NCBI GenBank assembly: GCA_045638945.1
Contig: JAZUCF010000018.1
Span: 1,954-65,953 of the forward strand
Direction of reading: 5' to 3'
Length of the DNA stretch: 64,000 bases
From: Clostridia bacterium
Lineage (GTDB): Bacteria > Bacillota > Clostridia > UMGS1883
Numbering within the stretch: position 1 is the stretch's first letter; every line of letters starts with the position of its first letter. Below, one piece after another: positions 1 to 64,000 of the stretch. Position numbers and translations under genes: made by a program. The notes beneath the pieces were generated by a model. That model ran no database searches. It saw nothing but the letters and a program-made list of their open reading frames with translations, and was not told the DNA's origin.

Positions 1-1356
1 TATTTCGCTGTAGTGTGTTGTTGCCGCTACCTTTGCTCCGATGGAGCGTGCCCTTTCAAGAATGGAAACGGCAAGTGCCGCACCCTCCGTGGGGTCTGTT
101 CCCGAACAAAGCTCGTCGAAAAGAATCAGCGAATTATAGTTTGCATTATCAAGAATCCTGATAATATTGGTCATATGTGCGGAAAAGGTACTTAGCGACT
201 GTTCTATTGACTGCTCGTCGCCAATATCGGCAAACACGCTTTCAAACACTGCTATTTGGCTTCCCCCTGACGCAGGTATGCAAAGTCCCGACTGTGCCAT
301 AAGGGTAAACAGACCTAATGTTTTGATAGAAACGGTCTTGCCGCCTGTATTTGGACCTGTGATTACAAGGGTATCAAAATCCTTTCCCAGATATATATCC
401 GTGGGAACTACCTTTTTTTCGTCGATTAATGGGTGTCTGCCCTTCTTTATATCTATAATTCCGTCAGTATTAAGCTCGGGAACAGAGGCATTCATTTTAC
501 GTGACAGCTTGCCTTTTGCAAAAGTAAAATCAAGCTCAATTATAGCATTGTAATTTTGAATAAGCGGCTCGGTAAATTCTGCCACTTTTTCCGAAAGCTC
601 CCTTAAAATACGCTCAATTTCATCTTTTTCTTCGCTTTTAAGCTCACGAAGCTTATTATTTATTTCCACTGCCGCCATAGGCTCCACAAAAAGAGTTGCC
701 CCGCTTGCAGAGCTGTCGTGAACAACACCAGGAACCTGCCCCTTGTGCTCACTTTTAACAGGGATTACATAGCGGTCTCCCCTCATTGACACAATAGGCT
801 CCTGCAAAAGGTTTGAGTAGGAGGGGGAATGCACCATATTATTAAGCACTTCACGGATTTTGGAATGGAGAGAACGCATTTTTCTGCGTATGGAAAGAAG
901 CTCGCCTGATGCATCGTCCGCCATTTCTTCCTCGCTCATTATAGCGGAAAAAATCGCGTTTTCCAGCTTCCTGTTTTCGCTGACAGAGGAGAAAAGCTCC
1001 CAAAGGGCAGCATAATTTTCGCTAAATCCGTCCTCGTCACAGTAGCTTACAAGTCCGCGGGACATTCTCAAAACATGCCCGATTCCCAGAAGCTCCCCCA
1101 TTGAAAGAGTGCCGCCTGCCGCCGCCCTTTTTGCACTTCCCGAAATATTCCTCACGGGGCTTATGGGTGGTGTACCTTTTTTTATAATAAGGCTTTCTGC
1201 CTGGCTTGTAAGGGTGAGAAGCTCCCTTGCCCTATATATATTCGTTTCAGGAATGAGTGCTCCCAGACGCTCACGCGCCTCGGTGCATACTGCCTGTGAT
1301 TTAAGCATTTCCTTTATTGTATTAAATTCAAGAACACGCAGTGTACGTTCTTCCAT
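1..1356 (-). CDS. mutS2: Endonuclease MutS2 (5' part; runs off the window start)
   Basis: Read manually, not in the ORF track: starts MEERTLRVLEFNTIKEML, contains DELCSGTDP and VAATTHYSE motifs; no stop before base 1. Confidence 0.93.
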   Translation of the reverse strand, partial: MEERTLRVLEFNTIKEMLKSQAVCTEARERLGALIPETNIYRARELLTLTSQAESLIIKKGTPPISPVRNISGSAKRAAAGGTLSMGELLGIGHVLRMSRGLVSYCDEDGFSENYAALWELFSSVSENRKLENAIFSAIMSEEEMADDASGELLSIRRKMRSLHSKIREVLNNMVHSPSYSNLLQEPIVSMRGDRYVIPVKSEHKGQVPGVVHDSSASGATLFVEPMAAVEINNKLRELKSEEKDEIERILRELSEKVAEFTEPLIQNYNAIIELDFTFAKGKLSRKMNASVPELNTDGIIDIKKGRHPLIDEKKVVPTDIYLGKDFDTLVITGPNTGGKTVSIKTLGLFTLMAQSGLCIPASGGSQIAVFESVFADIGDEQSIEQSLSTFSAHMTNIIRILDNANYNSLILFDELCSGTDPTEGAALAVSILERARSIGAKVAATTHYSEI

Positions 1357-1370
1357 AGGGATATCAGTCC

Positions 1371-1436
1371 TTTTCTGTTTGGGGACGAGGCAGTTCTTTT
1401 TGCACCTGTGGATTACAAAAACTGCCTCGTCCCCTT
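1371..1436 (-). repeat. Intergenic palindromic repeat, family B copy 1
   Basis: GGGGACGAGGCAGTT...AACTGCCTCGTCCCC inverted repeat; its reverse complement aligns with 18779-18880. Confidence 0.8.
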
Positions 1437-1468
1437 AGATGCTCTCATTTGGTTTTGCTGTATATTTA

Positions 1469-2692
1469 TCAAAGCTTAATATGAGTAGGCAGTCCGTTTA
1501 CCATAAGCTGAGAAAGCTCTCCCTCGATAAGGGGACGGGCATACTCAATAAATTCCTCTGTCACATTGTCACCGTTTTCATTAATCATACTGCGCGGAAC
1601 CTCTTTTGCAAGGTTTGCAATTTCCCTTACATCAGCAGTATCGGTTACGCAGATATAGGGGTCATTGGAAATTCTCCTGAGAAGTGCCATTTTTCCGCTT
1701 TCACCCTCTGCCGCTGCTTTAACTGCTGCCTCGCCTACCTTAAAGGATTCGGAAATATCCGTAGCAGATGCAATGTGAGATGCACAACGCTGAAGCGTGG
1801 AAAGCTCTACCGCACGGGTTTTGATGCCTAAATCCTTTTTCAGCATTGCCGCAATTGCCGCCGCAGTACCGGTAAGCATTGTATGACCGAAAGCATCTGT
1901 TCCCTTTTCGCTTACAAGCTCGCAAACGTACTTTCCTTCCTTTGTCCTTACGCCCTCGGAAACGGTGATTACAAGGGACTTGCTCTCCTCCATAAGCTCT
2001 GCCACGCGGTTTTTCACATATTCATAATCAAAAGGAACCTCGGGAAGAAGAATCATAGCCGCACCCTCGCAGTCGTCACCCTTTGCAAGAGCACTTGCCG
2101 CAGTAAGCCAGCCTGCATCTCTGCCCATGATTTCCACAACAGTCACACTCTTAAGGTCGTAAACAAGGCTGTCACGCACAAGCTCCTTTGTAACTGTGGC
2201 AACAAATTTTGCCGCACTGCCAAAGCCGGGGGTGTGGTCGGTTGCTACAAGGTCGTTATCAATGGTTTTGGGAACGCCCATAAACTTGATGTCCGTCTTT
2301 TTAAATTCATTGTATATGCTGAGCTTTTTCACGGTGTCCATGGAATCATTTCCGCCGATATAGAAAAAGCCCTTGATGTTATACTTTTCAAAAACCTCAA
2401 AAAGCTTCTCGTAAATTTCATTTCCTTCTATAGGTTCGGGAAGCTTAAAACGGCATGAGCCGAGATAGGAAGAGGGTGTTCTCTTCAAAAGCTCAACATC
2501 ATGGTCAGAGGCAAGCTTTTGGGTCATATCCACGAAGTTTTCAGCCAAAAGCCCCTCAACTCCGCCAAGCATTCCGTAAACCTTGCCCTCGCAAAGCTTT
2601 TTCCCTGCGGAAAAAACACCTGCCAATGTAGCATTAATGGCAGCCGTGGGGCCACCCGATTGTCCGATTATAATATTTCCTTTAATTTTCAT
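1469..2692 (-). CDS. pfp: 6-phosphofructokinase, probably PPi-dependent
   Basis: GQSGGPT, GGNDS (Asp at the donor-specificity position), PKTIDND, MGR; start trimmed to MKIKGN after an AAGGGAG RBS. Confidence 0.85.
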   Translation of the reverse strand: MKIKGNIIIGQSGGPTAAINATLAGVFSAGKKLCEGKVYGMLGGVEGLLAENFVDMTQKLASDHDVELLKRTPSSYLGSCRFKLPEPIEGNEIYEKLFEVFEKYNIKGFFYIGGNDSMDTVKKLSIYNEFKKTDIKFMGVPKTIDNDLVATDHTPGFGSAAKFVATVTKELVRDSLVYDLKSVTVVEIMGRDAGWLTAASALAKGDDCEGAAMILLPEVPFDYEYVKNRVAELMEESKSLVITVSEGVRTKEGKYVCELVSEKGTDAFGHTMLTGTAAAIAAMLKKDLGIKTRAVELSTLQRCASHIASATDISESFKVGEAAVKAAAEGESGKMALLRRISNDPYICVTDTADVREIANLAKEVPRSMINENGDNVTEEFIEYARPLIEGELSQLMVNGLPTHIKL

Positions 2693-2719
2693 GATTATGC
2701 TCTCCCTTTTCAATTAAAC

Positions 2720-2740
2720 TTTTGCGGTCGGTGCTGCTTT
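2720..2740 (-). repeat. Solo 21-bp terminal motif of repeat family A
   Basis: Reverse complement AAAGCAGCACCGACCGCAAAA is identical to 6759-6779 and 7000-7020. Confidence 0.8.
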
Positions 2741-3673
2741 TCAGCCCTCCGACTTGTTTTTGTATAACAACGCTGCGCCAATAAGCCCCGCATCTCCGCC
2801 TATTCGTGATGCCATAACCTCAGTTCTTCTAAGCTTACCCACATTAAAGCTGTGCTTTTTCACATATTCTCTGATTGGCTCCATAATAACGTCGCCCTCT
2901 TTTGAAATAGCACCACCCACAACAAGCTCATCAGGCTGAAAAATATTTATCATATCCGTAATGCCGATTGCTACTTCCTCTATCCACATATTGCGGACAC
3001 GCTCTGCATCTTTGTCGCCTTTTTTTGCAAGCTCAAACACAGTTCTTCCGGAAATTCTGTCGCCCGGCTTGATGCCCTTAATCTCATCTCTATGCTCCTC
3101 GGTGGTTTTAATAAGCCCGGTTACGGAAGCATATGCCTCCCAGCAACCCTCTCTTCCGCAGCCGCATTTTCTTCCGCCTGCATGGATTACCACGTGTCCA
3201 AGCTCTCCTGCCGCACCGTTTGTCCCCGTGAAAAGCTTTCCGTCTATTACAACACCGCCGCCAACGCCTGTTCCTAATGTAATAAATACAAAGTTCTTTG
3301 CATTATCTGCCTTGTAGTATTCGCCCAATGCGGCACTGTTTGCATCATTTTCCACAAGCACGGGAACATCCTTTAAGTTTTTCTGCAAATAATCCCTTAC
3401 GGGGGCGTTTATGTAGGGAATATTTGGAGAACTGACCAAAAGCCCCTTGTCGCGGTCTACAACACCGGGCGCCCCGACACCGATTGCTTCAATTTCGTCT
3501 GCTCCAATCTTTGCCTCTTTAATTGCTCCCTGTACACTTTCGAGCATTGCTTTGCAGAAATTCTCGTTATTATCAAGAGGGGTGGGAACTGCACATTTTG
3601 CAACAATATCACCTGTGTGAGTCACCACACCTGCTTTTATGCTCATTCCGCCTACGTCTATACCGATATACAT
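2741..3673 (-). CDS. glcK: ROK family glucokinase
   Basis: GIDVGG, ENDAN, TLGTGVGGG, GELGH, CxCGxxGCxE zinc motif. Confidence 0.88.
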   Translation of the reverse strand: MYIGIDVGGMSIKAGVVTHTGDIVAKCAVPTPLDNNENFCKAMLESVQGAIKEAKIGADEIEAIGVGAPGVVDRDKGLLVSSPNIPYINAPVRDYLQKNLKDVPVLVENDANSAALGEYYKADNAKNFVFITLGTGVGGGVVIDGKLFTGTNGAAGELGHVVIHAGGRKCGCGREGCWEAYASVTGLIKTTEEHRDEIKGIKPGDRISGRTVFELAKKGDKDAERVRNMWIEEVAIGITDMINIFQPDELVVGGAISKEGDVIMEPIREYVKKHSFNVGKLRRTEVMASRIGGDAGLIGAALLYKNKSEG

Positions 3674-3788
3674 TTGATTTTCTCCTTTGTTAAGTAATAC
3701 AGCTATATTTTATTATATTTGGTTAAATGTGTCAATAGGTAGCACAGGGATTTACATTCTCAATATCAGGATTTTGAAATATTTTTGC

Positions 3789-3817
3789 TTGACAAAGAAA
3801 ACAATACGTGGTAATAT
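3789..3817 (+). promoter_or_regulatory. SigA promoter of the thrR-hom-lysC operon
   Basis: TTGACA-17 bp-TAATAT with an extended TG. Confidence 0.7.
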
Positions 3818-3850
3818 ATCAAAAGACAAATGTACACAGGTGGTGGACAC

Positions 3851-4285
3851 ATGGAGCAAAAAAAGCTTGTAATCGCCGATTTATCGGTGCTTCCCCCTGT
3901 TTATCACAAGATTTTAAAGGTTAAAGAGCTTTTGGAATCGGGCGAGGCAGAGACGGTAAACGAAGCGGCAGATATGGCAGAAGTGTCAAGAAGTGCGTAT
4001 TATAAATATAAGGACTACGTTTTCCCTTTCAACCAGATGCAGGGAATTTTAACGCTCCTTATAGCAGTAATTGACCTCACGGGCGTGCTCAGCGATATGT
4101 TATCATTTATGAGTGACGCGGGCTGCAATATTTTAACAATTAATCAGAATGTTCCCATTAACGGTGTTGCAAATATAACCGTTACCGTTCAGACGGAAAA
4201 TATGCGCCTTAGTACCGACCGCCTTATTTCAGGACTTCAGATGGTACGCGGCGTGCGGAAGGTAAATATACTTGCTAAGCAATAA
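3851..4285 (+). CDS. thrR: HTH + ACT domain regulator (ThrR/PheB family)
   Basis: N-terminal HTH (SRSAYYKYKD), C-terminal ACT (NILTINQNVP); first gene before hom. Confidence 0.8.
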   Translation: MEQKKLVIADLSVLPPVYHKILKVKELLESGEAETVNEAADMAEVSRSAYYKYKDYVFPFNQMQGILTLLIAVIDLTGVLSDMLSFMSDAGCNILTINQNVPINGVANITVTVQTENMRLSTDRLISGLQMVRGVRKVNILAKQ

Positions 4286-4311
4286 AAGCATTTACAAAGG
4301 AAGGTTAGCAC

Positions 4312-5514
4312 ATGAAGAAAATCGGAATTATCGGCTTCGGAGTTGTTGGCTCTGGAGTATATGAGATAATAAGAAAAAATAAAGATATTCTCTCAAAAAA
4401 CGCAGGGGAGGAAATCGATGTTAAGAAAATTCTTGACATCCGTGATTTTTCAGCCCATGAGGAGGCACATCTTTTCACAAAGGATTTCAATGACCTTGCA
4501 GGAGATTGTGAGATAGATATTGTTGTAGAAACAATGGGCGGTATAAAATTCGCCTATGAATACACAAAGGCACTTCTTTCTGCGGGAAAGAGCATTGTTA
4601 CAAGCAACAAGGAGCTTGTTGCCGCACACGGCGATGAATTTTTCCGCATTGCAAAGGAGAAGAATGTACGCTATCTTTACGAGGCAAGCGTAGGCGGAGG
4701 TATTCCCATTATCCGCCCCTTAGCAAACGATGTGGCAGCAAATGATATATACGAGGTTTCGGGTATTCTTAACGGAACCACAAACTATATTCTGACAAAG
4801 ATGTTTAAGGAAAACGAGTCCTTCGAGGGTGCACTTAAAACGGCACAGGAGCTGGGCTATGCGGAAAAAGACCCCACGGCAGATGTGGACGGATTTGATG
4901 CATGCAGAAAAATTTCCATTCTTATGTCACTTGTTACGGGAAAAAAGATTCCTTCCGAAATGGTACACACGGCAGGTATCCGTACAATAAGTGCAGAAGA
5001 CGTGACATATGCGGCGGCAATCGGCTGTACAATCAAGCTGATTGGATGCGGATTTACAAAAGACGGCAAGGTTAACGCCTCCGTTGAGCCGATGCTTATC
5101 CCCGAAAGCTGTCCCCTTTCAACCGTTGAGAACGTTTTCAACAGCGTTATGGTAAAGGGAAATATGGTGGATACCCTTATGTTCTACGGAAGAGGGGCTG
5201 GCAAGCTCCCCACAGCCAGTGCAGTAATGGGCGATGTGGTGGATATTGTCAGAAGCGGAGAATATAACCCCTATTTCACATGGGAGGAAAGCGACAGAGA
5301 GAGCTTTATCCCCTATGAAGATATAGAGGCTAAATTCTTTATACGTATAGACGAAAGTCAGATTGCCATAGCAAAAGAGGTTTTCGGTGACAGAGAATTT
5401 ATAAAAGGCGTTAATGATTACGGCTTTGTAACCGATGAGATAAAGATAGGAAAGCTTGCTGCGGATATTGAAAAAATCGGCGGGGCTATAAACAAAATAA
5501 GGCTTTATAAATAA
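4312..5514 (+). CDS. hom: Homoserine dehydrogenase
   Basis: GFGVVG, TSNKE, YEASVGGGIP, NGTTNYIL, GRGAG. Confidence 0.95.
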   Translation: MKKIGIIGFGVVGSGVYEIIRKNKDILSKNAGEEIDVKKILDIRDFSAHEEAHLFTKDFNDLAGDCEIDIVVETMGGIKFAYEYTKALLSAGKSIVTSNKELVAAHGDEFFRIAKEKNVRYLYEASVGGGIPIIRPLANDVAANDIYEVSGILNGTTNYILTKMFKENESFEGALKTAQELGYAEKDPTADVDGFDACRKISILMSLVTGKKIPSEMVHTAGIRTISAEDVTYAAAIGCTIKLIGCGFTKDGKVNASVEPMLIPESCPLSTVENVFNSVMVKGNMVDTLMFYGRGAGKLPTASAVMGDVVDIVRSGEYNPYFTWEESDRESFIPYEDIEAKFFIRIDESQIAIAKEVFGDREFIKGVNDYGFVTDEIKIGKLAADIEKIGGAINKIRLYK

Positions 5515-5533
5515 TCCCAAGGAGGTAATTATA

Positions 5534-6745
5534 GTGGGTTTAATAGTACAGAAATTCGGCGGCAGCAGTGTTGCCAATGCGGAAAGAGTTTTCCGCGTAG
5601 CAAGCCGTATTGTGGAAACTTACGACGAGGGTAACGACGTTGTGGTAGTTGTTTCCGCACAGGGCGATACTACGGATGATTTGCTTGAAAAAGCGGCAGA
5701 AATCAACAAAAACGCGTCAAAAAGAGAAATGGACGTTCTTCTCTCGGCAGGAGAGCAGATTTCAATGTCACTTCTTGCAATGGCTATTGAGAAGCTGGGA
5801 AGACCCGTTGTTTCCCTTACAGGCTGGCAGGCAGGTGTAAATACCAGCAGCAATTATTCAAAGGCGCGCATTAAGCGTATTGTCGGCGAGAGAATTCATC
5901 TGGAGCTTGACAAAAAGAAAATTGTTATCGTGGCAGGCTTCCAGGGCATTAATAAGTTTGATGATATCACAACTCTCGGACGAGGCGGCTCAGATACTTC
6001 GGCAGTTGCTCTTGCGGCGGCTCTGGGGGCTGACCTTTGTCAGATATTCACAGACGTAACAGGCGTGTATACAACCGACCCCAGAATCGTGCCTGAAGCT
6101 AAAAAGCTTAATGAAATTACTTACGACGAAATGCTGGAGCTGGCAAGTGCAGGTGCAAATGTGCTTCATAACAGAAGCGTGGAGCTTGCAAAGAAATTTA
6201 ATGTAAATATGGAAGTGCTGTCAAGCTTTGAAAAAGTTCCCGGCACTATTGTTAAGGAGGAAAACACAGTGGAAAAGATGTTAATCAGAGGTATTGCCCG
6301 TGATAATGATGTTGCAAGAATTGCTCTTGTAAATATTGATGATAAGCCCGGAAAGGCTTTCCAGATATTCTCACTTTTAGCAAAGAAAAAGGTGAATGTT
6401 GATATTATTCTCCAGTCAATCGGCCGTGATGGAAGTAAGGATATCAGCTTCACTGTAAGTGCAGGCGACCTTGAAACAGCGCTTAACGTAATTAACGAAA
6501 ACAACTCCATCATCTGTGCAGAAAAGGTTATTCATGATGAAAACGTATCAAAGGTTTCCGTTGTAGGTGCAGGTATGACATCAAATCCCGGTGTTGCTGC
6601 AACAATGTTTGAAGCTCTTTACGATGCAGGAATCAACATTCAGATGATTTCCACAAGCGAAATCCGTGTAAGCGTTCTTATTGACAGAAAAGATGCGGAA
6701 AACGCAGTGAAGGCGATACACAGTAAATTCAACCTTGCTGACTAA
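5534..6745 (+). CDS. lysC: Aspartate kinase (alpha subunit)
   Basis: VQKFGGSS, TLGRGGSDTSA, two ACT domains, ISTSEI; GTG start after GGAGG. Confidence 0.95.
   Translation: MGLIVQKFGGSSVANAERVFRVASRIVETYDEGNDVVVVVSAQGDTTDDLLEKAAEINKNASKREMDVLLSAGEQISMSLLAMAIEKLGRPVVSLTGWQAGVNTSSNYSKARIKRIVGERIHLELDKKKIVIVAGFQGINKFDDITTLGRGGSDTSAVALAAALGADLCQIFTDVTGVYTTDPRIVPEAKKLNEITYDEMLELASAGANVLHNRSVELAKKFNVNMEVLSSFEKVPGTIVKEENTVEKMLIRGIARDNDVARIALVNIDDKPGKAFQIFSLLAKKKVNVDIILQSIGRDGSKDISFTVSAGDLETALNVINENNSIICAEKVIHDENVSKVSVVGAGMTSNPGVAATMFEALYDAGINIQMISTSEIRVSVLIDRKDAENAVKAIHSKFNLAD
6269..6745 (+). CDS. Probable in-frame aspartate kinase beta subunit
   Basis: AAGGAGG at 6254-6260, 8 nt before an in-frame GTG at codon 246. 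Confidence 0.7.
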   Translation: MEKMLIRGIARDNDVARIALVNIDDKPGKAFQIFSLLAKKKVNVDIILQSIGRDGSKDISFTVSAGDLETALNVINENNSIICAEKVIHDENVSKVSVVGAGMTSNPGVAATMFEALYDAGINIQMISTSEIRVSVLIDRKDAENAVKAIHSKFNLAD

Positions 6746-6758
6746 TACGGAATGTGAT

Positions 6759-7020
6759 AAAGCAGCACCGACCGCAAAACGCGAGGGGTGCTATATGGGG
6801 AGGCGCTTTTCTTTGGTTGTTTAACAAAGAGGCTTTTCTTGATTAATGTAGAACTTCGCTCAGGCGAAGTTCTATTTTTATGCGTTTTGCTATCCGCGAA
6901 CTTCACCCTCGACGTACCCTCGTACGCCTTCGGGCAAGCCCTAATGGGTTCAGTTCGTGAATTCTGCACTACTTTCTCCCATTCCTCAATGCGTGCGGCA
7001 AAGCAGCACCGACCGCAAAA
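6759..7020 (-). repeat. Structured intergenic repeat, family A copy 1, bounded by a 21-bp direct repeat
   Basis: 87-nt core 6884-6970 is near-identical to 16610-16696 and to the reverse complement of 46124-46210. Confidence 0.9.
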
Positions 7021-7042
7021 AAATGTAGTTTTTACTTATAAT

Positions 7043-7078
7043 TACGCATATGCGTATACGCAGAAACGTAAAAACGCA
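7043..7078. promoter_or_regulatory. Putative operator of XRE gene 1
   Basis: Overlapping perfect palindromes TACGCATATGCGTA (7043-7056) and TGCGTATACGCA (7051-7062), plus further half-sites. Confidence 0.55.
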
Positions 7079-7103
7079 TACAATATCCATGAGGTGAAGC
7101 AAA

Positions 7104-7346
7104 ATGGATATAAAAGATGCTATTGTAGCACGATTTATGGAGCTATGCACTGAAAAGGGAATTAAAATAAATGAGCTTGCAACCTTGTCGGGTGTTACTC
7201 CGTCTACGGCATATAGTATGATGGATAAATCACGCCGAGATATTTCGATACGAACAATTAAGAAATTCTGCGATGGTCTGGAAATTACGTTAGGAGAGTT
7301 CTTTTCAACCGGTGAATTTGATAATCTTGAGCAGGAGATAAAATAA
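7104..7346 (+). CDS. XRE/Cro-family HTH regulator 1
   Basis: 80 aa; INELATLSGVTPST HTH; GAGGTG RBS. Confidence 0.9.
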   Translation: MDIKDAIVARFMELCTEKGIKINELATLSGVTPSTAYSMMDKSRRDISIRTIKKFCDGLEITLGEFFSTGEFDNLEQEIK

Positions 7347-7391
7347 GTAGTATGTTAGTAAGACCCGTTTTGTTAATGTCGGTTCTTTTTG
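7317..7391 (+). repeat. 75-bp direct repeat copy 1 (XRE 3' end + comEC 5' end)
   Basis: 74/75 identical to 7735-7809. Confidence 0.95.
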
Positions 7392-7430
7392 TGGCGAGGG
7401 TATATTTCGCTGTGAAAAGAACCGATTTTT
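7378..7430 (+). terminator. Putative intrinsic terminator after XRE gene 1
   Basis: GTCGGTTCTTTTTGTGGCGAG pairs with TTCGCTGTGAAAAGAACCGAT (several G-U pairs), followed by a T-run. Confidence 0.6.
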
Positions 7431-7446
7431 CGTGCTTTGTCCAAAA

Positions 7447-7516
7447 TTAACTCTAAAGAGGTAACTATTTTAACTCAAAAAGGGTAATGTTTTAATATAA
7501 AACTCTTTTGAGGTGA
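7447..7516. promoter_or_regulatory. Three 18-bp pseudo-palindromic operators upstream of XRE gene 2
   Basis: TTAACTC-TAAA-GAGGTAA (7447), TTAACTC-AAAA-AGGGTAA (7470), AAAACTC-TTTT-GAGGTGA (7499, overlaps the RBS). Confidence 0.6.
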
Positions 7517-7521
7517 TGATT

Positions 7522-7764
7522 TTGAACATCGGAACAGCAGTTAAGCTAAGAATTCTCGAACTTTGTAAGGAAAAGAATGTTACTGTGAATAAGCTTGCAA
7601 CCATATGCGGAATAACGCAATCAACGCTGAGCAATATAGTGGGAGGCAGAAATAATTCAGCCACAATTTCTACAATAAAGAAAATTTGTGACGGATTAAA
7701 TCTTCATATAAGGGATTTTTTCTCCTCCACTCTTTTTGATAATCTTGAGCAGGAGATAAAATAA
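7522..7764 (+). CDS. XRE/Cro-family HTH regulator 2
   Basis: VNKLATICGITQSTLSNI HTH; TTG start chosen from GAGGTG spacing (ORF open from 7513). Confidence 0.9.
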   Translation: MNIGTAVKLRILELCKEKNVTVNKLATICGITQSTLSNIVGGRNNSATISTIKKICDGLNLHIRDFFSSTLFDNLEQEIK

Positions 7765-7809
7765 ATAGTATGTTAGTAAGACCCGTTTTGTTAATGTCGG
7801 TTCTTTTTG
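7735..7809 (+). repeat. 75-bp direct repeat copy 2
   Basis: See 7317-7391; offset 418 bp. Confidence 0.95.
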
Positions 7810-9830
7810 CGGCAGGAATATATTTCTGCACCTTAGGAATCGGCATTTTCTGGATAATCATAATGACCGCCCTGCTCTGTATAGGGGGCGTGCTTCTATA
7901 CAGGGATAAAAGATGGCTATGCGTGGGGATTTCCCTTTTTATGGTGCTGGGCTTTGGCAGAATGGAGCTTGCCCAAGGCCGAAAAGACCGCATCGGAGCT
8001 ATCTATGGCGGAAGCACATTTCAGGGGCAGGTAATAATCACGGATTTTTCCGATAAGGGCAAGGTGGAAGCTTCCTTTAAAGACAACGGGGAAAAGGTGA
8101 AGATTTATCTCAAAACCAATTCCAATATAATGTTATCTCCGGGGGACATTCTTTGGGGAAGCTTTGTGCTTTCGGAATACTCTCCGTCAAAAACAAGCCT
8201 TTTTAATTATTCTTCGTATATGCACAGTGACGGAATTTATCTTAGTGCAGAGGCGGAGAGCTTTCAATGGGGCGGACGAATGACAAAAGGTATAGAGGGA
8301 TTCATCTACAAAATCCGCACACGCATGGACCGTTTGGGACAGAAAGCCTTTAAGGGCGACAGCCGCGGACTCTTTAATGCCATGGTGTTCGGGGATAAAA
8401 GGCTGCTTTCGGATGAGCTTGACAACGCCCTTAGGAAAAGCGGACTCAGCCATATAGCCGTAGTTTCGGGAATGCATATATCCGCCATTATTATGGCAAT
8501 GGTTTTCTTTCTTGGGAAAATATTCGGTAAAAAACGGTATGTAAATATATTTGTGCTTTTCGGAGCCTTCTTTATAGCTCTTGTTACGGGGATGGGTGCA
8601 AGCGTAATAAGGGCACTTATAATGTGTGTTATATTCCATCTTTCAAAAATACTTTACCGTGACAATGATACCTACACAACAATTGCCCTGTCGGCACTGA
8701 TTATGCTTGTTGTAAATCCTTATTATATGGCAAACGTGGGATTTATATTGTCGCTTCTGTGTGTTCTGGGTATTGTTCTCTACGCCGATAAAATTAAAGG
8801 AGCAATAAGCGGTATTCTTCCCCCGTGGGCAAGTAATGCCGCGGCGGTAAGCATTGCCGCACAAATTATTGTTATACCTGTTCTCATAGCAAATTTCAGG
8901 ACAGTTAATCCCTATTCGGTTATATCAAACATTTTGATTTTTCCCGTTTCTTCCCTGTTTGTAGTGCTGGGACTTTTGTATTTTGCTTTGTCAAAAATCT
9001 CTTTTATCTCAGCTTTTCTGCAAATAGTCCTGCAAAGAATTGCAGATGTTATAGAGGGTGTCAGCCTCGGAGTTTCAAGAGTGCCCGGTGCAGACCTGGA
9101 AACAGGGGGCCTGGGCATCTTTTTTGCAGTAAGTTGGTTTTTTATTCTCATAGCCATACATATTTATCCTTCAAAAAGCAGTATGCTGAAAGCTCTGTGC
9201 TGCGGATGGCTTCTGGCAATGTGTATTGCGGTTACCTTTAACCACGGGGTAAAATTGGATATGCACTTTGCCCACTACGGCTCGGACACCTTTTCCGCTC
9301 TCAAGGTTAAAGACGGAGGCTTAATCTATATTGATTGCCCCGATTACTATGACGCGGCGGCGTTAAGCGAGGATTATGACGAGGAGGTTAATTGCCTTAT
9401 TATTTCATCACTTCCCAAGGGTGATGTGTTTTCGCTTTTGGAAAGCAGACCTCCCGAAATAGTGATTGCTTCCGACGACCTTTTAACAGACGAAGAAAAG
9501 CTTGTTCTTCAGAAACAGGCATCACGCAAAGGAATACGGGCCATGTTTTTAAAGGATTCAGAAAGAATCAGCGTGAATGGTGCATGGATAGAATATTTTC
9601 CCATTGAAAACGTGAGAGGACAAGCCGTGCGTATTGAATATGGGGATTGTGTTTTCGTGTCGCTTCAGGGACTTGTGGCAAAGGACACGCAAAAGCTCTT
9701 GGAGTCGGGCTTTAAGATAAAATGCGACTATCTGAAAATCCCCTACAGAATCACAAGCAAAGACGCAGATTTTTCCTCTCTTACAGACGGGAAAATATTG
9801 TTTCGGGAAAAGCAACTTGCCGTGAAATAA
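7770..9830 (+). CDS. comEC: ComEC/Rec2 DNA uptake channel
   Basis: GLSHIAVVSGMHIS competence motif, SVIRA, many TM segments; degenerate C-terminal beta-lactamase-like domain. Confidence 0.9.
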   Translation: MLVRPVLLMSVLFAAGIYFCTLGIGIFWIIIMTALLCIGGVLLYRDKRWLCVGISLFMVLGFGRMELAQGRKDRIGAIYGGSTFQGQVIITDFSDKGKVEASFKDNGEKVKIYLKTNSNIMLSPGDILWGSFVLSEYSPSKTSLFNYSSYMHSDGIYLSAEAESFQWGGRMTKGIEGFIYKIRTRMDRLGQKAFKGDSRGLFNAMVFGDKRLLSDELDNALRKSGLSHIAVVSGMHISAIIMAMVFFLGKIFGKKRYVNIFVLFGAFFIALVTGMGASVIRALIMCVIFHLSKILYRDNDTYTTIALSALIMLVVNPYYMANVGFILSLLCVLGIVLYADKIKGAISGILPPWASNAAAVSIAAQIIVIPVLIANFRTVNPYSVISNILIFPVSSLFVVLGLLYFALSKISFISAFLQIVLQRIADVIEGVSLGVSRVPGADLETGGLGIFFAVSWFFILIAIHIYPSKSSMLKALCCGWLLAMCIAVTFNHGVKLDMHFAHYGSDTFSALKVKDGGLIYIDCPDYYDAAALSEDYDEEVNCLIISSLPKGDVFSLLESRPPEIVIASDDLLTDEEKLVLQKQASRKGIRAMFLKDSERISVNGAWIEYFPIENVRGQAVRIEYGDCVFVSLQGLVAKDTQKLLESGFKIKCDYLKIPYRITSKDADFSSLTDGKILFREKQLAVK

Positions 9831-9908
9831 TAAATTTGTGTTACAACTATGGAAATTTTCATATGTTGTGATATAATGAATCAGTAGTGAAGTAGAGGAG
9901 GAATCCGT

Positions 9909-10643
9909 ATGATTGATAAAATAGAGGGCAGAAACCCTGTGGCGGAAGCACTCAAGAGTGGCAGAAACATAGATAAAATATATGTAAAAAAAGGCGATAA
10001 GCACGGAAGCATAATTCCCATTATCCGCATGGCAAAGGAAAAAGGCATTACCGTGACGGAAACAGACGGGAAAAAGCTTGACGAAATGAGCCTTACGGGA
10101 GCACATCAGGGAGTTATCGCCCAGTGTGCCATGGCAGAATATGCCACCGTGGATGATATTTTAAAGCGTGCCGAGGAAAAGGGCGAGCCCCCCTTTATCG
10201 TAATTCTTGACCGCATAGCAGACCCCCGAAATTTAGGCTCAATCATAAGAACGGCAAACTGTGCGGGAGTGCACGGAATTATTATTTCCAAGCACGATTC
10301 GGCAACGCTTACCGCTGTTTGTGCCAAGGCAAGTGCAGGTGCGGTGGAATATACTCCCGTGGCACGGGTGACAAGCCTTGCCAAAACCATTGACGATTTG
10401 AAAAAGAAAAATATCTGGGTAAGCGGAGCAGATGCTTCGGGGGACAAGGATATTTATGAGTCAGACCTTAAAGGAGCAGTAGCAATCGTAATCGGCTCCG
10501 AGGGCGAGGGAATCAGCCGCCTTGTTTTGGAAAAGTGTGATTTCAAGGTGAAAATTCCTATGAAAGGCGACGTTAATTCCCTTAATGCCTCTGTGGCGGC
10601 GGCACTTTTTATCTATGAAGCGGTAAGGCAAAATTCATTATAA
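9909..10643 (+). CDS. rlmB: 23S rRNA Gm2251 methyltransferase
   Basis: IEGRNPV, DPRNLGSIIRTA, GSEGEG, SLNASVA (SPOUT). Confidence 0.93.
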   Translation: MIDKIEGRNPVAEALKSGRNIDKIYVKKGDKHGSIIPIIRMAKEKGITVTETDGKKLDEMSLTGAHQGVIAQCAMAEYATVDDILKRAEEKGEPPFIVILDRIADPRNLGSIIRTANCAGVHGIIISKHDSATLTAVCAKASAGAVEYTPVARVTSLAKTIDDLKKKNIWVSGADASGDKDIYESDLKGAVAIVIGSEGEGISRLVLEKCDFKVKIPMKGDVNSLNASVAAALFIYEAVRQNSL

Positions 10644-10656
10644 AGGAGTAATTAAA

Positions 10657-10914
10657 ATGCGTGCAGTAGTAACGGTAGTAGGAAAAGATAAGACGGGTAT
10701 CATTGCAAGAGTCAGCGGGCTTTTTTATGAGAAGAACATTAATATTCTCGATATTTCACAAAAGCTGATGCAAAACCTCTTTACCATGATTGCTCTTGTG
10801 GATTTGGAAAAAAGCACTCTTGGTATGGAGGAGCTTACGGCAGAGCTTGAAAAAGCGGGAAATGAGCTTAATGTAGCAATCCGTGTTCTTCCCGAGGAAA
10901 TGTTCCGCCGCTGA
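10657..10914 (+). CDS. ACT domain protein (UPF0237-like)
   Basis: MRAVVTVVGKDKTGIIARVS...NILDISQ. Confidence 0.85.
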   Translation: MRAVVTVVGKDKTGIIARVSGLFYEKNINILDISQKLMQNLFTMIALVDLEKSTLGMEELTAELEKAGNELNVAIRVLPEEMFRR

Positions 10915-10962
10915 TTTTCGGCACCCCCCTTTTCTATTACTATCGTTGAAGGAGGGATTTAA

Positions 10963-13236
10963 TTGAAAAGAATAATTGCATTAATTTTAGCATTTAGTAT
11001 ATACGCTTGTGCCTCGGCATCAGCGACACCCCTTTATTCTTCCATGGAGGAGGAAGTTGTGACAGGCGGTGTCACCCTTACGAGGAAGCAGCAGTTTTTC
11101 GGCTCTTACGCACTGAATATAAACTGCGTAACGGCCGATTTAAAAAATGAAAATTTAAGCTTTGAGCTTTTAAAGCACAGCGGCGGCAGTGATAAGACCG
11201 CTACTGTAAAAGACCTGGCACAAAAAGAGGAAAATACGGTCGTTGCCATAAACGGCGACTTTTTCTCCGCATATAAAGGCGACCAGAATTTCTCCTTGGG
11301 AATCGAGGTTAAAGACGGAGAGCTTTTGCAGTCCCACATAAATCCCGATATGGCGGCAGGATTTTTAAGTAAAAATGTGCTTTCATTTTCATATCTTACC
11401 TATCAGGGCGAGGTGGAAGCACCCGACGGCACAAAAATGCCCATAGCCCATATTAACAAGCCCACCGACTATTACGGTGCGGTGCTTATGTACACCCCTG
11501 AATTTAATGGGGGCATTTCGCCTTTTCTTCCCGAGGGTATCACGGCAGTTACCGTTACGGAGGACGTTGTGACGGCAAAGGGCGTAAGCCTTGGCGGAAG
11601 TATTCCCATTCCCGAGGGCGGGTACATTCTGGTAATTGATGATAATATGACTCCGTTTTTAGAATATAAATTTAACCTTGGGGACGCTGTTAAAACAAAA
11701 ATCCAGTTTTCTCCCTCAATCGAAAATGTGGAAACCGCATTCGGAGGGGGTACGCTTCTTTTAAAAGACGGCAAAAAAACAGAGATTACACATAATGTGG
11801 CAGGGAATAATCCGAGAAGTGCAATCGGCACAAACGAGGACGGAACTGTGGTTTATTTTATTACCGTTGACGGCAGACAAAACCAAAGCCGAGGAGTATC
11901 TCTTAGCGAGCTTGCCGACATATGCCTTGATTTTGGGTGTGTAAATGCCCTTAATCTTGACGGTGGCGGCTCTACTGCAATGGTTGGAAAAACTCTCAAA
12001 GATGAAAGTCTGAGTTTTCTTAACAGCCCCATAGAAAACAGAAAGGTAATAAACGCACCTGCAATTGTAAGTAATGCAAAAAGCGGTGAGGCTGTCGGAG
12101 CATTCATAGAAGCAGAAAATGACTATGTTTTAACGGGGGACAGTGTAAAACTCATGGTTACCCCCTATGATAAAAACTATAATAAGCCCTCGAAGGGCAC
12201 GGAAAAGATAAAGCTTGTCTTAGCGGAGGGAATGGGCAGTATAAAGGATAACACCTTCTATCCGCAGGGAAATGAACCTGCCGTAATCGACGTGTACTGC
12301 AAGGGTAAAAAAACCGATAGCTGCACCGTCAGCGTAATTGACGAGGTCAGCGGAATTATTGCCCCCAAAGAGATACCTCTGAAAAAAGGCGAAAGCTATA
12401 AGGCAGAGGGACAGATAAAGGTCTTTGACAAGCACGGCAAAACCGCCGTTGTCAGGGATTTAACCCTACTTCAGCCAAAATTTGATTCAAAATTGGTATC
12501 TCTTAGTTTTGATGCAACGGTAAAAGCCCTAAGCGAGGGTGCAAGTGAAATCAAGCTGATGCACGGAAATGCTCAAAGAAGCATTGAGGTTATTTGCGGA
12601 GATTATGAAATTGATGCCGAAAAGCCCATTGTGGCAGATTCTTTGGCACAGCAGTCCGATGCAGGCTTTGTATTCGATATTTATTCATCATCAAAAATGA
12701 ATACCCTCTTTGACAGGGCCGCCTACGCTCATAATATGAATGTACTGAAAAAGGCGGACGCCTCCGTTATTATAGGAGGAGATAAGCCCGAGGACCTTAC
12801 TCCCGACAGTCTTGGTTTAATAAAGACCGATTCCTACGGCGAAAGTGATATTTTTAATTCAAAGGTTATTACAATAAAGCAGGACAAGGGTAAATTCTCC
12901 CGAGGGGAGCAGTGGAAAAAGCTTGCCGAGGCACTAAAGAATGCACAGCAGGATAATATTTTTATCATTTCCGATGAAGCCATAGGCTTTGTGTCGGATA
13001 TTGACCGCAAGGCGTTCCATAGCCTTATTACCGAGAGGGCAAAGGAAAAGAATGTGTTTGTAATTTCAGGCGGAGAGGAGAATTTCTGCCGTATTGCAGA
13101 CGGGGTTCGTTATATTACAGTGGCAGACCCACGTCAGGAGGACAGCATTTTTCATTCAATAAAAAATGCAAGCAGACTCTCTTTCAGAATTACAAGCAAC
13201 TCAATAACCTACAGCTTTAAGAAATTATTTGAATAA
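10963..13236 (+). CDS. Secreted phosphodiester glycosidase (NAGPA-domain) family protein
   Basis: Signal peptide; AINGDFF, NPRSAIG, TVDGR, ALNLDGGGST. Confidence 0.85.
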   Translation: MKRIIALILAFSIYACASASATPLYSSMEEEVVTGGVTLTRKQQFFGSYALNINCVTADLKNENLSFELLKHSGGSDKTATVKDLAQKEENTVVAINGDFFSAYKGDQNFSLGIEVKDGELLQSHINPDMAAGFLSKNVLSFSYLTYQGEVEAPDGTKMPIAHINKPTDYYGAVLMYTPEFNGGISPFLPEGITAVTVTEDVVTAKGVSLGGSIPIPEGGYILVIDDNMTPFLEYKFNLGDAVKTKIQFSPSIENVETAFGGGTLLLKDGKKTEITHNVAGNNPRSAIGTNEDGTVVYFITVDGRQNQSRGVSLSELADICLDFGCVNALNLDGGGSTAMVGKTLKDESLSFLNSPIENRKVINAPAIVSNAKSGEAVGAFIEAENDYVLTGDSVKLMVTPYDKNYNKPSKGTEKIKLVLAEGMGSIKDNTFYPQGNEPAVIDVYCKGKKTDSCTVSVIDEVSGIIAPKEIPLKKGESYKAEGQIKVFDKHGKTAVVRDLTLLQPKFDSKLVSLSFDATVKALSEGASEIKLMHGNAQRSIEVICGDYEIDAEKPIVADSLAQQSDAGFVFDIYSSSKMNTLFDRAAYAHNMNVLKKADASVIIGGDKPEDLTPDSLGLIKTDSYGESDIFNSKVITIKQDKGKFSRGEQWKKLAEALKNAQQDNIFIISDEAIGFVSDIDRKAFHSLITERAKEKNVFVISGGEENFCRIADGVRYITVADPRQEDSIFHSIKNASRLSFRITSNSITYSFKKLFE

Positions 13237-13276
13237 AAATCACCTTACAGGTAAAAATACCTGTGAGGTGATTTTT
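13235..13276 (+). terminator. Hairpin after the NAGPA gene that also sequesters the next RBS
   Basis: AAAAATCACCTTACAGGTA / TACCTGTGAGGTGATTTTT. Confidence 0.7.
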
Positions 13277-13277
13277 T

Positions 13278-13736
13278 ATGCAGTTATCCCAAAAGGAAAA
13301 AGATTTATTAAAAGACATGAAGGACACGGAGAATCTTTGTATTGAAAAGTATACAAAGGCGGCAGAATATGCCCATGATCCACAGCTTAAGCAGCTTTGT
13401 ATTCACATTGCGCAGATAGAGCAGGGGCATCTTGATACTTTAACCAAAATTGAAAACGGACAGACTCCTGCGTCTTCTTCGGGAGGAAGCCAAAGCCAGC
13501 AAAAGCCCATATTCACCGAGTGCTACGGAGCGGCGGACACGGAGGAGAAAAAGCAGGACAAGTATCTTGCACAGGACCTTCTTACAACGGAAAAGCACGC
13601 AAGCCATTTGTATGATACCTGCGTGTTTGAGTTTAAGGATGACAATATACGCCAGCAGATAAATCATATACAAAAGGAAGAGCAGGAGCATGGAAAGCAG
13701 CTTTATGATTATATGCAGAAAAACTCCATGTACTAA
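13278..13736 (+). CDS. Spore coat / ferritin-like (Coat F-like) protein
   Basis: Two helical ExxH repeats (EQGH, EQEH); LSQKE...LCIEKY...DPQLKQL N-terminus. Confidence 0.7.
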   Translation: MQLSQKEKDLLKDMKDTENLCIEKYTKAAEYAHDPQLKQLCIHIAQIEQGHLDTLTKIENGQTPASSSGGSQSQQKPIFTECYGAADTEEKKQDKYLAQDLLTTEKHASHLYDTCVFEFKDDNIRQQINHIQKEEQEHGKQLYDYMQKNSMY

Positions 13737-13750
13737 GGGGAAAATGTGCT

Positions 13751-13875
13751 AAAGCAGCCCTTGCAAGGAGTCAAAACCGAGGTACACGTCCTCGGTTTTG
13801 ACATAATTTATTATCAAGAGGAGCACCCCTTGATAAAGTCCTGCGGACTTCCGTTTGTCCGTTCTGCACTACTTT
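13751..13875 (-). repeat. Chimeric intergenic repeat (family A ends, family C interior)
   Basis: Begins AAAGCAGC, ends TTCTGCACTACTTT; interior 13759-13837 matches 55187-55265. Confidence 0.75.
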
Positions 13876-13997
13876 ATCCCGTTTTCCGAAGTGGTGTAAA
13901 TTTTATGCGTTTTGCTGTACAAATCTTTGATAAACGTAATTTACAGGGCAAAAATGCCGTGGTAAGATAAAATTGAGAGATTTTAGGAGGTGCTATA

Positions 13998-14825
13998 TTG
14001 GAATACATAAAGAAAAACGAGTTTTTCGTGGGAATAGATTCTGACGGAACGGCATTTGATTCCATGAGAATCAAGCATACTCTTTCCTTTATTCCCGCGG
14101 CTATAGAGATTTTCGGAATAGAAGAATATAAAGAGCAGTTTACAAAAATAGAAGAAAAAATCAATCTCTATTCACAGACAAGGGGCATAAACCGCTTCCC
14201 CGGTCTTTTGATGAGCTTTCAGGAGCTTGAACGTGGGACAGGTTTTTCAGTTGGAACACTTTCTGATTTTGATGCATATGTAAAATCGGGATTCCCCTTT
14301 TCCAATAATGGGCTTGAGGATTATATAAAAGAAAATCCGTCAGAATTTTGTGAAAAGGTCTTAAAGTGGAGCCTTCTTTCCGACGAGTATTTTGATAAGG
14401 GCTGTCAGGGAATTATGCCTTTTTCGCCCGTTAAAGAAACATTGCAGAAAATGAAAAACAGTGCTGACATCATGGTTGTTTCTGCCGCATCCCAAAAGGG
14501 CTTGGAACGTGACTGGGGCGAAAGCGGCATTGCAGAATTTGCGTCTTTTATCGCAGGACAGGAATTGGGAAAGAAAAAGGAGCAGCTTCTTTTTGCAAAA
14601 AACAAGGGGTATTCCCCCGAAAAAATGCTGATGGTCGGCGATGCAATCGGAGATTTTGAGGCGGCACGGGATGCAGGCACACTCTTTTATCCCATAATCC
14701 CCGCACAGGAAGAAAAAAGCTGGGAGGAGCTTAGGGATAAATACTTTGATATGTTTATAAACGGCGAATATACAGCCGAGGTACAAAATGAGCTGTACAA
14801 CAAATTCATAGAAACTTTAAATTGA
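13998..14825 (+). CDS. HAD superfamily hydrolase/phosphatase
   Basis: Motif I IDSDGT, motif II VVS, motif IV MVGDAIGD; TTG start after AGGAGG. Confidence 0.85.
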   Translation: MEYIKKNEFFVGIDSDGTAFDSMRIKHTLSFIPAAIEIFGIEEYKEQFTKIEEKINLYSQTRGINRFPGLLMSFQELERGTGFSVGTLSDFDAYVKSGFPFSNNGLEDYIKENPSEFCEKVLKWSLLSDEYFDKGCQGIMPFSPVKETLQKMKNSADIMVVSAASQKGLERDWGESGIAEFASFIAGQELGKKKEQLLFAKNKGYSPEKMLMVGDAIGDFEAARDAGTLFYPIIPAQEEKSWEELRDKYFDMFINGEYTAEVQNELYNKFIETLN

Positions 14826-14838
14826 AGGGAGAAAAATT

Positions 14839-16467
14839 ATGCTTAACAAGATTTTAAAAGAAATGACTCTTGAAGAAAAGGTAGGACAGATGTGTGTTCC
14901 CATTCTTCAGTCAGACCACATTACCGAGGACATTAAAAAAGAAATCGAGGAGTACAATATCGGTGTAATCCGCTACTGCCCTGATGCAGAGTTTGACAAT
15001 GCCAGCGTTATAGTGGGCGAGCCCAATAAATATTTTCAGCCCGGAGAGACGGCGGAGTTTTTAAACAGCCTGCAACGTATGAGCAAGCTTCCCCTTATTA
15101 TCTCTGTTGACCAGGAGGGCGGTACAAGGTGCGACATAAACCGCTGTAATGCCATGGTATACGCAAGCCATATGTGCTTTGGCGTGGCAGATGACGAAAA
15201 TCTTACATACGAGGTAGCAAAGGCAACGGCGAAGGAATTTCGCAGCATGGGAATCAATCAGATTCAGTCTCCCATCTGTGACGTGTTCCGCTACCCCGGC
15301 AGACAGACCATGAAAGCAGCTACCTTCGGCGATGACCCTCAGAGCGTTGCAAAGCACGCAGTTGCAATGAAGCGTGGCTTCAATGACGGCGGAGTAATTT
15401 CCATGGGCAAGCATTTCCCCGGTTACGGTTCTATTGCTACCGATGCTCACAAGGGCACAGCCCATATTGTAAAGAGCGTAGAAGAGCTTGAAAGAGAAGA
15501 CCTCGTTCCTTTCAAAGCTATTATCAATGACGGTGTTCAGGCAATGATGTCGGGTCACGTTATCGTTGATGCAATAGACCCCAAATATCCTGCTACCCTT
15601 TCCGAAACTATGCTTGGGGGATATCTCAGAGGAAAGCTGGGCTTTAACGGCATTATTATGACCGATGCTATGCGTATGAAAGCCATTCAGGATAACTACG
15701 GAACAGGTCCTGCAAGCGTTATGGCAATTAAAGCAGGCTGTAATCTAGTTCTTCTCCGCGGAGATTTCAATCATTTTAAAGAGGGCTACGATGCAATTCT
15801 TGCAGCGGCAAAGAGCGGCGAAATCTCTGAAGAAGTTATTGATAACTGCGTAATGAAGCTTCTTGAAACCAAGAAAAATGCAGGTCTTTTTGAAGAAAGG
15901 TTTGCTGACCCCGCGGTTGCCGAAAAGACTGTGGGCTGTAAGGAGCATCAGGAGCTTCTTAAAAAGCTCGCGGAAAAATCCATTTCCGTGCTTAAGGACG
16001 AAGCACTTCCCCTCTGCCCCAATGATGGCAAGAAAATTGCAGTGATTACCTGCGAGCCGCAGAAAATAGCGGCTGCACTGGATGAAAAGCAGTGCGTGGA
16101 AATGCTTGAAAAGGAAATCTGTGCAATACATAAGGATACAGAGAGCATTGTAATCCGTCTTAATCCCGAAAAAGAGGATATAGAAAAAGCCGTAGCACTT
16201 GCGGAAAAATCAGATGTTGTAATTTTGGGTATGTGCAGTGCAATTATCTTTAAAAATCAGCTTGAGCTTTATAAGGCTCTTGAAAAAACAGGCAAGACCA
16301 TAATAGTTGTTGCAATGGAATCTCCCTACGATATCGAGCTTATTCCCGATGTAAAGGGTTATGTAGCAACATACGGTGCCGCACGTGACTGGATGAGGGT
16401 TGCGGCAGAGCGTATTTTCGGACTGAACGAAATTAATGCAAAGCCTGCTATAGAGATTAATTGGTAA
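14839..16467 (+). CDS. GH3 beta-N-acetylhexosaminidase-like glycosidase, cytoplasmic
   Basis: DQEGG, KHFPGYGxxxxDAH, TDAMRM nucleophile; no signal peptide. Confidence 0.85.
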   Translation: MLNKILKEMTLEEKVGQMCVPILQSDHITEDIKKEIEEYNIGVIRYCPDAEFDNASVIVGEPNKYFQPGETAEFLNSLQRMSKLPLIISVDQEGGTRCDINRCNAMVYASHMCFGVADDENLTYEVAKATAKEFRSMGINQIQSPICDVFRYPGRQTMKAATFGDDPQSVAKHAVAMKRGFNDGGVISMGKHFPGYGSIATDAHKGTAHIVKSVEELEREDLVPFKAIINDGVQAMMSGHVIVDAIDPKYPATLSETMLGGYLRGKLGFNGIIMTDAMRMKAIQDNYGTGPASVMAIKAGCNLVLLRGDFNHFKEGYDAILAAAKSGEISEEVIDNCVMKLLETKKNAGLFEERFADPAVAEKTVGCKEHQELLKKLAEKSISVLKDEALPLCPNDGKKIAVITCEPQKIAAALDEKQCVEMLEKEICAIHKDTESIVIRLNPEKEDIEKAVALAEKSDVVILGMCSAIIFKNQLELYKALEKTGKTIIVVAMESPYDIELIPDVKGYVATYGAARDWMRVAAERIFGLNEINAKPAIEINW

Positions 16468-16480
16468 ACGCCTGGGCTGC

Positions 16481-16704
16481 GAAAAAACGCACAGATCGCA
16501 AAACACAAAAAAATAATAAAAATATGCCTTTTAAAAAGCGGCGTAACAAAGCGTCTGTTAAAGGTTGATGAAGGAATCCGTTTTCGCGGATTCCTTTTGC
16601 ATTTTATATGTTTTGCTATCCACGAACTTCACCCTCGACGTACCAACGTACGCCTTCGGGCAAGCCCTAAAGGGTTCAGTTCGTGAATTCTGCACTGTTT
16701 TTTC
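16481..16704 (-). repeat. Structured intergenic repeat, family A copy 2
   Basis: Core 16610-16696 matches 6884-6970. Confidence 0.9.
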
Positions 16705-16746
16705 ATCGCCCAAGAAGAGCTGCGAAAAAAATTTTCTCTAAACCTA

Positions 16747-16800
16747 TTGACATTTGAAAAAATAGGTGTTATATTAAAGTCAAAGAAAGTCAAAGTCAAG
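16747..16800 (+). promoter_or_regulatory. SigA promoter with CtsR box
   Basis: TTGACA-17-TATATT, then AGTCAAA-GAA-AGTCAAA (16778-16794) plus a partial third heptad. Confidence 0.9.
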
Positions 16801-16826
16801 TTTTGAAGAAAAAGAGGTGTTTATGT

Positions 16827-17276
16827 ATGAATATGTCAGATATTATAGAAAAAATGCTTTTGGATATGCTCAGGGAAGCCGACGGCACGGTGGAAATACA
16901 GAGAAATAACCTTGCTGGGGAGCTGAATTGTGTTCCCAGTCAGATAAATTATGTTATACAAACCCGTTTCACACCTGAACGCGGATATATAATTGAGAGC
17001 AGACGCGGCGGCGGAGGCGGTGTAAGAATCAGGACGGTAAAAACCGATAAAAGCACATACCCCATGCATATAGTAAATGCCGTGGGAAGCACTCTTTCCT
17101 ACCGCACGGCGGCGGTGTTTGTGCAGAATCTTCTGGACTATGAATGTATAACTTCCAGAGAAGCCCACATAATTTTAGGTGCGGTGAATGATAAAGTTCT
17201 TCCCTTTACTGCCGATGTAAGGGATGCCGTAAGGGCAAGAATTTTCAAAAGTATGGTAACTTCATTAATTCGCTGA
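16827..17276 (+). CDS. ctsR: Class III heat-shock repressor CtsR
   Basis: CVPSQINYVI, ESRRGGGG. Confidence 0.95.
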   Translation: MNMSDIIEKMLLDMLREADGTVEIQRNNLAGELNCVPSQINYVIQTRFTPERGYIIESRRGGGGGVRIRTVKTDKSTYPMHIVNAVGSTLSYRTAAVFVQNLLDYECITSREAHIILGAVNDKVLPFTADVRDAVRARIFKSMVTSLIR

Positions 17277-17293
17277 CAGGAGGAATTTTAATT

Positions 17294-17764
17294 ATGTTAT
17301 GTGAAAAATGCGGAAAAAGAAATGCAACAGTGCTGTATACACAAATAGTAAACGGAAAGAAAAGCTCTCTCAATATATGCTCGGCGTGTGCATCGGGAGA
17401 ATCGCTTTTTGATAACTTCGGCTCTCTCCTTTCTTTCGGGGGCAGAAGCGAAAGTACATCTTCCTGCCCTGTCTGCGGTATGACCGCGGCGGAGCTTGCG
17501 AGAAAAGGCAGAATGGGATGCGGAAGCTGTTATGAAGCCTTTCGTATTCAGGCAAAATCAATGCTCAGGAAAATTCACGGGACATCTGTTCACGCTGTGG
17601 CAGAGGAAAAAGTTGAGGCAGAGGAAATTAAGAAAGAAGAGCCTATTAAAGAAAAAAGCGAGCTTGATATTTTAAAGGAAAATCTTGCAAAAGCCATTGC
17701 AGAGGAAAAATATGAAGAGGCTGCCGTAATCCGTGACCAAATTAAGAGCAAGGAGGGCAAGTGA
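17294..17764 (+). CDS. mcsA: McsA arginine kinase activator
   Basis: Four CxxC motifs and a C-terminal UVR (YEEAAVIRDQI). Confidence 0.92.
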   Translation: MLCEKCGKRNATVLYTQIVNGKKSSLNICSACASGESLFDNFGSLLSFGGRSESTSSCPVCGMTAAELARKGRMGCGSCYEAFRIQAKSMLRKIHGTSVHAVAEEKVEAEEIKKEEPIKEKSELDILKENLAKAIAEEKYEEAAVIRDQIKSKEGK

Positions 17765-17765
17765 T

Positions 17766-18770
17766 ATGAATAAAAATATAAACGAAACCGATATTGCCGT
17801 AACCACCAGAATACGGCTTGCCCGAAACATTAAAAAAACGCCTTATCCAAGGAAAATGTCGCCAATACAGGCGACGGAGCTTATAGAGAAAGTAAAAAGT
17901 GCTTTTGATAATTCGCCCATAAAGGACACCCTTAAAACATACGAAATATCAAAGCTTTCAGACCTTGAGAAGAAAGCCCTTATAGAAAAACATCTTATAA
18001 GTTCCGAGCTTTGTGCTTCAAAAGTGCCGTCTGTGGCAATAATAAGTAATGATGAAAAAATCAGCGTAATGGTAAACGAGGAGGACCACCTGAGGATACA
18101 GGTCTTTGCCGACGGGCTTGACGCACAGTCAGCGTATGACACGGCAAAAAAAATAGAAAAGCTTCTTTCGGAAAATCTCGATTTTGATTATGATGATGAG
18201 TTTGGTTATCTTACAAGCTGTCCCACCAATGCAGGTACAGGGCTTCGTGCTTCCGTAATGCTTCATCTCCCTGCTGTAAGTTCAGCACAACAGGTTAATC
18301 CCCTTTTAAAATGGGCGGCAAACCTCGGAATGACAGTAAGGGGACTTTATGGTGAGGGAAGCCGTGCAAGCGGAGCACTTTACCAGCTTTCCAATCAGAT
18401 TACAATGGGAGTATGCGAAGAAGACATCATAAACCGATTTACGGCGGCGGCGTGCAGCTTAATCAGTGAGGAAAGACGAATCAGTGCACAGCTTTTTGAA
18501 AATAATCCTTATGAAATAAAGGATAAATGTCTGCGTAGTCTCGGACTTCTCAAAAACGCTTACATGATTCCATCGTCGGAGGCAATGAATCTCGTTTCCA
18601 ATGTTTGCATGGGAGCAAATGCAGGCATAATTAAAAATATAGACTGTCAAAGTCTTAGAAAAGCCATGTTTTCTGCAATGCCTGCTACCTTAAGCACTCA
18701 TATGGAAAAGGCATTGCCTCAGGAACGTGACATAAAAAGAGCACAGATACTTCAAGATTCATTACAATAA
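17766..18770 (+). CDS. mcsB: Protein arginine kinase McsB
   Basis: TRIRLARN, VNEEDHLR, CPTNAGTGLRAS. Confidence 0.93.
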   Translation: MNKNINETDIAVTTRIRLARNIKKTPYPRKMSPIQATELIEKVKSAFDNSPIKDTLKTYEISKLSDLEKKALIEKHLISSELCASKVPSVAIISNDEKISVMVNEEDHLRIQVFADGLDAQSAYDTAKKIEKLLSENLDFDYDDEFGYLTSCPTNAGTGLRASVMLHLPAVSSAQQVNPLLKWAANLGMTVRGLYGEGSRASGALYQLSNQITMGVCEEDIINRFTAAACSLISEERRISAQLFENNPYEIKDKCLRSLGLLKNAYMIPSSEAMNLVSNVCMGANAGIIKNIDCQSLRKAMFSAMPATLSTHMEKALPQERDIKRAQILQDSLQ

Positions 18771-18778
18771 CAAGTCAA

Positions 18779-18880
18779 AAAGGGGACGGGGACATTTTTG
18801 TAAACCGTAGGTGTAACAAAAATTGACCCGTCCCCAAACGGAGCGGGTGTAACAAAAATTGACCCGTCCCGAAACAGAAA
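18779..18880 (+). repeat. Intergenic palindromic repeat, family B copy 2, with duplicated right arm
   Basis: GGTGTAACAAAAATTGACCCGTCCC at 18810-18834 and 18846-18870; left arm GGGGACGGGGACATTTTTGT. Confidence 0.85.
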
Positions 18881-18893
18881 GGGAGGATAAGTA

Positions 18894-21326
18894 ATGAGTA
18901 TAGAAAATAAATTCACACAAAAAGCCCAGAGAGCCATTGCTCTTTCTCAGGAATGTGCAAAAGAAACGGGCTGTAACTACATCGGCACGGAGCATCTTCT
19001 GTGCGGACTTCTGGATGAGGGAAGCGGATTTGCCGCAAAGTACCTGTCTGCACTGGGTGTTACTTCCCAGAAGCTCAGGGAGCAAATCTTAAAATATAAC
19101 AGCAATATTGACGGAGGAAGCCATTTTGCAGGGTTTACGCCCAGAACAAACCGCACCCTCCAGCAATCTATGGCAGAGGCACACAAAACAAACAGTCAGT
19201 ATATAGGAACGGAGCATATCCTTCTTGCCCTTGCAAGAGAGCGTGACAGTATCGCATTTAAAATACTTATGTCAATGGGTGCACCCAATAATCTTTACGA
19301 GGATATTTCGGAGCAGCTTTCGGGAGAAACGCCCGAAAGCGAAAAGCGTGCAGCAAAAAAAGGCGGTGATACGCCTACCCTTAACCAATTCGGACGTGAC
19401 CTTACCGAGCTTGCAAAGGCAGGAAAGTTCGACCCCGTAATCGGCAGACAAAAGGAAATAGAGCGTGTCATTCAGATTCTTTCACGCCGCACAAAAAACA
19501 ACCCCGTGCTTTTAGGCGAGCCGGGCGTGGGAAAAACCGCCGTTGCCGAAGGTCTTGCACAGGAGATTGCATCGGGAAATGTGCCTGAACTTCTTCGGGG
19601 AAAAAGGGTTGTGTCCCTTGACCTTTCGGGCGTTGTTGCAGGTGCAAAATACCGCGGAGAATTTGAAGAACGCCTGAAAAAAGCAATGGAAGAAATAATT
19701 AAGGCAGGCAACGTTATCCTTTTCATAGATGAAATGCATACTATAATAGGGGCAGGTGCTGCCGAAGGTGCTATTGATGCGGCAAATATATTAAAGCCCT
19801 CACTTGCAAGAGGAGAAATGCAGCTTATCGGAGCAACTACCCTCAACGAATACAGAAAATATGTGGAAAAGGATGCGGCTTTGGAAAGGCGTTTTCAGCC
19901 CGTGACAGTAGGAGAGCCGACCGTGGAGGAAACCATCGAGATTTTAAAAGGCATCCGCGAAAAATATGAAGCTCATCACGGCGTAAAAATTTCCGACAAA
20001 GCAATTGTTGCTGCGGCGAAAATGAGCAGCCGATATATTACCGACCGTTTTCTCCCCGATAAGGCAATTGACCTCGTTGATGAAGCGTGCAGCCGTGTAA
20101 GGCTTGGTGCCCTTACCGCTCCGCCCGAAATAAAGGAGCTTGAAAGCTCCATAGATGTCACTGCGGCAGAAAAGAAAGAAGCCATCAATGCACAGGATTT
20201 TGAAAAAGCGGCACTTCTGCGTGACAAAGAAAAGGAAATGCAGCAAAAGCTCGACTCTCTCAGGGATGAATGGAAGAATAAAAACGAGCAGTGCAAGGGA
20301 GAAATCGGTGAGGAGGACATTGCCGAAATAATTTCGGGCTGGACGGGAATCCCCGTGAAAAAGCTTGCCGAGGAGGAAAGCGAAAGGCTTCGCAATATGG
20401 AGGACATTCTCCACAGAAGAGTTATCGGACAGGAGGAAGCGGTAAGTGCCGTTTCAAAAGCAATCCGCCGAGGCAGAGTAGGGCTTAAAGACCCCAAACG
20501 CCCCATAGGCTCTTTCATATTCTTAGGGCCTACGGGTGTGGGAAAAACGGAGCTTTCAAAAGCTCTTACCGAGGCACTTTTCGGCGATGAGGACGCACTT
20601 ATCAGAATTGACATGTCCGAATATATGGAGAAGCATTCCGTTTCAAAAATGGTTGGCTCGCCTCCGGGATATGTAGGCTTTGACGAGGGCGGTCAGCTTA
20701 CCGAGAAAGTCCGCAGAAAGCCATACAGCGTAATTTTGTTTGACGAAATTGAAAAGGCACACCCCGATGTGTTTAATATTCTTCTTCAGATACTCGATGA
20801 CGGTCAGCTTACCGATAGCCAGGGAAGACGGGTGGATTTTAAAAACTGCGTTATAATTATGACGAGTAACGTAGGTGCGAGAAATATTTCCCAGCCCAAA
20901 TCACTGGGCTTTGCCTCGGCGGGCGAAACACGGGAGCAGGTTAATAAAAACATCAGAAACAACGTTACCGATGAGCTTAAAAAGATGTTCAGACCTGAAT
21001 TTCTAAACCGCGTTGATGATATTATCGTATTTTCACAGCTTTCCGAAGAAGAAATCGGAAAAATTGCTCTGGTGATGCTTGAGGGGCTTAAAAAACGCCT
21101 TGCACAAAATGAAATCACCGCAGATATTGATGAAAGTGCGGTGGCACTTTTAGCTAAGGAGGGCTTTGACCCCGTGTACGGAGCAAGACCGCTAAGACGT
21201 GCCATTACTTCAAAGGTTGAAGACCTCTTTGCACAGGAAATTCTCGACGGAAAAATACAAAACGGAGATAATGTTGTTATAAAAGCCGCAGACGGTGAGA
21301 TAATAATAGAGAAAAGTGAAAAATAA
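18894..21326 (+). CDS. clpC: ATP-dependent Clp protease ATPase ClpC
   Basis: Clp N repeats, GEPGVGKT and [11 protein letters not shown] middle domain, GARPLRR. Confidence 0.96.
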
Positions 21327-21332
21327 AACCAC

Positions 21333-21369
21333 TAAAGAAGCATCCCATTTGTTAAGGGATGCTTCTTTA
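21333..21369 (+). terminator. Intrinsic terminator of the clpC operon
   Basis: TAAAGAAGCATCCC / GGGATGCTTCTTTA. Confidence 0.75.
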
Positions 21370-21553
21370 AATCTGAAAAAACGGTAACTATTTCTTAAAA
21401 TTTGATAAGAACAATGATAAAAAACGCAATATTTATCCAAAATTTTGGTTTTAATGTACTTTTTTGCTTGAAATCGAAAATAAATTGTAGTAGTATAGAC
21501 TGGACAGGCTTTAAAATATAATATTCCCAATGGTGGGAACGGAGGAAACAGAT

Positions 21554-22672
21554 ATGGCAGAGATAAAAAAAATCGGTATATTAACCGGTGGCGGAGACTG
21601 CCCCGGACTTAACGCGGTAATTCGTGCCGTTGTAAAGACTGCTATTGTAAAATATGGTCTTGAGGTTGTTGGTATCAAAAAAGGCTACCACGGTCTTTAT
21701 CACAAGGATTTTATGCCTCTCACACTTGATAACGTTCAGGAAATCTTAGGTGAGGGCGGTACAATACTCAAGAGCTCAAATAAAGATAACCTTTTCAAAT
21801 ATCCCGTTCGCGATGAAAACGGCGAAATTGTGAAAAAGGACGGAAAAATCGTATACGAGGACGTTTCCGATGTGGCGGTAAATAACCTTCGTGAAGCAGG
21901 TATTGATGCTCTTTTTATTTTGGGTGGTGACGGTACGCTTACAAGCGGACGTGACTTTGCAAGAAAGGGCGTCAATGTTATTGGTATTCCCAAGACCATT
22001 GACAACGACCTTAACTGCACCGACTATACTTTTGGCTTTGATACAGCGGTAAACATTGTTTCCGATTCTCTTGACCGTCTCAGAACAACTGCAAAGAGCC
22101 ATGGAAGAATTATGGTTGCAGAGGTTATGGGAAGAGGAGCTGGATTCCTTACTCTCCATGGTGGTATAGCAGGTGCGGCTGACGTTATTCTTATCCCTGA
22201 AATTCCCTACAATATTCATAAGGTTGTACAGAAAATAAAAGACGATTTTAAAAAAGGCAAGGATTTTGCAATTGTTGCTGTTGCCGAGGGTGCAAAACCC
22301 AAGGACGGCGAGGCAGTAGTTCTCAAAGTTCGTGAAGACAGTCCCGACCCCATTCGTCTGGGTGGAATTGCAACTCTTCTTGCCGACCAGCTTGAAAATC
22401 TTTGCGATAACGAAGCACGTGCAACAATTCTTGGTCACGTTCAGCGTGGCGGCAGTACTTCTGCACATGACAGGGTGCTTTCTTCCCGCTACGGTTATGA
22501 AGCTGTTGAGCTTGCGATGCAGGGAAAATTCGGCAATATGGTTATTCTTAAAGGCGACACCATCAGCTATGCATCTCTTGAAGATGTTATCGGACAGGAA
22601 AACAAGCTTGTTGATCCCAACGGTGAAATCGTTCGTATGGCAAAGGCATTGGGTATTTGCTTCGGCGACTGA
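21554..22672 (+). CDS. pfkA: 6-phosphofructokinase, group III type, probably ATP-dependent
   Basis: TGGGDCPGLN, GGDGT (Gly at the donor position), PKTIDND, LGHVQRGG. Confidence 0.88.
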   Translation: MAEIKKIGILTGGGDCPGLNAVIRAVVKTAIVKYGLEVVGIKKGYHGLYHKDFMPLTLDNVQEILGEGGTILKSSNKDNLFKYPVRDENGEIVKKDGKIVYEDVSDVAVNNLREAGIDALFILGGDGTLTSGRDFARKGVNVIGIPKTIDNDLNCTDYTFGFDTAVNIVSDSLDRLRTTAKSHGRIMVAEVMGRGAGFLTLHGGIAGAADVILIPEIPYNIHKVVQKIKDDFKKGKDFAIVAVAEGAKPKDGEAVVLKVREDSPDPIRLGGIATLLADQLENLCDNEARATILGHVQRGGSTSAHDRVLSSRYGYEAVELAMQGKFGNMVILKGDTISYASLEDVIGQENKLVDPNGEIVRMAKALGICFGD

Positions 22673-22686
22673 TAAATTTTGATTAT

Positions 22687-22718
22687 AAAAAGCTATCGCA
22701 GCATTGTGATAGCTTTTT
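22687..22718 (+). terminator. Intrinsic terminator
   Basis: AAAAAGCTATC / GATAGCTTTTT. Confidence 0.7.
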
Positions 22719-22760
22719 GTTTGTGATATAATTAACAAAAAGAGAAAGGAAGTATCTGCC

Positions 22761-23753
22761 ATGACAATACGTGAACAAACCGAAAAAATTGAAAGGGAAA
22801 CCCTTTCTCCCTATGCGTGCCTTTCGGAAAAAACAAAGGGCAGAGCACAAAAGGCAGAGCTTTGCGATATGCGTACGGAATTTCAGCGTGACCGTGACAA
22901 AATCATTCATTCAAAATCTTTCCGTAGGTTAAAGCATAAAACTCAGGTATTTATTACTCCTGAGGGTGACCACTACAGGACGCGTCTTACCCATACATTG
23001 GAGGTTTCCCAGATTGCACGCACTATAGCCCGAAGCCTTCGTCTTAATGAGGATTTGGTGGAAGCAATGGCTATGGGGCACGATTTGGGGCATACGCCTT
23101 TCGGCCATGCAGGCGAAGCGGCTTTAAACGAGCTTTCTTCCATGGGCTTTCGCCACAGTGAGCAAAGCCTGAGAACCGTAGAGGTATTGGAAAACCTTAA
23201 CCTCACCTGGGAGGTAAAGGACGGAATATTAAACCACCCCGGCGATAATGAGGCAAGCACACTTGAGGGAAATATACTTAAAATTGCCGACAGAATCGCA
23301 TATATAAACCACGACATAGATGATGCCTGCCGGGGCGGTATCATAAACGAAAAGGATATCCCCGCAATCATTACCGATGTTCTGGGTGAAACACATTCTG
23401 AGAGAATAAACACGCTTATATGCGATGTTGTCCGGAATTCTTACGGAAAAAAAGAAATCCTCATGAGCCATGAGGTTGAAGAAGCAATGATTCGCCTGCG
23501 TAACTATATGTTTGATTTTGTATATGTAGGCTCCTCGGCAAAAAATGAGGAGAAAAAGGTTTTCGGCATTATAAAAGGGATTTTTGAATACTATATTGAA
23601 AACCCCGGCTCCCTCCCCCTTTATATTCAGGAAATCGCGTGGAAAGAGGGAATTGAAAGAGCCGTGTGCGACTATATCGCAGGAATGAGCGACCGCTTCG
23701 CAATTTATACGTATAACAATATATTTGTACCAAAATCATGGGAAAAATTATAA
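22761..23753 (+). CDS. dgt: dGTP triphosphohydrolase-like HD protein
   Basis: FQRDRD, RRLKHKTQV, RTRLTHTLEV, HDLGHTPFGHAGE. Confidence 0.93.
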   Translation: MTIREQTEKIERETLSPYACLSEKTKGRAQKAELCDMRTEFQRDRDKIIHSKSFRRLKHKTQVFITPEGDHYRTRLTHTLEVSQIARTIARSLRLNEDLVEAMAMGHDLGHTPFGHAGEAALNELSSMGFRHSEQSLRTVEVLENLNLTWEVKDGILNHPGDNEASTLEGNILKIADRIAYINHDIDDACRGGIINEKDIPAIITDVLGETHSERINTLICDVVRNSYGKKEILMSHEVEEAMIRLRNYMFDFVYVGSSAKNEEKKVFGIIKGIFEYYIENPGSLPLYIQEIAWKEGIERAVCDYIAGMSDRFAIYTYNNIFVPKSWEKL

Positions 23754-23787
23754 AAGTTTTCCATGGGCATGGAGAGCTTTCCATTTT

Positions 23788-23821
23788 AAAGCCCTTCTTT
23801 TGTAATCAAAAGAAGGGCTTT
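23788..23821. terminator. Bidirectional terminator between dgt and rsmI
   Basis: AAAGCCCTTCTTTTG / CAAAAGAAGGGCTTT. Confidence 0.75.
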
Positions 23822-23825
23822 GATC

Positions 23826-24665
23826 TTACCTTTTATACTCATTATATATATCCCGCTTGCTTACACCGCGGTCTTTTGCGGTCTTTTTCAGGGCTTCTTT
23901 TTCGTCTATACCCTGATTTATATACATTTCCACATGCTCGGAAACGGACATTTTCTGCCATGCGGCCTCCCTTTCCGCCTCTATATCCTCACTCTTTTTG
24001 CCCTCGATGACAATAACAAATTCACCGCGTGGGGGATTTTCCTCATATTTATTTATGGCATCGGAAATGGTTGTGCGGACAAATTCCTCGTGAATCTTGG
24101 TTATTTCTCGGCACAGGGCTATTCGCCTGTCGCCTAAGACTATCAGCATATCACGAAGTGTGGAAAGAAGCTTATGGGGTGCTTCGTAAAAAATCATAGT
24201 GCGTTGTTCTTCCGAAAGGGATTTAAGATGCTCCGTTCTGCCCCTTTTATTCACGGTAAGAAAGCCCTCAAATGTGAAGCGTTGTGTAGAAAATCCGCTT
24301 GAAATAAGGGCATTTATCCCTGCAACCGCACCGGGAACGGGAACAACGTCAATTTCCGCCTCTATACACATTTTCACCAAGTCCTCCCCGGGATCGCTTA
24401 CGGCAGGAGTGCCCGCGTCGCTTACAAGGGCAATGTTCTTTCCCTTTTTCATTTCGGAAATAAGGTACTCCCCTTTTTCCTTTTTATTATGCTCAAAGTA
24501 ACTGGTAAGGGGTTTTTCTATGTCAAGATGATTTAAAAGCCCCAGTGTTCTCCGTGTATCCTCCGCCGCAATAAGGTCAACACTTTTTAAGGTTTCCACG
24601 CATCTGTATGTAATATCCCCTAAGTTTCCTATGGGTGTGGCACATAAATATAATTTTCCGTTCAT
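23826..24665 (-). CDS. rsmI: 16S rRNA C1402 2'-O-methyltransferase
   Basis: ATPIGNLGDIT, AEDTR, SDAGTP, REITKIHEE. Confidence 0.95.
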   Translation of the reverse strand: MNGKLYLCATPIGNLGDITYRCVETLKSVDLIAAEDTRRTLGLLNHLDIEKPLTSYFEHNKKEKGEYLISEMKKGKNIALVSDAGTPAVSDPGEDLVKMCIEAEIDVVPVPGAVAGINALISSGFSTQRFTFEGFLTVNKRGRTEHLKSLSEEQRTMIFYEAPHKLLSTLRDMLIVLGDRRIALCREITKIHEEFVRTTISDAINKYEENPPRGEFVIVIEGKKSEDIEAEREAAWQKMSVSEHVEMYINQGIDEKEALKKTAKDRGVSKRDIYNEYKR

Positions 24666-24675
24666 AGTAAATTCC

Positions 24676-25395
24676 TCATTTTAATGATTGAATATAATTT
24701 CCGTCCCTGTCGTACATGAAAACAGCACTCTCAAGCTTCAGCTGGGGCTTTCCGTCAAGTGCACCCTCGACTAAAATCAGATTCGCCGCCTTTCCCTCAG
24801 AGGGGTACACCACGCTAAGGCGTTTCGGCTCAATTTTATATTTCCTGAAAGCAGATATGACGTCGCACATACGGTCAGCCCTATGCACCATAAAAAGCTT
24901 GCCCCCCGATTTAAGCACTGCCGCGGCACTTTTTACTACACCGTCTAAGGTGCAGGCAATTTCGTGGCGTGCTATGGCAAGGGCATCCTTGGGGTTTACG
25001 ATTCCTCCCCCTGCGTTCATATATGGCGGATTGCAGGTAACCGCATCAAAAACGTGCCTGCCGAAAAGCGTGGGGGCATCGTTAAGGTCTGCATTATGTA
25101 CGATTATCTTATCCGACAGATTATTAAGCTCCATCGTCCGCCTTGCCATATCGCTGACAGCGGGGACAATTTCCACCGCATCAATCTGTGATGGCTCCTG
25201 CATTCCCCACACAAGCACGGGGATAATGCCCGTTCCCGTACACATATCAAGCACCCTTGCCCCTTTTTTAAGCTTTACAAAACGGGAAAGAAGCACCGCA
25301 TCGCTTCCGAAACAAAAGCCGTCCTTATTTTGTATTATTTTATATCCTTTAAGACCTAAGTCCTCTACTTTTTCATTAGCTAAAACCAAATCCAT
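24676..25395 (-). CDS. tRNA1(Val) A37 N6-methyltransferase (YabB/TrmN6 family)
   Basis: FCFGSDAVLL, DMCTGTG, NPPY, ARHE; start trimmed to MDLVLANE. Confidence 0.88.
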   Translation of the reverse strand: MDLVLANEKVEDLGLKGYKIIQNKDGFCFGSDAVLLSRFVKLKKGARVLDMCTGTGIIPVLVWGMQEPSQIDAVEIVPAVSDMARRTMELNNLSDKIIVHNADLNDAPTLFGRHVFDAVTCNPPYMNAGGGIVNPKDALAIARHEIACTLDGVVKSAAAVLKSGGKLFMVHRADRMCDVISAFRKYKIEPKRLSVVYPSEGKAANLILVEGALDGKPQLKLESAVFMYDRDGNYIQSLK

Positions 25396-25465
25396 TTTCC
25401 TGCTCCTTTTGAGAAAGTAAAAGCCGCCGAAAAAATTCAGCGGCTTTTCTTTCTTAAATCTCCGA

Positions 25466-25639
25466 TTATTCAGCGGGGTTGGGAGCTGCAACAGGGCATA
25501 CACCTGCACAAGCACCGCACTCGATGCAAGCATCAGCGTCGATTTCGTACTTTCCGTCGCACTCTTTAATGCATTCTACGGGGCACTCGCCTGCGCAAGC
25601 ACCGCAACCGATGCACTCTTCGTTAATAATATAAGCCAT
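25466..25639 (-). CDS. 2[4Fe-4S] clostridial-type ferredoxin, 57 aa
   Basis: Read manually: MAYIINEECIGCGACAGECPVECIKECDGKYEIDADACIECGACAGVCPVAAPNPAE; GAGGTG RBS; downstream hairpin. Confidence 0.95.
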   Translation of the reverse strand: MAYIINEECIGCGACAGECPVECIKECDGKYEIDADACIECGACAGVCPVAAPNPAE

Positions 25640-25804
25640 TGTCTACACCTCTTTTACATAGATTCTACCTACATTGTAGCATAAAAATCATAAATTTCAA
25701 TAGTTTTTTTTGCTTTTATGCGGTTTTTGCTTGAATATGGCGGTTTTTTTATATATAATATAGGAAATAATGATATGATGGAGTAGTGTTTGGAAAGGGT
25801 GCTT

Positions 25805-26872
25805 ATGATGAAAACTTTGAAAAAAATTCTTAACCACATTTTTATTGACGGCCTCAGCGGTATGGCATACGGTCTTTTTGCCACGCTGATTGTCGGAACG
25901 ATTCTCACCCAGATAGGTTCTTTTCTGGGCGGAGAAATCGGCAATCTTTTTACAATAGGCGGAAAATTTGCCTCCCTGCTTACCGGCGGCGGAATCGGTG
26001 TGGGTGTAGCATATAAATTCGGTGCATCACAGCTTACAATGGTAAGCAGTGCCGTTACGGGTATGATTGGTGCATATGCCGGCAAAATACTAAACGGAAG
26101 TATTTTTGCGGGAAGTGCTTTTTCAATCGTTGCCCCCGGAGAGCCTTTGGGTGCTTTTATTGCGTCATACGTTGCCATTCTTATAGGAAAGCTTGTAAGC
26201 GGTACTACTAAAATAGATATATTGGTAACGCCTATCTGTTGTATTTTTTCAGGCACACTGGCGGCACTTCTGGTTGGCCCTCCCATTTCCGAGTTTATGA
26301 CGGAGCTTGGCGGTATGGTAAACTGGGGTACCGAGCAGAATCCTTTCATTATGGGAATCGTGGTAAGTGTTCTTATGGGAATGTTCCTCACTCTCCCCAT
26401 AAGCTCTGCTGCTATCGGCATAGTACTCGGGCTTGACGGCATTGCGGCAGGTGCGGCAACTGTTGGTTGCTGTGCCAACATGATTGGCTTCGCCGTGTGC
26501 AGCTACAGAGAAAATAAGGTGGGCGGTCTTTTCGCACAGGGACTGGGTACAAGCATGCTTCAGATTCCCAATATTGTCCGCCATCCTTTGATATGGCTCC
26601 CCTCTATCCTTACAAGTGCAATATTGGGCCCTGTATCCACAATGGTATTTAAAATGCAGAGTAACCCAACAGGAAGCGGTATGGGAACTGCAGGTCTTGT
26701 TGGACCTTTAATGAGCTTTGAAACAATGTCCTCTTACATGAGTGCTTCTACCGCACTGCTTTTAAATCTTCTTATGTACTTTATTCTTCCCGCAATTATT
26801 GCGTTGGGAATTTCCGAGGCAATGAGGAAGCTCAATTACATAAAATATGGACAGATGAAGCTTAATTTATGA
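25805..26872 (+). CDS. PTS EIIC-like membrane protein (PfoR/EIIC_2 family)
   Basis: LSGMAYGLFATL, LPISSAA, GLGTSMLQ, SGMGTAGLVG. Confidence 0.85.
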   Translation: MMKTLKKILNHIFIDGLSGMAYGLFATLIVGTILTQIGSFLGGEIGNLFTIGGKFASLLTGGGIGVGVAYKFGASQLTMVSSAVTGMIGAYAGKILNGSIFAGSAFSIVAPGEPLGAFIASYVAILIGKLVSGTTKIDILVTPICCIFSGTLAALLVGPPISEFMTELGGMVNWGTEQNPFIMGIVVSVLMGMFLTLPISSAAIGIVLGLDGIAAGAATVGCCANMIGFAVCSYRENKVGGLFAQGLGTSMLQIPNIVRHPLIWLPSILTSAILGPVSTMVFKMQSNPTGSGMGTAGLVGPLMSFETMSSYMSASTALLLNLLMYFILPAIIALGISEAMRKLNYIKYGQMKLNL

Positions 26873-27816
26873 TGAAAATAGGAAATGTATCTTTAAAAAA
26901 CAATATATTTCTTGCCCCTATGGCAGGGGTGACGGACCTTGCGTTCCGAATTATATGCGACCGCTTCGGGGCAGGTCTTTCCTACACGGAAATGGTCAGT
27001 GCAAAGGCACTTTCATTTTCCGATAAAAAAACAAACGCCCTTATGCAGACTGATAATCTCCCCACGGCGGTACAGCTTTTCGGAAGTGATGCCTCAATTA
27101 TGGCAGCAGCCGTGTGCGAGGTGGAAAAGCACGGACTTTTCACCGATATTAACATGGGCTGTCCTGCTCCCAAAATTGCAGGGAACGGTGAGGGAAGCGC
27201 CCTGATGCGTGACCTTGACAAAGCGGAAAAAATAATCGGCTCTGTATGCGATAAAGCCACAAAGCCCGTTACCGTGAAAATGCGAAGCGGTTGGGACAGC
27301 GAGCATATAAATGCCGTGGAGCTTGCACGCATTGCCCAAAGCTGCGGAGCGGCGGCGGTAACCGTACACGGAAGAACACGCGAGCAGTATTACAGTGGGA
27401 AAGCTGACAGGGGCGTTATCCGCAGAGTGTGCGAAGCGGTAACAATCCCCGTTATTGCAAACGGGGACATATTTTGTGCCGACGACGCGAAAAGTATGCT
27501 TTCCGAAACAGGTGCATCCGCCGTTATGATAGGCAGAGGCAGTCAGGGAAACCCGTGGATTTTCAGGCAGATAACAGAGCTTTTTGATGAGGGCGAGGTC
27601 AAAACCAACCCCACCCCCGAAGAAAGAATTTCCATGGCGATTGAGCATATTACCCTGCTATGCTCCCTTAAAGGAGAACACAGGGGCATTTTAGAGGCAA
27701 GAAAGCACGCCTCCTGGTATATAAAAGGGCTTAGCGGGGCGGCACAGCTTCGCAATAAGATTAATACAGCTACCCGACTTGAGGAAATGAGCAGTATCTT
27801 GCGGGAGCTTTTGTAA
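26869..27816 (+). CDS. dusB: tRNA dihydrouridine synthase B
   Basis: LAPMAGVTD, DINMGCP, VHGRT, ANGDI. Confidence 0.93.
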   Translation: MMKIGNVSLKNNIFLAPMAGVTDLAFRIICDRFGAGLSYTEMVSAKALSFSDKKTNALMQTDNLPTAVQLFGSDASIMAAAVCEVEKHGLFTDINMGCPAPKIAGNGEGSALMRDLDKAEKIIGSVCDKATKPVTVKMRSGWDSEHINAVELARIAQSCGAAAVTVHGRTREQYYSGKADRGVIRRVCEAVTIPVIANGDIFCADDAKSMLSETGASAVMIGRGSQGNPWIFRQITELFDEGEVKTNPTPEERISMAIEHITLLCSLKGEHRGILEARKHASWYIKGLSGAAQLRNKINTATRLEEMSSILRELL

Positions 27817-27830
27817 AGGAATGATTAAAA

Positions 27831-28613
27831 ATGCGTATAGCGATAAAAGTCGGAACTTCTACCCTTGCCCACAGCACGGGGCATCTTAATATACGCCACG
27901 TGGAGGATTTATGCAAGGTTATAAGCGACCTTAAAAACGCAGGAAACGAAATAATCCTTGTTTCTTCGGGTGCTATCGGCATGGGCGTGGGGAAGCTTTC
28001 CCTTGGCAAACGCCCCGAGGATATGCCCACAAAGCAGGCGGCGGCGGCAGTTGGCCAGTGTGAGCTGATGTATACATACGACAAGCTTTTTTCCGAATAT
28101 AACCACACTGTGGCACAGCTTCTTATCACATCGCCTGATATTTCCGAAAGTACAAGAAGCGAAAGAGGCGAAAATTTCCGCAATACTGTTCTTCGTCTTT
28201 TGGAGCTTGGAGCACTTCCGATTATAAATGAAAATGACACAGTGGCAACCGAGGAAATCTCGGTGGGTGACAACGATACATTAAGCGCCCTTGTTGCACG
28301 AAGCTGTGATGCTGACCTTTTGGTGCTCCTTTCCGATATTGACGGACTTTATACCGCTGACCCCCATACCAACCCCGATGCCCGTCTTCTGTCCGAGGTT
28401 TCTGCCATTACCTCCGAAATTATTGCAATGGCAGGCGGTAAGGGAAGCGATTTGGGAACAGGCGGCATGGCTACCAAAATCCGTGCGGCACAAATCTGCA
28501 CCGAAAGCGGAATAGATATGATTATAACAAACGGTGCAAACCCTTATGTTCTCTACGATGTAGCAGACGGAAAGAGCATAGGAACCAGATTTATCAGGCA
28601 AGGTGAAAAATAA
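27831..28613 (+). CDS. proB: Glutamate 5-kinase (no PUA domain)
   Basis: KVGTS, VSSGA, NEND, GDNDTLSA, GTGGMATK. Confidence 0.95.
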   Translation: MRIAIKVGTSTLAHSTGHLNIRHVEDLCKVISDLKNAGNEIILVSSGAIGMGVGKLSLGKRPEDMPTKQAAAAVGQCELMYTYDKLFSEYNHTVAQLLITSPDISESTRSERGENFRNTVLRLLELGALPIINENDTVATEEISVGDNDTLSALVARSCDADLLVLLSDIDGLYTADPHTNPDARLLSEVSAITSEIIAMAGGKGSDLGTGGMATKIRAAQICTESGIDMIITNGANPYVLYDVADGKSIGTRFIRQGEK

Positions 28614-28615
28614 AT

Positions 28616-29863
28616 ATGACTACCAGACAAATACTTGAAAATGCCAAGGCGGCAAAGCTTAGTGCAATGCTCCTTGACACAAACAAAAAAAATGATGCTC
28701 TTCTTTTAATGGCGGATAAGCTTATTGAGCATACCGATAAAATCCTTTCTGCAAACGCAGTTGACGTGGAAAAGGCAAAGGAAATAATTTCCGATGTAAT
28801 GATTGACCGCCTTTCTCTTTCCAAAGAAAGAATTGCCGCCATGGCTCAGGGAATCCGTGACGTGGCAGCGCTTCCCGACCCTGTGGGGCAGGTAATAGAA
28901 AGAGTAGAGCGTGAAAACGGACTTATAATCGAAAAAACCTCTGTTCCAATCGGCGTTACGGCAATAATTTACGAAAGCCGCCCCAATGTGACAAGCGATG
29001 CGGCGGCACTTTCCCTGAAAAGCGGAAATGTGTGCGTGCTTCGAGGCGGCAAGGAAGCATATAACAGTGCGAAAGCTATTGTGGATGCACTGAGAGAGGC
29101 TCTTTCAGATTGCGGACTTTCAGAAAACCTGATAAATCTTATTTCCGACACCACCCGCCAGAGTGCAACCGAGCTTATGACGGCTGTGGGATATGTGGAT
29201 TTGCTTATTCCCAGAGGCGGTGCAGGACTTATAAACGCGTGCCTTGAAAACGCAAAGGTCCCCTGTATTCAGACAGGCACGGGAATTTGCCACATCTTTG
29301 TTGATGAAAGTGCCGATTTCGAAATGGCTCTTAATATAATCGAAAATGCTAAAACAAGCCGTCCCTCCGTATGCAATGCGGCGGAAAGTCTGCTTGTGCA
29401 TAAAAACATTGCAAAAGACTTCCTCCCTCTTGTAAAAGAGAGATTAATTGATAACCGAAAGGAAAACCCCGTGGAGCTTCGTTGCGATGAAATGGCTTAT
29501 GAAATTTTAGGTACGAAAAAAGCTTCACAGGCGGATTTTGACACGGAATTTCTTGACTACATCTTAGCAGTAAGCATAGTGGGTGACGTGAAAGGGGCAA
29601 TAGAGCATATTGCACTTCATTCCACGGGACACAGCGAAAGCATTATTACACAAAACGAGGAAAACGCGAAAATCTTTACTGCAGCGGTTGACAGCTCCTC
29701 CGTTTATGTAAATGCCTCCACACGTTTTACAGACGGAGGGGAGTTTGGGCTTGGCTGTGAAATGGGAATTTCCACTCAAAAGCTTCACGCAAGAGGACCG
29801 ATGGGACTAAGGGAGCTGAATACATACAAGTACATTATAAAAGGTAACGGACAGGTAAGATAG
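28616..29863 (+). CDS. proA: Gamma-glutamyl phosphate reductase
   Basis: IYESRPNVT, PRGG, SVCNA, NASTRFTDG, KLHARGP. Confidence 0.96.
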   Translation: MTTRQILENAKAAKLSAMLLDTNKKNDALLLMADKLIEHTDKILSANAVDVEKAKEIISDVMIDRLSLSKERIAAMAQGIRDVAALPDPVGQVIERVERENGLIIEKTSVPIGVTAIIYESRPNVTSDAAALSLKSGNVCVLRGGKEAYNSAKAIVDALREALSDCGLSENLINLISDTTRQSATELMTAVGYVDLLIPRGGAGLINACLENAKVPCIQTGTGICHIFVDESADFEMALNIIENAKTSRPSVCNAAESLLVHKNIAKDFLPLVKERLIDNRKENPVELRCDEMAYEILGTKKASQADFDTEFLDYILAVSIVGDVKGAIEHIALHSTGHSESIITQNEENAKIFTAAVDSSSVYVNASTRFTDGGEFGLGCEMGISTQKLHARGPMGLRELNTYKYIIKGNGQVR

Positions 29864-29864
29864 C

Positions 29865-29960
29865 CAATTGAAAATTGAAAATGGACAATTGAAAATTAAT
29901 GTTCAAAATCAGCATTACTGATTTTGTTCCGAAATTTTCAACTTTTAATTTTCCATTTTT
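29865..29960. repeat. Inverted arrays of a 7-bp unit around a small hairpin
   Basis: AATTGAA AATTGAA AATGGAC AATTGAA AATT...CAAAATCAG/CTGATTTTG...AATTTTCAAC TTTTAATT TTCCATT. Confidence 0.75.
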
Positions 29961-29979
29961 ACGAAAGGGGTTAATTAAT

Positions 29980-30783
29980 ATGTATACTGCAGGTTTTATA
30001 GGCTGCGGCAATATGGGTGGCGCATTGGCAGGTGCGGCAGCAAAGGCAATGGGCGGCGAAAATGTATTTCTCTCCGACTTTTTAGAGGAAAAAGCAATTT
30101 CGTTAAGCCGTGAAACAGGTGCGAACAAATCCTCCAATGAGGATATTGCAAAAAATTGTAAATATATTTTTTTAGGCGTTAAGCCTCAGGTGATTTTCGG
30201 TACAATTTCCGAAATTGCCCCCATATTAAAGAGCCGTAATGACCGCTATATCGTGGTTTCTATGGCGGCAGGCATCAGCATTGATGCCATTAAGGAGGCT
30301 TTCGGATTTGAGGTCCCCGTTATCCGCATTATGCCCAACACCCCTGCATCTGTGGGAAAGGGTGTAATTCTTTATTCATTGGACAGCACAATCACAAAAG
30401 ATGAGGAAAAGGAATTTTGTGAAATTTTCTCTCTCGCAGGGATCACCGACAACATTGACGAAAAGCTGATTGACGCAGCAAGCGCGCTTTCGGGATGCGG
30501 TCCTGCCTTTGTATATCTTTTCATTGAGGCACTCTCTGACGGAGCAGTTGACTGCGGGCTTCCCAGGGATAAGGCTCTTTCCTATGCGGCAAACACGGTT
30601 TTGGGTGCGGCACAGATGGTTATTGAAAGCGGTAAGCACCCCGGCGAGCTTAAAGATAATGTCTGCTCCCCCGGCGGAACAACCATTGAGGGAGTGCGTG
30701 CACTTGAGGACGGCGGTTTCAGGGCAAATGCAATGAACGCAATCATAAAAGCATACGAAAAAACACTTAAATTGAAGAAATAA
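29980..30783 (+). CDS. proC: Pyrroline-5-carboxylate reductase
   Basis: GFIGCGNMG, VKPQ, RIMPNTP, SGCGPA, SPGGTT. Confidence 0.95.
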   Translation: MYTAGFIGCGNMGGALAGAAAKAMGGENVFLSDFLEEKAISLSRETGANKSSNEDIAKNCKYIFLGVKPQVIFGTISEIAPILKSRNDRYIVVSMAAGISIDAIKEAFGFEVPVIRIMPNTPASVGKGVILYSLDSTITKDEEKEFCEIFSLAGITDNIDEKLIDAASALSGCGPAFVYLFIEALSDGAVDCGLPRDKALSYAANTVLGAAQMVIESGKHPGELKDNVCSPGGTTIEGVRALEDGGFRANAMNAIIKAYEKTLKLKK

Positions 30784-30793
30784 AGGCTAAGTT

Positions 30794-30844
30794 TTTGTAT
30801 ATTTACAAAAAACACTTGCAAATTTATACATTTGTCATTATAAT
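30794..30844 (+). promoter_or_regulatory. SigA promoter overlapped by tandem ARG-box-like sites
   Basis: TTGCAA-17-TATAAT; TGTAT-ATTT-ACAAA (30796) and TGCAA-ATTT-ATACA (30817), 21 bp apart. Confidence 0.6.
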
Positions 30845-30880
30845 AAAAACATATCATATAAATTTTGGAGGTTTTTTACA

Positions 30881-31648
30881 ATGAAAAAGATTATTTCCCT
30901 TATTCTTGTGATTGCTCTTTCCGTATTTGTACTTTCAGCTTGCGGCGAAAAGGCAAATGACGAAAAAGCAAACGTACTTACAATGGCCACAAACGCAGAG
31001 TTCCCTCCCTATGAATTCTACGACGGAGATACTGTTGTTGGTATCGATGCTGAAATTGCAGCAGTTATTGCTGAAAAGCTCGGTATGGAACTCGAAATTG
31101 TAGACACTGCATTTGACTCTATCATCCCCGCTGTTGTTGCAGGGAAGTATGATATTGGCATGGCAGGTATGACCGTTACTGATGAAAGACTTGAAGAAGT
31201 TAACTTCTCCGACAGCTATGCTACAGGCGTTCAGGTTGTTATCGTTAAGGACGGCAGTGAAATCACAACTGTTGACGATCTCACAGGCGACAAGAACTAC
31301 ACCATCGGTGTTCAGACAGGTACAACAGGTGACCTTTATTCCACATGGGATATTGAAGATGAAGGTCTTGGCACAGTTTCCCGTTTCAACAAGGGTGCTG
31401 ACGCTGTAGAAGCTCTTAAAATCGGCAAGGTTGACTGTGTAATCATCGACAACGAGCCTGCAAAGGCATTCGTTGCTGAAAGCAGCGATCTTAAGATTCT
31501 TGATACTGCATATGCTGAAGAACAGTATGCAATCGCAGTTTCCAAGGAAAATCCCGAACTTCTTGAAAACATCAACAAAGCTCTTAAAGAGCTTACAGAA
31601 GACGGAACTCTTCAAAAAATCGTTGATAAGTACATCAAAGCTGAATAA
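30881..31648 (+). CDS. Polar amino acid ABC transporter substrate-binding lipoprotein
   Basis: Lipobox LSAC, NAEFPPYE, GVQTGTTG. Confidence 0.92.
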   Translation: MKKIISLILVIALSVFVLSACGEKANDEKANVLTMATNAEFPPYEFYDGDTVVGIDAEIAAVIAEKLGMELEIVDTAFDSIIPAVVAGKYDIGMAGMTVTDERLEEVNFSDSYATGVQVVIVKDGSEITTVDDLTGDKNYTIGVQTGTTGDLYSTWDIEDEGLGTVSRFNKGADAVEALKIGKVDCVIIDNEPAKAFVAESSDLKILDTAYAEEQYAIAVSKENPELLENINKALKELTEDGTLQKIVDKYIKAE

Positions 31649-31669
31649 TTTTTGTTATAAAAAGCTATA

Positions 31670-31704
31670 AATTAAGGGAGCAGGTACAACCCGCTCCCTT
31701 AATT
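31670..31704 (+). terminator. Intra-operon hairpin after the SBP gene
   Basis: AATTAAGGGAGC / GCTCCCTTAATT. Confidence 0.6.
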
Positions 31705-31745
31705 CCTTTATTTTACTTTCAGTCAGAAAGGCTGTGAATTCTTAA

Positions 31746-32474
31746 ATGGCAGAAATTTTTGCTTCATTGAAATCAGACTTTATAAAATGTTTTATCACAA
31801 AAAACCGTTGGAAATTCCTTACGGAAGGTCTTGTTTCAACACTTAAAATTACACTTCTCTCCTGCATAATGGGTATCGCAATCGGTCTTGTTATTGCAAT
31901 AATCAGAAGTACATACGATAAAAATCACAAGCAGTTAAGAGGCGGAATAGGCAAGGCACTTCTCGGTTTTGCCAACTTTTTCTGCAATATCTATCTTACC
32001 GTTATAAGAGGAACACCTGTTGTTGTACAGCTTATGATTATGTACTACATCATTTTTGCAACCTCCAGCAACGGAATTTTAATTGCGGTAATGGCATTCG
32101 GTATAAATTCAGGTGCGTACGTTGCCGAAATTTTCCGTAGCGGCATTATGAGCGTTGACACCGGTCAGTTTGAAGCGGGCAGATCACTGGGGTTTGATTA
32201 CATAAGTACTATGCTTTATATTGTTTTTCCTCAGGCGTTCAAAAGTGTTCTCCCTGCGTTGGCAAATGAATTTATAGTTCTTCTTAAGGAAACTTCCGTA
32301 GCAGGCTACGTTGCAATACGTGACCTCACAAAAGGCGGCGATATTATCCGAGGTGCCACCTATGAAACATTTATGCCCCTTCTTATGGTGGCAGGAATAT
32401 ATCTCGTTTTGGTAATTTTCTTTACCAAACTCGTAAATATTCTCGAAAGGAGGCTCCGTAAGAGTGAACGATAA
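31746..32474 (+). CDS. Amino acid ABC transporter permease
   Basis: [31 protein letters not shown]. Confidence 0.92.
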
Positions 32475-33207
32475 TACAATCATCAAGGTTAAGGGCTTAA
32501 AAAAATATTTTGCTAAAGGCAAGGTTAAGGCTCTTGACGGAATCGATCTTGAAATCAAAAAAGGTGAAGTTATTGTCATAATCGGTCCCAGCGGATGCGG
32601 AAAATCTACGTTTCTGCGTTCTCTGAATCTCCTTGAAACTCCTACTGACGGAGAAATTTTTCTTGAGGGCGTGGATATAACAGACCCCAAAAACAATATA
32701 AATCTCCACCGGCAGAAAACGGGAATGGTTTTCCAGCAGTTTAACCTTTTCCCTCATATGACGGTTCTTCGTAATATGACCCTTGCCCCCATGAAGCTTC
32801 TTAAAATGAGCAAGGCGGAGGCAGAGGAAAAAGCCCTTAGTCTTTTAAAAAGAGTAGGACTTGCCGACAGGGCAAATGCGTACCCCTCACAGCTTTCGGG
32901 CGGACAGAAACAGAGAGTGGCAATCGTGCGTGCACTGTGTATGAATCCCGAAGTTCTTCTTTTTGACGAGCCTACAAGTGCACTTGACCCCGAAATGGTT
33001 GGCGAGGTTCTTGATGTTATGAAGGAGCTTGCAAAAGAGGGTATGACAATGGTTGTCGTAACTCACGAAATGGGATTTGCAAGAGAAGTTGCCGACACAG
33101 TAATCTTTATGGATAACGGCGAAATATTGGCAAAAGGCACTCCCGAAGAAATTTTTGAAAAGAACGAAAATCAAAGACTTCGAGATTTCCTGAGAAAAGT
33201 GCTGTAA
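32464..33207 (+). CDS. Amino acid ABC transporter ATPase (GlnQ-like)
   Basis: [24 protein letters not shown]. Confidence 0.94.
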
Positions 33208-33218
33208 ATGAATATTGG

Positions 33219-33255
33219 ACGAGGGTGTAAAAAACTTTGTTTTTTACACCCTCGT
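33219..33255. terminator. Palindrome between convergent genes (GGTGTAAAAAA type)
   Basis: ACGAGGGTGTAAAAAAC / GTTTTTTACACCCTCGT. Confidence 0.7.
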
Positions 33256-33282
33256 TTTCTTGGGGCTCCCCTTTGTAAGCCG

Positions 33283-34605
33283 TCAGACCGCAAGAGTTCC
33301 CCGTTCATTTTCCAAAAGAATCTGTACATCCTCGGTGTCGCCCGTCTGCGTGTTTACATAGATAAGGAAATGCCGTCCCGACACAACGCCTTTAATCTGA
33401 TAACAGAAGGCTTCATTTCCGCTTTCAAGCGGAATCACAGCCATTGTTGTTTCCTTGATTTGCAAATCGGGGTTTACATTTTTTAAAGCTTCCTCTGCGG
33501 TAATTACAGTCTTGGGAATATTTCTGTAGGTGTGATTCATCACATATCCACGGCTTTCAAATCCGATTACTTCCCCGTCATCAAGTGCCACCTTTACCTT
33601 GACCAGATCGGGGAAAACAATATATCCGTCCTGCTCATAAGCGTAATTTATAACCACGCTTCCGCCCATATTTTCGTAGTAGCTTTCACGCATGTCATTA
33701 AATCCGTTTTCCTTTAAAAATGCGGAGGCTTTTTTCTTTGCGTCGGAAACAGACAGCTTTTCCTCCTCTATATGGCGGTCTTTCATCAGCATCAAAAGGA
33801 TTCCGCCGTGCTTTGTATATTCCGCAACCGCAGAATTTGAATTTACGCTGTAGCAGGGAAGCTTTCCTCCGATTTCGGAAACGCTTGCTTTCTCATTGCC
33901 GATAAGCTTCTTCGCTTTATTTAATGCCTGATTCTTCGTAAGCTCTGCCTTCCCCTTGGTTAAAATGGATTCCTTCAGGGTAAGATGCTGTGAAAACGGC
34001 CCGTCATATATAAGAGAGGGATAGTTGTGAAATTCCTCCTCCAACGCCTCAAGCTCGCTTGCCATTGCCGTTTTTCCCCCACTGAAGGAGGGTAATGCTC
34101 CCTTTTCTCCGTCAAAGGATATATTTCCGTCATTTATTCCTATAAGCATTTCATCAAGACCGCTTTTTAACGTGTTGGCATACCCCGAAAGTTCCTGCAT
34201 GGTCTGAAGTTCTTTCTTCCCTATCTTTTCTCCGCGAAGCATTTTTTCCGAGATACAGTTTGCATACTCGCCCACCTGGGAAAGAAATTCCGATGTTTTT
34301 TCAAGATTTCTTCCGTTTATGGGGAGCAGTGCTAAATTTGCCTTTGCTCCGCTTGCCTGACTGTGCAAATCCGCAGAAAGCTTTGCCATCTGCATGGGAG
34401 TTGATACCACCTGCCCCTTACAAAGCGTTATTTCAAGGTCATCTACATATTCCGTAAGCTCGGCAAAAACCCTGTTGTATTCCAAATTTCTGTGGTAGCT
34501 AAGCTCCTCGGCTCTCTTGTACTGAAACAGAGCAAAGGCTGTTACAAGAAGCAGGAGCGTGGACAAAAGTAAAAATTGTCTGTGTTTTTTAATCTTTTCA
34601 TGCAT
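33283..34605 (-). CDS. ypeB: Germination protein YpeB
   Basis: N-terminal TM, FLSQVGEY, YPSLIYDGPFS, PDLVKVKVALDDG, PepSY-like C-terminus. Confidence 0.9.
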   Translation of the reverse strand: MHEKIKKHRQFLLLSTLLLLVTAFALFQYKRAEELSYHRNLEYNRVFAELTEYVDDLEITLCKGQVVSTPMQMAKLSADLHSQASGAKANLALLPINGRNLEKTSEFLSQVGEYANCISEKMLRGEKIGKKELQTMQELSGYANTLKSGLDEMLIGINDGNISFDGEKGALPSFSGGKTAMASELEALEEEFHNYPSLIYDGPFSQHLTLKESILTKGKAELTKNQALNKAKKLIGNEKASVSEIGGKLPCYSVNSNSAVAEYTKHGGILLMLMKDRHIEEEKLSVSDAKKKASAFLKENGFNDMRESYYENMGGSVVINYAYEQDGYIVFPDLVKVKVALDDGEVIGFESRGYVMNHTYRNIPKTVITAEEALKNVNPDLQIKETTMAVIPLESGNEAFCYQIKGVVSGRHFLIYVNTQTGDTEDVQILLENERGTLAV

Positions 34606-34725
34606 TTTACTACACCTCTGAGTCTATTAATTGCTCAAATTTCCAAATTTTATTCATCGAGCTTGAAAAGGGATTGAGTTTTTGTTATAATGAGGGTAAG
34701 TTTTTTTCCGAAAGGGCTTGATATT

Positions 34726-35928
34726 ATGAAACATGTAATAATTCTCACGGACGGTTGTGCCGATTTGCCTGTTGAAAAATTAGGCAATCTTACACCGCTT
34801 GAAAAGAGTAATACTCCCAATATGGACTATTTTGCCGCAAACGGCGATATTTATCTTGTAAAAACCGTACCCGACTCATTAAAGCCGGGCAGCGATGTGG
34901 CAAACCTTTCCGTTATGGGATATAACCCACTCGATTGCTATACGGGCCGTTCTCCTTTGGAAGCCGCTTCAATCGGAGTAACACTTGCAGATAATCAGAC
35001 TGCATTCAGGGCAAATCTTGTAACGCTTTCCGATGAGGAAAATTACGAGGATAAAACCATGCTTGACTATTCATCGGGAGAAATCACCACCGAGGAAAGC
35101 CGCGCGCTTATGGCTGAAATTGAAAAGGAGCTTGGCGGCGGAGATATTCATTTTTACGGCGGCGTGAGCTACAGGCATTTGTTTGTATGGGAAAACGCTC
35201 CCGAAAGCTTCGTTCTTACACCTCCCCACGATATTTCCGACAGAAAGATAAAGGATTATCTCCCCTCCGACGAGAGGATTCTGGATTTAATGAAGAAAAG
35301 CGAGAAAATCCTTAAAAACCACCCCATTAACAAAAAGAGAATTGCCAACGGCAAAAACCCTGCCACCTCAATGTGGATCTGGGGCGAGGGAACAAAGCCT
35401 GCCCTTAATAATTTCTATGACACCTATGGAAAAACAGGCGCAGTTGTAAGTGCCGTTGACCTTATTAAAGGTATTGCTATCTTAGCAGGAATGAACAGTA
35501 TTGATGTTGAGGGTGCAACAGGGAACATTCACACCAATTTCGACGGCAAGGCAAAAGCAGCAGCAGATGCCCTTTTAAATGATGGTGCCGACCTTGTTTA
35601 TGTGCATCTTGAAGCTCCCGACGAATGTGGGCATCAGGGCGATGCCGAGGGAAAGGTTCGCTCACTGGAGCTTATAGACGAAAAGGTAATCGGATATATA
35701 AAGGCTCGCCTCGACGAAGCAGGAGAGGATTATGCCTTTCTGGTAATGCCCGACCACCCCACTCCCATTGCCACAAAGACTCACAGCCGAGAAGCAGTTC
35801 CCTGCGTGATTTACAAAAAAGGCGATAATAAAGGAAACAACTTCCGATTTATTGAAAAAGACGCCGAGACACATGGCACAGTTGTTTCCGAAGGCTATAA
35901 AATTATGAGTATTTTTCTTAATAAATGA
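34726..35928 (+). CDS. apgM: Cofactor-independent phosphoglycerate mutase, ApgM family (TIGR02535-like)
   Basis: DGCAD, PGSDVAN, GRSPLEAA, EAPDECGH, PDHPTP. Confidence 0.85.
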   Translation: MKHVIILTDGCADLPVEKLGNLTPLEKSNTPNMDYFAANGDIYLVKTVPDSLKPGSDVANLSVMGYNPLDCYTGRSPLEAASIGVTLADNQTAFRANLVTLSDEENYEDKTMLDYSSGEITTEESRALMAEIEKELGGGDIHFYGGVSYRHLFVWENAPESFVLTPPHDISDRKIKDYLPSDERILDLMKKSEKILKNHPINKKRIANGKNPATSMWIWGEGTKPALNNFYDTYGKTGAVVSAVDLIKGIAILAGMNSIDVEGATGNIHTNFDGKAKAAADALLNDGADLVYVHLEAPDECGHQGDAEGKVRSLELIDEKVIGYIKARLDEAGEDYAFLVMPDHPTPIATKTHSREAVPCVIYKKGDNKGNNFRFIEKDAETHGTVVSEGYKIMSIFLNK

Positions 35929-35950
35929 TTAAACCTTTCCTTTAAAGAGT

Positions 35951-35996
35951 AAAATAGAGAATGTAGAAAATTTTGTTTTCCACATTCTCTATTTTG
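35951..35996 (+). terminator. Hairpin after apgM
   Basis: AAAATAGAGAATGT / ACATTCTCTATTTT. Confidence 0.65.
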
Positions 35997-36016
35997 TTTT
36001 GGGAGGGGGTTGTTTT

Positions 36017-37090
36017 TTGAAACTTATTTCATTTAAAACTTTACGTTCTCTTTTTATTGATTTCATTATTTTTTTAGTGCCTGTTTTACTTCTTATTTGG
36101 GCTTTCCCGTATATCTTAAGTATTTTATCCCCATTTATAACGGCGTTTTTTCTTTATCTTGCGGCGAATCCGTTAAATAAGCTTTTACGCAGGAACCATT
36201 TAAACCCTACGCTGTCCTCGCTTTTGTCCCTTATCTTAATTTCCTCGCTTTTCTTTATTCTGCTCCGCTTTCTTTTTATAACCCTTGTAAGCGAGCTTTC
36301 CTCCCTTGCCGAGAATATAAACTTTTTAAGCACCGGCACATTTCCCGATGTTACGGAAAAGGTATCCGGATTAATCGAAAAAAGCTCACTTCCCAATATT
36401 GTGAAAACCTCCTCCGATACTTTTCTGCCCACGCTCTTTAACGCAGTCCGTGATAATCTTGTTAATTTTTTAAAAACGGCAGGGACTTTCCTTATTGATA
36501 TTATAAAGAATATCCCCTCAATGGTTATATGGCTTTTCACCACCGTCTTTACAACCTTTTTCCTTTTAAAAGAGGAGGACGGTATTGCTTCATTTTCTAA
36601 AAGCTTCTTCGGGGAAAAGGTATGTAAGGGATTTATGAAAATTAAAAATTCCTTTCTTTCAGTTACATTTTCATATATTAAAGCACAGCTTATCATTGAA
36701 TCAATTATTTTCGCGGTGCTTTTTACGGGATTTTTGCTCCTTAAAATTGATTTTGCCTTTCTTTTAGCACTTATCACGGCAGTTGTTGACGCCGTACCCA
36801 TTTTAGGCACCGGAACAATTCTTATTCCTTTTTCCTTATTCAATTTCGTTTTGGGAGAATACTCCTTAGGTTGGGGAGTTCTGATTCTATACGGAATCGC
36901 AATGGCTACAAGGCAGCTCTGCGAGCCTAAAATTCTTGGGACAAAATTGGGCGTTCATCCTCTTTTCACGGTTTTTGCCATGTATTCGGGAATGAAGCTT
37001 TTCGGAATTGCAGGGCTTATTTTCGGACCCATTGCCGCCATTTTAATAAAAAATTTAGTTTCTCCCCAGCATGAAAAAGCTCTTCTTTAG
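36017..37090 (+). CDS. ytvI: Sporulation integral membrane protein YtvI (AI-2E family)
   Basis: YIKAQ, DAVPILGTG, RQLCEPKILG, GVHP, GLIFGP. Confidence 0.85.
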   Translation: MKLISFKTLRSLFIDFIIFLVPVLLLIWAFPYILSILSPFITAFFLYLAANPLNKLLRRNHLNPTLSSLLSLILISSLFFILLRFLFITLVSELSSLAENINFLSTGTFPDVTEKVSGLIEKSSLPNIVKTSSDTFLPTLFNAVRDNLVNFLKTAGTFLIDIIKNIPSMVIWLFTTVFTTFFLLKEEDGIASFSKSFFGEKVCKGFMKIKNSFLSVTFSYIKAQLIIESIIFAVLFTGFLLLKIDFAFLLALITAVVDAVPILGTGTILIPFSLFNFVLGEYSLGWGVLILYGIAMATRQLCEPKILGTKLGVHPLFTVFAMYSGMKLFGIAGLIFGPIAAILIKNLVSPQHEKALL

Positions 37091-37119
37091 AAAAAAACCA
37101 AAAATATTTTTAAAAAATG

Positions 37120-37159
37120 CGAACAGATGTTTGCATTTTTTATTTTTTTGTGTTATACT
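37120..37159 (+). promoter_or_regulatory. LexA (SOS/Cheo) box overlapping a SigA promoter
   Basis: CGAACAGATGTTTG at 37120-37133 overlaps TTGCAT-17-TATACT. Confidence 0.75.
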
Positions 37160-37190
37160 GTTTTCACAAATGTAAAACGGAGTGATTTTA

Positions 37191-37958
37191 ATGAATTACA
37201 GTGAAATAATAAATAATTCCTCAATTTATTATATTTATGACGGGAGCTTTGATGGGCTTTTAACGGCGGTGTATCAGGCAGTCTATTCCCGTATAACGCC
37301 CTGCGGAATAGGAACGGAGAAAAACCTCCAGCTCAGCTTTGACACCCGTTACGTGGAGGTAATCACAAACAAAAACTATGCACGCAGGGTGTACAATGCT
37401 CTTTATAAAAAAATAGGCTCGTTCGGACTTCGCCGCATTTACTGCATTTTTTTAAGCAACGACAGCCAAAAGGACCTTATTATATACAAATATATGATGT
37501 TGGGCTTTAAAAACGGGCAAAAGACAAATTCTGCTCTTTCCGACGATACTGTTGCCACTGCATTTCAGATTGCGCAAAATGTTTCACGTGAAACAGAGAG
37601 ATATCGTCAGTTCACACGCTTTAGTGTTATGGACTGGGGTGTTCAATATGCCAAAATAGCTCCCGAAAACAATCTTTTACCGCTTCTTACTCCGTTCTTT
37701 ATACAAAGGCAGAAGGTTATCCCCTTTGTTCTCCACGACGCCACTCATAATCTTTGTGCCGTTTACGATACAAAGGATTGGCATATTTCCTCCTGCAAAG
37801 GATTAACGCCGCCCTCTAAAAGCACCCGTGAAGAAGACGTGGAGAAGCTTTGGAAAACCTTTTTTAACGCTGTCGCAATAAAGGAAAGGCGTAACACTAA
37901 GCTTCAAAGACAGAATATGCCGTCGGTGTACTTTAAAAGCGTATGGAGCATAAGGTAA
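37191..37958 (+). CDS. TIGR03915/DUF4130 putative DNA repair protein
   Basis: YIYDGSFDGLLTA, FTRF, LWKTFFNAVAIKERRN, NMP. Confidence 0.85.
   Translation: MNYSEIINNSSIYYIYDGSFDGLLTAVYQAVYSRITPCGIGTEKNLQLSFDTRYVEVITNKNYARRVYNALYKKIGSFGLRRIYCIFLSNDSQKDLIIYKYMMLGFKNGQKTNSALSDDTVATAFQIAQNVSRETERYRQFTRFSVMDWGVQYAKIAPENNLLPLLTPFFIQRQKVIPFVLHDATHNLCAVYDTKDWHISSCKGLTPPSKSTREEDVEKLWKTFFNAVAIKERRNTKLQRQNMPSVYFKSVWSIR
37580..37595. promoter_or_regulatory. parS site inside a CDS
   Basis: Perfect TGTTTCACGTGAAACA. Confidence 0.85.
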
Positions 37959-37968
37959 AGGGGAAAGG

Positions 37969-38013
37969 AAAAAAGAGGTGTAAAAAAGTCTGACTTTTTT
38001 ACACCTCTTTTTT
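37969..38013. terminator. 45-bp palindrome between convergent genes
   Basis: AAAAAAGAGGTGTAAAAAAGTC-T-GACTTTTTTACACCTCTTTTTT. Confidence 0.75.
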
Positions 38014-38021
38014 GTCTTTTC

Positions 38022-39293
38022 TTATTTAATTACTGTCTTCCCGCCCATATAGGGAACAAGAACCTCGGGAATGGTGATGCTTCCGTCCTCGTTCTGGTAG
38101 TTTTCAAGAATTGCCGCTACAGTTCTTCCTACTGCAACGCCGCTACCGTTAAGGGTGTGAACAAACTGTGCCTTTCCGCCCTGTCCGTCCTTATATTTGA
38201 TATTTGCTCTTCTTGCCTGGAAATCCTCGAAGTTACTGCATGAAGAAATCTCAACATATCTGTTGTAAGAGGGCATCCATACCTCTATATCATACTTCTT
38301 TGCCGCTGTAAAGCCGAGGTCTCCGATACAGATTCTTACCACTCTGTAGGGAAGCCCCAATCCCTGAAGAACTCTTTCAGCATCATTTGTGAGCTTTTCA
38401 AGCTCTTCATAGGAATCTTCGGGCTTTGTGAATTTAACAAGCTCTACCTTGTTGAACTGATGCTGGCGGATAAGGCCTCTTGTATCTCGCCCTGCACTTC
38501 CTGCTTCTGCACGGAAGCAAGCAGTGTATGCAACGTGCTTAATGGGGAGCTGATTTCCGTCAAGAATCTGTTCGCGGTACATATTTGTTACGGGAACTTC
38601 TGCTGTGGGAACAAGGAAATACTCTGTTCCTGCTACTTTGAAAGCATCTTCTTCAAATTTGGGAAGCTGACCTGTTCCTATCATAGAATTTCTATGCACC
38701 ATAAAGGGAGGGAAAACCTCTGTATATCCGTGTTTTTCGGTATGTGTGTCAAGATAATAGTTAATTACGGCTCTTTCAAGTCTTGCACCGATATCCTTAT
38801 AAACAGTGAAGCGTGCACCTGTGATTTTTGCGGCTGTGTCGGGGTCGAGAACACCCAAATCCTTACCCAAATCCCAATGCGCCTTAGGCTCAAAGCCGAA
38901 ATTCTTAGGCTCACCGAACTTTCTGATTTCTATATTATCCTCGTCTGTATCACCGTCGGGAACGGAATCGTGGGGAATATTGGGAATTGTGAGCATCATG
39001 CGGTTAAGCTCGTCCTCTACTTCACGCACCTCGGCATCAAGAGATTTAATCTTTTCGGATATTTCTTTCATTTCGGCAAAAACCGCGGTTGTATCCTCGC
39101 CCGCCTTTTTCATAGCAGGGATTTTCTTTGTAACCTCGTTCTGCTTTGCCTTAAGCCCCTCTACCTCAACCAAAAGAGCACGTCTTTTATCGTCTGTGGC
39201 AATAACCGCATCAATATCAACGTTTTCTTTTCTTCTTCCAAGGGCAGCCTTAACCTTTTCGGTTTCTCCTCTTATAAGTTTAAGATCCAACAT
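38022..39293 (-). CDS. serS: Serine--tRNA ligase
   Basis: [34 protein letters not shown]. Confidence 0.97.
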
Positions 39294-39334
39294 TTACAAA
39301 ACTTCCTTTCGTATTTAAAACCCTACGGGCAATT

Positions 39335-40174
39335 TTAATTCAATATATCTACAATTCTTGTTAAATCGGCTACGGAATAAAACTCAATTTCAATTTTACC
39401 CTTCCGATTTCCCTTTATACGCACCTTTGTTCCATATTTCTGGGACAATTCACGCTCCACATCGGGATATACGCTTTCCTTGCTCCCTCTTTTCTTCTTA
39501 GGCTCCGTCGGTCTTTCCTGTCCAAGGGCTTCCGCCTGCCTTACATTAAGCCCCTCGGAAATTATTCTCTTTGCCGTTTCCACACGCCCTTTTCCCTCAG
39601 GGAGAGAAAGAAGCGCTCTGGCATGGCCCATAGTAAGCTTATTTTGAGCAAGCATTTCTTTTATTTCATCCTCTAAGGACAAAAGTCTTAGCATATTGGC
39701 AATGTTACTGCGGCTTTTTCCCACTCTTTCGCTTACCTTGTCCTGCGTCATTGAGAATCTGTCTATCAAAGTCTTATATCCCAGTGCTTCTTCTATGGGG
39801 TTGAGGTCCTCTCTCTGTAAATTTTCAATGAGGGCTACCTCAGCTATCTGAAGTTCATCATAAGTTCTGATTATTGCGGGGATTTCTGATAAATTGGCAA
39901 GTTTACTTGCTCTCCATCTTCTTTCTCCCGCTATAATGCTGTAATATCCGTTTTGCCCCGGTGTCACTATAATGGGCTGGATTACTCCGTGTTCCGCAAT
40001 GGAATTTGCAAGAGCCTGAAGCTGCTCGCGGTCAAAATTCTTTCTGGGCTGGTCACGCCTCGGCTCCACAAGGCTTATTTTAAGCATTTTTACCTCGTCC
40101 TGTTTTGCCTCCTGCACGGCTTCGTCACTGCGTGAAAAAAGTGCATCAAGCCCTTGCCCTAAAACTCTTTTCAT
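39335..40174 (-). CDS. parB: Chromosome partitioning protein ParB/Spo0J
   Basis: LGQGLDALF, QPR, AGERRWRA, ENLQREDL, KSRSNIAN HTH. Confidence 0.95.
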   Translation of the reverse strand: MKRVLGQGLDALFSRSDEAVQEAKQDEVKMLKISLVEPRRDQPRKNFDREQLQALANSIAEHGVIQPIIVTPGQNGYYSIIAGERRWRASKLANLSEIPAIIRTYDELQIAEVALIENLQREDLNPIEEALGYKTLIDRFSMTQDKVSERVGKSRSNIANMLRLLSLEDEIKEMLAQNKLTMGHARALLSLPEGKGRVETAKRIISEGLNVRQAEALGQERPTEPKKKRGSKESVYPDVERELSQKYGTKVRIKGNRKGKIEIEFYSVADLTRIVDILN

Positions 40175-40175
40175 T

Positions 40176-40955
40176 TCAGTTCTCCTGCCCTTCCTTATTA
40201 TTTTCGGCTACCTCGTCCGCAAGCTCCATATAAGCCTCGGCACCCTTTGACGATTCGTCATAGTATATAACAGGTTTTCCAAATCCCGGTGCCTCGCTTA
40301 TCCTCACATTTCTCGGGATAATGGTTCTGTAAACCTTTCCGGGGAAAAACCGCTTAACCTCATCAACAACCTGCACCGCAAGATTTGTTCTGGCGTCATA
40401 CATGGTCATAACAATTCCCTCTATATATAATGCGGGATTGAGCGCCTTTTTAATTCTTTTTACTGTTTCCACGAGCTGGCTTACTCCCTCAAGAGCATAA
40501 AACTCGCACTGAATCGGGATTATAATGCTGTTTGCCGCCGTTAAAGTATTTATAGTAATAAGTCCGAGCGACGGCGGTGAATCAATAAAGATGAAATCAT
40601 ATTCATCTTTCACCGATTCAAGGCTTTCCTTAAGCCTGTTTTCCCTGCCAATTACGCTTATCAGCTCAATTTCAGCACCCGAAAGGTCTAAGTTTGATGG
40701 ACAGAGACTGAGGTTTTCATACTGCGTTGCGATTGCCGCCTCGCTCATGGGGGTTTCGTTTACAAGGCAATCATACACGGTTTTTTCACATCTTCTTTTA
40801 TCCACACCAAGGCCGCTTGTGGAATTTCCCTGGGGGTCTATATCAACCAGCAAAACCTTTTTTCCCATCTTCGCAAGACTTGCCGCAAGATTAACAGTTG
40901 TGGTTGTTTTTCCGACGCCGCCTTTCTGATTTGCCACGGCTATTATTTTGCTCAA
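40176..40955 (-). CDS. parA: ParA/Soj ATPase
   Basis: NQKGGVGKTTT, DPQGN, PPSLG, IPRNVRISEAP. Confidence 0.96.
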   Translation of the reverse strand: MSKIIAVANQKGGVGKTTTTVNLAASLAKMGKKVLLVDIDPQGNSTSGLGVDKRRCEKTVYDCLVNETPMSEAAIATQYENLSLCPSNLDLSGAEIELISVIGRENRLKESLESVKDEYDFIFIDSPPSLGLITINTLTAANSIIIPIQCEFYALEGVSQLVETVKRIKKALNPALYIEGIVMTMYDARTNLAVQVVDEVKRFFPGKVYRTIIPRNVRISEAPGFGKPVIYYDESSKGAEAYMELADEVAENNKEGQEN

Positions 40956-40998
40956 TTCTGTCCCTCCTTTTTTCGTTTTCTACATTATAACACAAAAA

Positions 40999-41014
40999 TG
41001 TTTCACGTGAAACA
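40999..41014. promoter_or_regulatory. parS site
   Basis: Perfect TGTTTCACGTGAAACA in a 26-bp palindrome. Confidence 0.93.
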
Positions 41015-41044
41015 TTTTTTTACGTTTTTTTCTAAAAAATACTA

Positions 41045-41060
41045 TGTTTCACGTGAAACA
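41045..41060. promoter_or_regulatory. parS site
   Basis: Perfect TGTTTCACGTGAAACA in a 38-bp perfect palindrome (41034-41071). Confidence 0.93.
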
Positions 41061-41073
41061 TAGTATTTTTTCG

Positions 41074-41862
41074 TCATTTATACACTTTTATGCGGTACTC
41101 TATGTATTTTTCGTTCTCGTTTTCGTCCGTTTCCGTCCTTGCACCGTTCCTTTTAAGCAGATTTATTGTATTTTTCACAGTATTCTTATATAAAAGCGTA
41201 TTTGCACCTTTCCTTTTTTCATATTTCTTTCGTTCTTTTCCCTCTTCCGAAAGTTCCCTTTGAATCTGGCGCACAAGCTCTGCTGTTTCCTTTTTAGTTA
41301 ATTCCTGCTCTTTTATGGTTTCTATTACTTTCAGCCTGTTTTCTTCGTCGTGCAGCTTAAGAATGTCGGAAAGCATGTCCTCGTTTATTTTATATTCTTC
41401 GATTTTATAGCGTTCCTTTTCCGAAAAGCGGAGTAGCTGAAGTTTTCTCGCTAATTGCGCTCCGTTTTCAAAAAAGCCGTTTGTAATTTTGTCTTTTTTT
41501 ATATTATGATATGATAAAAGGTTAAAAAAGCCCTCTGCCTCTTCATATTTGGTAAGATTTGCACGGCACAAATTCTCCTCGATGCTCATAACGGCACATT
41601 TTGAATCATTCGCCCTTATTATAATTGCAGGCACGCTTTCCATATTTGCCATTCTTGCGGCTATAATTCTTCTTTGTCCGCATATAATCTCATATCCGTT
41701 TAAAGACGGTCTTAAAACCACGGGGGAAATCATTCCCGAATTTTTGATTGACCGGCAAAGAAAAAGAAGCTCTTTTTGGTTGAAATTACGGCGTAGTTGA
41801 TAAGGATTGGGCAAAATATCTTTTATATTAATCATCTTTATCTTTTGACCACTTTTTATCAT
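41074..41862 (-). CDS. noc: Divergent Noc/YyaA-position ParB-family protein
   Basis: PNPYQLR, GQRR, EENLCR; syntenic position between rsmG and parA. Confidence 0.7.
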   Translation of the reverse strand: MIKSGQKIKMINIKDILPNPYQLRRNFNQKELLFLCRSIKNSGMISPVVLRPSLNGYEIICGQRRIIAARMANMESVPAIIIRANDSKCAVMSIEENLCRANLTKYEEAEGFFNLLSYHNIKKDKITNGFFENGAQLARKLQLLRFSEKERYKIEEYKINEDMLSDILKLHDEENRLKVIETIKEQELTKKETAELVRQIQRELSEEGKERKKYEKRKGANTLLYKNTVKNTINLLKRNGARTETDENENEKYIEYRIKVYK

Positions 41863-42024
41863 CAGAAAACTTCCTTTCAATAAAGCTATTATAATTTTAT
41901 CATAAAAAAGACGTATAATAAATAGAAAGTTTTCGCCTTATTACAGGCTTTTGCGGCTTATTTTCCTTTAAACAAACAAAAAAGACAGACCTTTAACAAA
42001 GGCTGTCCTTTTTCGATTTGTTTT

Positions 42025-42729
42025 TTACCTTATTGGACTTTTATGCGGTGTGCCTGCTTTTCTCGGATATTTTGACGGGGTGTTTTTAACCTTTTTGATT
42101 ATTACTATACAGTGGTTTATTCCCGACGGCAGAGTGATTTCTTTCACGCTTTCAATTTCTCCGCCCATTTCTTTTATTGCTTTTTTTGCTCCGTTAATTT
42201 CTTCCTCCGGTGCATTTCCTTTCATTGCAACGAAATATCCGCCTGTTCTTACAAAAGGAAGTGCGTATTCCGACAAAACCGAAAGGTCTGCAACGGCTCT
42301 GGCTGTTGCTACATCAAACTTTTCTCTTAAATCCTTGTTTTTTCCGCCATCCTCCGCACGAGAATGAATGGCTCTTATTTTTGTAAGCCCAAGCTCCTTT
42401 ATAACATCATTTAAAAAGTTAATTCTTTTATTGAGAGAATCAAGCATTGTTACATCTAAATCCTCTCTTACTATTTTAACGGGCAGAGAGGGAAAGCCTG
42501 CACCTGCACCTATATCTATCAGGCTGCAGCCTTTCTCAAGTTTTTCACTAAGGAGCAGTGTCACCGAGTCGAGGAAGTGCTTTTCTTTAACCTCGTCAGG
42601 CTCCGTTATAGCCGTCAAATTCATAAATTCATTGTAGTGAAGCAGCATTTTTGCGTACTTTGCAAACATTTCATTTGCTTTTTCGCTTATCTCAATATTC
42701 AAATTCAATGCTTCTTTTATTAAATCCAT
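42025..42729 (-). CDS. rsmG: 16S rRNA m7G527 methyltransferase
   Basis: NLTAI, HFLDS, DIGAGAGFP, ARAVA, YPRKAG. Confidence 0.96.
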   Translation of the reverse strand: MDLIKEALNLNIEISEKANEMFAKYAKMLLHYNEFMNLTAITEPDEVKEKHFLDSVTLLLSEKLEKGCSLIDIGAGAGFPSLPVKIVREDLDVTMLDSLNKRINFLNDVIKELGLTKIRAIHSRAEDGGKNKDLREKFDVATARAVADLSVLSEYALPFVRTGGYFVAMKGNAPEEEINGAKKAIKEMGGEIESVKEITLPSGINHCIVIIKKVKNTPSKYPRKAGTPHKSPIR

Positions 42730-42738
42730 CTTTATTCC

Positions 42739-44601
42739 TCACTTCTGCGTTGCAAGATATATAAGCAAAACGCCTATGTCCGCCGGGCTTACTCCGCTTA
42801 TTCTGCTTGCTCTGCCTATATTTTCGGGACGCATTTTTTCAAGCTTTTGCCGTGCCTCTGTTCTAAGACCATATACTTTTGAATAATCTATGTCCTCGGG
42901 AATCAGTTTTTTCTCATTTTTAGCGAATTTTTCTACCTGTTCAAACTGTCTTTTAATATATCCCTCATATTTTACGGCAATTTCAGCCTGTTGCCATTCC
43001 TCTTTTTTAAGAACGGGCCTTTCCTTGTCAAAGGGGGCGAGAGATTCATAGTCAAGCTCAGGTCTTCTTATTAATTCTGCCAATTTTATTCCTGTTGAAA
43101 GGGTTTGACTTCCATTTTCTTCCAAATATTTGTTTATATCCTTGCTCGGAGGTATGTTAACGGAGTTAATTCTTTCAATCTCTTTTTCTATGTTTGCTTT
43201 CTTTTCAAGGAATTTCTCATATCTTTCCTCTGAAATAAGCCCTATTTCATATCCTGTGGGAGTAAGACGCAAATCGGCATTATCCTGACGAAGCAAAAGC
43301 CTGTATTCTGCACGCGAGGTTAACATTCTGTAAGGCTCGTTTGTACCCTTTGTCACCAAATCATCTATAAGAACACCGATATACGCTTCACTCCTGTCGA
43401 AAATAACAGGGGAGAGCCCTTTTAATTTCCTTGCGGCGTTAATACCTGCAATAAGTCCCTGTGCCGCCGCTTCCTCATAACCGCTGGTGCCGTTAAACTG
43501 CCCAGCCCCGTAGAGATTGGGAATTTCCCTCATTTCAAGGGAGGGCTTTAACTGCAAGGGATTGCAGCAATCGTACTCAATCGCATACGCACTTCGCATT
43601 ATTTCAACGTTTTCCAGCCCTTCCATAGTTCTGAGCATTGAAAGCTGTACATCTTCGGGAAGGCTTGTACTCATTCCCTGCAGGTACATTTCCTCTGTAG
43701 TAAGTCCCATCGGCTCAATGAATACCTGATGACGCTCACGGTCGCTGAAGCGTACCACCTTATCCTCAATCGAGGGGCAATATCTGGGGCCTACTCCGTC
43801 AATCAAGCCGTTAAAAAGAGGGCTTCTGTGCAGATTTTCCTTTATTATATCATGTGTTTTGGTATTTGTGTACGTAAGATAGCAAGAAACCTTGTTTTCC
43901 GCTTTTTCTTCCGTTTCAAAGGAAAAGGGGATAATATCCTCGTCACCCTCCTGAATTTCAAGTCTTGAAAAATCGATGCTTCGTCTGTGAACGCGTGTGG
44001 GAGTACCTGTTTTAAAACGCATCATTTCCACGCCGAGCTTCTGCAAGCTTTCGCTTAAACCACTCGATGGGAAAAGCCCGTCGGGACCGCCACTATAGGC
44101 ACATTCACCGATTATTATTTTTCCCTCCATATAAGTTCCCGTGGATAAAATTACGCTTTTTGCGTAAAATTTCGTCCCTGTATGTATTGTAAGAACAAAA
44201 TTTTCCCCGTCTTTTTCAACTGTCTTTACTTCTGCCTGCCTTATATAGAGATTTTCCTGATTTTCAAGCCTTTTTTTCATCTCAATCTGATATGCACGCC
44301 GGTCAGACTGTGCACGAAGGGAATGAACGGCAGGACCTTTTCTTAAATTTAACATTCGTGTCTGAATTTTTGTAAGGTCTGCTACCTTTCCCATTTCTCC
44401 GCCCAGTGCATCTATTTCGCGGACAAGATGCCCCTTTGCAGTACCTCCTATGGAGGGGTTACAGGGCATATTTGCAATTGAATCAAGGTTTATTGTGAGA
44501 ATAATTGTTTTCATTCCCAATCTTGCAGAAGCAAGTGCAGCTTCACAGCCTGCATGCCCTGCTCCCACAACAGCTATATCAAAATTAAATGTGTTATCCA
44601 T
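42739..44601 (-). CDS. mnmG: tRNA modification enzyme MnmG/GidA
   Basis: [37 protein letters not shown]. Confidence 0.97.
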
Positions 44602-44655
44602 ATATAATACCTTCTTTTAAAACTTCTTTTGCGAAAGGATGACCTTGTCATCCGC

Positions 44656-45987
44656 TCACTTTCCAAGACAGAATTTCTCAAAGATGCGGTCAACGGTTTC
44701 CTGATTTATGCTTATTCCCTCGGCTTCTCCCAAAAATTCTATTGCATTACCTATATCTATCGCCGCAAGGTCGCTGAAAAAGCCGTCTTCCATTGTTTGT
44801 ATTGCTTTTTCTATGCTTTCATATGCTCTTACCACAGCTTCAAACTGCCTTTCATTTGCTATAAAAGCGGTGCTTTCAGTGCTTCCTATTATATCCGACA
44901 CAGCTTTTTTCACCTTTTCTATGCCTTCATTTTCCTTTGCACTGATTTCAATATACCCCTCTTTTCCTTTTTCGTCAAGGTCTTTTTTATTTGCTACAAG
45001 AATATATTCTTTTTCTTTTATTCTTTCAAGAATTTCTTTTTCTTCCTCCGTTAAATCCCTGCCGCATTCCGTTACAAATATACATATATCGGCATTTTTA
45101 ATATAATCGTAGCTTAAATCCACACCTATTTTTTCTACCACATCATCACTTTGGCGAATACCTGCCGTATCACCGAATTTTACGGGGATTCCGTCTATAT
45201 CGGCATATTCCTCGACCACATCACGTGTTGTGCCTGCAATATTTGTAACAATGGCTCTTTTTTTCTCTACAAGGGCATTAAGGAGCGAGCTTTTACCCGT
45301 ATTGGGGATTCCGCAGATGGCACAGCTTATACCGCTGTTTAAAGCTTCGCCTCTCCTCGCACTTTTCTTAAGCTCTGCAAGCTCGTTTTTTATGTTTTCA
45401 AGCTTGCCCGATAATTCTCCGCCTGCAAAGGTATCAATATCTTCTTCGGGAAAATCGCTTGCAACCTGTATTGATGCCAGTAAATCAAGAAGCTCCTCAC
45501 GAATTTTTATAATGGGCTTTGTTATACCGCCCTCAAGTCTGTTCACGGCGGCATAAAGTGCGGCATCCGTCTTTGATTCAATAATATCGCTTACGGCTTC
45601 CGCCTGAGTAAGGCTCATTTTGCCGTTTAAAAAGGCTCTTTTTGTAAATTCACCCTTCCCCGCCATACTGCACCCTGCCTGAAGCAGTGCATCTATAATT
45701 CTTTCCACACTGACAGGCGAACCGTGGCAGCTTATTTCACATACATTTTCCCCTGTAAATGAATTGGGTGCTCTGAAAACACTTACCAATACTTCATCTA
45801 TTTCACGGTTTTCGCATATTGCTTTTCCGTATACAATGGTATATCCGTCGGCATTAGTTATTTTTTTATTTGATTTAACTATCTTCTGCGTTATTTCAAG
45901 GGCTTTTTCACCGCTTACTCTTATTACGGCAATTCCTCCTTTTCCGCGGGGTGTGGAAAGGGCACAAATCGTATTATTTTCAATCAT
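44656..45987 (-). CDS. mnmE: tRNA modification GTPase MnmE
   Basis: APNSFTGE, GIPNTGKSS, GTTRD, DTAG, FCLGK. Confidence 0.96.
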   Translation of the reverse strand: MIENNTICALSTPRGKGGIAVIRVSGEKALEITQKIVKSNKKITNADGYTIVYGKAICENREIDEVLVSVFRAPNSFTGENVCEISCHGSPVSVERIIDALLQAGCSMAGKGEFTKRAFLNGKMSLTQAEAVSDIIESKTDAALYAAVNRLEGGITKPIIKIREELLDLLASIQVASDFPEEDIDTFAGGELSGKLENIKNELAELKKSARRGEALNSGISCAICGIPNTGKSSLLNALVEKKRAIVTNIAGTTRDVVEEYADIDGIPVKFGDTAGIRQSDDVVEKIGVDLSYDYIKNADICIFVTECGRDLTEEEKEILERIKEKEYILVANKKDLDEKGKEGYIEISAKENEGIEKVKKAVSDIIGSTESTAFIANERQFEAVVRAYESIEKAIQTMEDGFFSDLAAIDIGNAIEFLGEAEGISINQETVDRIFEKFCLGK

Positions 45988-46117
45988 TTTTATCACTGCC
46001 TTTAAAATAAAAATAAGAGGCAAAAGTACACTTCTCATAAGATTTTATCTTATAAGAAAGACCTTTCACCTCTTTCTTTCATTATTTGATTTAATTAAGC
46101 ACATTCCGAAAAGGCTC

Positions 46118-46333
46118 AAAAGTAGTACAGAATTCATGAACTGAACCCTTTAGGGCTTGCCCGAAGGCGTACGTGGGTACGTCGAGGGTGAAGTTCGTGG
46201 ATAGCAAAACACATATAATCCGAAATTCGCACCAGCGAATTTCTTCTTCACTCAATCAAAGAACCCTTGTAAGTTACTTCACTAAAGGCACTTTTCCTTG
46301 TTTTTTTTGTGTTTTGCGATCTGTGCTGCTTTT
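46118..46333 (+). repeat. Structured intergenic repeat, family A copy 3
   Basis: Core 46124-46210; AAAAGTAGTACAGA pairs with TCTGTGCTGCTTTT. Confidence 0.9.
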
Positions 46334-46341
46334 CAGGCTTT

Positions 46342-47034
46342 TTATACTCCTTCGAGTTCGTTTTCTTTGCGGTTATAACGATATTTTGAAACGTATCCTT
46401 CGCCGTACTCTTTCTTTTTCGTTGTAATTACAACAGAGCGGTTGGGGTCTTTACCTGTTGAATAAGTAGTTACGTTTCTGTATTCCTGGAGTGCGGAATG
46501 AATAATTCTTCTCTCATTGGGATTCATAGGCTCAAGAGTTATGCTCTTTCTTGTTCTTGCAACAACGCCTGCCATTCTTTTTGCAAGCTTTATAAGAGTT
46601 TCTTCTCTTTTTCCGCGGTAGTTTTCCGTATCAATGGTAACACGGATGTAGTTTTCCTCACCCTTATTTACAACCAGGGATGTAAGGTACTGGAGGGCAT
46701 CGAGAGTATCGCCTCTTCTGCCGATAACCTTTCCTACTTCCTCACTGTCTCCTAATATTTCGATATTTACTGTTTCATCCTCGTAAGAAGCCTTAATCTC
46801 TACGTCAATTCCAAAGCTATTCATTACGCTTTTAATGTACTTTTCAGCTTTATTAAGAGGAGTTTCCTCCATTTTTACTCTTACCTTTGCTTCCTCAGAG
46901 CCGATTCCCAAAATACCGCGCTTTCCCTCGTTGATAACTTCTATTTCTACTTCATCCTTTGTTACTCCGAGCTCGTTAAGCGCCGCATTTACTGCATCAT
47001 CAATTGTTTTTGCGCTTTTTTCAATTATTATCAT
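46342..47034 (-). CDS. jag: RNA-binding protein Jag/EloR/KhpB
   Basis: Jag N domain, KH (IGRRGDTLDALQ), R3H (ERRIIH). Confidence 0.93.
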   Translation of the reverse strand: MIIIEKSAKTIDDAVNAALNELGVTKDEVEIEVINEGKRGILGIGSEEAKVRVKMEETPLNKAEKYIKSVMNSFGIDVEIKASYEDETVNIEILGDSEEVGKVIGRRGDTLDALQYLTSLVVNKGEENYIRVTIDTENYRGKREETLIKLAKRMAGVVARTRKSITLEPMNPNERRIIHSALQEYRNVTTYSTGKDPNRSVVITTKKKEYGEGYVSKYRYNRKENELEGV

Positions 47035-47035
47035 T

Positions 47036-47887
47036 TTATTTTTTTCCTTTCAGAGTTATTTCCGATTGTATTTTATTAGTTATAGCCTTATTAATAACTG
47101 TTTGCTGCAGAAGCTGCAATGCTGTTGATACAAACCAATAAAGTGACATTGCAATGGGCATCATAAATATGAAGAATAATGTCATTGCGGGCATCATCCA
47201 TACCATTGCGTTACCCATGCTTGCTGCCTGCTCGTTACCCTTACTTTGTGCTTCCATCTGCTTCTTTGTAAGAAGTGAGGACGCAACTGTTGCTAAAAAT
47301 GCCAGTGCAGGGAACAGCCACTGCATCAAATCTTTACTTCCCGAGGGAATCTTGGCAAGGTTCATTCCGAAAAGCTCGAAATTAATAGGTTCTTTTCCAA
47401 GTGATCTTATTGCCTCAGAAACGCCGTTCATACCGCAGATATTAACGTCCTGACCTTTAATTTTTCTTACGGCTTCAATCCATTCTTTATTCTGACCAAG
47501 CTCTTTCATTTCTTTTATAATACTTGCCTTGTCAAGCTGAAGAATACATTCTATGGGATTATAAATAACACCGATAAATCCAAAAAGAATAAGCATCTGA
47601 AGAATAAGGGGAAGACATCCGCCTAAGGGGTTAACGTCATACTTCTTATAAACCTTCTGCATTTCTCTTGCAAGAGTATCACGGTCGTTTTTATACTTGT
47701 TTTGAAGTTTAATTATTTCAGGCTGAATAAGCTGTGTTTTCGTAGTATTTTTCTGACTCCTTATAGTAAGCGGAATTGTGCAAAGTCTTACAAGTATTGT
47801 AGCTACGATAAGCGTAATACCATAGTTACCTATTAAGTTATAAATAGGTCTTATTATAAAAGCCAGCGGTCCCTGTAAAATGTACAT
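47036..47887 (-). CDS. yidC: Membrane protein insertase YidC
   Basis: NYG, QPEI, NPLGGCLP, LYW; syntenic position. Confidence 0.92.
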   Translation of the reverse strand: MYILQGPLAFIIRPIYNLIGNYGITLIVATILVRLCTIPLTIRSQKNTTKTQLIQPEIIKLQNKYKNDRDTLAREMQKVYKKYDVNPLGGCLPLILQMLILFGFIGVIYNPIECILQLDKASIIKEMKELGQNKEWIEAVRKIKGQDVNICGMNGVSEAIRSLGKEPINFELFGMNLAKIPSGSKDLMQWLFPALAFLATVASSLLTKKQMEAQSKGNEQAASMGNAMVWMMPAMTLFFIFMMPIAMSLYWFVSTALQLLQQTVINKAITNKIQSEITLKGKK

Positions 47888-47912
47888 ATTTTCTCTCCTT
47901 TTGATATTCCCG

Positions 47913-48125
47913 TTAGGGAACTGGGTCATATCCGCCTTTACAAAACGGATTGCATCTTAAAATTCTTCTTACAGACAAATAAAGCCCCTTTATAACACCA
48001 TGCTTTTTAAATGCTTCCAAAGCATATTCCGAGCATGTGGGCGTAAAGCGGCAACAAGGTTTTTTAAGCGGTGAAATATATTTTCTGTAAAATTTTATTA
48101 AACCAATAAAAACATTCTTAATCAA
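47913..48125 (-). CDS. yidD: Membrane protein insertion efficiency factor YidD
   Basis: [24 protein letters not shown]. Confidence 0.95.
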
Positions 48126-48453
48126 TTAAATTCAGCCCGCTTTCTTTAAGCGCACCTTCTAAATCTCTCCCAATTTCATGAAATGATGCTTTGGCACTGC
48201 TTGTGCGTGCCACCAAAACCAAATCATATCCCTGGGGTATACCCTCTAAAAGTCTGTAATTTTCTTTTAAAAGCCTTCTTACTCTGTTCCTTGTAACGGC
48301 ACAGCCTATTTTGGGTGAAACCGTTATACCCAGTCTTGTAAAAGAATATCTGTTCTTTCTGTAATATAAAACCAGTCTTTTTTTTACAACTGATTTTCCT
48401 CTGTAATAAAGTCTTTTAAAATCGCTGTTTTCTTTGATGGAAATAATTTTCAT
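48118..48453 (-). CDS. rnpA: Ribonuclease P protein component
   Basis: [16 protein letters not shown]. Confidence 0.95.
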
Positions 48454-48556
48454 TTTAATTCGTTTTACGTTCTTTCCGTTTAATTGTCTTTTTAAATGTA
48501 CTTATGCCGGGCGGATAAATCCGCCCGTGGCATATCTTTACATTTATAAGAATCAA

Positions 48557-48691
48557 TTACGCAGAAAGTACACGTCTGCCTCTCTGACGGCGTCTTCTGA
48601 GAACCTTTCTTCCGTTAGCGGTACTCATTCTTTTTCTGAAACCGTGATCCTTTTTTCTCTTTCTTACATTAGGCTGATAAGTTCTGAGCAT
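48557..48691 (-). CDS. rpmH: 50S ribosomal protein L34
   Basis: Read manually: [44 protein letters not shown]; GGAGG RBS. Confidence 0.97.
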
Positions 48692-48894
48692 CTTGTGCAC
48701 CTCCTTAAATTTATAAAAGCCTCTCAGAGGCTATTTTTACTGAGTTTACCATAACGATACCAATTTAGTATACATAAAGATACCTTTTTTGTCAACAATT
48801 TTTTTATTTTTTTAATTTTAGTCCATATTTTAGTTGAATTTCGTCTTTATATTTGTTATAATATATTAGATAATATAATTATATATATGGGCAG

Positions 48895-49012
48895 TTATTA
48901 ACAGTTTTTGTATTTATTTTTGTTTTTTTAACAGGTTTAATGCCCTTATATCCCTGTAAAACGCGACTTATTAACAGGTTTTATTAACAGCCTTGTTAGT
49001 AAGTGTTAAAAA
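48895..49012. other. oriC part 1: cluster of variant DnaA boxes upstream of dnaA
   Basis: TTATTAACA at 48895, 48968, 48981; TTTTTAACA at 48925; reverse TTACTAACA at 48994 and TTTTTAACA at 49004. Confidence 0.75.
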
Positions 49013-49035
49013 TTTTTTTGAAGGAATGTTTACTT

Positions 49036-50337
49036 ATGACATCTGATTTAATGCAGTTATGGACAGAGTGTCTTATACTTATGGAGGACGAGGTTACGCC
49101 GGTTGGCTTTTCCACCTGGATTAAAGACATAAAGCCCGTTAAAATCAATGACAGTGTTTTAACTCTTTCCGTAAGCACAAACATTATTAAAAACATGGTC
49201 GAGCTTCGCTACAGCGACCTTATAAAGAACACACTTACCGAAATAACTGGAAGATATTTTGAGGTTGAGTTTGTTATAGGCGATAATTTTTATGAAAAAA
49301 GAAGACCTGCCTATTCCAATACATATGAAAAATATACCTTTGATAATTTCGTTGTAGGTAATTCCAACAGATTCGCACAGAGTGCTTCTCTTGCGGTTGC
49401 GGAGGCTCCTGCCTATGCTTACAATCCTCTGTTCCTTTACGGCGGAGTAGGTCTTGGTAAAACTCATCTCATGCACGCTATCGGAAATTATATAAAGGGC
49501 AATAACCCCGATGCAAGGATTGAGTTTTTAAGTGCAGAAACCTTTACCAACGAGCTTATAAATTCAATTAAAGATAATACAAATCAGGAATTTCGTGATA
49601 AGTACAGAAATATAGATGTTCTTTTGGTTGACGATATTCAGTTTATTGCAGGTAAAACCACTACCGAGGAAGAATTTTTCCATACATTTAACGCTTTGCA
49701 TGAGGCAAATAAGCAGATAGTTCTTACAAGCGACCGTCCTCCCAGTGAAATTAAAACCTTGGAGGAAAGGCTTCGCAGTAGATTTGGCTGGGGACTGATG
49801 TGCGAAATACAAAGCCCCGATTACGAAACCAGAATGGCTATTTTAAGGAAAAAAGCACAGGATGACGGAGTGGTAATAAGCGACGATATTATTGAATTTA
49901 TTGCACAGAAAATAAAATCAAATATCCGTGAGCTTGAAGGAGTTTTCAACAGAGTTGTGGCATACCGCGGACTTATTAACAAGGAAATAACAATTGACGT
50001 TGCAATGGAGGCTCTCAAGGACTATGGAGATTCCAAGGAAAAGAAGATAACTCCCGAATATATAATTGAGGCCTGTGCAAAGTTTTACAATGTTAAGAAA
50101 GAAGATATTTTCTCCGAAAAGAGGACAAAGGATGTGGCGTTTGCCCGTCAGGTTTCTATTTATATAATAAGAGAAATTACTAATTTCTCATTTCCTAAAA
50201 TAGGCTCTTTCTTCGGAAAAGACCATGCTACAGCCATTTATGCGATAAAGCAAGTTACAAAAGCAATGGAAAATGACATAAGCATTAAGATTAACATTGA
50301 AGGTCTTATAAACGATATAAAAGGAGCTAATAATTAA
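49036..50337 (+). CDS. dnaA: Chromosomal replication initiator DnaA
   Basis: YTFDNFV, GGVGLGKTH, DDIQF, RLRSRF, NIRELEG. Confidence 0.97.
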   Translation: MTSDLMQLWTECLILMEDEVTPVGFSTWIKDIKPVKINDSVLTLSVSTNIIKNMVELRYSDLIKNTLTEITGRYFEVEFVIGDNFYEKRRPAYSNTYEKYTFDNFVVGNSNRFAQSASLAVAEAPAYAYNPLFLYGGVGLGKTHLMHAIGNYIKGNNPDARIEFLSAETFTNELINSIKDNTNQEFRDKYRNIDVLLVDDIQFIAGKTTTEEEFFHTFNALHEANKQIVLTSDRPPSEIKTLEERLRSRFGWGLMCEIQSPDYETRMAILRKKAQDDGVVISDDIIEFIAQKIKSNIRELEGVFNRVVAYRGLINKEITIDVAMEALKDYGDSKEKKITPEYIIEACAKFYNVKKEDIFSEKRTKDVAFARQVSIYIIREITNFSFPKIGSFFGKDHATAIYAIKQVTKAMENDISIKINIEGLINDIKGANN

Positions 50338-50510
50338 CAGTTTCCTGTTAATTAACAGTTTGGCTAAAAAACTTTCAAATTTTATTTACAGCTCTTTTAA
50401 CAGGTTTAAATTTTAATAAATCCTTTTATAAAGCACCTTTTGAAAGTTACTGACAGTTTAAACCTTACTACTGTTACTCTATTATTTAATATTATTATAT
50501 ATTATATTTT
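50331..50510. other. oriC part 2: variant DnaA boxes, DnaA-trio-like tract and AT-rich unwinding element
   Basis: TAATTAACA (50331, 50349), TTATTTACA (50382), CTTTTAACA (50394), TTACTGACA (50447), then CCTTACTACTGTTACTCTATTATT and an AT tract. Confidence 0.75.
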
Positions 50511-50535
50511 TTCTCTGAAAGGATGAAATAAAAAA

Positions 50536-51636
50536 ATGAAATTTTTCTGTGACACAAAAGCTTTTTCGGAAGCTATAAATATTGTTTCAAAGGCAGTTGC
50601 CGTTAAATCACCCATTCCTCATTTAGAGGGAATTTTACTTGATGCAAAGGGTGGTACTCTTACTCTTTTGTCAAACAATCTTGAAATTTCAATCAAAACT
50701 TCAATAAGTGCAAATATAAGCGAAGAGGGAAGAATCGTTCTTAATGCAAAGATGCTCAGTGATATTGTAAGAAAACTTCCTCAGGACGTTTGCGAAGTTA
50801 ATACAAACGACAAATATAACGTTTCTATTATATGTAAAAATGCAGATTACAAAATTGTGGGACTTAATGCAGATGAATTTCCCCAGCCCCCGATGGTTGC
50901 AAAGAAGAGCAGTGTTACTTTAAAGAGTGAAAAGCTTCGTGAAATAATAGGAAAAACACTCTTTGCAGTATCTTTGGACAATGCAAGAAAAATTTTAACA
51001 GGCTCTCTTTATGAGATTGAAAATAACACACTTACCGTTGTAGCGGTTGACGGTTACAGACTTGCTCTTACAAAAATGGAGCTTGAGGGTGAATATGAGG
51101 ATGCTAAATTCATAATTCCCGGAAAAACACAGAGTGAAATTTCAAAAATTATAAGCGGAAATAAAGATGAAGATATAAATATATCCTTCAGTGAAAATTA
51201 CGCTCTTATAGAGGGTGAAGGTGTTACAATCACTTCCCGTCTTATAGAGGGTGAATTCTTCTCCTACAGAAATACGATCCCCTCCGAATCAAAATATATT
51301 GTAAAAACAGATTGCTACTCTTTCAACAAAGCTATTGAGAGAGTGGAGCCTATTATTGATGAAGTAAGCAAAAACTGCGTTCGTTTCAAATTTGAAGACG
51401 GTAAAATTATAATAAGCTGTGAAACAGTTCTCGGTAAAGTAAATGATATAGTAGAGTGTGACCACTTTAATGAAAGCATTGAAATAGGTTTCAACTACAA
51501 ATATCTTCACGATGCTGTTTCAAGATGTGAGGGTGATGAAATAGAACTGAAGATGAATTCTCCCTTTAATCCCCTTATCATTAACTCTGTAGACGACGAA
51601 AGCTGCCTGTTTATGGTACTTCCCGTAAGAATATAA
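50536..51636 (+). CDS. dnaN: DNA polymerase III beta clamp
   Basis: AVDGYRLA, SRLIEGEF, GFNYKYL, VLPVR. Confidence 0.96.
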   Translation: MKFFCDTKAFSEAINIVSKAVAVKSPIPHLEGILLDAKGGTLTLLSNNLEISIKTSISANISEEGRIVLNAKMLSDIVRKLPQDVCEVNTNDKYNVSIICKNADYKIVGLNADEFPQPPMVAKKSSVTLKSEKLREIIGKTLFAVSLDNARKILTGSLYEIENNTLTVVAVDGYRLALTKMELEGEYEDAKFIIPGKTQSEISKIISGNKDEDINISFSENYALIEGEGVTITSRLIEGEFFSYRNTIPSESKYIVKTDCYSFNKAIERVEPIIDEVSKNCVRFKFEDGKIIISCETVLGKVNDIVECDHFNESIEIGFNYKYLHDAVSRCEGDEIELKMNSPFNPLIINSVDDESCLFMVLPVRI

Positions 51637-51647
51637 AGGACTAAATT

Positions 51648-51854
51648 ATGGAAAAAATAGAAATCACAACAGAATATATAAAGCTTGACTCTGCTTTAAA
51701 ATACTGTGGAATTGCTGAAAACGGCGCTCACGCCAAGGAAATGATTTTGGAAGGGTTAATTAACGTCAACGGTGAAAAAGAGCTCAGACGCGGCAGAAAG
51801 CTTTATAAAGGCGATGTATTTAAAATAGATGATGAGGAATTTGAAATAGGATGA
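51648..51854 (+). CDS. yaaA: S4-domain protein YaaA
   Basis: EYIKLDSALK, VNGEKELRRGRKL. Confidence 0.9.
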   Translation: MEKIEITTEYIKLDSALKYCGIAENGAHAKEMILEGLINVNGEKELRRGRKLYKGDVFKIDDEEFEIG

Positions 51855-52906
51855 AAGCCTCAAAGTTAGAACTTTATAATTTCAGAAATTATGAATATGA
51901 AAATATTTCTTTTTCTGACGGTGTAAATATAATACACGGCGAAAACGGTATGGGAAAAACAAACATACTGGAAGCTGTATATTATTTTTCATACGGCAGG
52001 AGCTTTCGTTCAAGCGGAAAAGAAATTATAAAAGACGGCGAAAAAGAAGCCAGAATTTCCCTTTCTTTTGAAAATAGTGAGAGAAAATTGGAAAGCGACA
52101 TTAAATTTTTAAGCGGAAAAAGAAAAGAAATCTATATAAATGAAATTGAGCTTAAAAAAACAAGTCAGCTTTTAGGTAATTTTATCTGCGTACTTTTCAC
52201 TCCCGACGAAATGGGAATAATTAAAGGAATGCCGGAAGTAAGGCGTAAATTCTGCGACAGTTCAATTATGCCTCTTCGTCCGAATTACATAAAAGAGCTT
52301 ATAAAATACAGAAACATACTTAATCAAAAAACGGCTCTTTTAAAATCCAGACAATATGAAACCCTTGATGTATGGAACGAGAAATTGGCAGAAACGGGTA
52401 GCCGTATTATGACGCTTCGCTCCAGCTATATTGAAAGGATAAATAAAAAAGCGGCAGAAATTCAAAAAGAAATTTCCGACGGGAAAGAGGAGCTTTCTCT
52501 TGTGTATAATCCGTCTGTTAAATTAAGGGAAAATTACCTTGAAAAACTTACGGAATACAAAGAAAAAGAGAAAGAAAACCTTTTCTGTATGGTTGGAGTT
52601 CACCGTGATGAAATAGATATTTTAATAAACGGAAAGCTTGCAAAAAATTATGCAAGTCAGGGACAGATAAGAACTGCTGTTTTAAGTCTTAAACTTGCTG
52701 AAACGGAAATAATTAAAGAAGAAACAGGGGAATATCCCGTTATGCTTCTTGATGATATTTTAAGTGAACTTGATAAATCAAGGCGTGAATTTTTAATATC
52801 CAGGATAAAAGGAAAACAGATTATAATAACATGTACGGATATTGAAAATTACTTTAACGATAATGTAAATATCATACAAATAAAAGACGGTAAAAAGGTG
52901 AACTGA
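51851..52906 (+). CDS. recF: DNA replication/repair protein RecF
   Basis: NFRNY, GENGMGKTN, SQGQ, LLDDILSELD. Confidence 0.96.
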   Translation: MKASKLELYNFRNYEYENISFSDGVNIIHGENGMGKTNILEAVYYFSYGRSFRSSGKEIIKDGEKEARISLSFENSERKLESDIKFLSGKRKEIYINEIELKKTSQLLGNFICVLFTPDEMGIIKGMPEVRRKFCDSSIMPLRPNYIKELIKYRNILNQKTALLKSRQYETLDVWNEKLAETGSRIMTLRSSYIERINKKAAEIQKEISDGKEELSLVYNPSVKLRENYLEKLTEYKEKEKENLFCMVGVHRDEIDILINGKLAKNYASQGQIRTAVLSLKLAETEIIKEETGEYPVMLLDDILSELDKSRREFLISRIKGKQIIITCTDIENYFNDNVNIIQIKDGKKVN

Positions 52907-52907
52907 T

Positions 52908-53180
52908 ATGTTTCTTCATATAGGTGAGGGAAAAGTAATATCGAAAAAGAATATAATAGGAATTTTTGATTTGGAGAACACCTCCGTCAGTAAAAAAACA
53001 CGGGAATTTCTTCGTATTAATGAGAAAAAAGGAAACACGGAATATATAGGATACGAAATCCCGAAAACATATATTCTGGAAGAAAGAAAAAATGGTGAAA
53101 AAGTAGTTTTTACTCATATTTCTACCCAGACACTACAGAAAAGAGCAGAAAGGAATGACTCATTTGGAACAGAAAATTAA
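52908..53180 (+). CDS. remB: RemB/DUF370 family protein
   Basis: MFLHIG...IIGIFD...ISTQTLQKR; lies between recF and gyrB. Confidence 0.85.
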
Positions 53181-55101
53181 CACTTCCTATGACGAAACTC
53201 AAATACAGGTATTGGAGGGGCTTGAAGCCGTAAGAAAAAGACCGGGTATGTACATCGGTTCGACTTCTGCACGCGGTCTTCATCACCTTGTTTACGAAAT
53301 CGTGGATAACAGTATTGACGAAGCTTTGGCAGGATATTGTACACAGATTGACGTAACTCTTAATGCCGACCACAGCGTAACGGTAAAGGATAACGGACGT
53401 GGTATGCCTCATGGTATTCATCCCAAGATGGGTATTTCCACAATTGATGTTATTTTCACCGTTCTTCACGCCGGCGGTAAGTTCGGTGGAGGCGGATACA
53501 AGGTTTCCGGCGGTCTTCACGGTGTTGGTGCGTCTGTTGTTAATGCTCTTTCCACCAAGCTTGAGGTAGAAGTTCACGACGGTGAAAATGTGTGGTTCCA
53601 GAGCTATAAGAGGGGCGTTCCCGACGGCGAAGTTCACACAATCGGAAAGACAGATAAGACCGGTACTCAGGTAACTTTCTGGGCTGATGGTGAAATCTTT
53701 GAGGAAACCGTTTACGATTACGATGTTCTCCTTAAAAGACTTCGTGAGCAGGCTTTCCTTAACGGCGGTATAAAGATTGTGTTCAAGGATGACCGCGAGG
53801 ATAAGAAGGAAGAAATCCTTCACTACGACGGCGGTATCAAAAACTTCGTTTCATATATATTAAACGACAAAAAATCAAGAAAAGATACTCTTGAAGAAAT
53901 ACACTCCGACGTAATTTACGTTAGTGGTGAAAAAAACGGCTCCATGGCTGAAGTTGCTCTCCAGTGGAACAACGGTTATGACGAAATTATTGAGTCATTT
54001 GCCAACAACATTTCCACAACCGAGGGTGGTACTCACGAAACGGGCTTCAAGGCGGCTCTTACAAAGGTACTTGTTGAATACGGAAAGAAGTACAAGCTTA
54101 TAAAGGATAACGAGGAATTAACAGGTGAAGATGCCCGTGAAGGTCTTGTTGCCGTAATTTCCGTAAAACTTGAAGAACCCCAGTTCGAGGGACAGACAAA
54201 GACAAAACTGGGCAACAGTGAAATCCGCGGACTTGTTGAAAATATGCTCCGTGAAAAGCTTGCAGATTTCCTTGAAGAAAACCCGAATGTAGGTAAATCC
54301 ATTATAGAAAAAGCCCTTATGGCATCCCGTGCAAGACTTGCCGCAAGAAAGGCGAGAGAAGCAACGAGAAAAACACCTCTCGGTTCTTCAACTCTTCCCG
54401 GTAAGCTTACCGACTGTATTGTAAAGGACCCCACAATGACAGAAATATATATCGTCGAGGGTGATAGTGCCGGCGGTTCCGCAAAAAGCGGTCGTGACAG
54501 TAAATATCAGGCAATTCTTCCTCTCTGGGGTAAGATGCTGAACGTTGAAAAGGCGAGAGAAGACAAGGTTTACGGCAATGATAAGCTGACTCCCGTAATT
54601 CAGGCATTGGGTACAGGTATCGGCGGCGAATTCAATATTGAAAAGCTCCGTTACGACAAAGTTATCATTATGGCCGATGCCGACGTCGACGGTGCTCATA
54701 TTCAGACACTTCTCCTCACATTCTTCTTCAGATTTATGAGAGAACTTGTGGAAACAGGTCATATTTACCTTGCAAAACCCCCGCTTTATAAGGTTTCAAG
54801 AGGTAAGAGAAGCGAAGTTGCATTCTCCGACGAGGAACGCGACAGAATCAGTGAAGAACTTAAAAACGGCGATCCCAACGCAAAAGTGGACATCAGCCGT
54901 TACAAAGGTCTTGGTGAAATGGACCCCGACGAACTTTGGGAAACAACAATGGATCCCAAGAGCAGAATTCTCCTTAAGGTTACACTTGAAGATGCACAGA
55001 AGGCTGACGAAATATTCAGCATCCTGATGGGCGACGAGGTAGAACCGAGACGTCAGTTCATTGAGGACAACGCACAGTACGTTACAAACCTTGATGTATA
55101 A
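53155..55101 (+). CDS. gyrB: DNA gyrase subunit B
   Basis: [30 protein letters not shown]. Confidence 0.97.
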
Positions 55102-55103
55102 CA

Positions 55104-55284
55104 TCCTTTCGCAACGAAAAGTTTCTGGCGAAAATATTTCGTTGCGAGAAAGGGGCTTTCGCTCGCGCACCGCTCACCGCGGTATCCCCTGCAAGGTATC
55201 AAAAACGAGGTACAAGCCCCCGTTTTTGATGATTTATGGTGTCAAGGGATAAACCCCTTAACAAACCCCATATCCTTTAGGATA
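55104..55284 (-). repeat. Multi-hairpin intergenic element (family C) between gyrB and gyrA
   Basis: TCGCAACGAAA/TTTCGTTGCGA hairpin, plus module 55187-55265 shared with 13759-13837. Confidence 0.75.
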
Positions 55285-55300
55285 GGAAAGGAAAAACAAA

Positions 55301-57832
55301 ATGGCTAAAAATAAAAAATACGAAGATTCCCATTTCGAGGAATACTTCGATACCCAAACCATTGTAAATATTGATATTGAAGACAGAATGAAGGAGGCTT
55401 TCATCGACTACGCGATGAGCGTTATCGTAAGCCGTGCACTTCCCGATGTTCGTGACGGTCTCAAGCCCGTTCACAGAAGAATCCTCTACTCAATGTACGA
55501 GGAAAATCTTACTCACGACAAGCCTTACTTCAAGTCAGCTACCACAGTTGGTAACGTTATCGGTAGGTATCATCCCCACGGTGATGCATCCGTTTACGAC
55601 GCTCTTGTAAGAATGGCGCAGGATTTCTCCATGCGTTACCCCCTTATCGAGGGTCACGGTAACTTCGGTAGCGTAGACGGCGACCCGCCGGCTGCTTACC
55701 GTTATACAGAAGCCAGAATGAGCAAGCTTTCCAACGTTCTTCTTGAAAACATCGAAAAGGACACAGTTGACTTTGCTCCCAACTTCGACGAAAAGAGAAA
55801 AGAGCCCACAATTCTTCCCACAAGAATACCCACACTTCTTGTTAACGGCAGTAGCGGTATTGCCGTTGGTATGGCGACAAATATACCTCCCCATAACCTT
55901 ACTGAAGTGCTGAACGGTGCTATGGCGCAGATTGATAATCCCGACATCACCGTTGAGGAACTTATGGAGCACATTCAGGGACCCGACTTCCCCACAAGTG
56001 CTACAATTATGGGAAGAAGTGGTATAAGAAGCGCATACAATACAGGTAGGGGTAAAATTGTAATCCGTGCAAAAGCAGAAATTGAAGAACATAAAGATGG
56101 AACAAGCTCCATTATCGTTACTGAACTTCCGTATCAGGTTAATAAAAAGATGCTTGTGGAATCCATTGCAAGCCTTGTTAAGGAAAAGAAGATTGAGGGA
56201 CTTTCCGACATCGATGACCATTCTTCAGACCGTGTTGGTATCCGTCTTGAAATTTTCCTTAAGAGAGATGCAAATCCACAGGTTGTACTTAATCAGCTTT
56301 ATAAATATACACGTCTGCAGGACAGCTTCAGCGTAAATCTTCTTGCAATCTGCGACGGAAAGCCCAAAACAATGGGTCTTAAGGAAGTTCTGGATAACTT
56401 TATCACATTCCAGAAAGAAATCGTTACAAGAAGAATCAGATTTGACAAGGCAAAAGCGGAAGCAAGAATGCATATACTTGAAGGTCTCCGTATTGCCCTT
56501 GCAAATATTGATGAAATTATCGTAGTAATCAGAAATTCCTACGACGATGCCAAGGAAAATCTTATGGCTCGCTTCGGTTTCTCTGAAATTCAGGCACAGA
56601 GCGTACTGGATATGCGTCTTGCACAGCTTCAGAGATTGAACGGCGAAAAAATTGACGACGAATACAACGAACTTACTGCAAAGGTTGAGGAATACGCAGC
56701 AATTCTTGCTGATGAAATTCTCCTTCTCGGTCAGATTAAGAAGGAACTTACCGAAATCCGTGATAAATTCGGCGATGAAAGAAGAACAAATATCGAAAAT
56801 GTTATGACGGAAATCGACATAGAAGACCTTATTGAGGAAGAAGAAAGTGTAATAACTCTCACCAATGCAGGTTATATTAAGCGTATGCCCACCTCCACAT
56901 ACACCAGTCAGAACCGTGGTGGTAAGGGTATCAAGGGTATGACCACCAAGGATGAGGATTTTGTAAAGACAATTATGGTGGCATCAACCCACGATAATAT
57001 GCTCTTCTTCACCAACCGCGGCAGAATGTACCGCCTGAAAGGTTATCAGATTCCCGAATCCAGCCGTCAGGCAAAGGGTAGCGCAATCGTAAACCTGCTT
57101 CCTGTTGAAAAGGACGAATATGTAACAGCTCTTATCGCGCTCCGCGAATTTGAAGATGATAAGTATCTTCTTATGTGTACAAGAAACGGCGTAATCAAGA
57201 AAACTGCCGTTACAGACTATAATACAGCCAGAAAGGGCGGTATCATCGGTATTTCCCTTGACGAGGGCGACGAGCTTATAAGGGTTGAGCTTACAAACGG
57301 TGAAAATGACATCGTTATCGGTACTTATAATGGTATGGCAATCCGTTTCAATGAAAAGGATGTCCGCTCTATGGGCAGAGTTACACGTGGTGTTAAGGCT
57401 ATCACTCTCCGTGACGGCGACTATATCGTGGGAATGTGCCTTGCGTCCGAGGATACACAGCTTCTCGCCGTGTCCGAACTTGGCTACGGTAAGAGAACCG
57501 ATCTTTCCGAATACCGCGTTCAGTCCCGTGGCGGTGTAGGTATCAGAACATACAAGTGCAGTGAAGTGACAGGTAATGTGGTAAGCGTAACTACAGTTAA
57601 GGACGACGAGGATATTATGCTCATTACTTCCGAAGGTGTTATTATAAGAATTCCCGCATCGGGCATCAGCACCATCGGCAGAAGCACCAAGGGTGTTCGT
57701 CTTATGCGTCTTAAAGACGGCGTAAAGGTAGTTTCCATCGGCATTACCGAGCACGAAGAACCGGAAGAAGAAACCGTGGAAGAAACTCCTGCAGAAAATG
57801 CAGAGACAGCTCCCACCGCAGAAAATGAATAA
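55301..57832 (+). CDS. gyrA: DNA gyrase subunit A
   Basis: DGLKPVHRR, HPHGD, AAYRYTE, GyrA-box QNRGGKG. Confidence 0.97.
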   Translation: MAKNKKYEDSHFEEYFDTQTIVNIDIEDRMKEAFIDYAMSVIVSRALPDVRDGLKPVHRRILYSMYEENLTHDKPYFKSATTVGNVIGRYHPHGDASVYDALVRMAQDFSMRYPLIEGHGNFGSVDGDPPAAYRYTEARMSKLSNVLLENIEKDTVDFAPNFDEKRKEPTILPTRIPTLLVNGSSGIAVGMATNIPPHNLTEVLNGAMAQIDNPDITVEELMEHIQGPDFPTSATIMGRSGIRSAYNTGRGKIVIRAKAEIEEHKDGTSSIIVTELPYQVNKKMLVESIASLVKEKKIEGLSDIDDHSSDRVGIRLEIFLKRDANPQVVLNQLYKYTRLQDSFSVNLLAICDGKPKTMGLKEVLDNFITFQKEIVTRRIRFDKAKAEARMHILEGLRIALANIDEIIVVIRNSYDDAKENLMARFGFSEIQAQSVLDMRLAQLQRLNGEKIDDEYNELTAKVEEYAAILADEILLLGQIKKELTEIRDKFGDERRTNIENVMTEIDIEDLIEEEESVITLTNAGYIKRMPTSTYTSQNRGGKGIKGMTTKDEDFVKTIMVASTHDNMLFFTNRGRMYRLKGYQIPESSRQAKGSAIVNLLPVEKDEYVTALIALREFEDDKYLLMCTRNGVIKKTAVTDYNTARKGGIIGISLDEGDELIRVELTNGENDIVIGTYNGMAIRFNEKDVRSMGRVTRGVKAITLRDGDYIVGMCLASEDTQLLAVSELGYGKRTDLSEYRVQSRGGVGIRTYKCSEVTGNVVSVTTVKDDEDIMLITSEGVIIRIPASGISTIGRSTKGVRLMRLKDGVKVVSIGITEHEEPEEETVEETPAENAETAPTAENE

Positions 57833-57849
57833 TTTTCAGAGGTGACAGT

Positions 57850-58620
57850 ATGAGTGATTTTAAAGATAAAGACGATACTTTTGTATTTAAACCCGAGACG
57901 GAAGAAAAACCTCATATAAACCGCACCGAAGACGATCAGTTCAGTTATGCGAGAAAAAGCGTAGAATATGAGGAAGAAGAGGAATCGACATCTCCTCTTG
58001 TAATAACTGCAATAGTACTTGCTGTGCTTTTGGTTGCAGCTATTGTGGGCGGAATAATATACCTTAGCAGTATGAATAATAACAAACCGCCGACAGTGGA
58101 AAAACCTCCCGTTGTGTCCGTTGAAGAAGAGGAGGAAAAAGAAGAGGAAGAAGAAATAATCGAGACAGATTATAACCTTATTTTCGATTCCGAGCAGATT
58201 TTCTATATGGAAAGCGGTAAGGGATATGCTGTTTCTACAGACTATTTCGATAAAAGAGATAAGTTTATTAAAAAAGAGATGTCCTACATCACCGATGAAA
58301 CAGTAATAAAGGATAACGGAAAGAGAATTTCCGTAGAGGCTTTTATAAACATCATCAAAAATCAGGGCGGTGACCTTATCCTTTTCAAAAGTGTAGTCAG
58401 GGAAGAGGACAGTATGGTAGTATCCATAACTTATGACAGCCGTACATTTGCCCCGGAAGAGCCTCCGGAGGAAATTATCCCCGAGGAAATTGTCCCCGAA
58501 GAAATTATTCCGGAAGAGACTACCCCCGACGAAACTGCTCCCGAGGAAGAAGTAAAAGAGGAAGTTAATAGAGAAGAAGGAATTTCTTCCGAATCAACTG
58601 AAGTACCTTCAGCAGAATAA
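57850..58620 (+). CDS. Hypothetical acidic single-pass membrane protein
   Basis: 256 aa; one TM (LVITAIVLAVLLVAAIVGGIIYL); GAGGTG RBS; PEExx repeats. Confidence 0.8.
   Translation: MSDFKDKDDTFVFKPETEEKPHINRTEDDQFSYARKSVEYEEEEESTSPLVITAIVLAVLLVAAIVGGIIYLSSMNNNKPPTVEKPPVVSVEEEEEKEEEEEIIETDYNLIFDSEQIFYMESGKGYAVSTDYFDKRDKFIKKEMSYITDETVIKDNGKRISVEAFINIIKNQGGDLILFKSVVREEDSMVVSITYDSRTFAPEEPPEEIIPEEIVPEEIIPEETTPDETAPEEEVKEEVNREEGISSESTEVPSAE
58465..58548 (+). repeat. 15-bp coding tandem repeat (PEEII/PEEIV/PEETT/PDETA)
   Basis: CCSGARGAA-initiated units, about 5.5 copies. Confidence 0.8.
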
Positions 58621-58624
58621 GAAC

Positions 58625-58660
58625 AAAAGCTCTTGTAACATAGGTTGCAGGAGCTTTTTT
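58625..58660 (+). terminator. Intrinsic terminator
   Basis: AAAAGCTCTTGTAAC / GTTGCAGGAGCTTTTTT. Confidence 0.75.
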
Positions 58661-58834
58661 GTACCTTTACAGTTGATTTTTTATTTACGAAAAAGTAAAG
58701 AAAATCAAATCGGTTGATTATGCAAAATTATTAGAAAAAAAGGTTGTTTCTTCCATAAAAAGGTGTTAGAATGAAGTTGTTGGAAACCTGTATTTTTTGG
58801 AAAAATGAATATATAGAATAGGAGTTGTCCCTGT

Positions 58835-59767
58835 ATGATTAAGTTAGGAATTGTTGGTGCAGGTATCATCGGCAAAGACCATTCGAAAGCAATAAAGGAA
58901 AACCATGATTGTATTCTTACTGCGGTATGCGATACCGTATTTGAAAGAGCGGAGGAAATAGCATCTGAGCACAACGCACAGGTTTTTACTGATTATAAAA
59001 AAATGTGCGAAGAAGCCGATATGGATGCAGTGATTCTGAATCTCCCTCATTTTCTTCATCATGACGCAACTGTATATTTCCTTGAAAAGGGCGTACACGT
59101 GCTTGTAGAAAAACCAATGGCTATGAATGTAGAAGAATGTGACAGTATGATTGCTGCTGCTGAAAAAAGCGGTGCAAAGCTTGCCATCGGTCATGTGCAG
59201 AGATATTATTCCGCATACGGAGAGGTTAAGAAAATAAAAGAAAGCGGAAAATACGGCAAACTCTGTATGATTACTGAAGTAAGAAATCTGAACTATATAA
59301 ATCCCAACCGTCCCAAGTGGTTTCTTGACAAGAAACTTTCAGGCGGCGGCATTGTTATGAATTTCGGTGCCCATTCTCTGGATAAAATTATGTATGTTAC
59401 CGGCGAAAAAGTAGAGGAAATTCGCGGATATCTTGATAATCCCATTACAGATGATACAATCGAGGTCAATGCTCAGATACTCCTTAAACTGACAGGCGGA
59501 ATTTCTGCAAATATCACATTCTGCGGCTGTCCCGGTGTTCCTGCTTATGAAACAGTTTTCTATTTCGAAAGAGGAGTGGCGAAGGTTACTTCTGGCTCAC
59601 AGCTTCACCTTTCGGAGGACGGAAAGTTTGTGACTGTAGGCGGAAATATAGAGCTTCTTCCCGGCCAACTTGAAGAATTTGTCAAGTTCCTCAGAGGCGA
59701 GGAAAGTATGATTGTAACTCCCGAATACGGCAGAGAGATTATAAGAGTTCTGGAAGAAATTCTGTAA
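58835..59767 (+). CDS. Gfo/Idh/MocA family oxidoreductase
   Basis: GIVGAGIIG, HVLVEKPMA, SGGGIVMNFGAHSLD. Confidence 0.9.
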   Translation: MIKLGIVGAGIIGKDHSKAIKENHDCILTAVCDTVFERAEEIASEHNAQVFTDYKKMCEEADMDAVILNLPHFLHHDATVYFLEKGVHVLVEKPMAMNVEECDSMIAAAEKSGAKLAIGHVQRYYSAYGEVKKIKESGKYGKLCMITEVRNLNYINPNRPKWFLDKKLSGGGIVMNFGAHSLDKIMYVTGEKVEEIRGYLDNPITDDTIEVNAQILLKLTGGISANITFCGCPGVPAYETVFYFERGVAKVTSGSQLHLSEDGKFVTVGGNIELLPGQLEEFVKFLRGEESMIVTPEYGREIIRVLEEIL

Positions 59768-59779
59768 GAGGTTTTTGAT

Positions 59780-60520
59780 ATGAAAATAGGAATGACATCA
59801 TTAACACTCAGGGAAGAGCCTGTGGAAAATGTAATAAAATATGCAAAGGAAGCAGGGCTTACCGGCATAGAGTGGGGCGTTTCCGATTTACATATGCCCC
59901 TGTGTGACAATGAGCAGGCTGAAAAAATAAAAAAGCTGTCCCGGGAAAACGGTATAGAGATATTCTCCCTCGGTTCCTACTGCAGGATGCTGGATAAAGA
60001 GGACTGCGACAAAACTCTGGAGACCGCGGTTATGCTCTCTGCTCCCATAATCCGCTTGTGGGCAGGAAAAGGACCGTGGGAAACAACCGACAGAGAAACT
60101 ATCGAAACAATAGTGGCAAACACTCTGTATATGTCAGAAAAAGCAAAAGCACACGGCATCAGGTTAGGTTTTGAATATCATACAAACACCCTGACGCAGG
60201 GTGCGGATAATGCAGTGCGGTTTATGAAAGAGATAAACGATAAAAATGTAGGCCTGTACTGGCAGCCATCGGGAAATATATCTGCCGATGAAAACCTGGC
60301 GGAATTTAAAAAGGTGATGCCGTACCTTATAGGCAATCTCCATGTTCATAATCACAATTCCGAGCAGGGTTATCAACCCCTGTCGGACATAAAAGATAAC
60401 TTAAAATTATATTACAGCGATTTGCAGGAAGAGAATTATAATCTGATGATTGAGTTTGTAAAAGACAGCTCGGTTGAAAATCTTCAGGCAGATGCAAAAA
60501 CTTTACTTGAATTGTTTTAA
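59780..60520 (+). CDS. Xylose-isomerase-like TIM barrel (sugar phosphate isomerase/epimerase family)
   Basis: GIEWG, GSY, IRLWAG, FEYH, YWQP, NLHVH, IEF. Confidence 0.8.
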   Translation: MKIGMTSLTLREEPVENVIKYAKEAGLTGIEWGVSDLHMPLCDNEQAEKIKKLSRENGIEIFSLGSYCRMLDKEDCDKTLETAVMLSAPIIRLWAGKGPWETTDRETIETIVANTLYMSEKAKAHGIRLGFEYHTNTLTQGADNAVRFMKEINDKNVGLYWQPSGNISADENLAEFKKVMPYLIGNLHVHNHNSEQGYQPLSDIKDNLKLYYSDLQEENYNLMIEFVKDSSVENLQADAKTLLELF

Positions 60521-60548
60521 GACTAATATATGGAAGGAAAGATGAAAA

Positions 60549-61574
60549 ATGAGAGAAAAATGGACAGAAGAAAAATTAAATGAGCTTCTCACCACTCCCA
60601 GCGACGCTTTGGTGGAAGATATCAAGAAAATCAAGGGCGATATTATGATTTTGGGCGCCGGGGGAAAAATGGGCCCTACACTCTGCGTTCTTGCTAAAAA
60701 TGCAGTGAAGAAAGCAGGCATTGACAAGCGCATTATTGCCGTATCCCGTGGTTCCGACAAAATTGCAACTCAGCTGATGATTGACAACGGAATCGAGGTT
60801 ATCGCCGCAGATTTGCTTGATAAGGAAAAGCTTTACGCTCTTCCCGATGTGGAAAATGTAATCTATATGGCAGGTCTTAAATTCGGCACCAATGGTAACG
60901 AATGGAAAACCTGGGCAATGAATGCGACACTTCCCGCTTTTGTAGCAGACAAGTTCAAAAAATCCAATATTGTGGTATTCTCTTCCGGAAATATATACCC
61001 CATTGTAAACCTTGCTGATGGCGGTTGCCGTGAAATTGATCCCGTAGGACCTAACGGCGAGTATGCAATGAGCTGTCTTGCAAGAGAGAGAGCATTTGAG
61101 TATGCGGCAAACACATTTGGTACAAAGGTATTTACATACCGTCTTAACTTTGCTGTTGACCTTCGTTACGGTGTTCTTTTCGATGTTGCAAACAAGATTA
61201 TGAAGGGCGAGCCTATCAGCCTTTCCACACCTTGCTTCAACTTCATATGGCAGGGAAGTGCAAACGAAATTGCAATCCGCGGACTTCTTCACGCAGAGGC
61301 TCCTGCAAAGCTTATGAATGTTACAGGTCCCGAAACCGTATCTATCAAAAAGGCTGCAGAGCAGCTTGGTGAAATCCTCGGCAAAGAGCCGATTTTTGAA
61401 AATGAGCAGGGAACAGACGCATATCTTAACGATGCTTCCTTAGCAATGGAAACCTTCGGTTATCCTGCAGTAAGTGCAGGTACACTTATCCGTTGGCAGG
61501 CTGAATATATCCTTGATGGCGGTAGAACTCTTGACAAGCCCACCCATTTTGAAGAACGCAAGGGTAAATATTAA
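60549..61574 (+). CDS. NAD-dependent epimerase/dehydratase family protein
   Basis: LGAGGKMG, FSSGNIY, GEYAMSCLARER. Confidence 0.85.
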   Translation: MREKWTEEKLNELLTTPSDALVEDIKKIKGDIMILGAGGKMGPTLCVLAKNAVKKAGIDKRIIAVSRGSDKIATQLMIDNGIEVIAADLLDKEKLYALPDVENVIYMAGLKFGTNGNEWKTWAMNATLPAFVADKFKKSNIVVFSSGNIYPIVNLADGGCREIDPVGPNGEYAMSCLARERAFEYAANTFGTKVFTYRLNFAVDLRYGVLFDVANKIMKGEPISLSTPCFNFIWQGSANEIAIRGLLHAEAPAKLMNVTGPETVSIKKAAEQLGEILGKEPIFENEQGTDAYLNDASLAMETFGYPAVSAGTLIRWQAEYILDGGRTLDKPTHFEERKGKY

Positions 61575-61589
61575 TAGGGGGAAACAGAA

Positions 61590-62654
61590 ATGAACAGACA
61601 CGAAATTGCACTTAAAAAACTTTCCGAGGGTACAGTAATTCCGGCAACCCCTCTTGCACTTAATGCAGATAAAACATTAAACGAAAAGGGACAGCGCCTT
61701 TTAATGAACTACTACCTTAACTGCGGAGTAGGCGGCGTGGCAACAGCTGTACATACAACACAGTTTGAAATCCGTGACAAGGAATTCAATCTTTTTGAGC
61801 CGGTGCTTAAAATAGTATCTGAGGAAATTGACAAGTTTGAAAAGAAAAATAACACCGTAATCGTTAAGGTTGCAGGTGTTTGCGGAAAGACAGAGCAGGC
61901 TGTTGCAGAAGCACAGTTTGCAAAGGAATGCGGATTTGATGCCGTTTTGTTAAGCCCCGGCGGTCTTAACGATATGCCCGAAGAATATATGATAGAGCGC
62001 ACAAAAGCAGTTGCGGAAATTATGCCTGTAATAGGCTTCTATCTGCAGACAGCAGTAGGGGGCAGAGTATTCTCCTACGACTACTGGACAAAGGTTTGCG
62101 CAATTGACAATGTTGTGGCTATTAAGTGTGCATCATTTAACCGCTACACAAGTATAGATGTTGTCAGAGCTGCTGCAATGAGCGACAGAAAAGACGAAAT
62201 CACTCTCTACACCGGAAATGACGATAATATCGTAATCGACCTCCTTACTAAGTACCGTTTTGAAAAGGACGGAGAAATGATTGAAAAAGGTTTCGAGGGC
62301 GGACTCCTCGGACATTGGTCCGTATGGACAAAGAAAGTTGTTGAAATGTACGAAATGCTTATGGAAGCGAAGAAGAAGGATTCTATTCCTGCCGAGCTTC
62401 TTACTCTTGCGGCAGAGGTTACAGATGTAAACAGTGCATTTTTCGACACTGCACATTCCTTCAAGGGAAGTATCGCAGGACTTCACGAAGTGCTTCACAA
62501 GCAGGGGCTTATGGAATATACCCACTGCCTCAGCGAGAGAGAGTGCCTTTCTCCCGGTCAGCTTGAGGAAATAAAGAGAGTATATGCAAAATATCCTCAC
62601 CTTAACGACGATGAATTCATCGCACAGAATATAGAAAACTGGAAAAACGCATAA
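61590..62654 (+). CDS. Dihydrodipicolinate synthase/aldolase-family protein
   Basis: VIPATPLAL, AVHTTQF, GFYLQ, AIK Schiff-base Lys, YTGNDD. Confidence 0.85.
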   Translation: MNRHEIALKKLSEGTVIPATPLALNADKTLNEKGQRLLMNYYLNCGVGGVATAVHTTQFEIRDKEFNLFEPVLKIVSEEIDKFEKKNNTVIVKVAGVCGKTEQAVAEAQFAKECGFDAVLLSPGGLNDMPEEYMIERTKAVAEIMPVIGFYLQTAVGGRVFSYDYWTKVCAIDNVVAIKCASFNRYTSIDVVRAAAMSDRKDEITLYTGNDDNIVIDLLTKYRFEKDGEMIEKGFEGGLLGHWSVWTKKVVEMYEMLMEAKKKDSIPAELLTLAAEVTDVNSAFFDTAHSFKGSIAGLHEVLHKQGLMEYTHCLSERECLSPGQLEEIKRVYAKYPHLNDDEFIAQNIENWKNA

Positions 62655-62657
62655 ACT

Positions 62658-62690
62658 AACACCCCCACAACCATTGATTGTGGGGGTGTT
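62658..62690. terminator. Bidirectional terminator
   Basis: AACACCCCCACAA / TTGTGGGGGTGTT. Confidence 0.75.
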
Positions 62691-62706
62691 GTCAAATAAT
62701 ATAATT

Positions 62707-63183
62707 TTATTTGTTTTTGATGTCATTCAACAACTGGATTATTTCAGCAAAACCTAAATAGAATGTACCAGAAATGAAAAAAATAATCCACCAAACAATA
62801 ACCATAGGGGTAGTATCTCCGTAGCTATCAACGCTAAGAGGAAAGGCGGCAATAAAACCAACAATATAAACAACCACACCAATTACTTTCAATAATGTGG
62901 CTATCAAATTCTGTTTATTTTCTTCCTCTTCTAATTGTAAATATTTCTTTACTTCCTCATATTCATCATCGCTTATAGAAATGACTTCTTTTTTATACCA
63001 CCTATCCTTTGAAGTTTCATTATCGTATTCGGAATATGGAAAATCATTGCTATATCCTTCTTTTTCTGAATACACTATTTCAAATAGCCCTAATTCAAGT
63101 AAGGTTTTATTTTTCTGTTCCTCATATTTTTTCTTTTCAGCATCTTTTTTAGCATCTAAAAATGCTTTTACCTGCTCGTTCAT
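62707..63183 (-). CDS. Hypothetical membrane protein (two C-terminal TM helices), low GC
   Basis: 158 aa; AAGGAGG RBS; ends LGFAEIIQLLNDIK. Confidence 0.8.
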   Translation of the reverse strand: MNEQVKAFLDAKKDAEKKKYEEQKNKTLLELGLFEIVYSEKEGYSNDFPYSEYDNETSKDRWYKKEVISISDDEYEEVKKYLQLEEEENKQNLIATLLKVIGVVVYIVGFIAAFPLSVDSYGDTTPMVIVWWIIFFISGTFYLGFAEIIQLLNDIKNK

Positions 63184-63262
63184 TTATATATCCTCCTTTG
63201 CTAAGTTGCTTTAATTATAACATTCAAAGCCAACAATGTCAATATAATACGAATATGTTTTG

Positions 63263-63312
63263 AATATAATTATAATATATATTCGCGTATTAATAAATAT
63301 TATAATTATATT
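63263..63312. promoter_or_regulatory. 16-bp perfect inverted repeat, putative RHH operator
   Basis: AATATAATTATAATAT (63263-63278) / ATATTATAATTATATT (63297-63312), abutting the AAGGAG RBS. Confidence 0.5.
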
Positions 63313-63328
63313 AAGGAGTGAATATGTT

Positions 63329-63511
63329 ATGACTAAAAGCATTATTAAGATAAGCAAAAAAGGTGAAGATGGCTACAAGATAATATCTGTCCGCATTAAA
63401 GAAGGGACTTTACAGAAAATAGATGATTTATCAAACAAAAGTAATCGTTCAAGAAACGAACTAATAAATATAATACTTGAAAGTTCTGTTGATGATGTTG
63501 AAATTAATTAA
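63329..63511 (+). CDS. Ribbon-helix-helix (CopG-family) protein
   Basis: IISVRIKEGTLQKIDDLSNKSNRSRNELINIIL. Confidence 0.85.
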   Translation: MTKSIIKISKKGEDGYKIISVRIKEGTLQKIDDLSNKSNRSRNELINIILESSVDDVEIN

Positions 63512-63520
63512 ATAACATAA

Positions 63521-63552
63521 AAAATCCCACAAGGCTTTCCTTGTGGGATTTT
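63521..63552 (+). terminator. Intrinsic terminator
   Basis: AAAATCCCACAAGG / CCTTGTGGGATTTT. Confidence 0.75.
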
Positions 63553-63673
63553 GAACATATCCTGCAAGATAAGAAATTTATCTCTTGCTGTTCTATAGAG
63601 AGTGTTGGATATCGTTAAAAAGTGCCTGAAAACGGCTGAAACAGTAGGTTTTGTAAATCTTACTGTTTATTTT

Positions 63674-63736
63674 TTTGCCATAACGTGTGGAAAGTGTGTA
63701 ACTTCCCATATAATATTGTGGCAAATTTGTGGCAAA
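63674..63736. repeat. Tandem and inverted 10-bp repeats resembling integrase arm-type sites
   Basis: TTGTGGCAAA-T-TTGTGGCAAA (63716-63736); inverted TTTGCCATAA (63674-63683). Confidence 0.45.
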
Positions 63737-63739
63737 ATA

Positions 63740-63889
63740 TTATTCTTCGTCGTCACAATCTTCTACTGTTGTATCATCATCCATATCGTCATTATTTAAA
63801 TTAAGTAGTGCTTTTGCAAGTAACTTAGAAAAATTACTTCTATGAAACAAGTCCTCTTTTCCAGAGGTTATAGGTGCATCAAAATACAT
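63740..63889 (-). pseudogene. 49-aa ORF resembling an internally deleted KAP-family P-loop NTPase
   Basis: Read manually: MYFDAPITSGKEDLFHRSNFSKLLAKALLNLNNDDMDDDTTVEDCDDEE; GGAG RBS. Confidence 0.5.
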
Positions 63890-64000
63890 TACCTTACACT
63901 CCCGACAGTAGTGATATCATTAGTAGAATCTAATTATACAATAGCATATTTCTAATAGATTTACAATGTTTTGTTGAAAAAACTATACTTATCAAAAGTA

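Follow-up and report, generated by a model that had tools for sequence, protein, structure and literature searches.

A repeat behind stop codons of gut Clostridia that folds on one strand is most likely an IS1182-family MITE

The repeated element found behind three genes of the window (the whole 64,000-nucleotide stretch of clostridial DNA analysed here) is most likely a MITE of the IS1182 family that displaces terminators, supplies a terminator itself and contains a fold formed by one strand, probably as single-stranded DNA. Two observations lead to this reading: the ends of the element match IS1182 inverted repeats, and behind secG a hairpin has been replaced by the element without target duplication. 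The kind of element is known; its novelty lies in combining a terminator-restoring end with a polarity rule and with a core that is conserved across phyla, probably at the DNA level. 'RNA-like' repeats behind the stop codons of gut Clostridia can be explained in this way as selfish DNA that swaps the terminator of a gene for its own, and screens for structured RNAs should therefore expect them. A one-strand fold with non-canonical pairs would be kept inside a DDE-type MITE, with a core that recurs in distant phyla.

Copies in the window and in its genome

The first-pass annotation had described three copies of a dispersed structured element, here called family A. All three are present, each about 235 nt long, with outer limits slightly different from those first drawn (6749-6985, 16473-16712 and 46109-46342). 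They start 0-6 nt past the stop codons of lysC, GH3 and jag, and the 87-nt core that had been called near-identical agrees at 82, 82 and 83 of 87 positions in pairwise comparison. The related features of the window are the following:

2720..2747, − strand: left-end-only remnant; its TGA is the stop codon of a ROK-family kinase gene
5534..6745, + strand: aspartokinase (lysC), host gene upstream of copy 1
6749..6985, + strand (gene-sense; folding strand −): copy 1, 3 nt past the lysC stop, from sequence comparison
6908..6932, − strand: core motif of copy 1, CGNAGGCGTAC-loop-GTACGTCGAG on the folding strand
6990..7020, + strand: second start behind copy 1, left-end remnant of a further unit
13737..13887, + strand: chimeric fourth copy after the coat-F gene, with family-A ends and an interior from a second repeat family
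14839..16467, + strand: GH3 glycoside hydrolase, host gene upstream of copy 2
16473..16712, + strand: copy 2, 5 nt past the GH3 stop; left end 15/19 to the IS1182 inverted repeat
16634..16658, − strand: core motif of copy 2
16717..16731, + strand: second start (left-end-like remnant) behind copy 2, visible directly in the sequence
33221..33253, no strand: solo hairpin with IS1182-type arms, of the type that forms the terminal hairpin of mobile copies
35957..35989, no strand: solo hairpin with degenerate IS1182-type arms
37975..38007, no strand: solo hairpin with IS1182-type arms
46100..46108, − strand: CGGAATGTG remnant behind copy 3
46109..46342, − strand: copy 3, directly at the jag stop; left end 11/19
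46162..46186, + strand (the folding strand is + here): core motif of copy 3
46342..47034, − strand: Jag/KhpB, host gene upstream of copy 3

Judged by sequence, the window copies are an older subfamily whose ends are eroded and whose terminal hairpin is gone. The left end of copy 1 is of IS1182 type but eroded (13/19) and the copy has no terminal hairpin, unlike the lysC copy of the relative G012, which retains a decayed one. Copy 2 is also in place in G012, where it is 98% identical; the outer stem of copy 3 extends into the jag stop codon, and the same site is empty in G012. DNA contigs assembled from reads span copies 1 and 2, and none has a joint that skips either copy. In one run (X10), a DNA contig omits 154 bases at 7342-7497, after a small HTH gene, possibly a strain polymorphism or another small insert.

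The second start behind copy 1 is real, since an exact 21-nt repeat links 6759-6779 to 7000-7020, and the CGGAATGTG remnant behind copy 3 is probably, from its sequence, a decayed second start of the same type. The head-to-tail organisation hinted at by these remnants recurs as arrays in 7 of 97 clusters; the lysC site of one relative fits it as well, a different copy standing ahead of the older left end in G030.

The genome that contains the window (G000; 1.63 Mb, 84% complete) harbours 18 full copies of family A, 13 coreless left ends versus 1 coreless right end, as well as 20 small hairpins whose arms are similar; 18 of these hairpins lie at most 60 nt from a stop. Left-end remnants provide the TGA stop of the host gene in the window (2720-2747, −) and after mnmE at locus L020.

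The core pattern is present in 66 of the 87 genomes of the order. For the class and the phylum, the figures rest on an 80-position core model in place of a full-length covariance model: it has matches in 30 of 146 class genomes and in 2 of 141 phylum genomes, with G000 counted in. Among the matches listed, those records of this element that carry a title are from gut Clostridia, and no match was obtained with the element in plasmid and phage collections. The element is shorter than 500 bp, multicopy and without coding capacity: a 121-codon ORF that overlaps it has no Pfam match. Its presence differs between relatives at jag, lysC, hisIE and secG, and no neighbouring protein recurs among 657 ORFs around about 200 loci.

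The element had not been recognised as a named family, and the Rfam scans agree: nothing reached the gathering threshold in the window, eight other loci gave tRNA matches and weak sub-threshold matches only, and these eight together with ten further loci gave nothing relevant by E-value and no Clostridiales-1 match. Our literature search, confined to the main text of openly accessible papers, found no description of the family or of the core motif; repeat catalogues in the supplements of papers could hold the family.

A covarying fold on one strand

We aligned 71 of 82 non-redundant copies, the other 11 having mostly miscalled ends. The stems proposed from the window, and their covariation (GCAAAACGC/GCGTTTTGC versus GCAAAACAC/GTGTTTTGC), were found as described, and in this larger alignment both partners have changed in 40 of 54 pairs. 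The covariation score is 0.372, versus 0.149 for shuffled and at most 0.079 for slid alignments (kinship among the 71 copies inflates such counts). The predicted fold consists of a closing stem, a three-way junction and two arms: the long arm bears the core stem and may have a side hairpin as well, and the second bears a hairpin that is fixed in position and free in sequence across the 71 copies. At four loci (L008, L013, L236 and L238), structured inserts of 100-200 nt without Rfam match lie in the core-stem loop or replace it.

The strand opposite the upstream gene is the one that folds, as the first-pass annotation had noticed. It pairs in 93.4% of the cells of the 71-copy alignment, and in copy 3 it reaches z = -7.1 versus -3.8 for the other strand. 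Among the 82 non-redundant members, it has the lower energy in 79 with RNA parameters and in 80 with DNA parameters, and in 17 of 18 cases it does better than the other strand against shuffles. The wobbles also fall on this strand, with G·T in 267 cells versus A·C in 45; at one pair, 27 copies have G·T and another 27 have T·G. Each of the GA/GA tandem, the GAA/GA loop and the two junction bases (A, G) occurs in 64-71 of the 71 copies, and where one side of the GA/GA tandem has changed, it has mostly become TC, restoring ordinary pairs. The outer stem includes the host stop codon in its pairing and tracks it (TGA/TCA or TAA/TTA), as seen at L190, L020 and L204 (jag site).

Folded DNA or functional RNA

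Whether the element acts as structured single-stranded DNA or as RNA had been left open between the two; its one-strand fold resembles, by prediction, folded single-stranded DNA, and nothing shows an RNA gene. On the folding strand, 19 of 42 side-hairpin triloops have the form C(GNA)G, with all four bases at N, versus none on the other strand; as 8 of the 19 come from a single genome (G040), about a dozen are independent. Sixteen C(GNA)G triloops do not allow a second reading as UNCG on the sense strand, and GNRA tetraloops account for only 4 of 111 loops. In a review, mini-hairpins with GNA loops are described as unusually stable in DNA, with a much lower melting point for an RNA GAAA counterpart given as an example (PMC13037366). 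Taken with the G·T wobbles and the purine loops, the C(GNA)G triloops of the modelled fold probably point to folded single-stranded DNA.

It is rather unlikely that the fold is a functional RNA (antisense or 3′-UTR) or a host-domesticated regulator, with the IS1182 ends explaining only its spread. Such a function would account for the covariation, the swapped G·U/U·G pairs and the nearly invariant purine loops. It would also suit the conservation of resident copies between species, which are 93-99% identical in seven of eight comparisons (84% at jag) while the four-fold sites of the adjoining genes are 50-87% identical; however, two element-free intergenic controls are equally conserved (95% and 98%), so that the in-place identity stands without a neutral control. 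Moreover, the folding strand is the strand kept out of the upstream mRNA, the loops are DNA-type triloops and not GNRA or UNCG, and sites turn over fast. No sigma-70-type promoter was found inside copy 2; outside it, the one candidate for the folding strand, at 16771-16799, matches weakly (9/12). The RNA data are unstranded contigs from two runs; one run has a contig of 161 nt, at depth 149, from the element of a relative, and as this contig is unstranded and multicopy we gave it no weight.

IS1182-type ends and the terminal hairpin

IS1182 transposases of relatives and metagenomes are flanked by GGGG(C/A)TGTAAAAAA-type repeats; reference IS1182 transposases match NF033551. The left ends of family A agree with IS1182 inverted repeats at 15 or more of 19 positions in 45 of 71 copies, one of them at 19/19, versus 1 of 355 shuffles. 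Copy 2 reaches this level, and the left ends of copies 1 and 3 fall within the shuffle range. The inner right end of the element is imperfect, and the near-identical recent copies of five genomes (G035, G040, G042, G045 and G052) all run into a terminal hairpin; its far arm is complementary to the left end, and the two change together from lineage to lineage. In G050 the copies have a near-perfect right repeat and no hairpin, and at L245 a complete IS1182 occupies the usual place of the terminal hairpin. Sequence comparison thus shows the recently spread unit as an IS1182-like left repeat, the fold and the terminal hairpin, the far arm of which serves as the right repeat. The ends of autonomous IS1182 elements also have hairpins (47 of 49 left and 35 of 45 right ends, counted without a control).

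Several results count against an IS1182-family MITE, the eroded ends of the window copies among them. No IS1182 gene or fragment was found in G000 at its 84% completeness, and among five high-copy genomes only G035 has a fragment. IS1182 is present in 16 of 87 relatives and does not co-occur with the element (13 of 66 element-positive versus 3 of 21 element-negative genomes). Multicopy insertion sequences are often left unassembled. The core was found inside IS1182 ends at 0 of 121 loci, L245 being the only adjacent case.

Insertion sites and turnover

Behind secG, the terminator is a 21-22-bp hairpin in G021 and G002; in G000, G012 and G030 the element with its terminal hairpin is found instead. 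Comparison of the three filled with the two empty genomes shows both flanks intact and no target duplication. At this one site, the aligned sequences show the element replacing the terminator stem-loop without target duplication; secG is the single locus with such evidence, which counts against the IS1182-MITE reading. At jag, the element stands at the stop codon with an intact hairpin beyond it, and TAA is repeated in one filled/empty pair. By this sequence comparison, the jag insertion is not a stem-loop replacement, which counts against a single mode of insertion. Duplication of a whole hairpin around the element was sought as a flanking repeat of more than 12 nt and found at 1 of 33 loci, where it comes from an enclosing second MITE: at L411, the element and its hairpin are nested in a further MITE of IS1182 type, which left a duplicated 24-bp hairpin on either side.

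The hisIE site shows five states in five genomes, and copies at the same site (jag, lysC) are spread over several branches of a tree that is unrooted and blind to recombination.

These observations can be joined into one scheme. An IS1182-family transposase would move the gene-less element in trans, together with a cargo of about 235 nt, for which a one-strand fold is predicted, probably formed by single-stranded DNA. Insertion would swap the terminator hairpin behind a gene for the element, whose terminal hairpin may restore termination. Units could then be duplicated or lost between the left end and the near arm of the hairpin, which would account for arrays, solo hairpins and second starts. 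After loss of the hairpin, the survivors would mainly be copies from which the weakly folding strand enters the mRNA, and this would give the polarity seen in the window. The fold itself might, more tentatively, be kept because a protein recognises it on single-stranded DNA during transposition or replication.

Orientation behind genes

The element had been described as always folding antisense to the upstream gene. The three window copies do so; across the family the rule is not absolute. In G000, 14 of 17 scored copies begin at −1 to 12 nt relative to a stop on the same strand (5% under the null; P about 6e-16) and 2 of 17 are reversed. Between gene pairs of the same direction, taken from 97 clusters in many genomes with simple ORF calls, there are 39 forward versus 16 reversed copies. 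Twenty-six of the 39 forward copies have no hairpin. The hairpin test accepts 9 of the 16 reversed copies; on inspection by eye, 4 of the others show a degenerate or displaced hairpin, 2 a second unit and 1 nothing. Reversed copies are thus nearly always behind their own terminator hairpin, so that the folding strand is rarely read into mRNA, and we infer that the polarity arises by selection after insertion. Twenty hairpin-less copies between convergent genes (by our own ORF calls), whose folding strand may be read, count against this explanation. Autonomous IS1182 elements lie within 15 nt of a stop at 6 of 51 left and 8 of 39 right ends, far below the element, which counts against the IS1182-MITE reading.

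As to replication polarity, dnaA is at 49003, the skew is slight, and three relatives have the lysC block in the opposite orientation. In the window (about 3800-33200 versus jag at 46342), lysC faces away from jag, and the two are co-oriented in G012, G021 and G030; this suggests an inversion near the origin or a misassembly.

RAYT transposases as candidate partners

The first-pass annotation had proposed a non-autonomous mobile element acting as a substrate of HUH/RAYT transposases. A non-autonomous, mobile nature is retained; the HUH/RAYT partner is not, as the ends match inverted repeats of IS1182, a DDE family, and insertion replaces a terminator hairpin, as in IS1272. A REPIN-like single-stranded substrate of a RAYT/Y1 transposase, with IS1182-like ends and hairpin acquired from a preferred landing site, is unlikely, slightly more so than a functional RNA. 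It would fit the one-strand fold with its DNA-type loops and the unconstrained base in the core, the tandem arrays and the jag-stop insertion without loss of the terminator, and RAYT-like genes are present in 53 of 87 genomes, G000 included. However, the element brackets 0 of 30 RAYT loci in relatives, and the one adjacent copy cuts into the 3′ end of the RAYT gene; the RAYT of G000 has unrelated flanking repeats. In addition, the RAYT search gave no match in the high-copy genomes G040 and G082, and the ends of the element covary with the terminal hairpin and match IS1182.

The RAYT-like Y1 transposase at L001 (G000:C1:36544-37320) is bounded by its own repeated GGGGAC-type inverted ends, and a RAYT near L086 likewise has its own ends.

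Comparison with known repeats

The family-A core resembles what we take to be the central GCGTAC...GTACGT stem of RPE-1, a Rickettsia palindromic element that is a long imperfect palindrome of 100-250 nt. The RPE1 peptide model TIGR01045 had no match in G000 nor at the motif in five other genomes and, in this comparison by peptide model, family-A copies differ from RPE-1 in not lying in frame inside genes. The attC sites of integrons also follow stop codons in one orientation and fold on one strand with G·T pairs and unpaired bases; unlike them, family A has no RYYYAAC/GTTRRRY ends that we could see, no cassette arrays and no recurring integrase among the 657 neighbouring ORFs.

The nearest known system is IS1272, an IS1182-family element of staphylococci that, in the sections of the sources consulted, targets and removes terminator-like stem-loops without target duplication; in TnSha1, an alternative left repeat together with the right end of the insertion sequence moves cargo (PMC5678879, PMC4923244). 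Family A shares with them, as far as these sections describe them, the stem-loop replacement, the cargo layout, repeated insertion at the same site and the possibility of both orientations. It differs in having no transposase and a cargo that is a non-coding covarying fold and, relative to the same sections, in a right end that is a ready-made terminator-like hairpin, in strongly polar survivors and in arrays.

Like the MITEs Chunjie, RUP, BOX, SPRITE and bcr1, as presented in the review PMC10969869, family A is shorter than 500 bp, intergenic and bounded by inverted repeats, with a stable predicted fold and many partial copies, and the 178-235 bp given there for Chunjie is close to its size. 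Within that same account, and with Chunjie compared by description only, family A differs from them in lacking direct repeats and in its strand-specific, non-canonical, covarying fold. REP/REPIN sequences, in the portion consulted of PMC3733652, are likewise palindromic, intergenic, next to stop codons and arranged in arrays, with a probable single-stranded DNA fold. Against that portion, family A is set apart by its length of about 235 nt, its multi-branched fold and its IS1182-type ends; we saw no GTAG/CGTC foot, and it does not flank RAYT genes (PMC3733652).

The core motif in distant phyla

The core motif occurs in at least 123 genome-contig stretches, from deltaproteobacteria, Nitrospira, Acidobacteria, Planctomycetes, Fibrobacterota, Actinomycetota, Clostridia and others, a few of them being chance hits within genes. 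Among the matches listed, most non-clostridial ones lie in long imperfect hairpins, the same strand folding better in 40 of 49, and several have IS1182/IS5-like ends and CTAG flanks. Three bases outside the search pattern are CGN in 39 of the 57 non-clostridial matches listed, which gives CGNAGGCGTAC-loop-GTACGTCGAG. The clostridial model reaches E ≤ 0.05 for nine distant loci, themselves chosen by the shared pattern. No stop-codon polarity was found in the non-clostridial relatives: with crude end calls, 5 of the 49 listed have a stop on the left, 11 on the right and 26 none.

Speculatively, and in our view at odds well below even, the core could be an undescribed single-stranded DNA recognition signal shared across phyla, read by a host factor (e.g., primase) or by DDE transposases of the IS5/IS1182 clan, so that MITEs would move or be copied via a folded single strand. 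To our knowledge, neither process is known for DDE elements. If the core were such a signal, it would bear on the recognition of DNA structure by IS1182 transposases and on the origin of long palindromic repeats.

The core also weighs on the least probable reading, that of an ordinary MITE with an unselected fold, whose covariation comes from template-switch correction of quasi-palindromes (one arm being copied onto the other): it would explain why the outer stems reach into host stop codons and follow them at jag (TAA/TTA, TGA/TCA), yet arm copying perfects pairs, whereas the wobbles, GA/GA, GAA/GA and junction A/G persist (in each column, 64-71 of 71), the core with its free N is found again in distant phyla, and G000 holds 18 intact folds versus about three internally deleted two-ended copies.

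A second repeat family and the jag-mnmE spacer

A second structured repeat, family B, is found at the post-stop sites that family A uses, and it stands in for the interior of family-A copies. It was found in the window at 13737-13887 and after jag at L186-L188, L196, L198, L199 and L201. No Rfam match was obtained in the loci tested, and its centre, GAGGTACA, resembles the family-A core. In the spacer between jag and mnmE (window about 46015-46075, −), a long hairpin with internal loops, possibly a terminator or leader, is present in most of the 30 genus members shown.

Follow-up and report, generated by a model that had tools for sequence, protein, structure and literature searches.

The window analysed here, a stretch of 64,000 nt whose positions serve as coordinates throughout, belongs to a metagenome-assembled genome (MAG; G000) of 1.63 Mb in 30 contigs that is 84% complete. 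Two old, differing small DNA-binding regulators are located in tandem upstream of the DNA-uptake gene comEC, and the order of the locus, with all features on the + strand, is lysC, P1-XRE1, a segment consisting of an XRE tail and a comEC' stub that forms a predicted terminator, P2-XRE2 and comEC. The conserved left neighbor lysC (5534-6745) codes for an aspartate kinase with Pfam AA_kinase and ACT domains and precedes comEC in the majority of species in the genus. XRE1 (7104-7346) codes for an 80-aa Cro/C1-type helix-turn-helix (HTH) regulator, and XRE2 (7513-7764) is an ORF of 83 aa for which ortholog alignment suggests TTG at 7522 as the likely true start, yielding 80 aa. Both belong to the XRE (Cro/C1) family by the curated Pfam cut-offs of 22 bits for HTH_26 and 23 bits for HTH_3, with scores of 34.7 and 26 bits for XRE1 and of 44.8 and 33.9 bits for XRE2. 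The comEC gene (7770-9830) codes for a protein of 686 aa that matches the Pfam family Competence (PF03772, E 2e-48); the N-terminal domain DUF4131 reached 28.2 bits, which is under its curated cut-off of 31.6, and for the C-terminal metallo-beta-lactamase domain that many ComEC proteins possess, no Pfam match (Lactamase_B) was obtained within the 686 residues. DprA, ComEA-like and ComFC-like genes are found beside comEC in G000. A search of positions 6600-8000 against Rfam in evalue mode returned four matches, all far under the gathering scores, and a literature search found no publication on a locus combining an XRE gene with comEC in Clostridia or the rumen.

The bodies of XRE1 and XRE2 share 37 of 80 residues (46%). 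Orthologs of XRE1 are 77-96% identical across the genus, those of each type are 72-96% identical even between species in which the N-terminus of ComEC has diverged to about 30% identity, and the nucleotide identity of XRE1 and XRE2 orthologs amounts to 70-77%. By these values the two genes are ancient paralogs under strong purifying selection rather than recent mobile cargo; an earlier note on this DNA had inferred that regulator cassettes are stacked or swapped at the comEC 5' end. The closest solved relative of XRE1 is Prophage Lp1 protein 11 (PDB 3b7h), which a joint profile of XRE1 and XRE2 matches with an E value of 3e-17 over residues 5-76. An HTH domain of about 80 aa is common to this protein, the SinR-type small Cro/C1 repressors and the XRE1/XRE2 family, but the latter is set apart by a conserved C-terminal FDxLEQEI(K/R) helix, which comprises residues 70-79 in the AF2 model of XRE1.

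Upstream of XRE1, the P1 region (7039-7103) bears a TACGCAnnTGCGTATACGCA site and the overlapping palindromes TACGCATATGCGTA (7043-7056) and TGCGTATACGCA (7051-7062), which are putative operators. Across the genus, all 11 XRE1 loci share the ~65 nt directly before the gene, beyond which the upstream sequence is unrelated. The P2 region of XRE2 (7449-7514) contains three copies of the motif AACTCnnnnG(A/G)GGT (7449-7462, 7472-7485 and 7501-7514), the third of which overlaps the XRE2 ribosome-binding site. This region is conserved in 10 of the 13 XRE2 loci of the genus; the remaining three (G021, G026 and G030) retain only site 3 after a deletion. A regulon search of the whole genome revealed a single further site of the P1 14-mer palindrome, at C5:103868, which is not promoter-like, and no further sites of the P2 motif, AACTC[AT]4G[AG]GGT being absent from the rest of the genome. 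The sites of both promoters are conserved across species with ComEC N-termini only about 30% identical, which bears out, for predicted operators, the earlier proposal that the cassette carries an operator of its own. XRE1 and XRE2 are probably self-regulated through their own promoter palindromes. In each of the 18 species that make up the XRE-bearing clade, the comEC ATG follows an XRE stop codon, or a relic of one, at a distance of 4-8 nt; comEC is therefore most likely transcribed from the promoter belonging to the XRE gene directly upstream, here P2/XRE2.

A survey of the genes that follow this XRE family in Oscillospirales showed mostly stand-alone XRE genes, and among the 80 best family loci ComEC was the next gene in one and a ComFC-like gene in three. 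The idea that the family is a dedicated competence regulator was dropped on these counts. As the family is mostly unlinked to comEC, regulation of comEC by XRE may be incidental read-through.

The regulator genes are joined by a near-identical direct repeat. Positions 7317-7391 and 7735-7809 agree in 74 of 75 bases (ungapped, offset 418), the sole mismatch being G at 7347 versus A at 7765, and each copy is made up of the 3'-terminal 30 nt of an XRE gene (FDNLEQEIK-stop), followed by a spacer of 5 nt and the first 40 nt of comEC (13 codons). Consequently, the first copy (J1) comprises the XRE1 tail and codons 1-13 of the comEC' stub, and the second (J2) the XRE2 tail and codons 1-13 of the true comEC. 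Looser similarity extends beyond the repeat to 7408/7826 and, more weakly, to about 7432. The two copies are the only ones in the 1.63-Mb genome, and chance cannot account for 75 nt matching at 99% identity within 64 kb. The contrast on which the earlier note was built, a fresh repeat between well-diverged XRE genes, is thus confirmed (74/75 nucleotides versus 46% protein identity).

The comEC' stub (7352-7450) is an open frame of 32 codons, comEC-derived to about 7432 as judged by tblastn and shuffled sequences. It matches ComEC residues 1-21 at 76% in tblastn. For its distal part, the similarity to comEC +41..100 of G030 and G012 was reached by only 3 of 1000 shuffles with a softer scoring scheme; that to the comEC of G000 itself was weak (18 of 1000 shuffles with the same scheme) and not significant under strict local-alignment scoring (183 of 2000 shuffles). 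The stub folds into a terminator-like hairpin of 22 bp (7378-7426) followed by a T-run, together 7378-7430, which a terminator scan matched as 7379-7425 plus TTTTT. The fold has a free energy of -25.9 kcal/mol (z -5.6), and none of 200 shuffled sequences was equally stable. With a G+C-containing stem-loop followed by a T-run, the hairpin is a predicted intrinsic terminator, which would end the XRE1 transcription unit. An equivalent hairpin with U6 is folded by the stub of G012, and unrelated hairpin-plus-U6 sites are located behind XRE1 in G015 and G016; the simple terminator scanner that called the G000 hairpin made no call in the G012 stub or behind XRE1 in G015, though the folds give a hairpin and U6 there. 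The source of the stub hairpin is an imperfect hairpin in codons 9-26 of comEC (7793-7847; -24 kcal/mol, z -4.9), which is weaker in G030, G021 and G012 (z -1.3 to -2.4).

Comparison of 37 species of the genus (all genomes being MAGs) revealed a variable organization of the lysC-comEC interval. Both XRE genes are intact in six species, one of which (G012) has them in reversed order, and XRE1 persists only as remains in two further species. XRE1 alone is found in four species, XRE2 alone in five, and 18 have no cassette. In the last two species, G003 and G024, an unrelated third regulator (X3), 26% identical to XRE1, is joined to comEC via a 27-nt relic of an XRE tail. Thus, the cassette number varies between 0, 1 and 2, as the earlier note had anticipated, with both orders occurring, and the arrangement that a crossover between the repeats would produce, with XRE1 directly before comEC, exists in the four XRE1-only species. 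In the ComEC tree, closely related species, whose end branches measure 0.06-0.13, bear X1, X2 or X3; one tight clade contains G062 (X1), G006 and G013 (X2) as well as G003 and G024 (X3). The sequences upstream of comEC are therefore unrelated even among such near relatives and conflict with the gene tree, and comEC would come under a different promoter and regulator from one relative to another. A deletion of 154 bp that removes the stub and P2 is present in G026, G030 and G021 and in metagenome contigs: of four metagenome runs, two have the stub form in their contigs and two the deletion form, with a 4-nt microhomology. Searching metagenome contigs for the exact junction pattern gave no match, and none of 99 pattern matches to the first 200 aa of ComEC was confirmed.

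The sequence relationships of the tails and junctions point to concerted evolution. The tails of XRE1 and XRE2 are identical in 30 of 30 nt in G000 and in G012, and in 25-26 of 30 in G026, G030 and G021. Over the last 27 nt, genes of different type show an identity of 0.92 when they belong to the same genome (n=7) and of 0.88 when they belong to the same clade (n=37), and genes of one type from different clades show 0.81 (n=86); for the 120 nt preceding the tail, the same three comparisons give 0.48, 0.50 and 0.73. The tail consequently tracks lineage and not XRE type, in line with its suggested role as a crossover zone, to which the attachment of the third regulator via a tail relic also conforms. 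Homogenised tails also occur without a comEC stub, in G015 (27/27) and G016 (26/27). For the spacer plus comEC nucleotides 1-45, the two copies within one genome agree in 48 of 53 positions in G000 and in 52 of 53 in G012, whereas the orthologs of these two species agree in 44 of 53 (true comEC) and 40 of 53 (stubs). Since the copies within a genome are more alike than the orthologs between these two species, and are flanked by diverged sequence, the comparison indicates that the two junction copies are kept alike by gene conversion. An old duplication with a fresh repeat, which the earlier note had found paradoxical, is explained in this way. The tuf gene pair of enterobacteria is the textbook case of concerted evolution by gene conversion. 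The comEC locus resembles it in that copies of the same genome are closer than orthologs between species, but differs in that the tract covers only about 75-90 nt (the end of one gene, the spacer and the start of the next) while the bodies are 46% identical.

Taken as a whole, the following history is the best explanation and a probable one. A segment consisting of the XRE tail, the spacer and the first ~80 nt of comEC would have been copied behind XRE1, giving rise to the 75-bp repeat; one end would have been joined through the homology of the two XRE tails and the other illegitimately. This copying appears to predate the split of G000 and G012, as both share the junction of the stub 3' arm and P2. 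Subsequently, the proximal ~75-90 nt of both copies would have been repeatedly homogenised by gene conversion, while in the distal stub, freed from coding, the imperfect hairpin of comEC could become a perfect one of 22 bp, followed by a T-run. This hairpin presumably terminates the XRE1 unit and would take the role that the unrelated hairpin-plus-U6 sites have in G015 and G016. In these related rumen bacteria, the shared tail and junction would then act as a preferred site of RecA-type and microhomology-mediated recombination, the suggested products of which are the 154-bp deletion of G026, G030 and G021, the reversed order of G012, the XRE1-only and XRE2-only layouts and, in G003 and G024, the exchange for the third regulator, with a relic of the tail left behind.

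Alternatively, conversion might not be ongoing and the repeats of G000 and G012 might be scars of recent, independent insertions of a foreign XRE cassette. In homology-facilitated illegitimate recombination, as described for naturally competent species, a homologous anchor and a microhomology join insert foreign DNA and duplicate part of the anchor (PMC3240628); DNA taken up would have been integrated at one end through homology to comEC or the tail and at the opposite end by an illegitimate join, and the repeats would be fresh because they are young. The DprA, ComEA-like and ComFC-like genes of G000 fit such a route, as does the mosaic nature of G012, which relative to G000 is 93% identical in lysC and the repeat element, 91% in P2-XRE2, 89% in P1-XRE1 and 81% in the 5' part of comEC. 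We nevertheless regard this alternative as unlikely: left of P2, G012 carries an orphan 3' arm that matches positions 7403-7450 at 40 of 47 nt, so that the stub predates the split, the two copies of each genome match each other better than orthologs do, and the tails are homogenised in G015 and G016, which have no comEC stub. The events at the comEC locus differ from the process as described there in that they may equally be intrachromosomal, and DNA uptake by these uncultured bacteria is putative. Gene conversion of an old duplication remains the preferred reading.

Selection on a functional element, such as a ribosome-binding site, the start of a small membrane peptide or an RNA hairpin or attenuator, could also have frozen the junction copies without recombination. 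Both copies fold strong hairpins, the stub frame is open for 32 codons in G000 (and, by eye, for a short one in G012), and the tail contains AGGAG 14 nt before the ATG. Selection does contribute to the identity of the tails, which spans only 27-30 nt that also encode the conserved helix and occupy the expected position of a ribosome-binding site. As the sole cause, selection is very unlikely, because the junction segment diverges normally between species (44-47 of 53 among G000, G012 and G030) and only copies of the same genome agree, which argues that selection does not fix the sequence; moreover, the tails before comEC lack AGGAG in G002 and G007.

A small mobile cassette, as implied by the 418-bp circle of the earlier note, would comprise the stub 3' arm, P2, XRE2, its tail and the comEC 5' arm, and would be excised as a circle and reinserted at hairpins by an HUH/Y1 or other recombinase acting in trans. 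The direct repeats would indeed yield a circle of 418 bp, and exactly 418 bp (6986-7403) are missing in G012 relative to G000, with the end points of the rearrangement in the hairpin loop. A single Y1_Tnp gene is present in G000, on contig C1 away from the locus, and in seven of the 80 best family loci an ORF with a common N-terminal motif lies 4-11 nt behind the XRE gene, three of the four put through Pfam matching Y1_Tnp. This model is highly improbable nonetheless. No recombinase is encoded nearby (none in 3830-13236), as the earlier note had stated. The genome has just two copies of the junction and no additional intact XRE1 or XRE2, the rearrangement junctions show 4-6 nt of microhomology typical of illegitimate recombination, and the stable XRE orthologs point to old, vertically inherited genes. 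The 15 joints listed for the four runs include neither the 418-bp deletion joining XRE1 to comEC nor a circle junction; these runs were searched as contigs, in which rare variants are lost and breaks fall within the repeat, and a rare excision would escape notice. Integron cassettes and IS200/IS605-type elements share with this locus a short promoter-bearing unit, direct repeats with a hairpin and a possible circle, but here there is no integrase or Y1 transposase, array site, further copy or observed circle. The status of competence genes as integration targets, invoked by the earlier note, plays no part at this locus.

That the MAG merged two strain alleles (XRE1-comEC and XRE2-comEC) into a chimera, as its 30 contigs, its completeness and the unitig breaks within the repeat might suggest, is hardly credible, because the stub departs from comEC after 7391 and runs on into unique sequence joined to P2 that no pair of alleles could supply, and independently assembled relatives have XRE1 ahead of XRE2 on one contig. 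Unitigs from runs of two different studies span 7362-7795 and 7362-7637, covering copy 1, the stub, P2 and XRE2, and the same kind of stub with an orthologous join to P2 is found in the independent species genome G012. These unitigs (k=31) break inside the repeat, and the link between XRE1 and the stub is an assembler bridge over an identical run of 44 nt flanked by the diagnostic bases 7347 and 7392. Judged by these assemblies, the layout is real and not a chimera.

The suggestion that regulator cassettes are stacked or swapped at the XRE tail therefore largely stands, as a result of ordinary homologous and illegitimate recombination; the free 418-bp circle, the dedicated recombinase and the excision junction were not found. 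The layout of G012 cannot be derived from that of G000 by a single crossover and calls for at least two events or a three-cassette intermediate. In a bolder and rather doubtful form of the model, the XRE tail and comEC start would constitute a standing exchange joint at which promoter-repressor cassettes of ~0.4 kb are stacked, permuted and replaced between strains or species, possibly with DNA taken up through the ComEC channel itself and possibly via a circular 418-bp intermediate opened at the hairpin. If true, no fewer than three different repressors would alternate in the control of DNA uptake within short evolutionary times.

A similar process, horizontal regulatory transfer, has been described in E. 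coli and S. aureus, where a core gene stays in place while its upstream regulatory DNA is swapped for unrelated sequence by recombination, resulting in switched intergenic regions whose distribution conflicts with the gene tree (PMC5890482). Likewise, comEC keeps its place while unrelated upstream regulatory DNA is replaced. Compared with the process as outlined in that study, the comEC module differs in consisting of a whole promoter plus a regulator gene, in having its right-hand crossover zone inside the 3' end of the regulator that abuts comEC, and in the possibility of tandem stacking, by which a duplicated gene start is left behind as a predicted terminator.

The locus thus clearly illustrates, in nature, how bacteria can place a core gene under new control while the gene itself is untouched: a short common junction would allow whole promoter-regulator modules to be lost, reordered or replaced, and a leftover gene start would be reused as a terminator. 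For annotators, it holds the caution that near-identical short repeats beside diverged paralogs can signal gene conversion instead of a young duplication or a mobile element. For the abundant uncultured Clostridia of rumen and gut, whose DNA-uptake channel is encoded by comEC, both small repressors (or all three) and the conserved operators predicted for them would provide handles on the timing of DNA uptake.

In G000, the genome that holds the window, comEC (7770-9830, with a Competence domain) is preceded by two regulator genes, XRE1 (7104-7346) and XRE2 (7513-7764), both classed as Cro/C1-type HTH by domain score and with 37 of 80 residues in common. Aligned without gaps, the segments 7317-7391 and 7735-7809 share 74 of 75 bases; they lie 418 bp apart, and the earlier note had described and placed this repeat correctly. 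In each copy, the final 30 nt of an XRE gene, which encode …FDNLEQEIK and the stop, are joined by a spacer of 5 nt to the comEC start (ATG, first 13 codons), and only these two copies exist in the whole genome. Copy 1 is followed, in place of comEC, by a short open frame, the comEC' stub (7352-7450), in which ComEC residues 1-21 are matched at 76% identity (tblastn). The listed XRE2 frame begins at GTG 7513; ortholog starts align with TTG 7522, right after GAGGTGAT, which would give XRE2 80 aa, as in XRE1. ComEC itself comprises 686 aa, and Pfam gives no metallo-beta-lactamase match in it.

As G000 is a metagenome-assembled genome (MAG; 1.63 Mb, 30 contigs, 84% complete), the possibility that the layout is an assembly chimera of two alleles needed weighing. 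Four points argue against it: past 7391 the stub leaves comEC and enters unique sequence that runs on into the XRE2 promoter region (P2); runs from two separate studies yielded unitigs that span 7362-7795 and 7362-7637; the orthologous stub-to-promoter join is present in the independently assembled G012, a genome of another species of the genus; and XRE1 is directly followed by XRE2 on a single contig in three sister species and in contigs of two further runs. Because k=31 unitigs are interrupted inside the repeat, the link between XRE1 and the stub depends on the assembler having spanned a 44-nt identical run.

Of 39 searched genomes of the genus, 38 have comEC; one of these lacks the 5' end of the gene, and the comEC 5' regions of the other 37 species were compared. 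XRE1-type genes are 77-96% and XRE2-type genes 71-100% identical to their counterparts in the window, even where the ComEC N-terminus is 24-38% and the LysC C-terminus 38-65% identical; the nucleotide identity of only ~70-77% points to old purifying selection and not to recent transfer. Conservation extends over ~65 nt 5' of both XRE1 and XRE2, and DNA farther upstream is unrelated. The XRE1 promoter region (P1) bears TACGCAnnTGCGTATACGCA, with fixed arms and two variable central bases, while P2 bears three AACTCnnnnG(A/G)GGT sites, the third of which overlaps the XRE2 ribosome-binding site. Genome-wide, the P1 palindrome occurs at 2 sites and the P2 motif in P2 only. Since the palindromes are conserved and near-exclusive to these promoters, "operator + XRE cassette" is a fair label for each unit. 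XRE1 and XRE2 are probably autoregulated.

Between lysC and P1 lies a dispersed repeat (6759-7020) with a perfect direct repeat of 21 nt on its two sides (6759-6779, 7000-7020). Its core of ~100 nt (about 6870-6980) has at least 12 other partial copies in the genome and many in the genus, contig depth spikes at 6759-7020, and a terminator-like hairpin is found inside (6848-6875). A second short GC-rich hairpin repeat (…GGGGAATCGGAACCCC…) was seen by eye upstream of P1 in G012 (L055:1990-2090), G061 and G062.

Across the 37 species, the layout at comEC varies, and 18 species are without an XRE. G000 has XRE1-stub-XRE2 and G012 has XRE2-stub-XRE1; in G021, G026 and G030, XRE1 is followed after 15 nt by XRE2, with the stub and most of P2 gone. 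XRE1-terminator-XRE2 is found in G015, with a broken XRE1 in G036 (deletion at CGAACA microhomology) and with only the tail of XRE1 left in G016. XRE1 stands alone in G002, G007, G061 and G062, and XRE2 in G006 (whose contig stops 105 nt upstream), G013, G017, G018 and G027. In G003 and G024 the regulator is an unrelated one of the HTH_19/HTH_3 kind (26% identity with XRE1); behind it lie its own hairpin and, directly 5' of comEC, a 27-nt XRE-tail relic. This third regulator has 80 aa (L028:1859-2439 in G024; same in G003) and is paired with a divergent ORF of 78 aa that fits no known family.

The junction is identical in G021, G026 and G030, which indicates a single 154-bp deletion, with 4 nt of microhomology, whose joint also occurs in contigs of the metagenome runs X6 and X8. 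In a ComEC tree of 36 rows (G001, G010 and G025 omitted as fragmentary or matchless), the XRE-bearing loci fall into a single clade of 18, with G018 in addition. Close relatives within this clade (end branches 0.06-0.13) carry different regulators in front of comEC: the XRE1 type in G062, the XRE2 type in G006 and G013, and the third regulator in G003 and G024. An XRE stop codon or relic lies 4-8 nt 5' of the comEC ATG in 18 of 18 clade members, and homology between G062 and G003/G024 starts 32 nt before the ATG, within the XRE tail. Relative to G000, G012 is without exactly 6986-7403 (418 bp; 5-nt overlap at the joint) and carries, behind a second stub, an XRE1 whose upstream sequence differs; it is a mosaic whose identity to G000 falls, going rightward, from 93% through 91% and 89% to 81%. 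Judged by these sequences, a single crossover cannot lead from the G000 to the G012 layout, which implies either an intermediate with three cassettes or an origin by recombination. The locus has been rearranged repeatedly at the tail/junction; the stacking and swapping at the XRE tail envisaged in the earlier note is largely borne out by the varying layouts of the 37 species and by the tail relic in G003/G024.

The rearrangement junctions show either long homology (tail plus junction) or 4-6 nt of microhomology. To yield the layouts, nothing beyond homologous recombination of the ordinary kind, gene conversion and illegitimate joining would be needed, possibly with DNA taken up from relatives as substrate. 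That the unit is instead a hairpin-guided mobile cassette or an excisable circle, the latter also proposed earlier, has nothing positive to support it: no extra copies exist in the genome and no excision joint is among the joints listed for the run contigs. The absence of a local recombinase gene was confirmed for 3830-13236 of the window.

The repeat is fresh, yet the genes are old. The junction of the stub 3' arm with P2 is common to G000 and G012, where an orphan 3' arm directly left of P2 matches 7403-7450 at 40 of 47 positions; as G012 branches off deepest within the clade of five species in the ComEC tree, the stub must be older than the G000/G012 split. Over the spacer and comEC 1-45, the two copies within a genome (48/53 in G000, 52/53 in G012) are more alike than orthologs between these genomes (44/53 for the true comEC starts, 40/53 for the stubs). 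The XRE1 and XRE2 tails match at 30/30 in both G000 and G012, and in G026, G030 and G021 the XRE1 tail retains its own synonymous codons (25-26/30). Genus-wide, the last 27 nt of XRE genes track lineage and not XRE type, and the 120 nt in front of them track type: identities are 0.92 and 0.48, respectively, for different types in the same genome (n=7), 0.88 and 0.50 for different types in the same clade (n=37), and 0.81 and 0.73 for the same type in different clades (n=86), figures that are descriptive because kin are non-independent and the tract is short and encodes a conserved helix. Selection alone cannot explain the identity of the junction copies within a genome, since the segment diverges normally between species. 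The pattern marks repeated exchange by gene conversion, limited to tail and junction.

Behind XRE1, a 22-bp hairpin at 7378-7426 followed by TTTTT is called by a terminator scan; its fold has -25.9 kcal/mol (z -5.6), and 0 of 200 shuffles were equally stable. The true comEC start holds an imperfect version (-24 kcal/mol, z -4.9). The distal stub aligns to comEC of G030 and G012 (3/1000 shuffles as good) and of its own genome (18/1000), an alignment that is not significant under stricter scoring. In the G012 stub, too, a hairpin forms with U6 behind it (-22.1 kcal/mol, z -3.8), and unrelated hairpins with U6 lie behind XRE1 (z -3.6 and -3.7) in G015 and G016, two species in which XRE2 is paired with XRE1 or a relic of it and there is no stub; a simple terminator scanner made no call for these three. 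We read XRE1 as a separate transcription unit whose terminator in G000 and G012 derives from the copied comEC hairpin. Template switching can "correct" quasi-palindromes, and the change from imperfect to perfect stub hairpin may be such a correction. Within its first 26 codons, the true comEC forms a strong hairpin (7793-7847) followed by a U-run (U6 in G030, G021 and G012); this could be an attenuator at the start of the coding region, and species at greater distance show the structure weakly or not at all.

Regulatory regions 5' of conserved genes are replaced by recombination in "switched" intergenic regions, a form of horizontal regulatory transfer (PMC5890482). Of the phenomena described, this is the one to which the comEC locus comes closest, here with concerted evolution by gene conversion added. 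It differs in three respects: a promoter is exchanged together with its regulator gene, crossovers fall in the 3' end of that same regulator gene, which is fused to the comEC start, and stacking leaves a gene-start stub that would be recycled as a terminator. Among the papers listed by literature searches pairing XRE with comEC for Clostridia or for the rumen, none deals with such a locus.

At least 590 loci of the XRE family came from a scan that took a single genome for each species. The best 80, which were examined, all belong to Oscillospirales/Clostridia MAGs or isolates (68-86% identity). The …FDxLEQEI(K/R) tail is a whole-family feature and forms a C-terminal helix in the AF2 model (pLDDT 87.9); the closest solved protein to the XRE pair is Prophage Lp1 protein 11 (3b7h). 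A decayed fragment of a further subtype ending in …LEQEIE-stop, with a hairpin behind, lies on contig C11 of G000 (G000:C11:21724-21876; L142:1500-1660), and intact stand-alone versions occur in several species of the genus.

Among these best 80 loci, seven have an ORF with a common N-terminal motif that begins 4-11 nt downstream, and three of the four such ORFs put through Pfam matched Y1_Tnp (IS200-like); XRE-family regulator and HUH gene form a recurrent pair. An XRE followed 1-11 nt past its stop by a motif ORF of ~165 aa was seen at L060, L062, L064, L067, L069, L071 and L074, and in G032 (L010) and G029 (L017). ComFC-like genes (DZR_2 + Pribosyltran) are downstream in 3 of the best 80, a second, rare tie of the family to DNA-uptake genes; at L096, L103 and L137, from other Oscillospirales, a ComFC-like gene (double zinc ribbon and phosphoribosyltransferase) begins 1-15 nt after the XRE-family gene. 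G000 also encodes DprA, ComEA-like and ComFC-like genes. In the remaining loci of the best 80, downstream genes are varied or the XRE stands alone, and ComEC is downstream in only one, which belongs to this genus. In species without an XRE at comEC, XRE2-type genes are stand-alone with a hairpin behind, which argues that the tie between XRE and comEC is specific to this lineage.

Follow-up and report, generated by a model that had tools for sequence, protein, structure and literature searches.

The chromosome replication origins of Bacillus subtilis (incA/B-dnaA-incC) and Clostridioides difficile (oriC1/oriC2), as outlined in PMC7561715, share the gene order rnpA-rpmH-dnaA-dnaN and have DnaA boxes in both spacers flanking dnaA, with those of the dnaA-dnaN spacer lying directly upstream of a DnaA-trio-like run and an AT-rich element. 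The same account lists R399, P423, D433, H434, T435, and H439 as base-contact residues conserved in Firmicutes. A T435M substitution is described as causing defective box binding in Escherichia coli, and DnaA of the E. coli type as requiring TnCACA (PMC5742627); hence, some change in the protein would be expected where the first C of this core is replaced. Variant words are, nevertheless, on record. The DnaA-box consensus was given as TT(A/T)TC(C/A)ACA for Mollicutes and TT(A/T)T(C/T)(C/A)ACA for Acholeplasma (PMC3322544), and in M. hominis, M. mobile, and M. arthritidis the word TTATTAACA was reported to lie upstream of dnaA (PMC2751442). Other lineage-specific boxes include TTTTCCACA in cyanobacteria and a 12-mer in Thermotoga maritima (PMC10225481), while epsilonproteobacterial boxes are associated with helix-5 differences at positions 435, 438, and 439 (PMC5043019).

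The locus described here, from an uncultured gut Clostridia-type bacterium, is an ordinary two-part chromosome replication origin situated in a 64-kb stretch of DNA that was analyzed as a whole (the window). Its arrangement is that of the B. subtilis and C. difficile origins. Unlike those origins as described in PMC7561715, its boxes are of the form TTATTAACA(G) with no C at position 6, and its DnaA has Ala in place of T435 and Tyr in place of H439. Boxes with A at position 6 (A6) are not new as such, having been proposed earlier for Mollicutes (PMC3322544, PMC2751442), and the window shares with the published Mollicutes and Acholeplasma boxes the word itself, the degenerate positions 5 and 6, and a location adjoining dnaA. 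It differs from Mollicutes in its Clostridia-type gene order, its 41% GC content, and the loss of C at position 6 (C6) across a genus, and it has 12 boxes compared to the two described upstream of dnaA in M. hominis. As in the cyanobacterial, Thermotoga, and epsilonproteobacterial cases, a clade-wide box variant is accompanied by variation in the contact residues of helix 5. The change in the window, however, is at position 6, unlike in those cases as reported, and an established residue-to-base rule is given in none of the cited accounts, nor did one emerge for the window.

Origin layout and box word

The open reading frame list and Pfam matches placed rnpA (RNase P protein; 48118 to 48453, minus strand; PF00825, E = 3.4e-26) and rpmH (ribosomal protein L34; 48560 to 48703, minus strand; PF00468, E = 9.7e-21) divergently from dnaA (49036 to 50337, plus strand), which encodes a 433-aa protein with DnaA_N, Bac_DnaA, and Bac_DnaA_C domains and is followed by dnaN (beta clamp; 50536 to 51636, plus strand; PF00712, PF02767, and PF02768). 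This is the gene order of a bipartite Firmicute-type oriC. The rpmH-dnaA spacer (48704 to 49035; 332 nt, 23% GC) forms the upstream, incA/B-like half of the origin, and the dnaA-dnaN spacer (50338 to 50535; 198 nt) forms the downstream, incC-like half, with boxes, a trio-like run, and an AT-rich stretch; the GC content of the two spacers is 22 to 23%. GC skew was −0.17 at 44 to 48 kb and ranged between +0.04 and +0.12 beyond that point. This change of sign at about 48 kb, together with the synteny, the Pfam domains, and the enrichment of boxes in both spacers, supported the identification of the locus as an origin.

Twelve TTATTAACA(G)-like 9-mers, six in each spacer, were detected when up to two mismatches were allowed and ACA was kept. 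The upstream spacer has three exact copies of TTATTAACA(G) (48895 to 48903, 48968 to 48976, and 48981 to 48989) and one TTTTTAACA(G) (48925 to 48933) on the plus strand, followed by TTACTAACA (48994 to 49002) and TTTTTAACA (49004 to 49012) on the minus strand. Downstream, the first box, TAATTAACA(G) (50331 to 50339, plus strand), overlaps the dnaA stop codon and is kept genus-wide. It is followed by a 14-bp palindrome, CTGTTAATTAACAG (50345 to 50358), which consists of two head-to-head boxes (50346 to 50354, minus strand; 50349 to 50357, plus strand) and was found in the 20 genus loci inspected, and then by three further plus-strand boxes, TTATTTACA(G) (50382 to 50390), CTTTTAACA(G) (50394 to 50402), and TTACTGACA(G) (50447 to 50455). 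The last of these is a degenerate copy; in most relatives within the genus its counterpart is TTATTAACA or a TTAACA pair adjoining the trios. Beyond it, a run of triplets read off as TTA-CTA-CTG-TTA-CTC (50465 to 50479, plus strand) probably represents DnaA-trios, with an ACTACT run occupying the equivalent place in genus relatives, and the AT-rich stretch at 50480 to 50515, ahead of dnaN, is by its position the likely unwinding element. This succession of last box, run, and AT-rich stretch is common to the genus relatives.

Position 6 was A in 10 of the 12 sites, T in one, and G in one, and never C, while ACA was present in all 12 by virtue of the selection. The sites, thus, lack the C6 of canonical TTWTNCACA, whereas T1, T2, W3, and T4 and A7, C8, and A9 are retained, as judged from the flanks across the genus and the ACA. 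Seven of them conform exactly to T[TA][AT]T[TC]AACA, which fits the Mollicutes/Acholeplasma-type consensus TT(A/T)T(C/T)(C/A)ACA, compared to 0.31 expected from 1,000 dinucleotide-preserving shuffles of both spacers (332 plus 198 nt). TTAACA occurred eight times on the two strands of the spacers against a shuffle mean of 1.15 and a maximum of 5, and neither observed count was reached in any of the 1,000 shuffles. TTAACAG was present 17 times in the window, with eight of these copies falling between 48898 and 50403, and exact TTATTAACA was present four times, namely, once inside dnaA (49973) and three times in the upstream spacer (48895, 48968, and 48981). Conversely, 31 matches to TTATCCACA with up to one mismatch were found in the window but none between 44603 and 52500, and TCCACA was absent from the two spacers. 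A first-pass annotation of this DNA had listed about eleven such 9-mers, none with C at position 6, had found no TTATCCACA in either spacer, and had placed the last box just ahead of a trio-like tract and an AT-rich region; all of these observations were borne out.

Box words in relatives and elsewhere in the genome

Boxes around dnaA in related genomes were sorted into TTATTAACA-type (TA), TTATCAACA-type (CA), and TTATCCACA-type (CC) words. Counts were taken from fixed stretches (400 nt upstream and 260 nt downstream) that are partly coding, with chance matches in A/T-rich DNA included. On this basis, the genus of the window (g1; 32 dnaA loci) had 192 TA, 31 CA, and 8 CC words, the sister genera g10 (10 loci) and g14 (8 loci) had 15, 28, and 25 and 6, 13, and 17, respectively, and the neighboring family f3 (10 loci) was nearly all CC, with 2, 3, and 39. 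Left out of these counts were L029 (no DnaA), L030 (a partial copy of 46% identity), L275, and L039 and L047, which are divergent dnaA-like copies in genus genomes. In the sister genera, TCCACA, TCAACA, and TTAACA boxes occur together in single origins. The change of box word is genuine and extends across the genus.

Two other readings were weighed against these data. One holds that some other DNA-binding protein recognizes the TTAACAG words and that the true boxes are something else. The palindrome beyond the dnaA stop codon, CTGTTAATTAACAG, does resemble a dimer site, and a phased TTATTAACA pair remote from dnaA in many Bacteroidota would fit as well. The majority of copies, however, are single and nonpalindromic, seven of the nine positions are those of a DnaA box, and no other repeated word was prominent in the spacers. 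When 259 sites from the 32 genus loci were picked by T[TC]AACA alone, the free flanks were conserved as T-T-A (T1 in 220, or 85%; T2 in 183, or 71%; A3 in 158, or 61%), and G10 was present in 147. Furthermore, the words replace the TCCACA boxes of the sister genera. This holds also for the box or pair of boxes abutting the trios, which is TCCACA in g10 and TTAACA in the genus of the window, with TCAACA plus either TTAACA or TCCACA in g14. The conserved free flanks and the trio-abutting position shared with TCCACA argued that these words are DnaA boxes, making a different binding protein highly improbable.

The other reading is that the specificity of DnaA is unchanged, still favoring TTATCCACA, and that the origin consists of weaker sites filled cooperatively by ATP-DnaA. 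In E. coli, most oriC boxes are described as low-affinity sites filled as clusters (PMC5742627), and three DnaAs with a fully canonical helix (L152, with GGRDHTTVIHA, L073, and L116) have TTATTAACA pairs beside canonical TCCACA boxes in their origins. No anchoring C6 box is kept in the 32 genus loci, though, as none of the eight CC matches was seen at a conserved place, and the sister genera exhibit a gradual replacement with no loss of the origin. A second cluster in the source genome, at G000 C9 (about 55.9 to 56.3 kb), likewise consists of A6 words. We consider an unchanged preference for TTATCCACA improbable.

A canonical box cluster elsewhere, which the first-pass annotation had held to be incompatible with its proposal, was not found anywhere in the 84%-complete assembly, in which C6 boxes numbered at most three in any 300-nt stretch. 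Genome-wide, neither word was over- or underrepresented, with observed/expected ratios of 1.01 for TTATTAACA and 0.98 for TTATCCACA. AT pressure as the sole driver of A6 was discounted, the genome having a GC content of 41% and TCAACA boxes being present in family f51 at a locus GC content of 54%. A mollicute host was also discounted, given that dnaA reads through under translation table 11, that the GC content is 41%, and that the gene order and the relatives are Clostridia-like.

DnaA residues 435 and 439

The gene at 49036 to 50337 was the sole dnaA found in the assembly. Its product scored 250.6, 85.8, and 49.3 bits for Bac_DnaA, Bac_DnaA_C, and DnaA_N, all above the curated cutoffs, and matched 8BTG with an E value of 5.7e-136. 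The codons at 50212 to 50244 (plus strand) specify FGKDHATAIYA, residues 393 to 403, at the start of the recognition helix, exactly as first annotated. In an alignment to 1J1V, 8BTG, and 3PVP, this segment corresponds to FGGRDHTTVLHA of the E. coli domain IV chain 1J1V, so that Ala398 (50227 to 50229) occupies the place of E. coli Thr435 and Tyr402 (50239 to 50241) that of His439. With residue-to-base contacts taken as relayed in citing papers, four of the six E. coli base-contact residues are kept (Arg363, Pro387, Asp396, and His397), and Ala398 and Tyr402 differ.

The first-pass annotation had seen in these differences and the variant boxes a co-evolved initiator-origin pair with shifted specificity. 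On this reading, Thr435Ala, together with His439Tyr, would have re-tuned the helix to TTATTAACA and made this DnaA an A6 specialist. The box half of that proposal stood, the word being changed and kept in 32 loci, but neither residue could be upheld as the matching change. Of 65 DnaAs from the order to which the window belongs, 56 have Tyr439, including 8 of 10 in f3 despite its 39 CC versus 2 TA boxes, and 6.7 of 7 independent pairs were without a difference in box type. The DNA-binding domain of Mycobacterium tuberculosis DnaA (3PVP/3PVV) reads FGRDHTTVMYA and resembles the window protein in its short loop and in having Tyr at the place of His439. Unlike the window protein, it keeps Thr435. 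The M. tuberculosis DnaA box is a CC-type word.

At residue 435, the genus has 20 Ala, 7 Thr, and 5 Ser with a constant box type, and three changes of the residue occurred within the genus, none with a change of box word. The seven Thr435 loci (33 TA and 5 CC words) are early-branching, already have TA boxes, and fall outside the 24-row clade (SH-aLRT, 98) in which Ala435 appears, on a tree that was rooted by outgroup reasoning alone and in which several deep genus forks are unsupported. Thr435Ala, therefore, arose within the genus after the box change. Moreover, family f59 (5 loci) combines Ala435 with 20 CC, 8 TA, and 6 CA boxes, and Ala435 was present in all five Bacteroidota DnaAs sampled. 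In two complete Bacteroidota chromosomes, neither exact word (TTATTAACA or TTATCCACA) clustered, and no clear boxes were seen beside dnaA; a phased TTATTAACA pair lies far from dnaA in many members of this phylum.

The evidence on the other side came from comparing origins across two orders. Among 28 Ala435 DnaAs, 24 had A6-only origins, 4 had mixed origins, and none had a C6-only origin, while Thr435 DnaAs had 2 A6-only, 20 mixed, and 10 C6-only origins, with 8 having too few boxes; loci with fewer than four countable boxes (9 loci) were unclassed in this scheme. In the second, unrelated order (order B), seven Ala435 DnaAs had 61 TA, 12 CA, and no CC boxes versus 79 CC boxes for 14 Thr435 DnaAs, and Ala435 arose at least three times (the L193 clade, L221, and L247), always with TA or CA boxes only. 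An Ala435 lineage of g13 (L063) had 3 TA, 2 CA, and no CC boxes, and that of f51 (2 loci) had 4 CA and 1 CC. The reported binding defect of T435M in E. coli (PMC5742627) points in the same direction. Residue 435 may really contribute, since all seven order B Ala435 DnaAs lack CC boxes. Further Ala435 lineages were sought with a back-translated pattern, which gave matches in 11 of 401 genomes of the phylum of the window, with 6 control matches, and yielded families f51 and f59; the matches at L260 and L263 were due to chance, with no DnaA present. The phylum of G076 gave three pattern matches in 401 genomes, all in a clade already known.

Ala435 was enriched and Met438 depleted with A6-only origins in both orders, according to raw Fisher tests. 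Among 125 loci, only these two residues behaved in the same direction in both orders, while Pro423 and Lys337 behaved in opposite directions. A search for a single domain IV determinant of A6 versus C6 in the first 28 loci detected only noncontact columns and residue 438 as separating the groups, and residue comparison across the sampled loci found no domain IV change that accounts for the shift. Independent-pairs tests for A435, T435, M438, N433, P423, H439, and Y439 (4 to 9 pairs each) gave no significant result. For Ala435, five pairs were available, of which 2.5 agreed in direction and 0.1 ran counter, with a median P value of 0.375, and two of the Ala435 lineages had been discovered through their boxes, an ascertainment bias. 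Hence, the covariation of helix and box has the proposed sign, as in order B, but the link of Ala435 to A6 is a loose association, not significant when relatedness is taken into account. Thr435Ala as the cause of the box change is, on these grounds, rather unlikely.

A probable stepwise change of box word

The most probable explanation is that this is a normal bipartite origin whose box has undergone drift at positions 5 and 6 and that Thr435Ala came later and was not the cause. The origin would be of the Bacillus/Clostridium type, ordered as rnpA-rpmH, boxes, dnaA, boxes with trios and an AT-rich element, and dnaN. The word would have drifted from TTATCCACA to TTATTAACA(G) stepwise within the family. 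As the sister genera have all three box types in single origins, their DnaA presumably already accepts A6, and in the genus of the window the C6 form would then have been lost altogether. DnaA probably binds the variant boxes in the usual mode through domain IV, with the Arg399 equivalent contacting the unchanged TTA and the helix reading T..ACA, and the resulting complex would open the AT-rich element beside the last box and trios. Thr435Ala would be a follow-on change in the genus, either neutral or fine-tuning, and His439Tyr would be unrelated to the box change. Both the binding itself and any preference for A6 over C6 are predictions from sequence comparison.

A further, tentative possibility, less probable than stepwise drift, is that the read-out of position 6 can evolve and was re-tuned time and again. 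Lineages with A6 boxes (the genus of the window, Mollicutes, and, in a small-genome order of Bacilli, four or more lineages) might then have converged on Ala435, Asn433, and the loss of Met438, and the DnaA of the window might be an A6 specialist no longer preferring TTATCCACA. If so, the initiator-origin pairs of these lineages would form a natural series, and a DnaA residue-to-base rule could be derived from it.

The locus also carries a caution, namely, that an altered contact residue beside an altered site is not evidence of co-evolution before timing and exceptions have been checked. Origin finders and annotation pipelines that rely on TTATCCACA with one mismatch would detect no box here; a motif suited to the genus and family of the window is TT(A/T)T(C/T)(C/A)ACA. 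The family itself constitutes a graded natural series, from CC only through mixed to TA only, with DnaAs that differ at few contact residues, and the second order supplies independent repeats of the A6 shift. Together, these make a binding test of how DnaA reads position 6 practical.

Origin neighbourhood and box words in the window

The gene neighbourhood of the variant boxes is a textbook origin setting. On the minus strand lie mnmE, jag and yidC (named from gene order and size only), rnpA (48118-48453) and rpmH (48560-48703), while the plus strand carries dnaA (49036-50337), dnaN (50536-51636), a small S4-like ORF downstream of dnaN and then recF and gyrB, again named from order and size only. 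GC skew was −0.10 to −0.17 over 36-48 kb of the window and positive from 48 kb on. Besides this switch at the origin, further changes of skew sign were observed within positions 1-36000, near 4 kb and around 24-36 kb, which may be due to gene orientation or rearrangement. The source assembly (1.63 Mb, 30 contigs, 84% complete, 41.4% GC; the window is C18:1954-65953) contained a single dnaA copy.

The word TTAACAG was present 17 times in the 64 kb, with 8 of these copies located between 48898 and 50403. When up to one mismatch was allowed, TTATTAACA had 48 matches in the window, versus a mean of 31 and a maximum of 47 in 100 shuffles, with dense runs at 48895-49012 and 50331-50390; TTATCCACA had 31 matches at the same tolerance, none of them between 44603 and 52500. 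The two dnaA-flanking spacers (332 and 198 nt, 22-23% GC) were compared with 1000 dinucleotide-preserving shuffles. TTAACA occurred 8 times in these spacers versus 1.15 in shuffles (maximum 5) and T[TA][AT]T[TC]AACA 7 times versus 0.31, and TCCACA was absent from both. Position 6 was A in 10 of the 12 box-like sites in the spacers, T in 1 and G in 1; the last box, before the trio run, had decayed to TTACTGACA. A 14-bp perfect palindrome, CTGTTAATTAACAG, was present at 50345-50358, a few bases past the dnaA stop codon. The first-pass annotation had described variant boxes without C at position 6 (C6), spacers free of TTATCCACA and a DnaA helix reading FGKDHATAIYA, and this description was borne out in full by the box counts and by translation of 50212-50244.

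Box words in the genus and its relatives

Three lines of evidence argue that the TTAACA-type words are DnaA boxes. The core T[TC]AACA was the sole criterion for picking 259 sites in 32 dnaA loci of the genus, and their unconstrained flanks had T1 in 220, T2 in 183, A3 in 158 and G10 in 147; T1, T2 and A3 were kept without selection, so the canonical box is conserved in its other positions too. The layout was compared across 20 of the genus loci, in which one box overlaps the dnaA stop codon and is followed by the palindrome, itself two overlapping head-to-head boxes and kept in all 20, then by one or two boxes in mid-spacer, and finally by a box or box pair abutting ACTACT-type trios and AT-rich sequence. 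The pre-trio position is occupied by TCCACA in sister genus g10 and by TCAACA plus TTAACA, or by TCCACA, in sister genus g14. TTAACA/TGTTAATAA boxes form another cluster outside the window, at about 55,900-56,350 of contig C9 of the same assembly, where about 800 nt without genes separate a pgi-like gene from an ACT-domain gene; it is a possible group of DnaA boxes remote from the origin. No canonical C6 cluster was found in the 84%-complete genome, any 300-nt stretch of which held at most three C6 boxes.

Within the genus, 31 genomes supplied dnaA loci. Further loci came from the other members of the family, where 54 of the 64 genomes searched gave a DnaA match at E ≤ 1e-60, and from two adjacent families. 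To count as a box, a 9-mer had to carry T4 and A7-C8-A9 and to match T-T-A at two or more of positions 1-3; both strands were covered from 400 nt before to 260 nt after dnaA, and boxes were classified by the bases at positions 5-6. Family f3 had 2 TA, 3 CA and 39 CC boxes (10 loci), g10 had 15, 28 and 25 (10 loci), g14 had 6, 13 and 17 (8 loci) and the window's genus had 192, 31 and 8 (32 loci). These totals indicate a stepwise change of word, from CC only through mixtures within single origins to TA only. In genus assembly G062, for which contamination is given as 7, dnaA of the genus type was present twice at full length (82-85% identity to that of the window). The dnaA-like copies found on short contigs of G066 and G074 were more divergent, at 44-46% identity. 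Mixed bins probably account for all these extra copies.

Published boxes with A at position 6 (A6) come from Mollicutes and Acholeplasma (PMC3322544) and from the M. hominis group (PMC2751442). The E. coli consensus TTATnCACA itself leaves position 5 open (PMC5742627), and Ori-Finder 2022 recognises lineage-specific boxes (PMC10225481). A6 boxes as such are already known, and the window origin, which shares them with Mollicutes, Acholeplasma and the M. hominis group, adds another case. In the openly accessible main texts searched, no paper was found on A6-only origins in Clostridia or on residue 435 tested against position 6.

Recognition helix and box type

In E. coli DnaA, helix 434-451 reads TnCACA and Arg399 reads TTA, and box binding is defective in the T435M and R399A variants (PMC5742627). 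Alignment of the window DnaA with E. coli domain IV (1J1V), B. subtilis (8BTG) and M. tuberculosis (3PVP) indicated that four of the six base-contact residues listed in PMC7561715 are kept (Arg363, Pro387, Asp396 and His397), the substitutions being Ala398 for Thr435 and Tyr402 for His439 (E. coli numbering is used below).

In the order, 56 of 65 DnaAs carried Tyr439, among them 8 of the 10 from the CC-only family f3, and the M. tuberculosis DNA-binding domain (PDB) has it too. In an independent-pairs test, 6.7 of 7 pairs exhibited no difference in box type. These distributions indicate no relation between Tyr439 and the change of box. Residue 435 varied within the genus: the 20 loci with Ala had 129 TA, 19 CA and 3 CC boxes, the 7 with Thr had 33, 1 and 5, and the 5 with Ser had 30, 11 and 0. 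In a DnaA tree (IQ-TREE, domains I-III only), the Thr435 lineages of the genus lay outside the supported 24-row clade (SH-aLRT 98) in which Ala435 appears, and Ser435 arose later, inside that clade; residue 435 changed three times within the genus with the box word unchanged. Because Thr435 is also present in outgroups, this branching indicates that the box change preceded Ala435.

A search of 401 genomes of the window's phylum for the Ala435-helix pattern yielded families f51, with TCAACA boxes in the majority, and f59 (GGRDHATVLHA). The latter has mainly TTATCCACA origins (20 CC, 8 TA and 6 CA in 5 loci) and is a counter-example to a match between Ala435 and A6. In each of the five f59 origins (L268-L272), a TGTTGATAA ... 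TGTTAATAT pair precedes the TTATCCACA boxes at an unchanged position; A6-type words therefore hold fixed positions in a CC-dominated origin. DHATVLHA was found in 5 of 5 Bacteroidota DnaAs checked (L279-L283), and Ala435 may be the rule in this phylum. No clear boxes were seen in Bacteroidota dnaA flanks, nor any obvious cluster of exact TTATCCACA or exact TTATTAACA in two complete chromosomes; oriC is stated to be commonly distant from dnaA in this phylum (PMC4755523).

Covariation in other lineages

The genomes of all species were scanned for pairs of TTATTAACA lying inside 30 nt, which gave at least 121 stretches. Among the matches listed, 8 adjoined dnaA and formed two groups, one with fully canonical helices and mixed boxes (L152, L073 and L116) and the other with A6-only origins (Metamycoplasma orale and a small-genome Bacilli MAG with the helix GKNHATVIHA). 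In many Bacteroidota (L075, L095, L106, L138, L140 and about 19 more; at least 24 matches, at locus positions 2001-2029) the two words were separated by exactly 11 nt (20-bp phasing). Six such loci were examined: in five the pair lay just past the fmt 3′ end with a RecQ-type gene upstream, and the sixth had a DUF2851 gene instead. No Rfam family matched at the pair.

The order of the Bacilli MAG, order B, was sampled with 61 genomes. Its 7 Ala435 loci had 61 TA, 12 CA and 0 CC boxes, its 14 Thr435 loci 18, 12 and 79, and its 40 Ser435 loci 99, 99 and 152. On the tree, A6-only origins arose at least four separate times, each time with helix-5 changes (Met438 to Ile/Val/Ser, Asp433 to Asn, Ser435 to Ala, and also at 439 and 423). 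Locus L239 combined NHTTVMH with six TTATGCACA-type boxes, a variant at position 5. In a column scan with Fisher tests, which ignore relatedness, only Ala435 (enriched) and Met438 (depleted) went in the same direction in both orders. When relatedness was taken into account, 2.5 of 5 pairs agreed in direction for Ala435 and 0.1 ran counter to it, with a median p of 0.375. The Ala435-A6 association across these sequences is no more than suggestive, with two of the Ala435 lineages having been found through their boxes. Variation at 435, 438 and 439 of helix 5 is discussed for Epsilonproteobacteria without a settled rule (PMC5043019).

The first-pass annotation had interpreted its observation, which stands, as a shifted-box origin with a co-evolved helix carrying Thr435Ala and His439Tyr. 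That interpretation is partly supported: Tyr439 is unrelated, Ala435 came later and f59 is an exception, but the Ala435-A6 association is suggestive in two orders. The account best supported by these comparisons is that of an ordinary bipartite origin. Positions 5 and 6 of its box word would have drifted within a family with a DnaA that may tolerate A at position 6, and Ala435 is probably a later, optional change. A true specificity switch in DnaA binding, if shown, would be a finding of greater interest.
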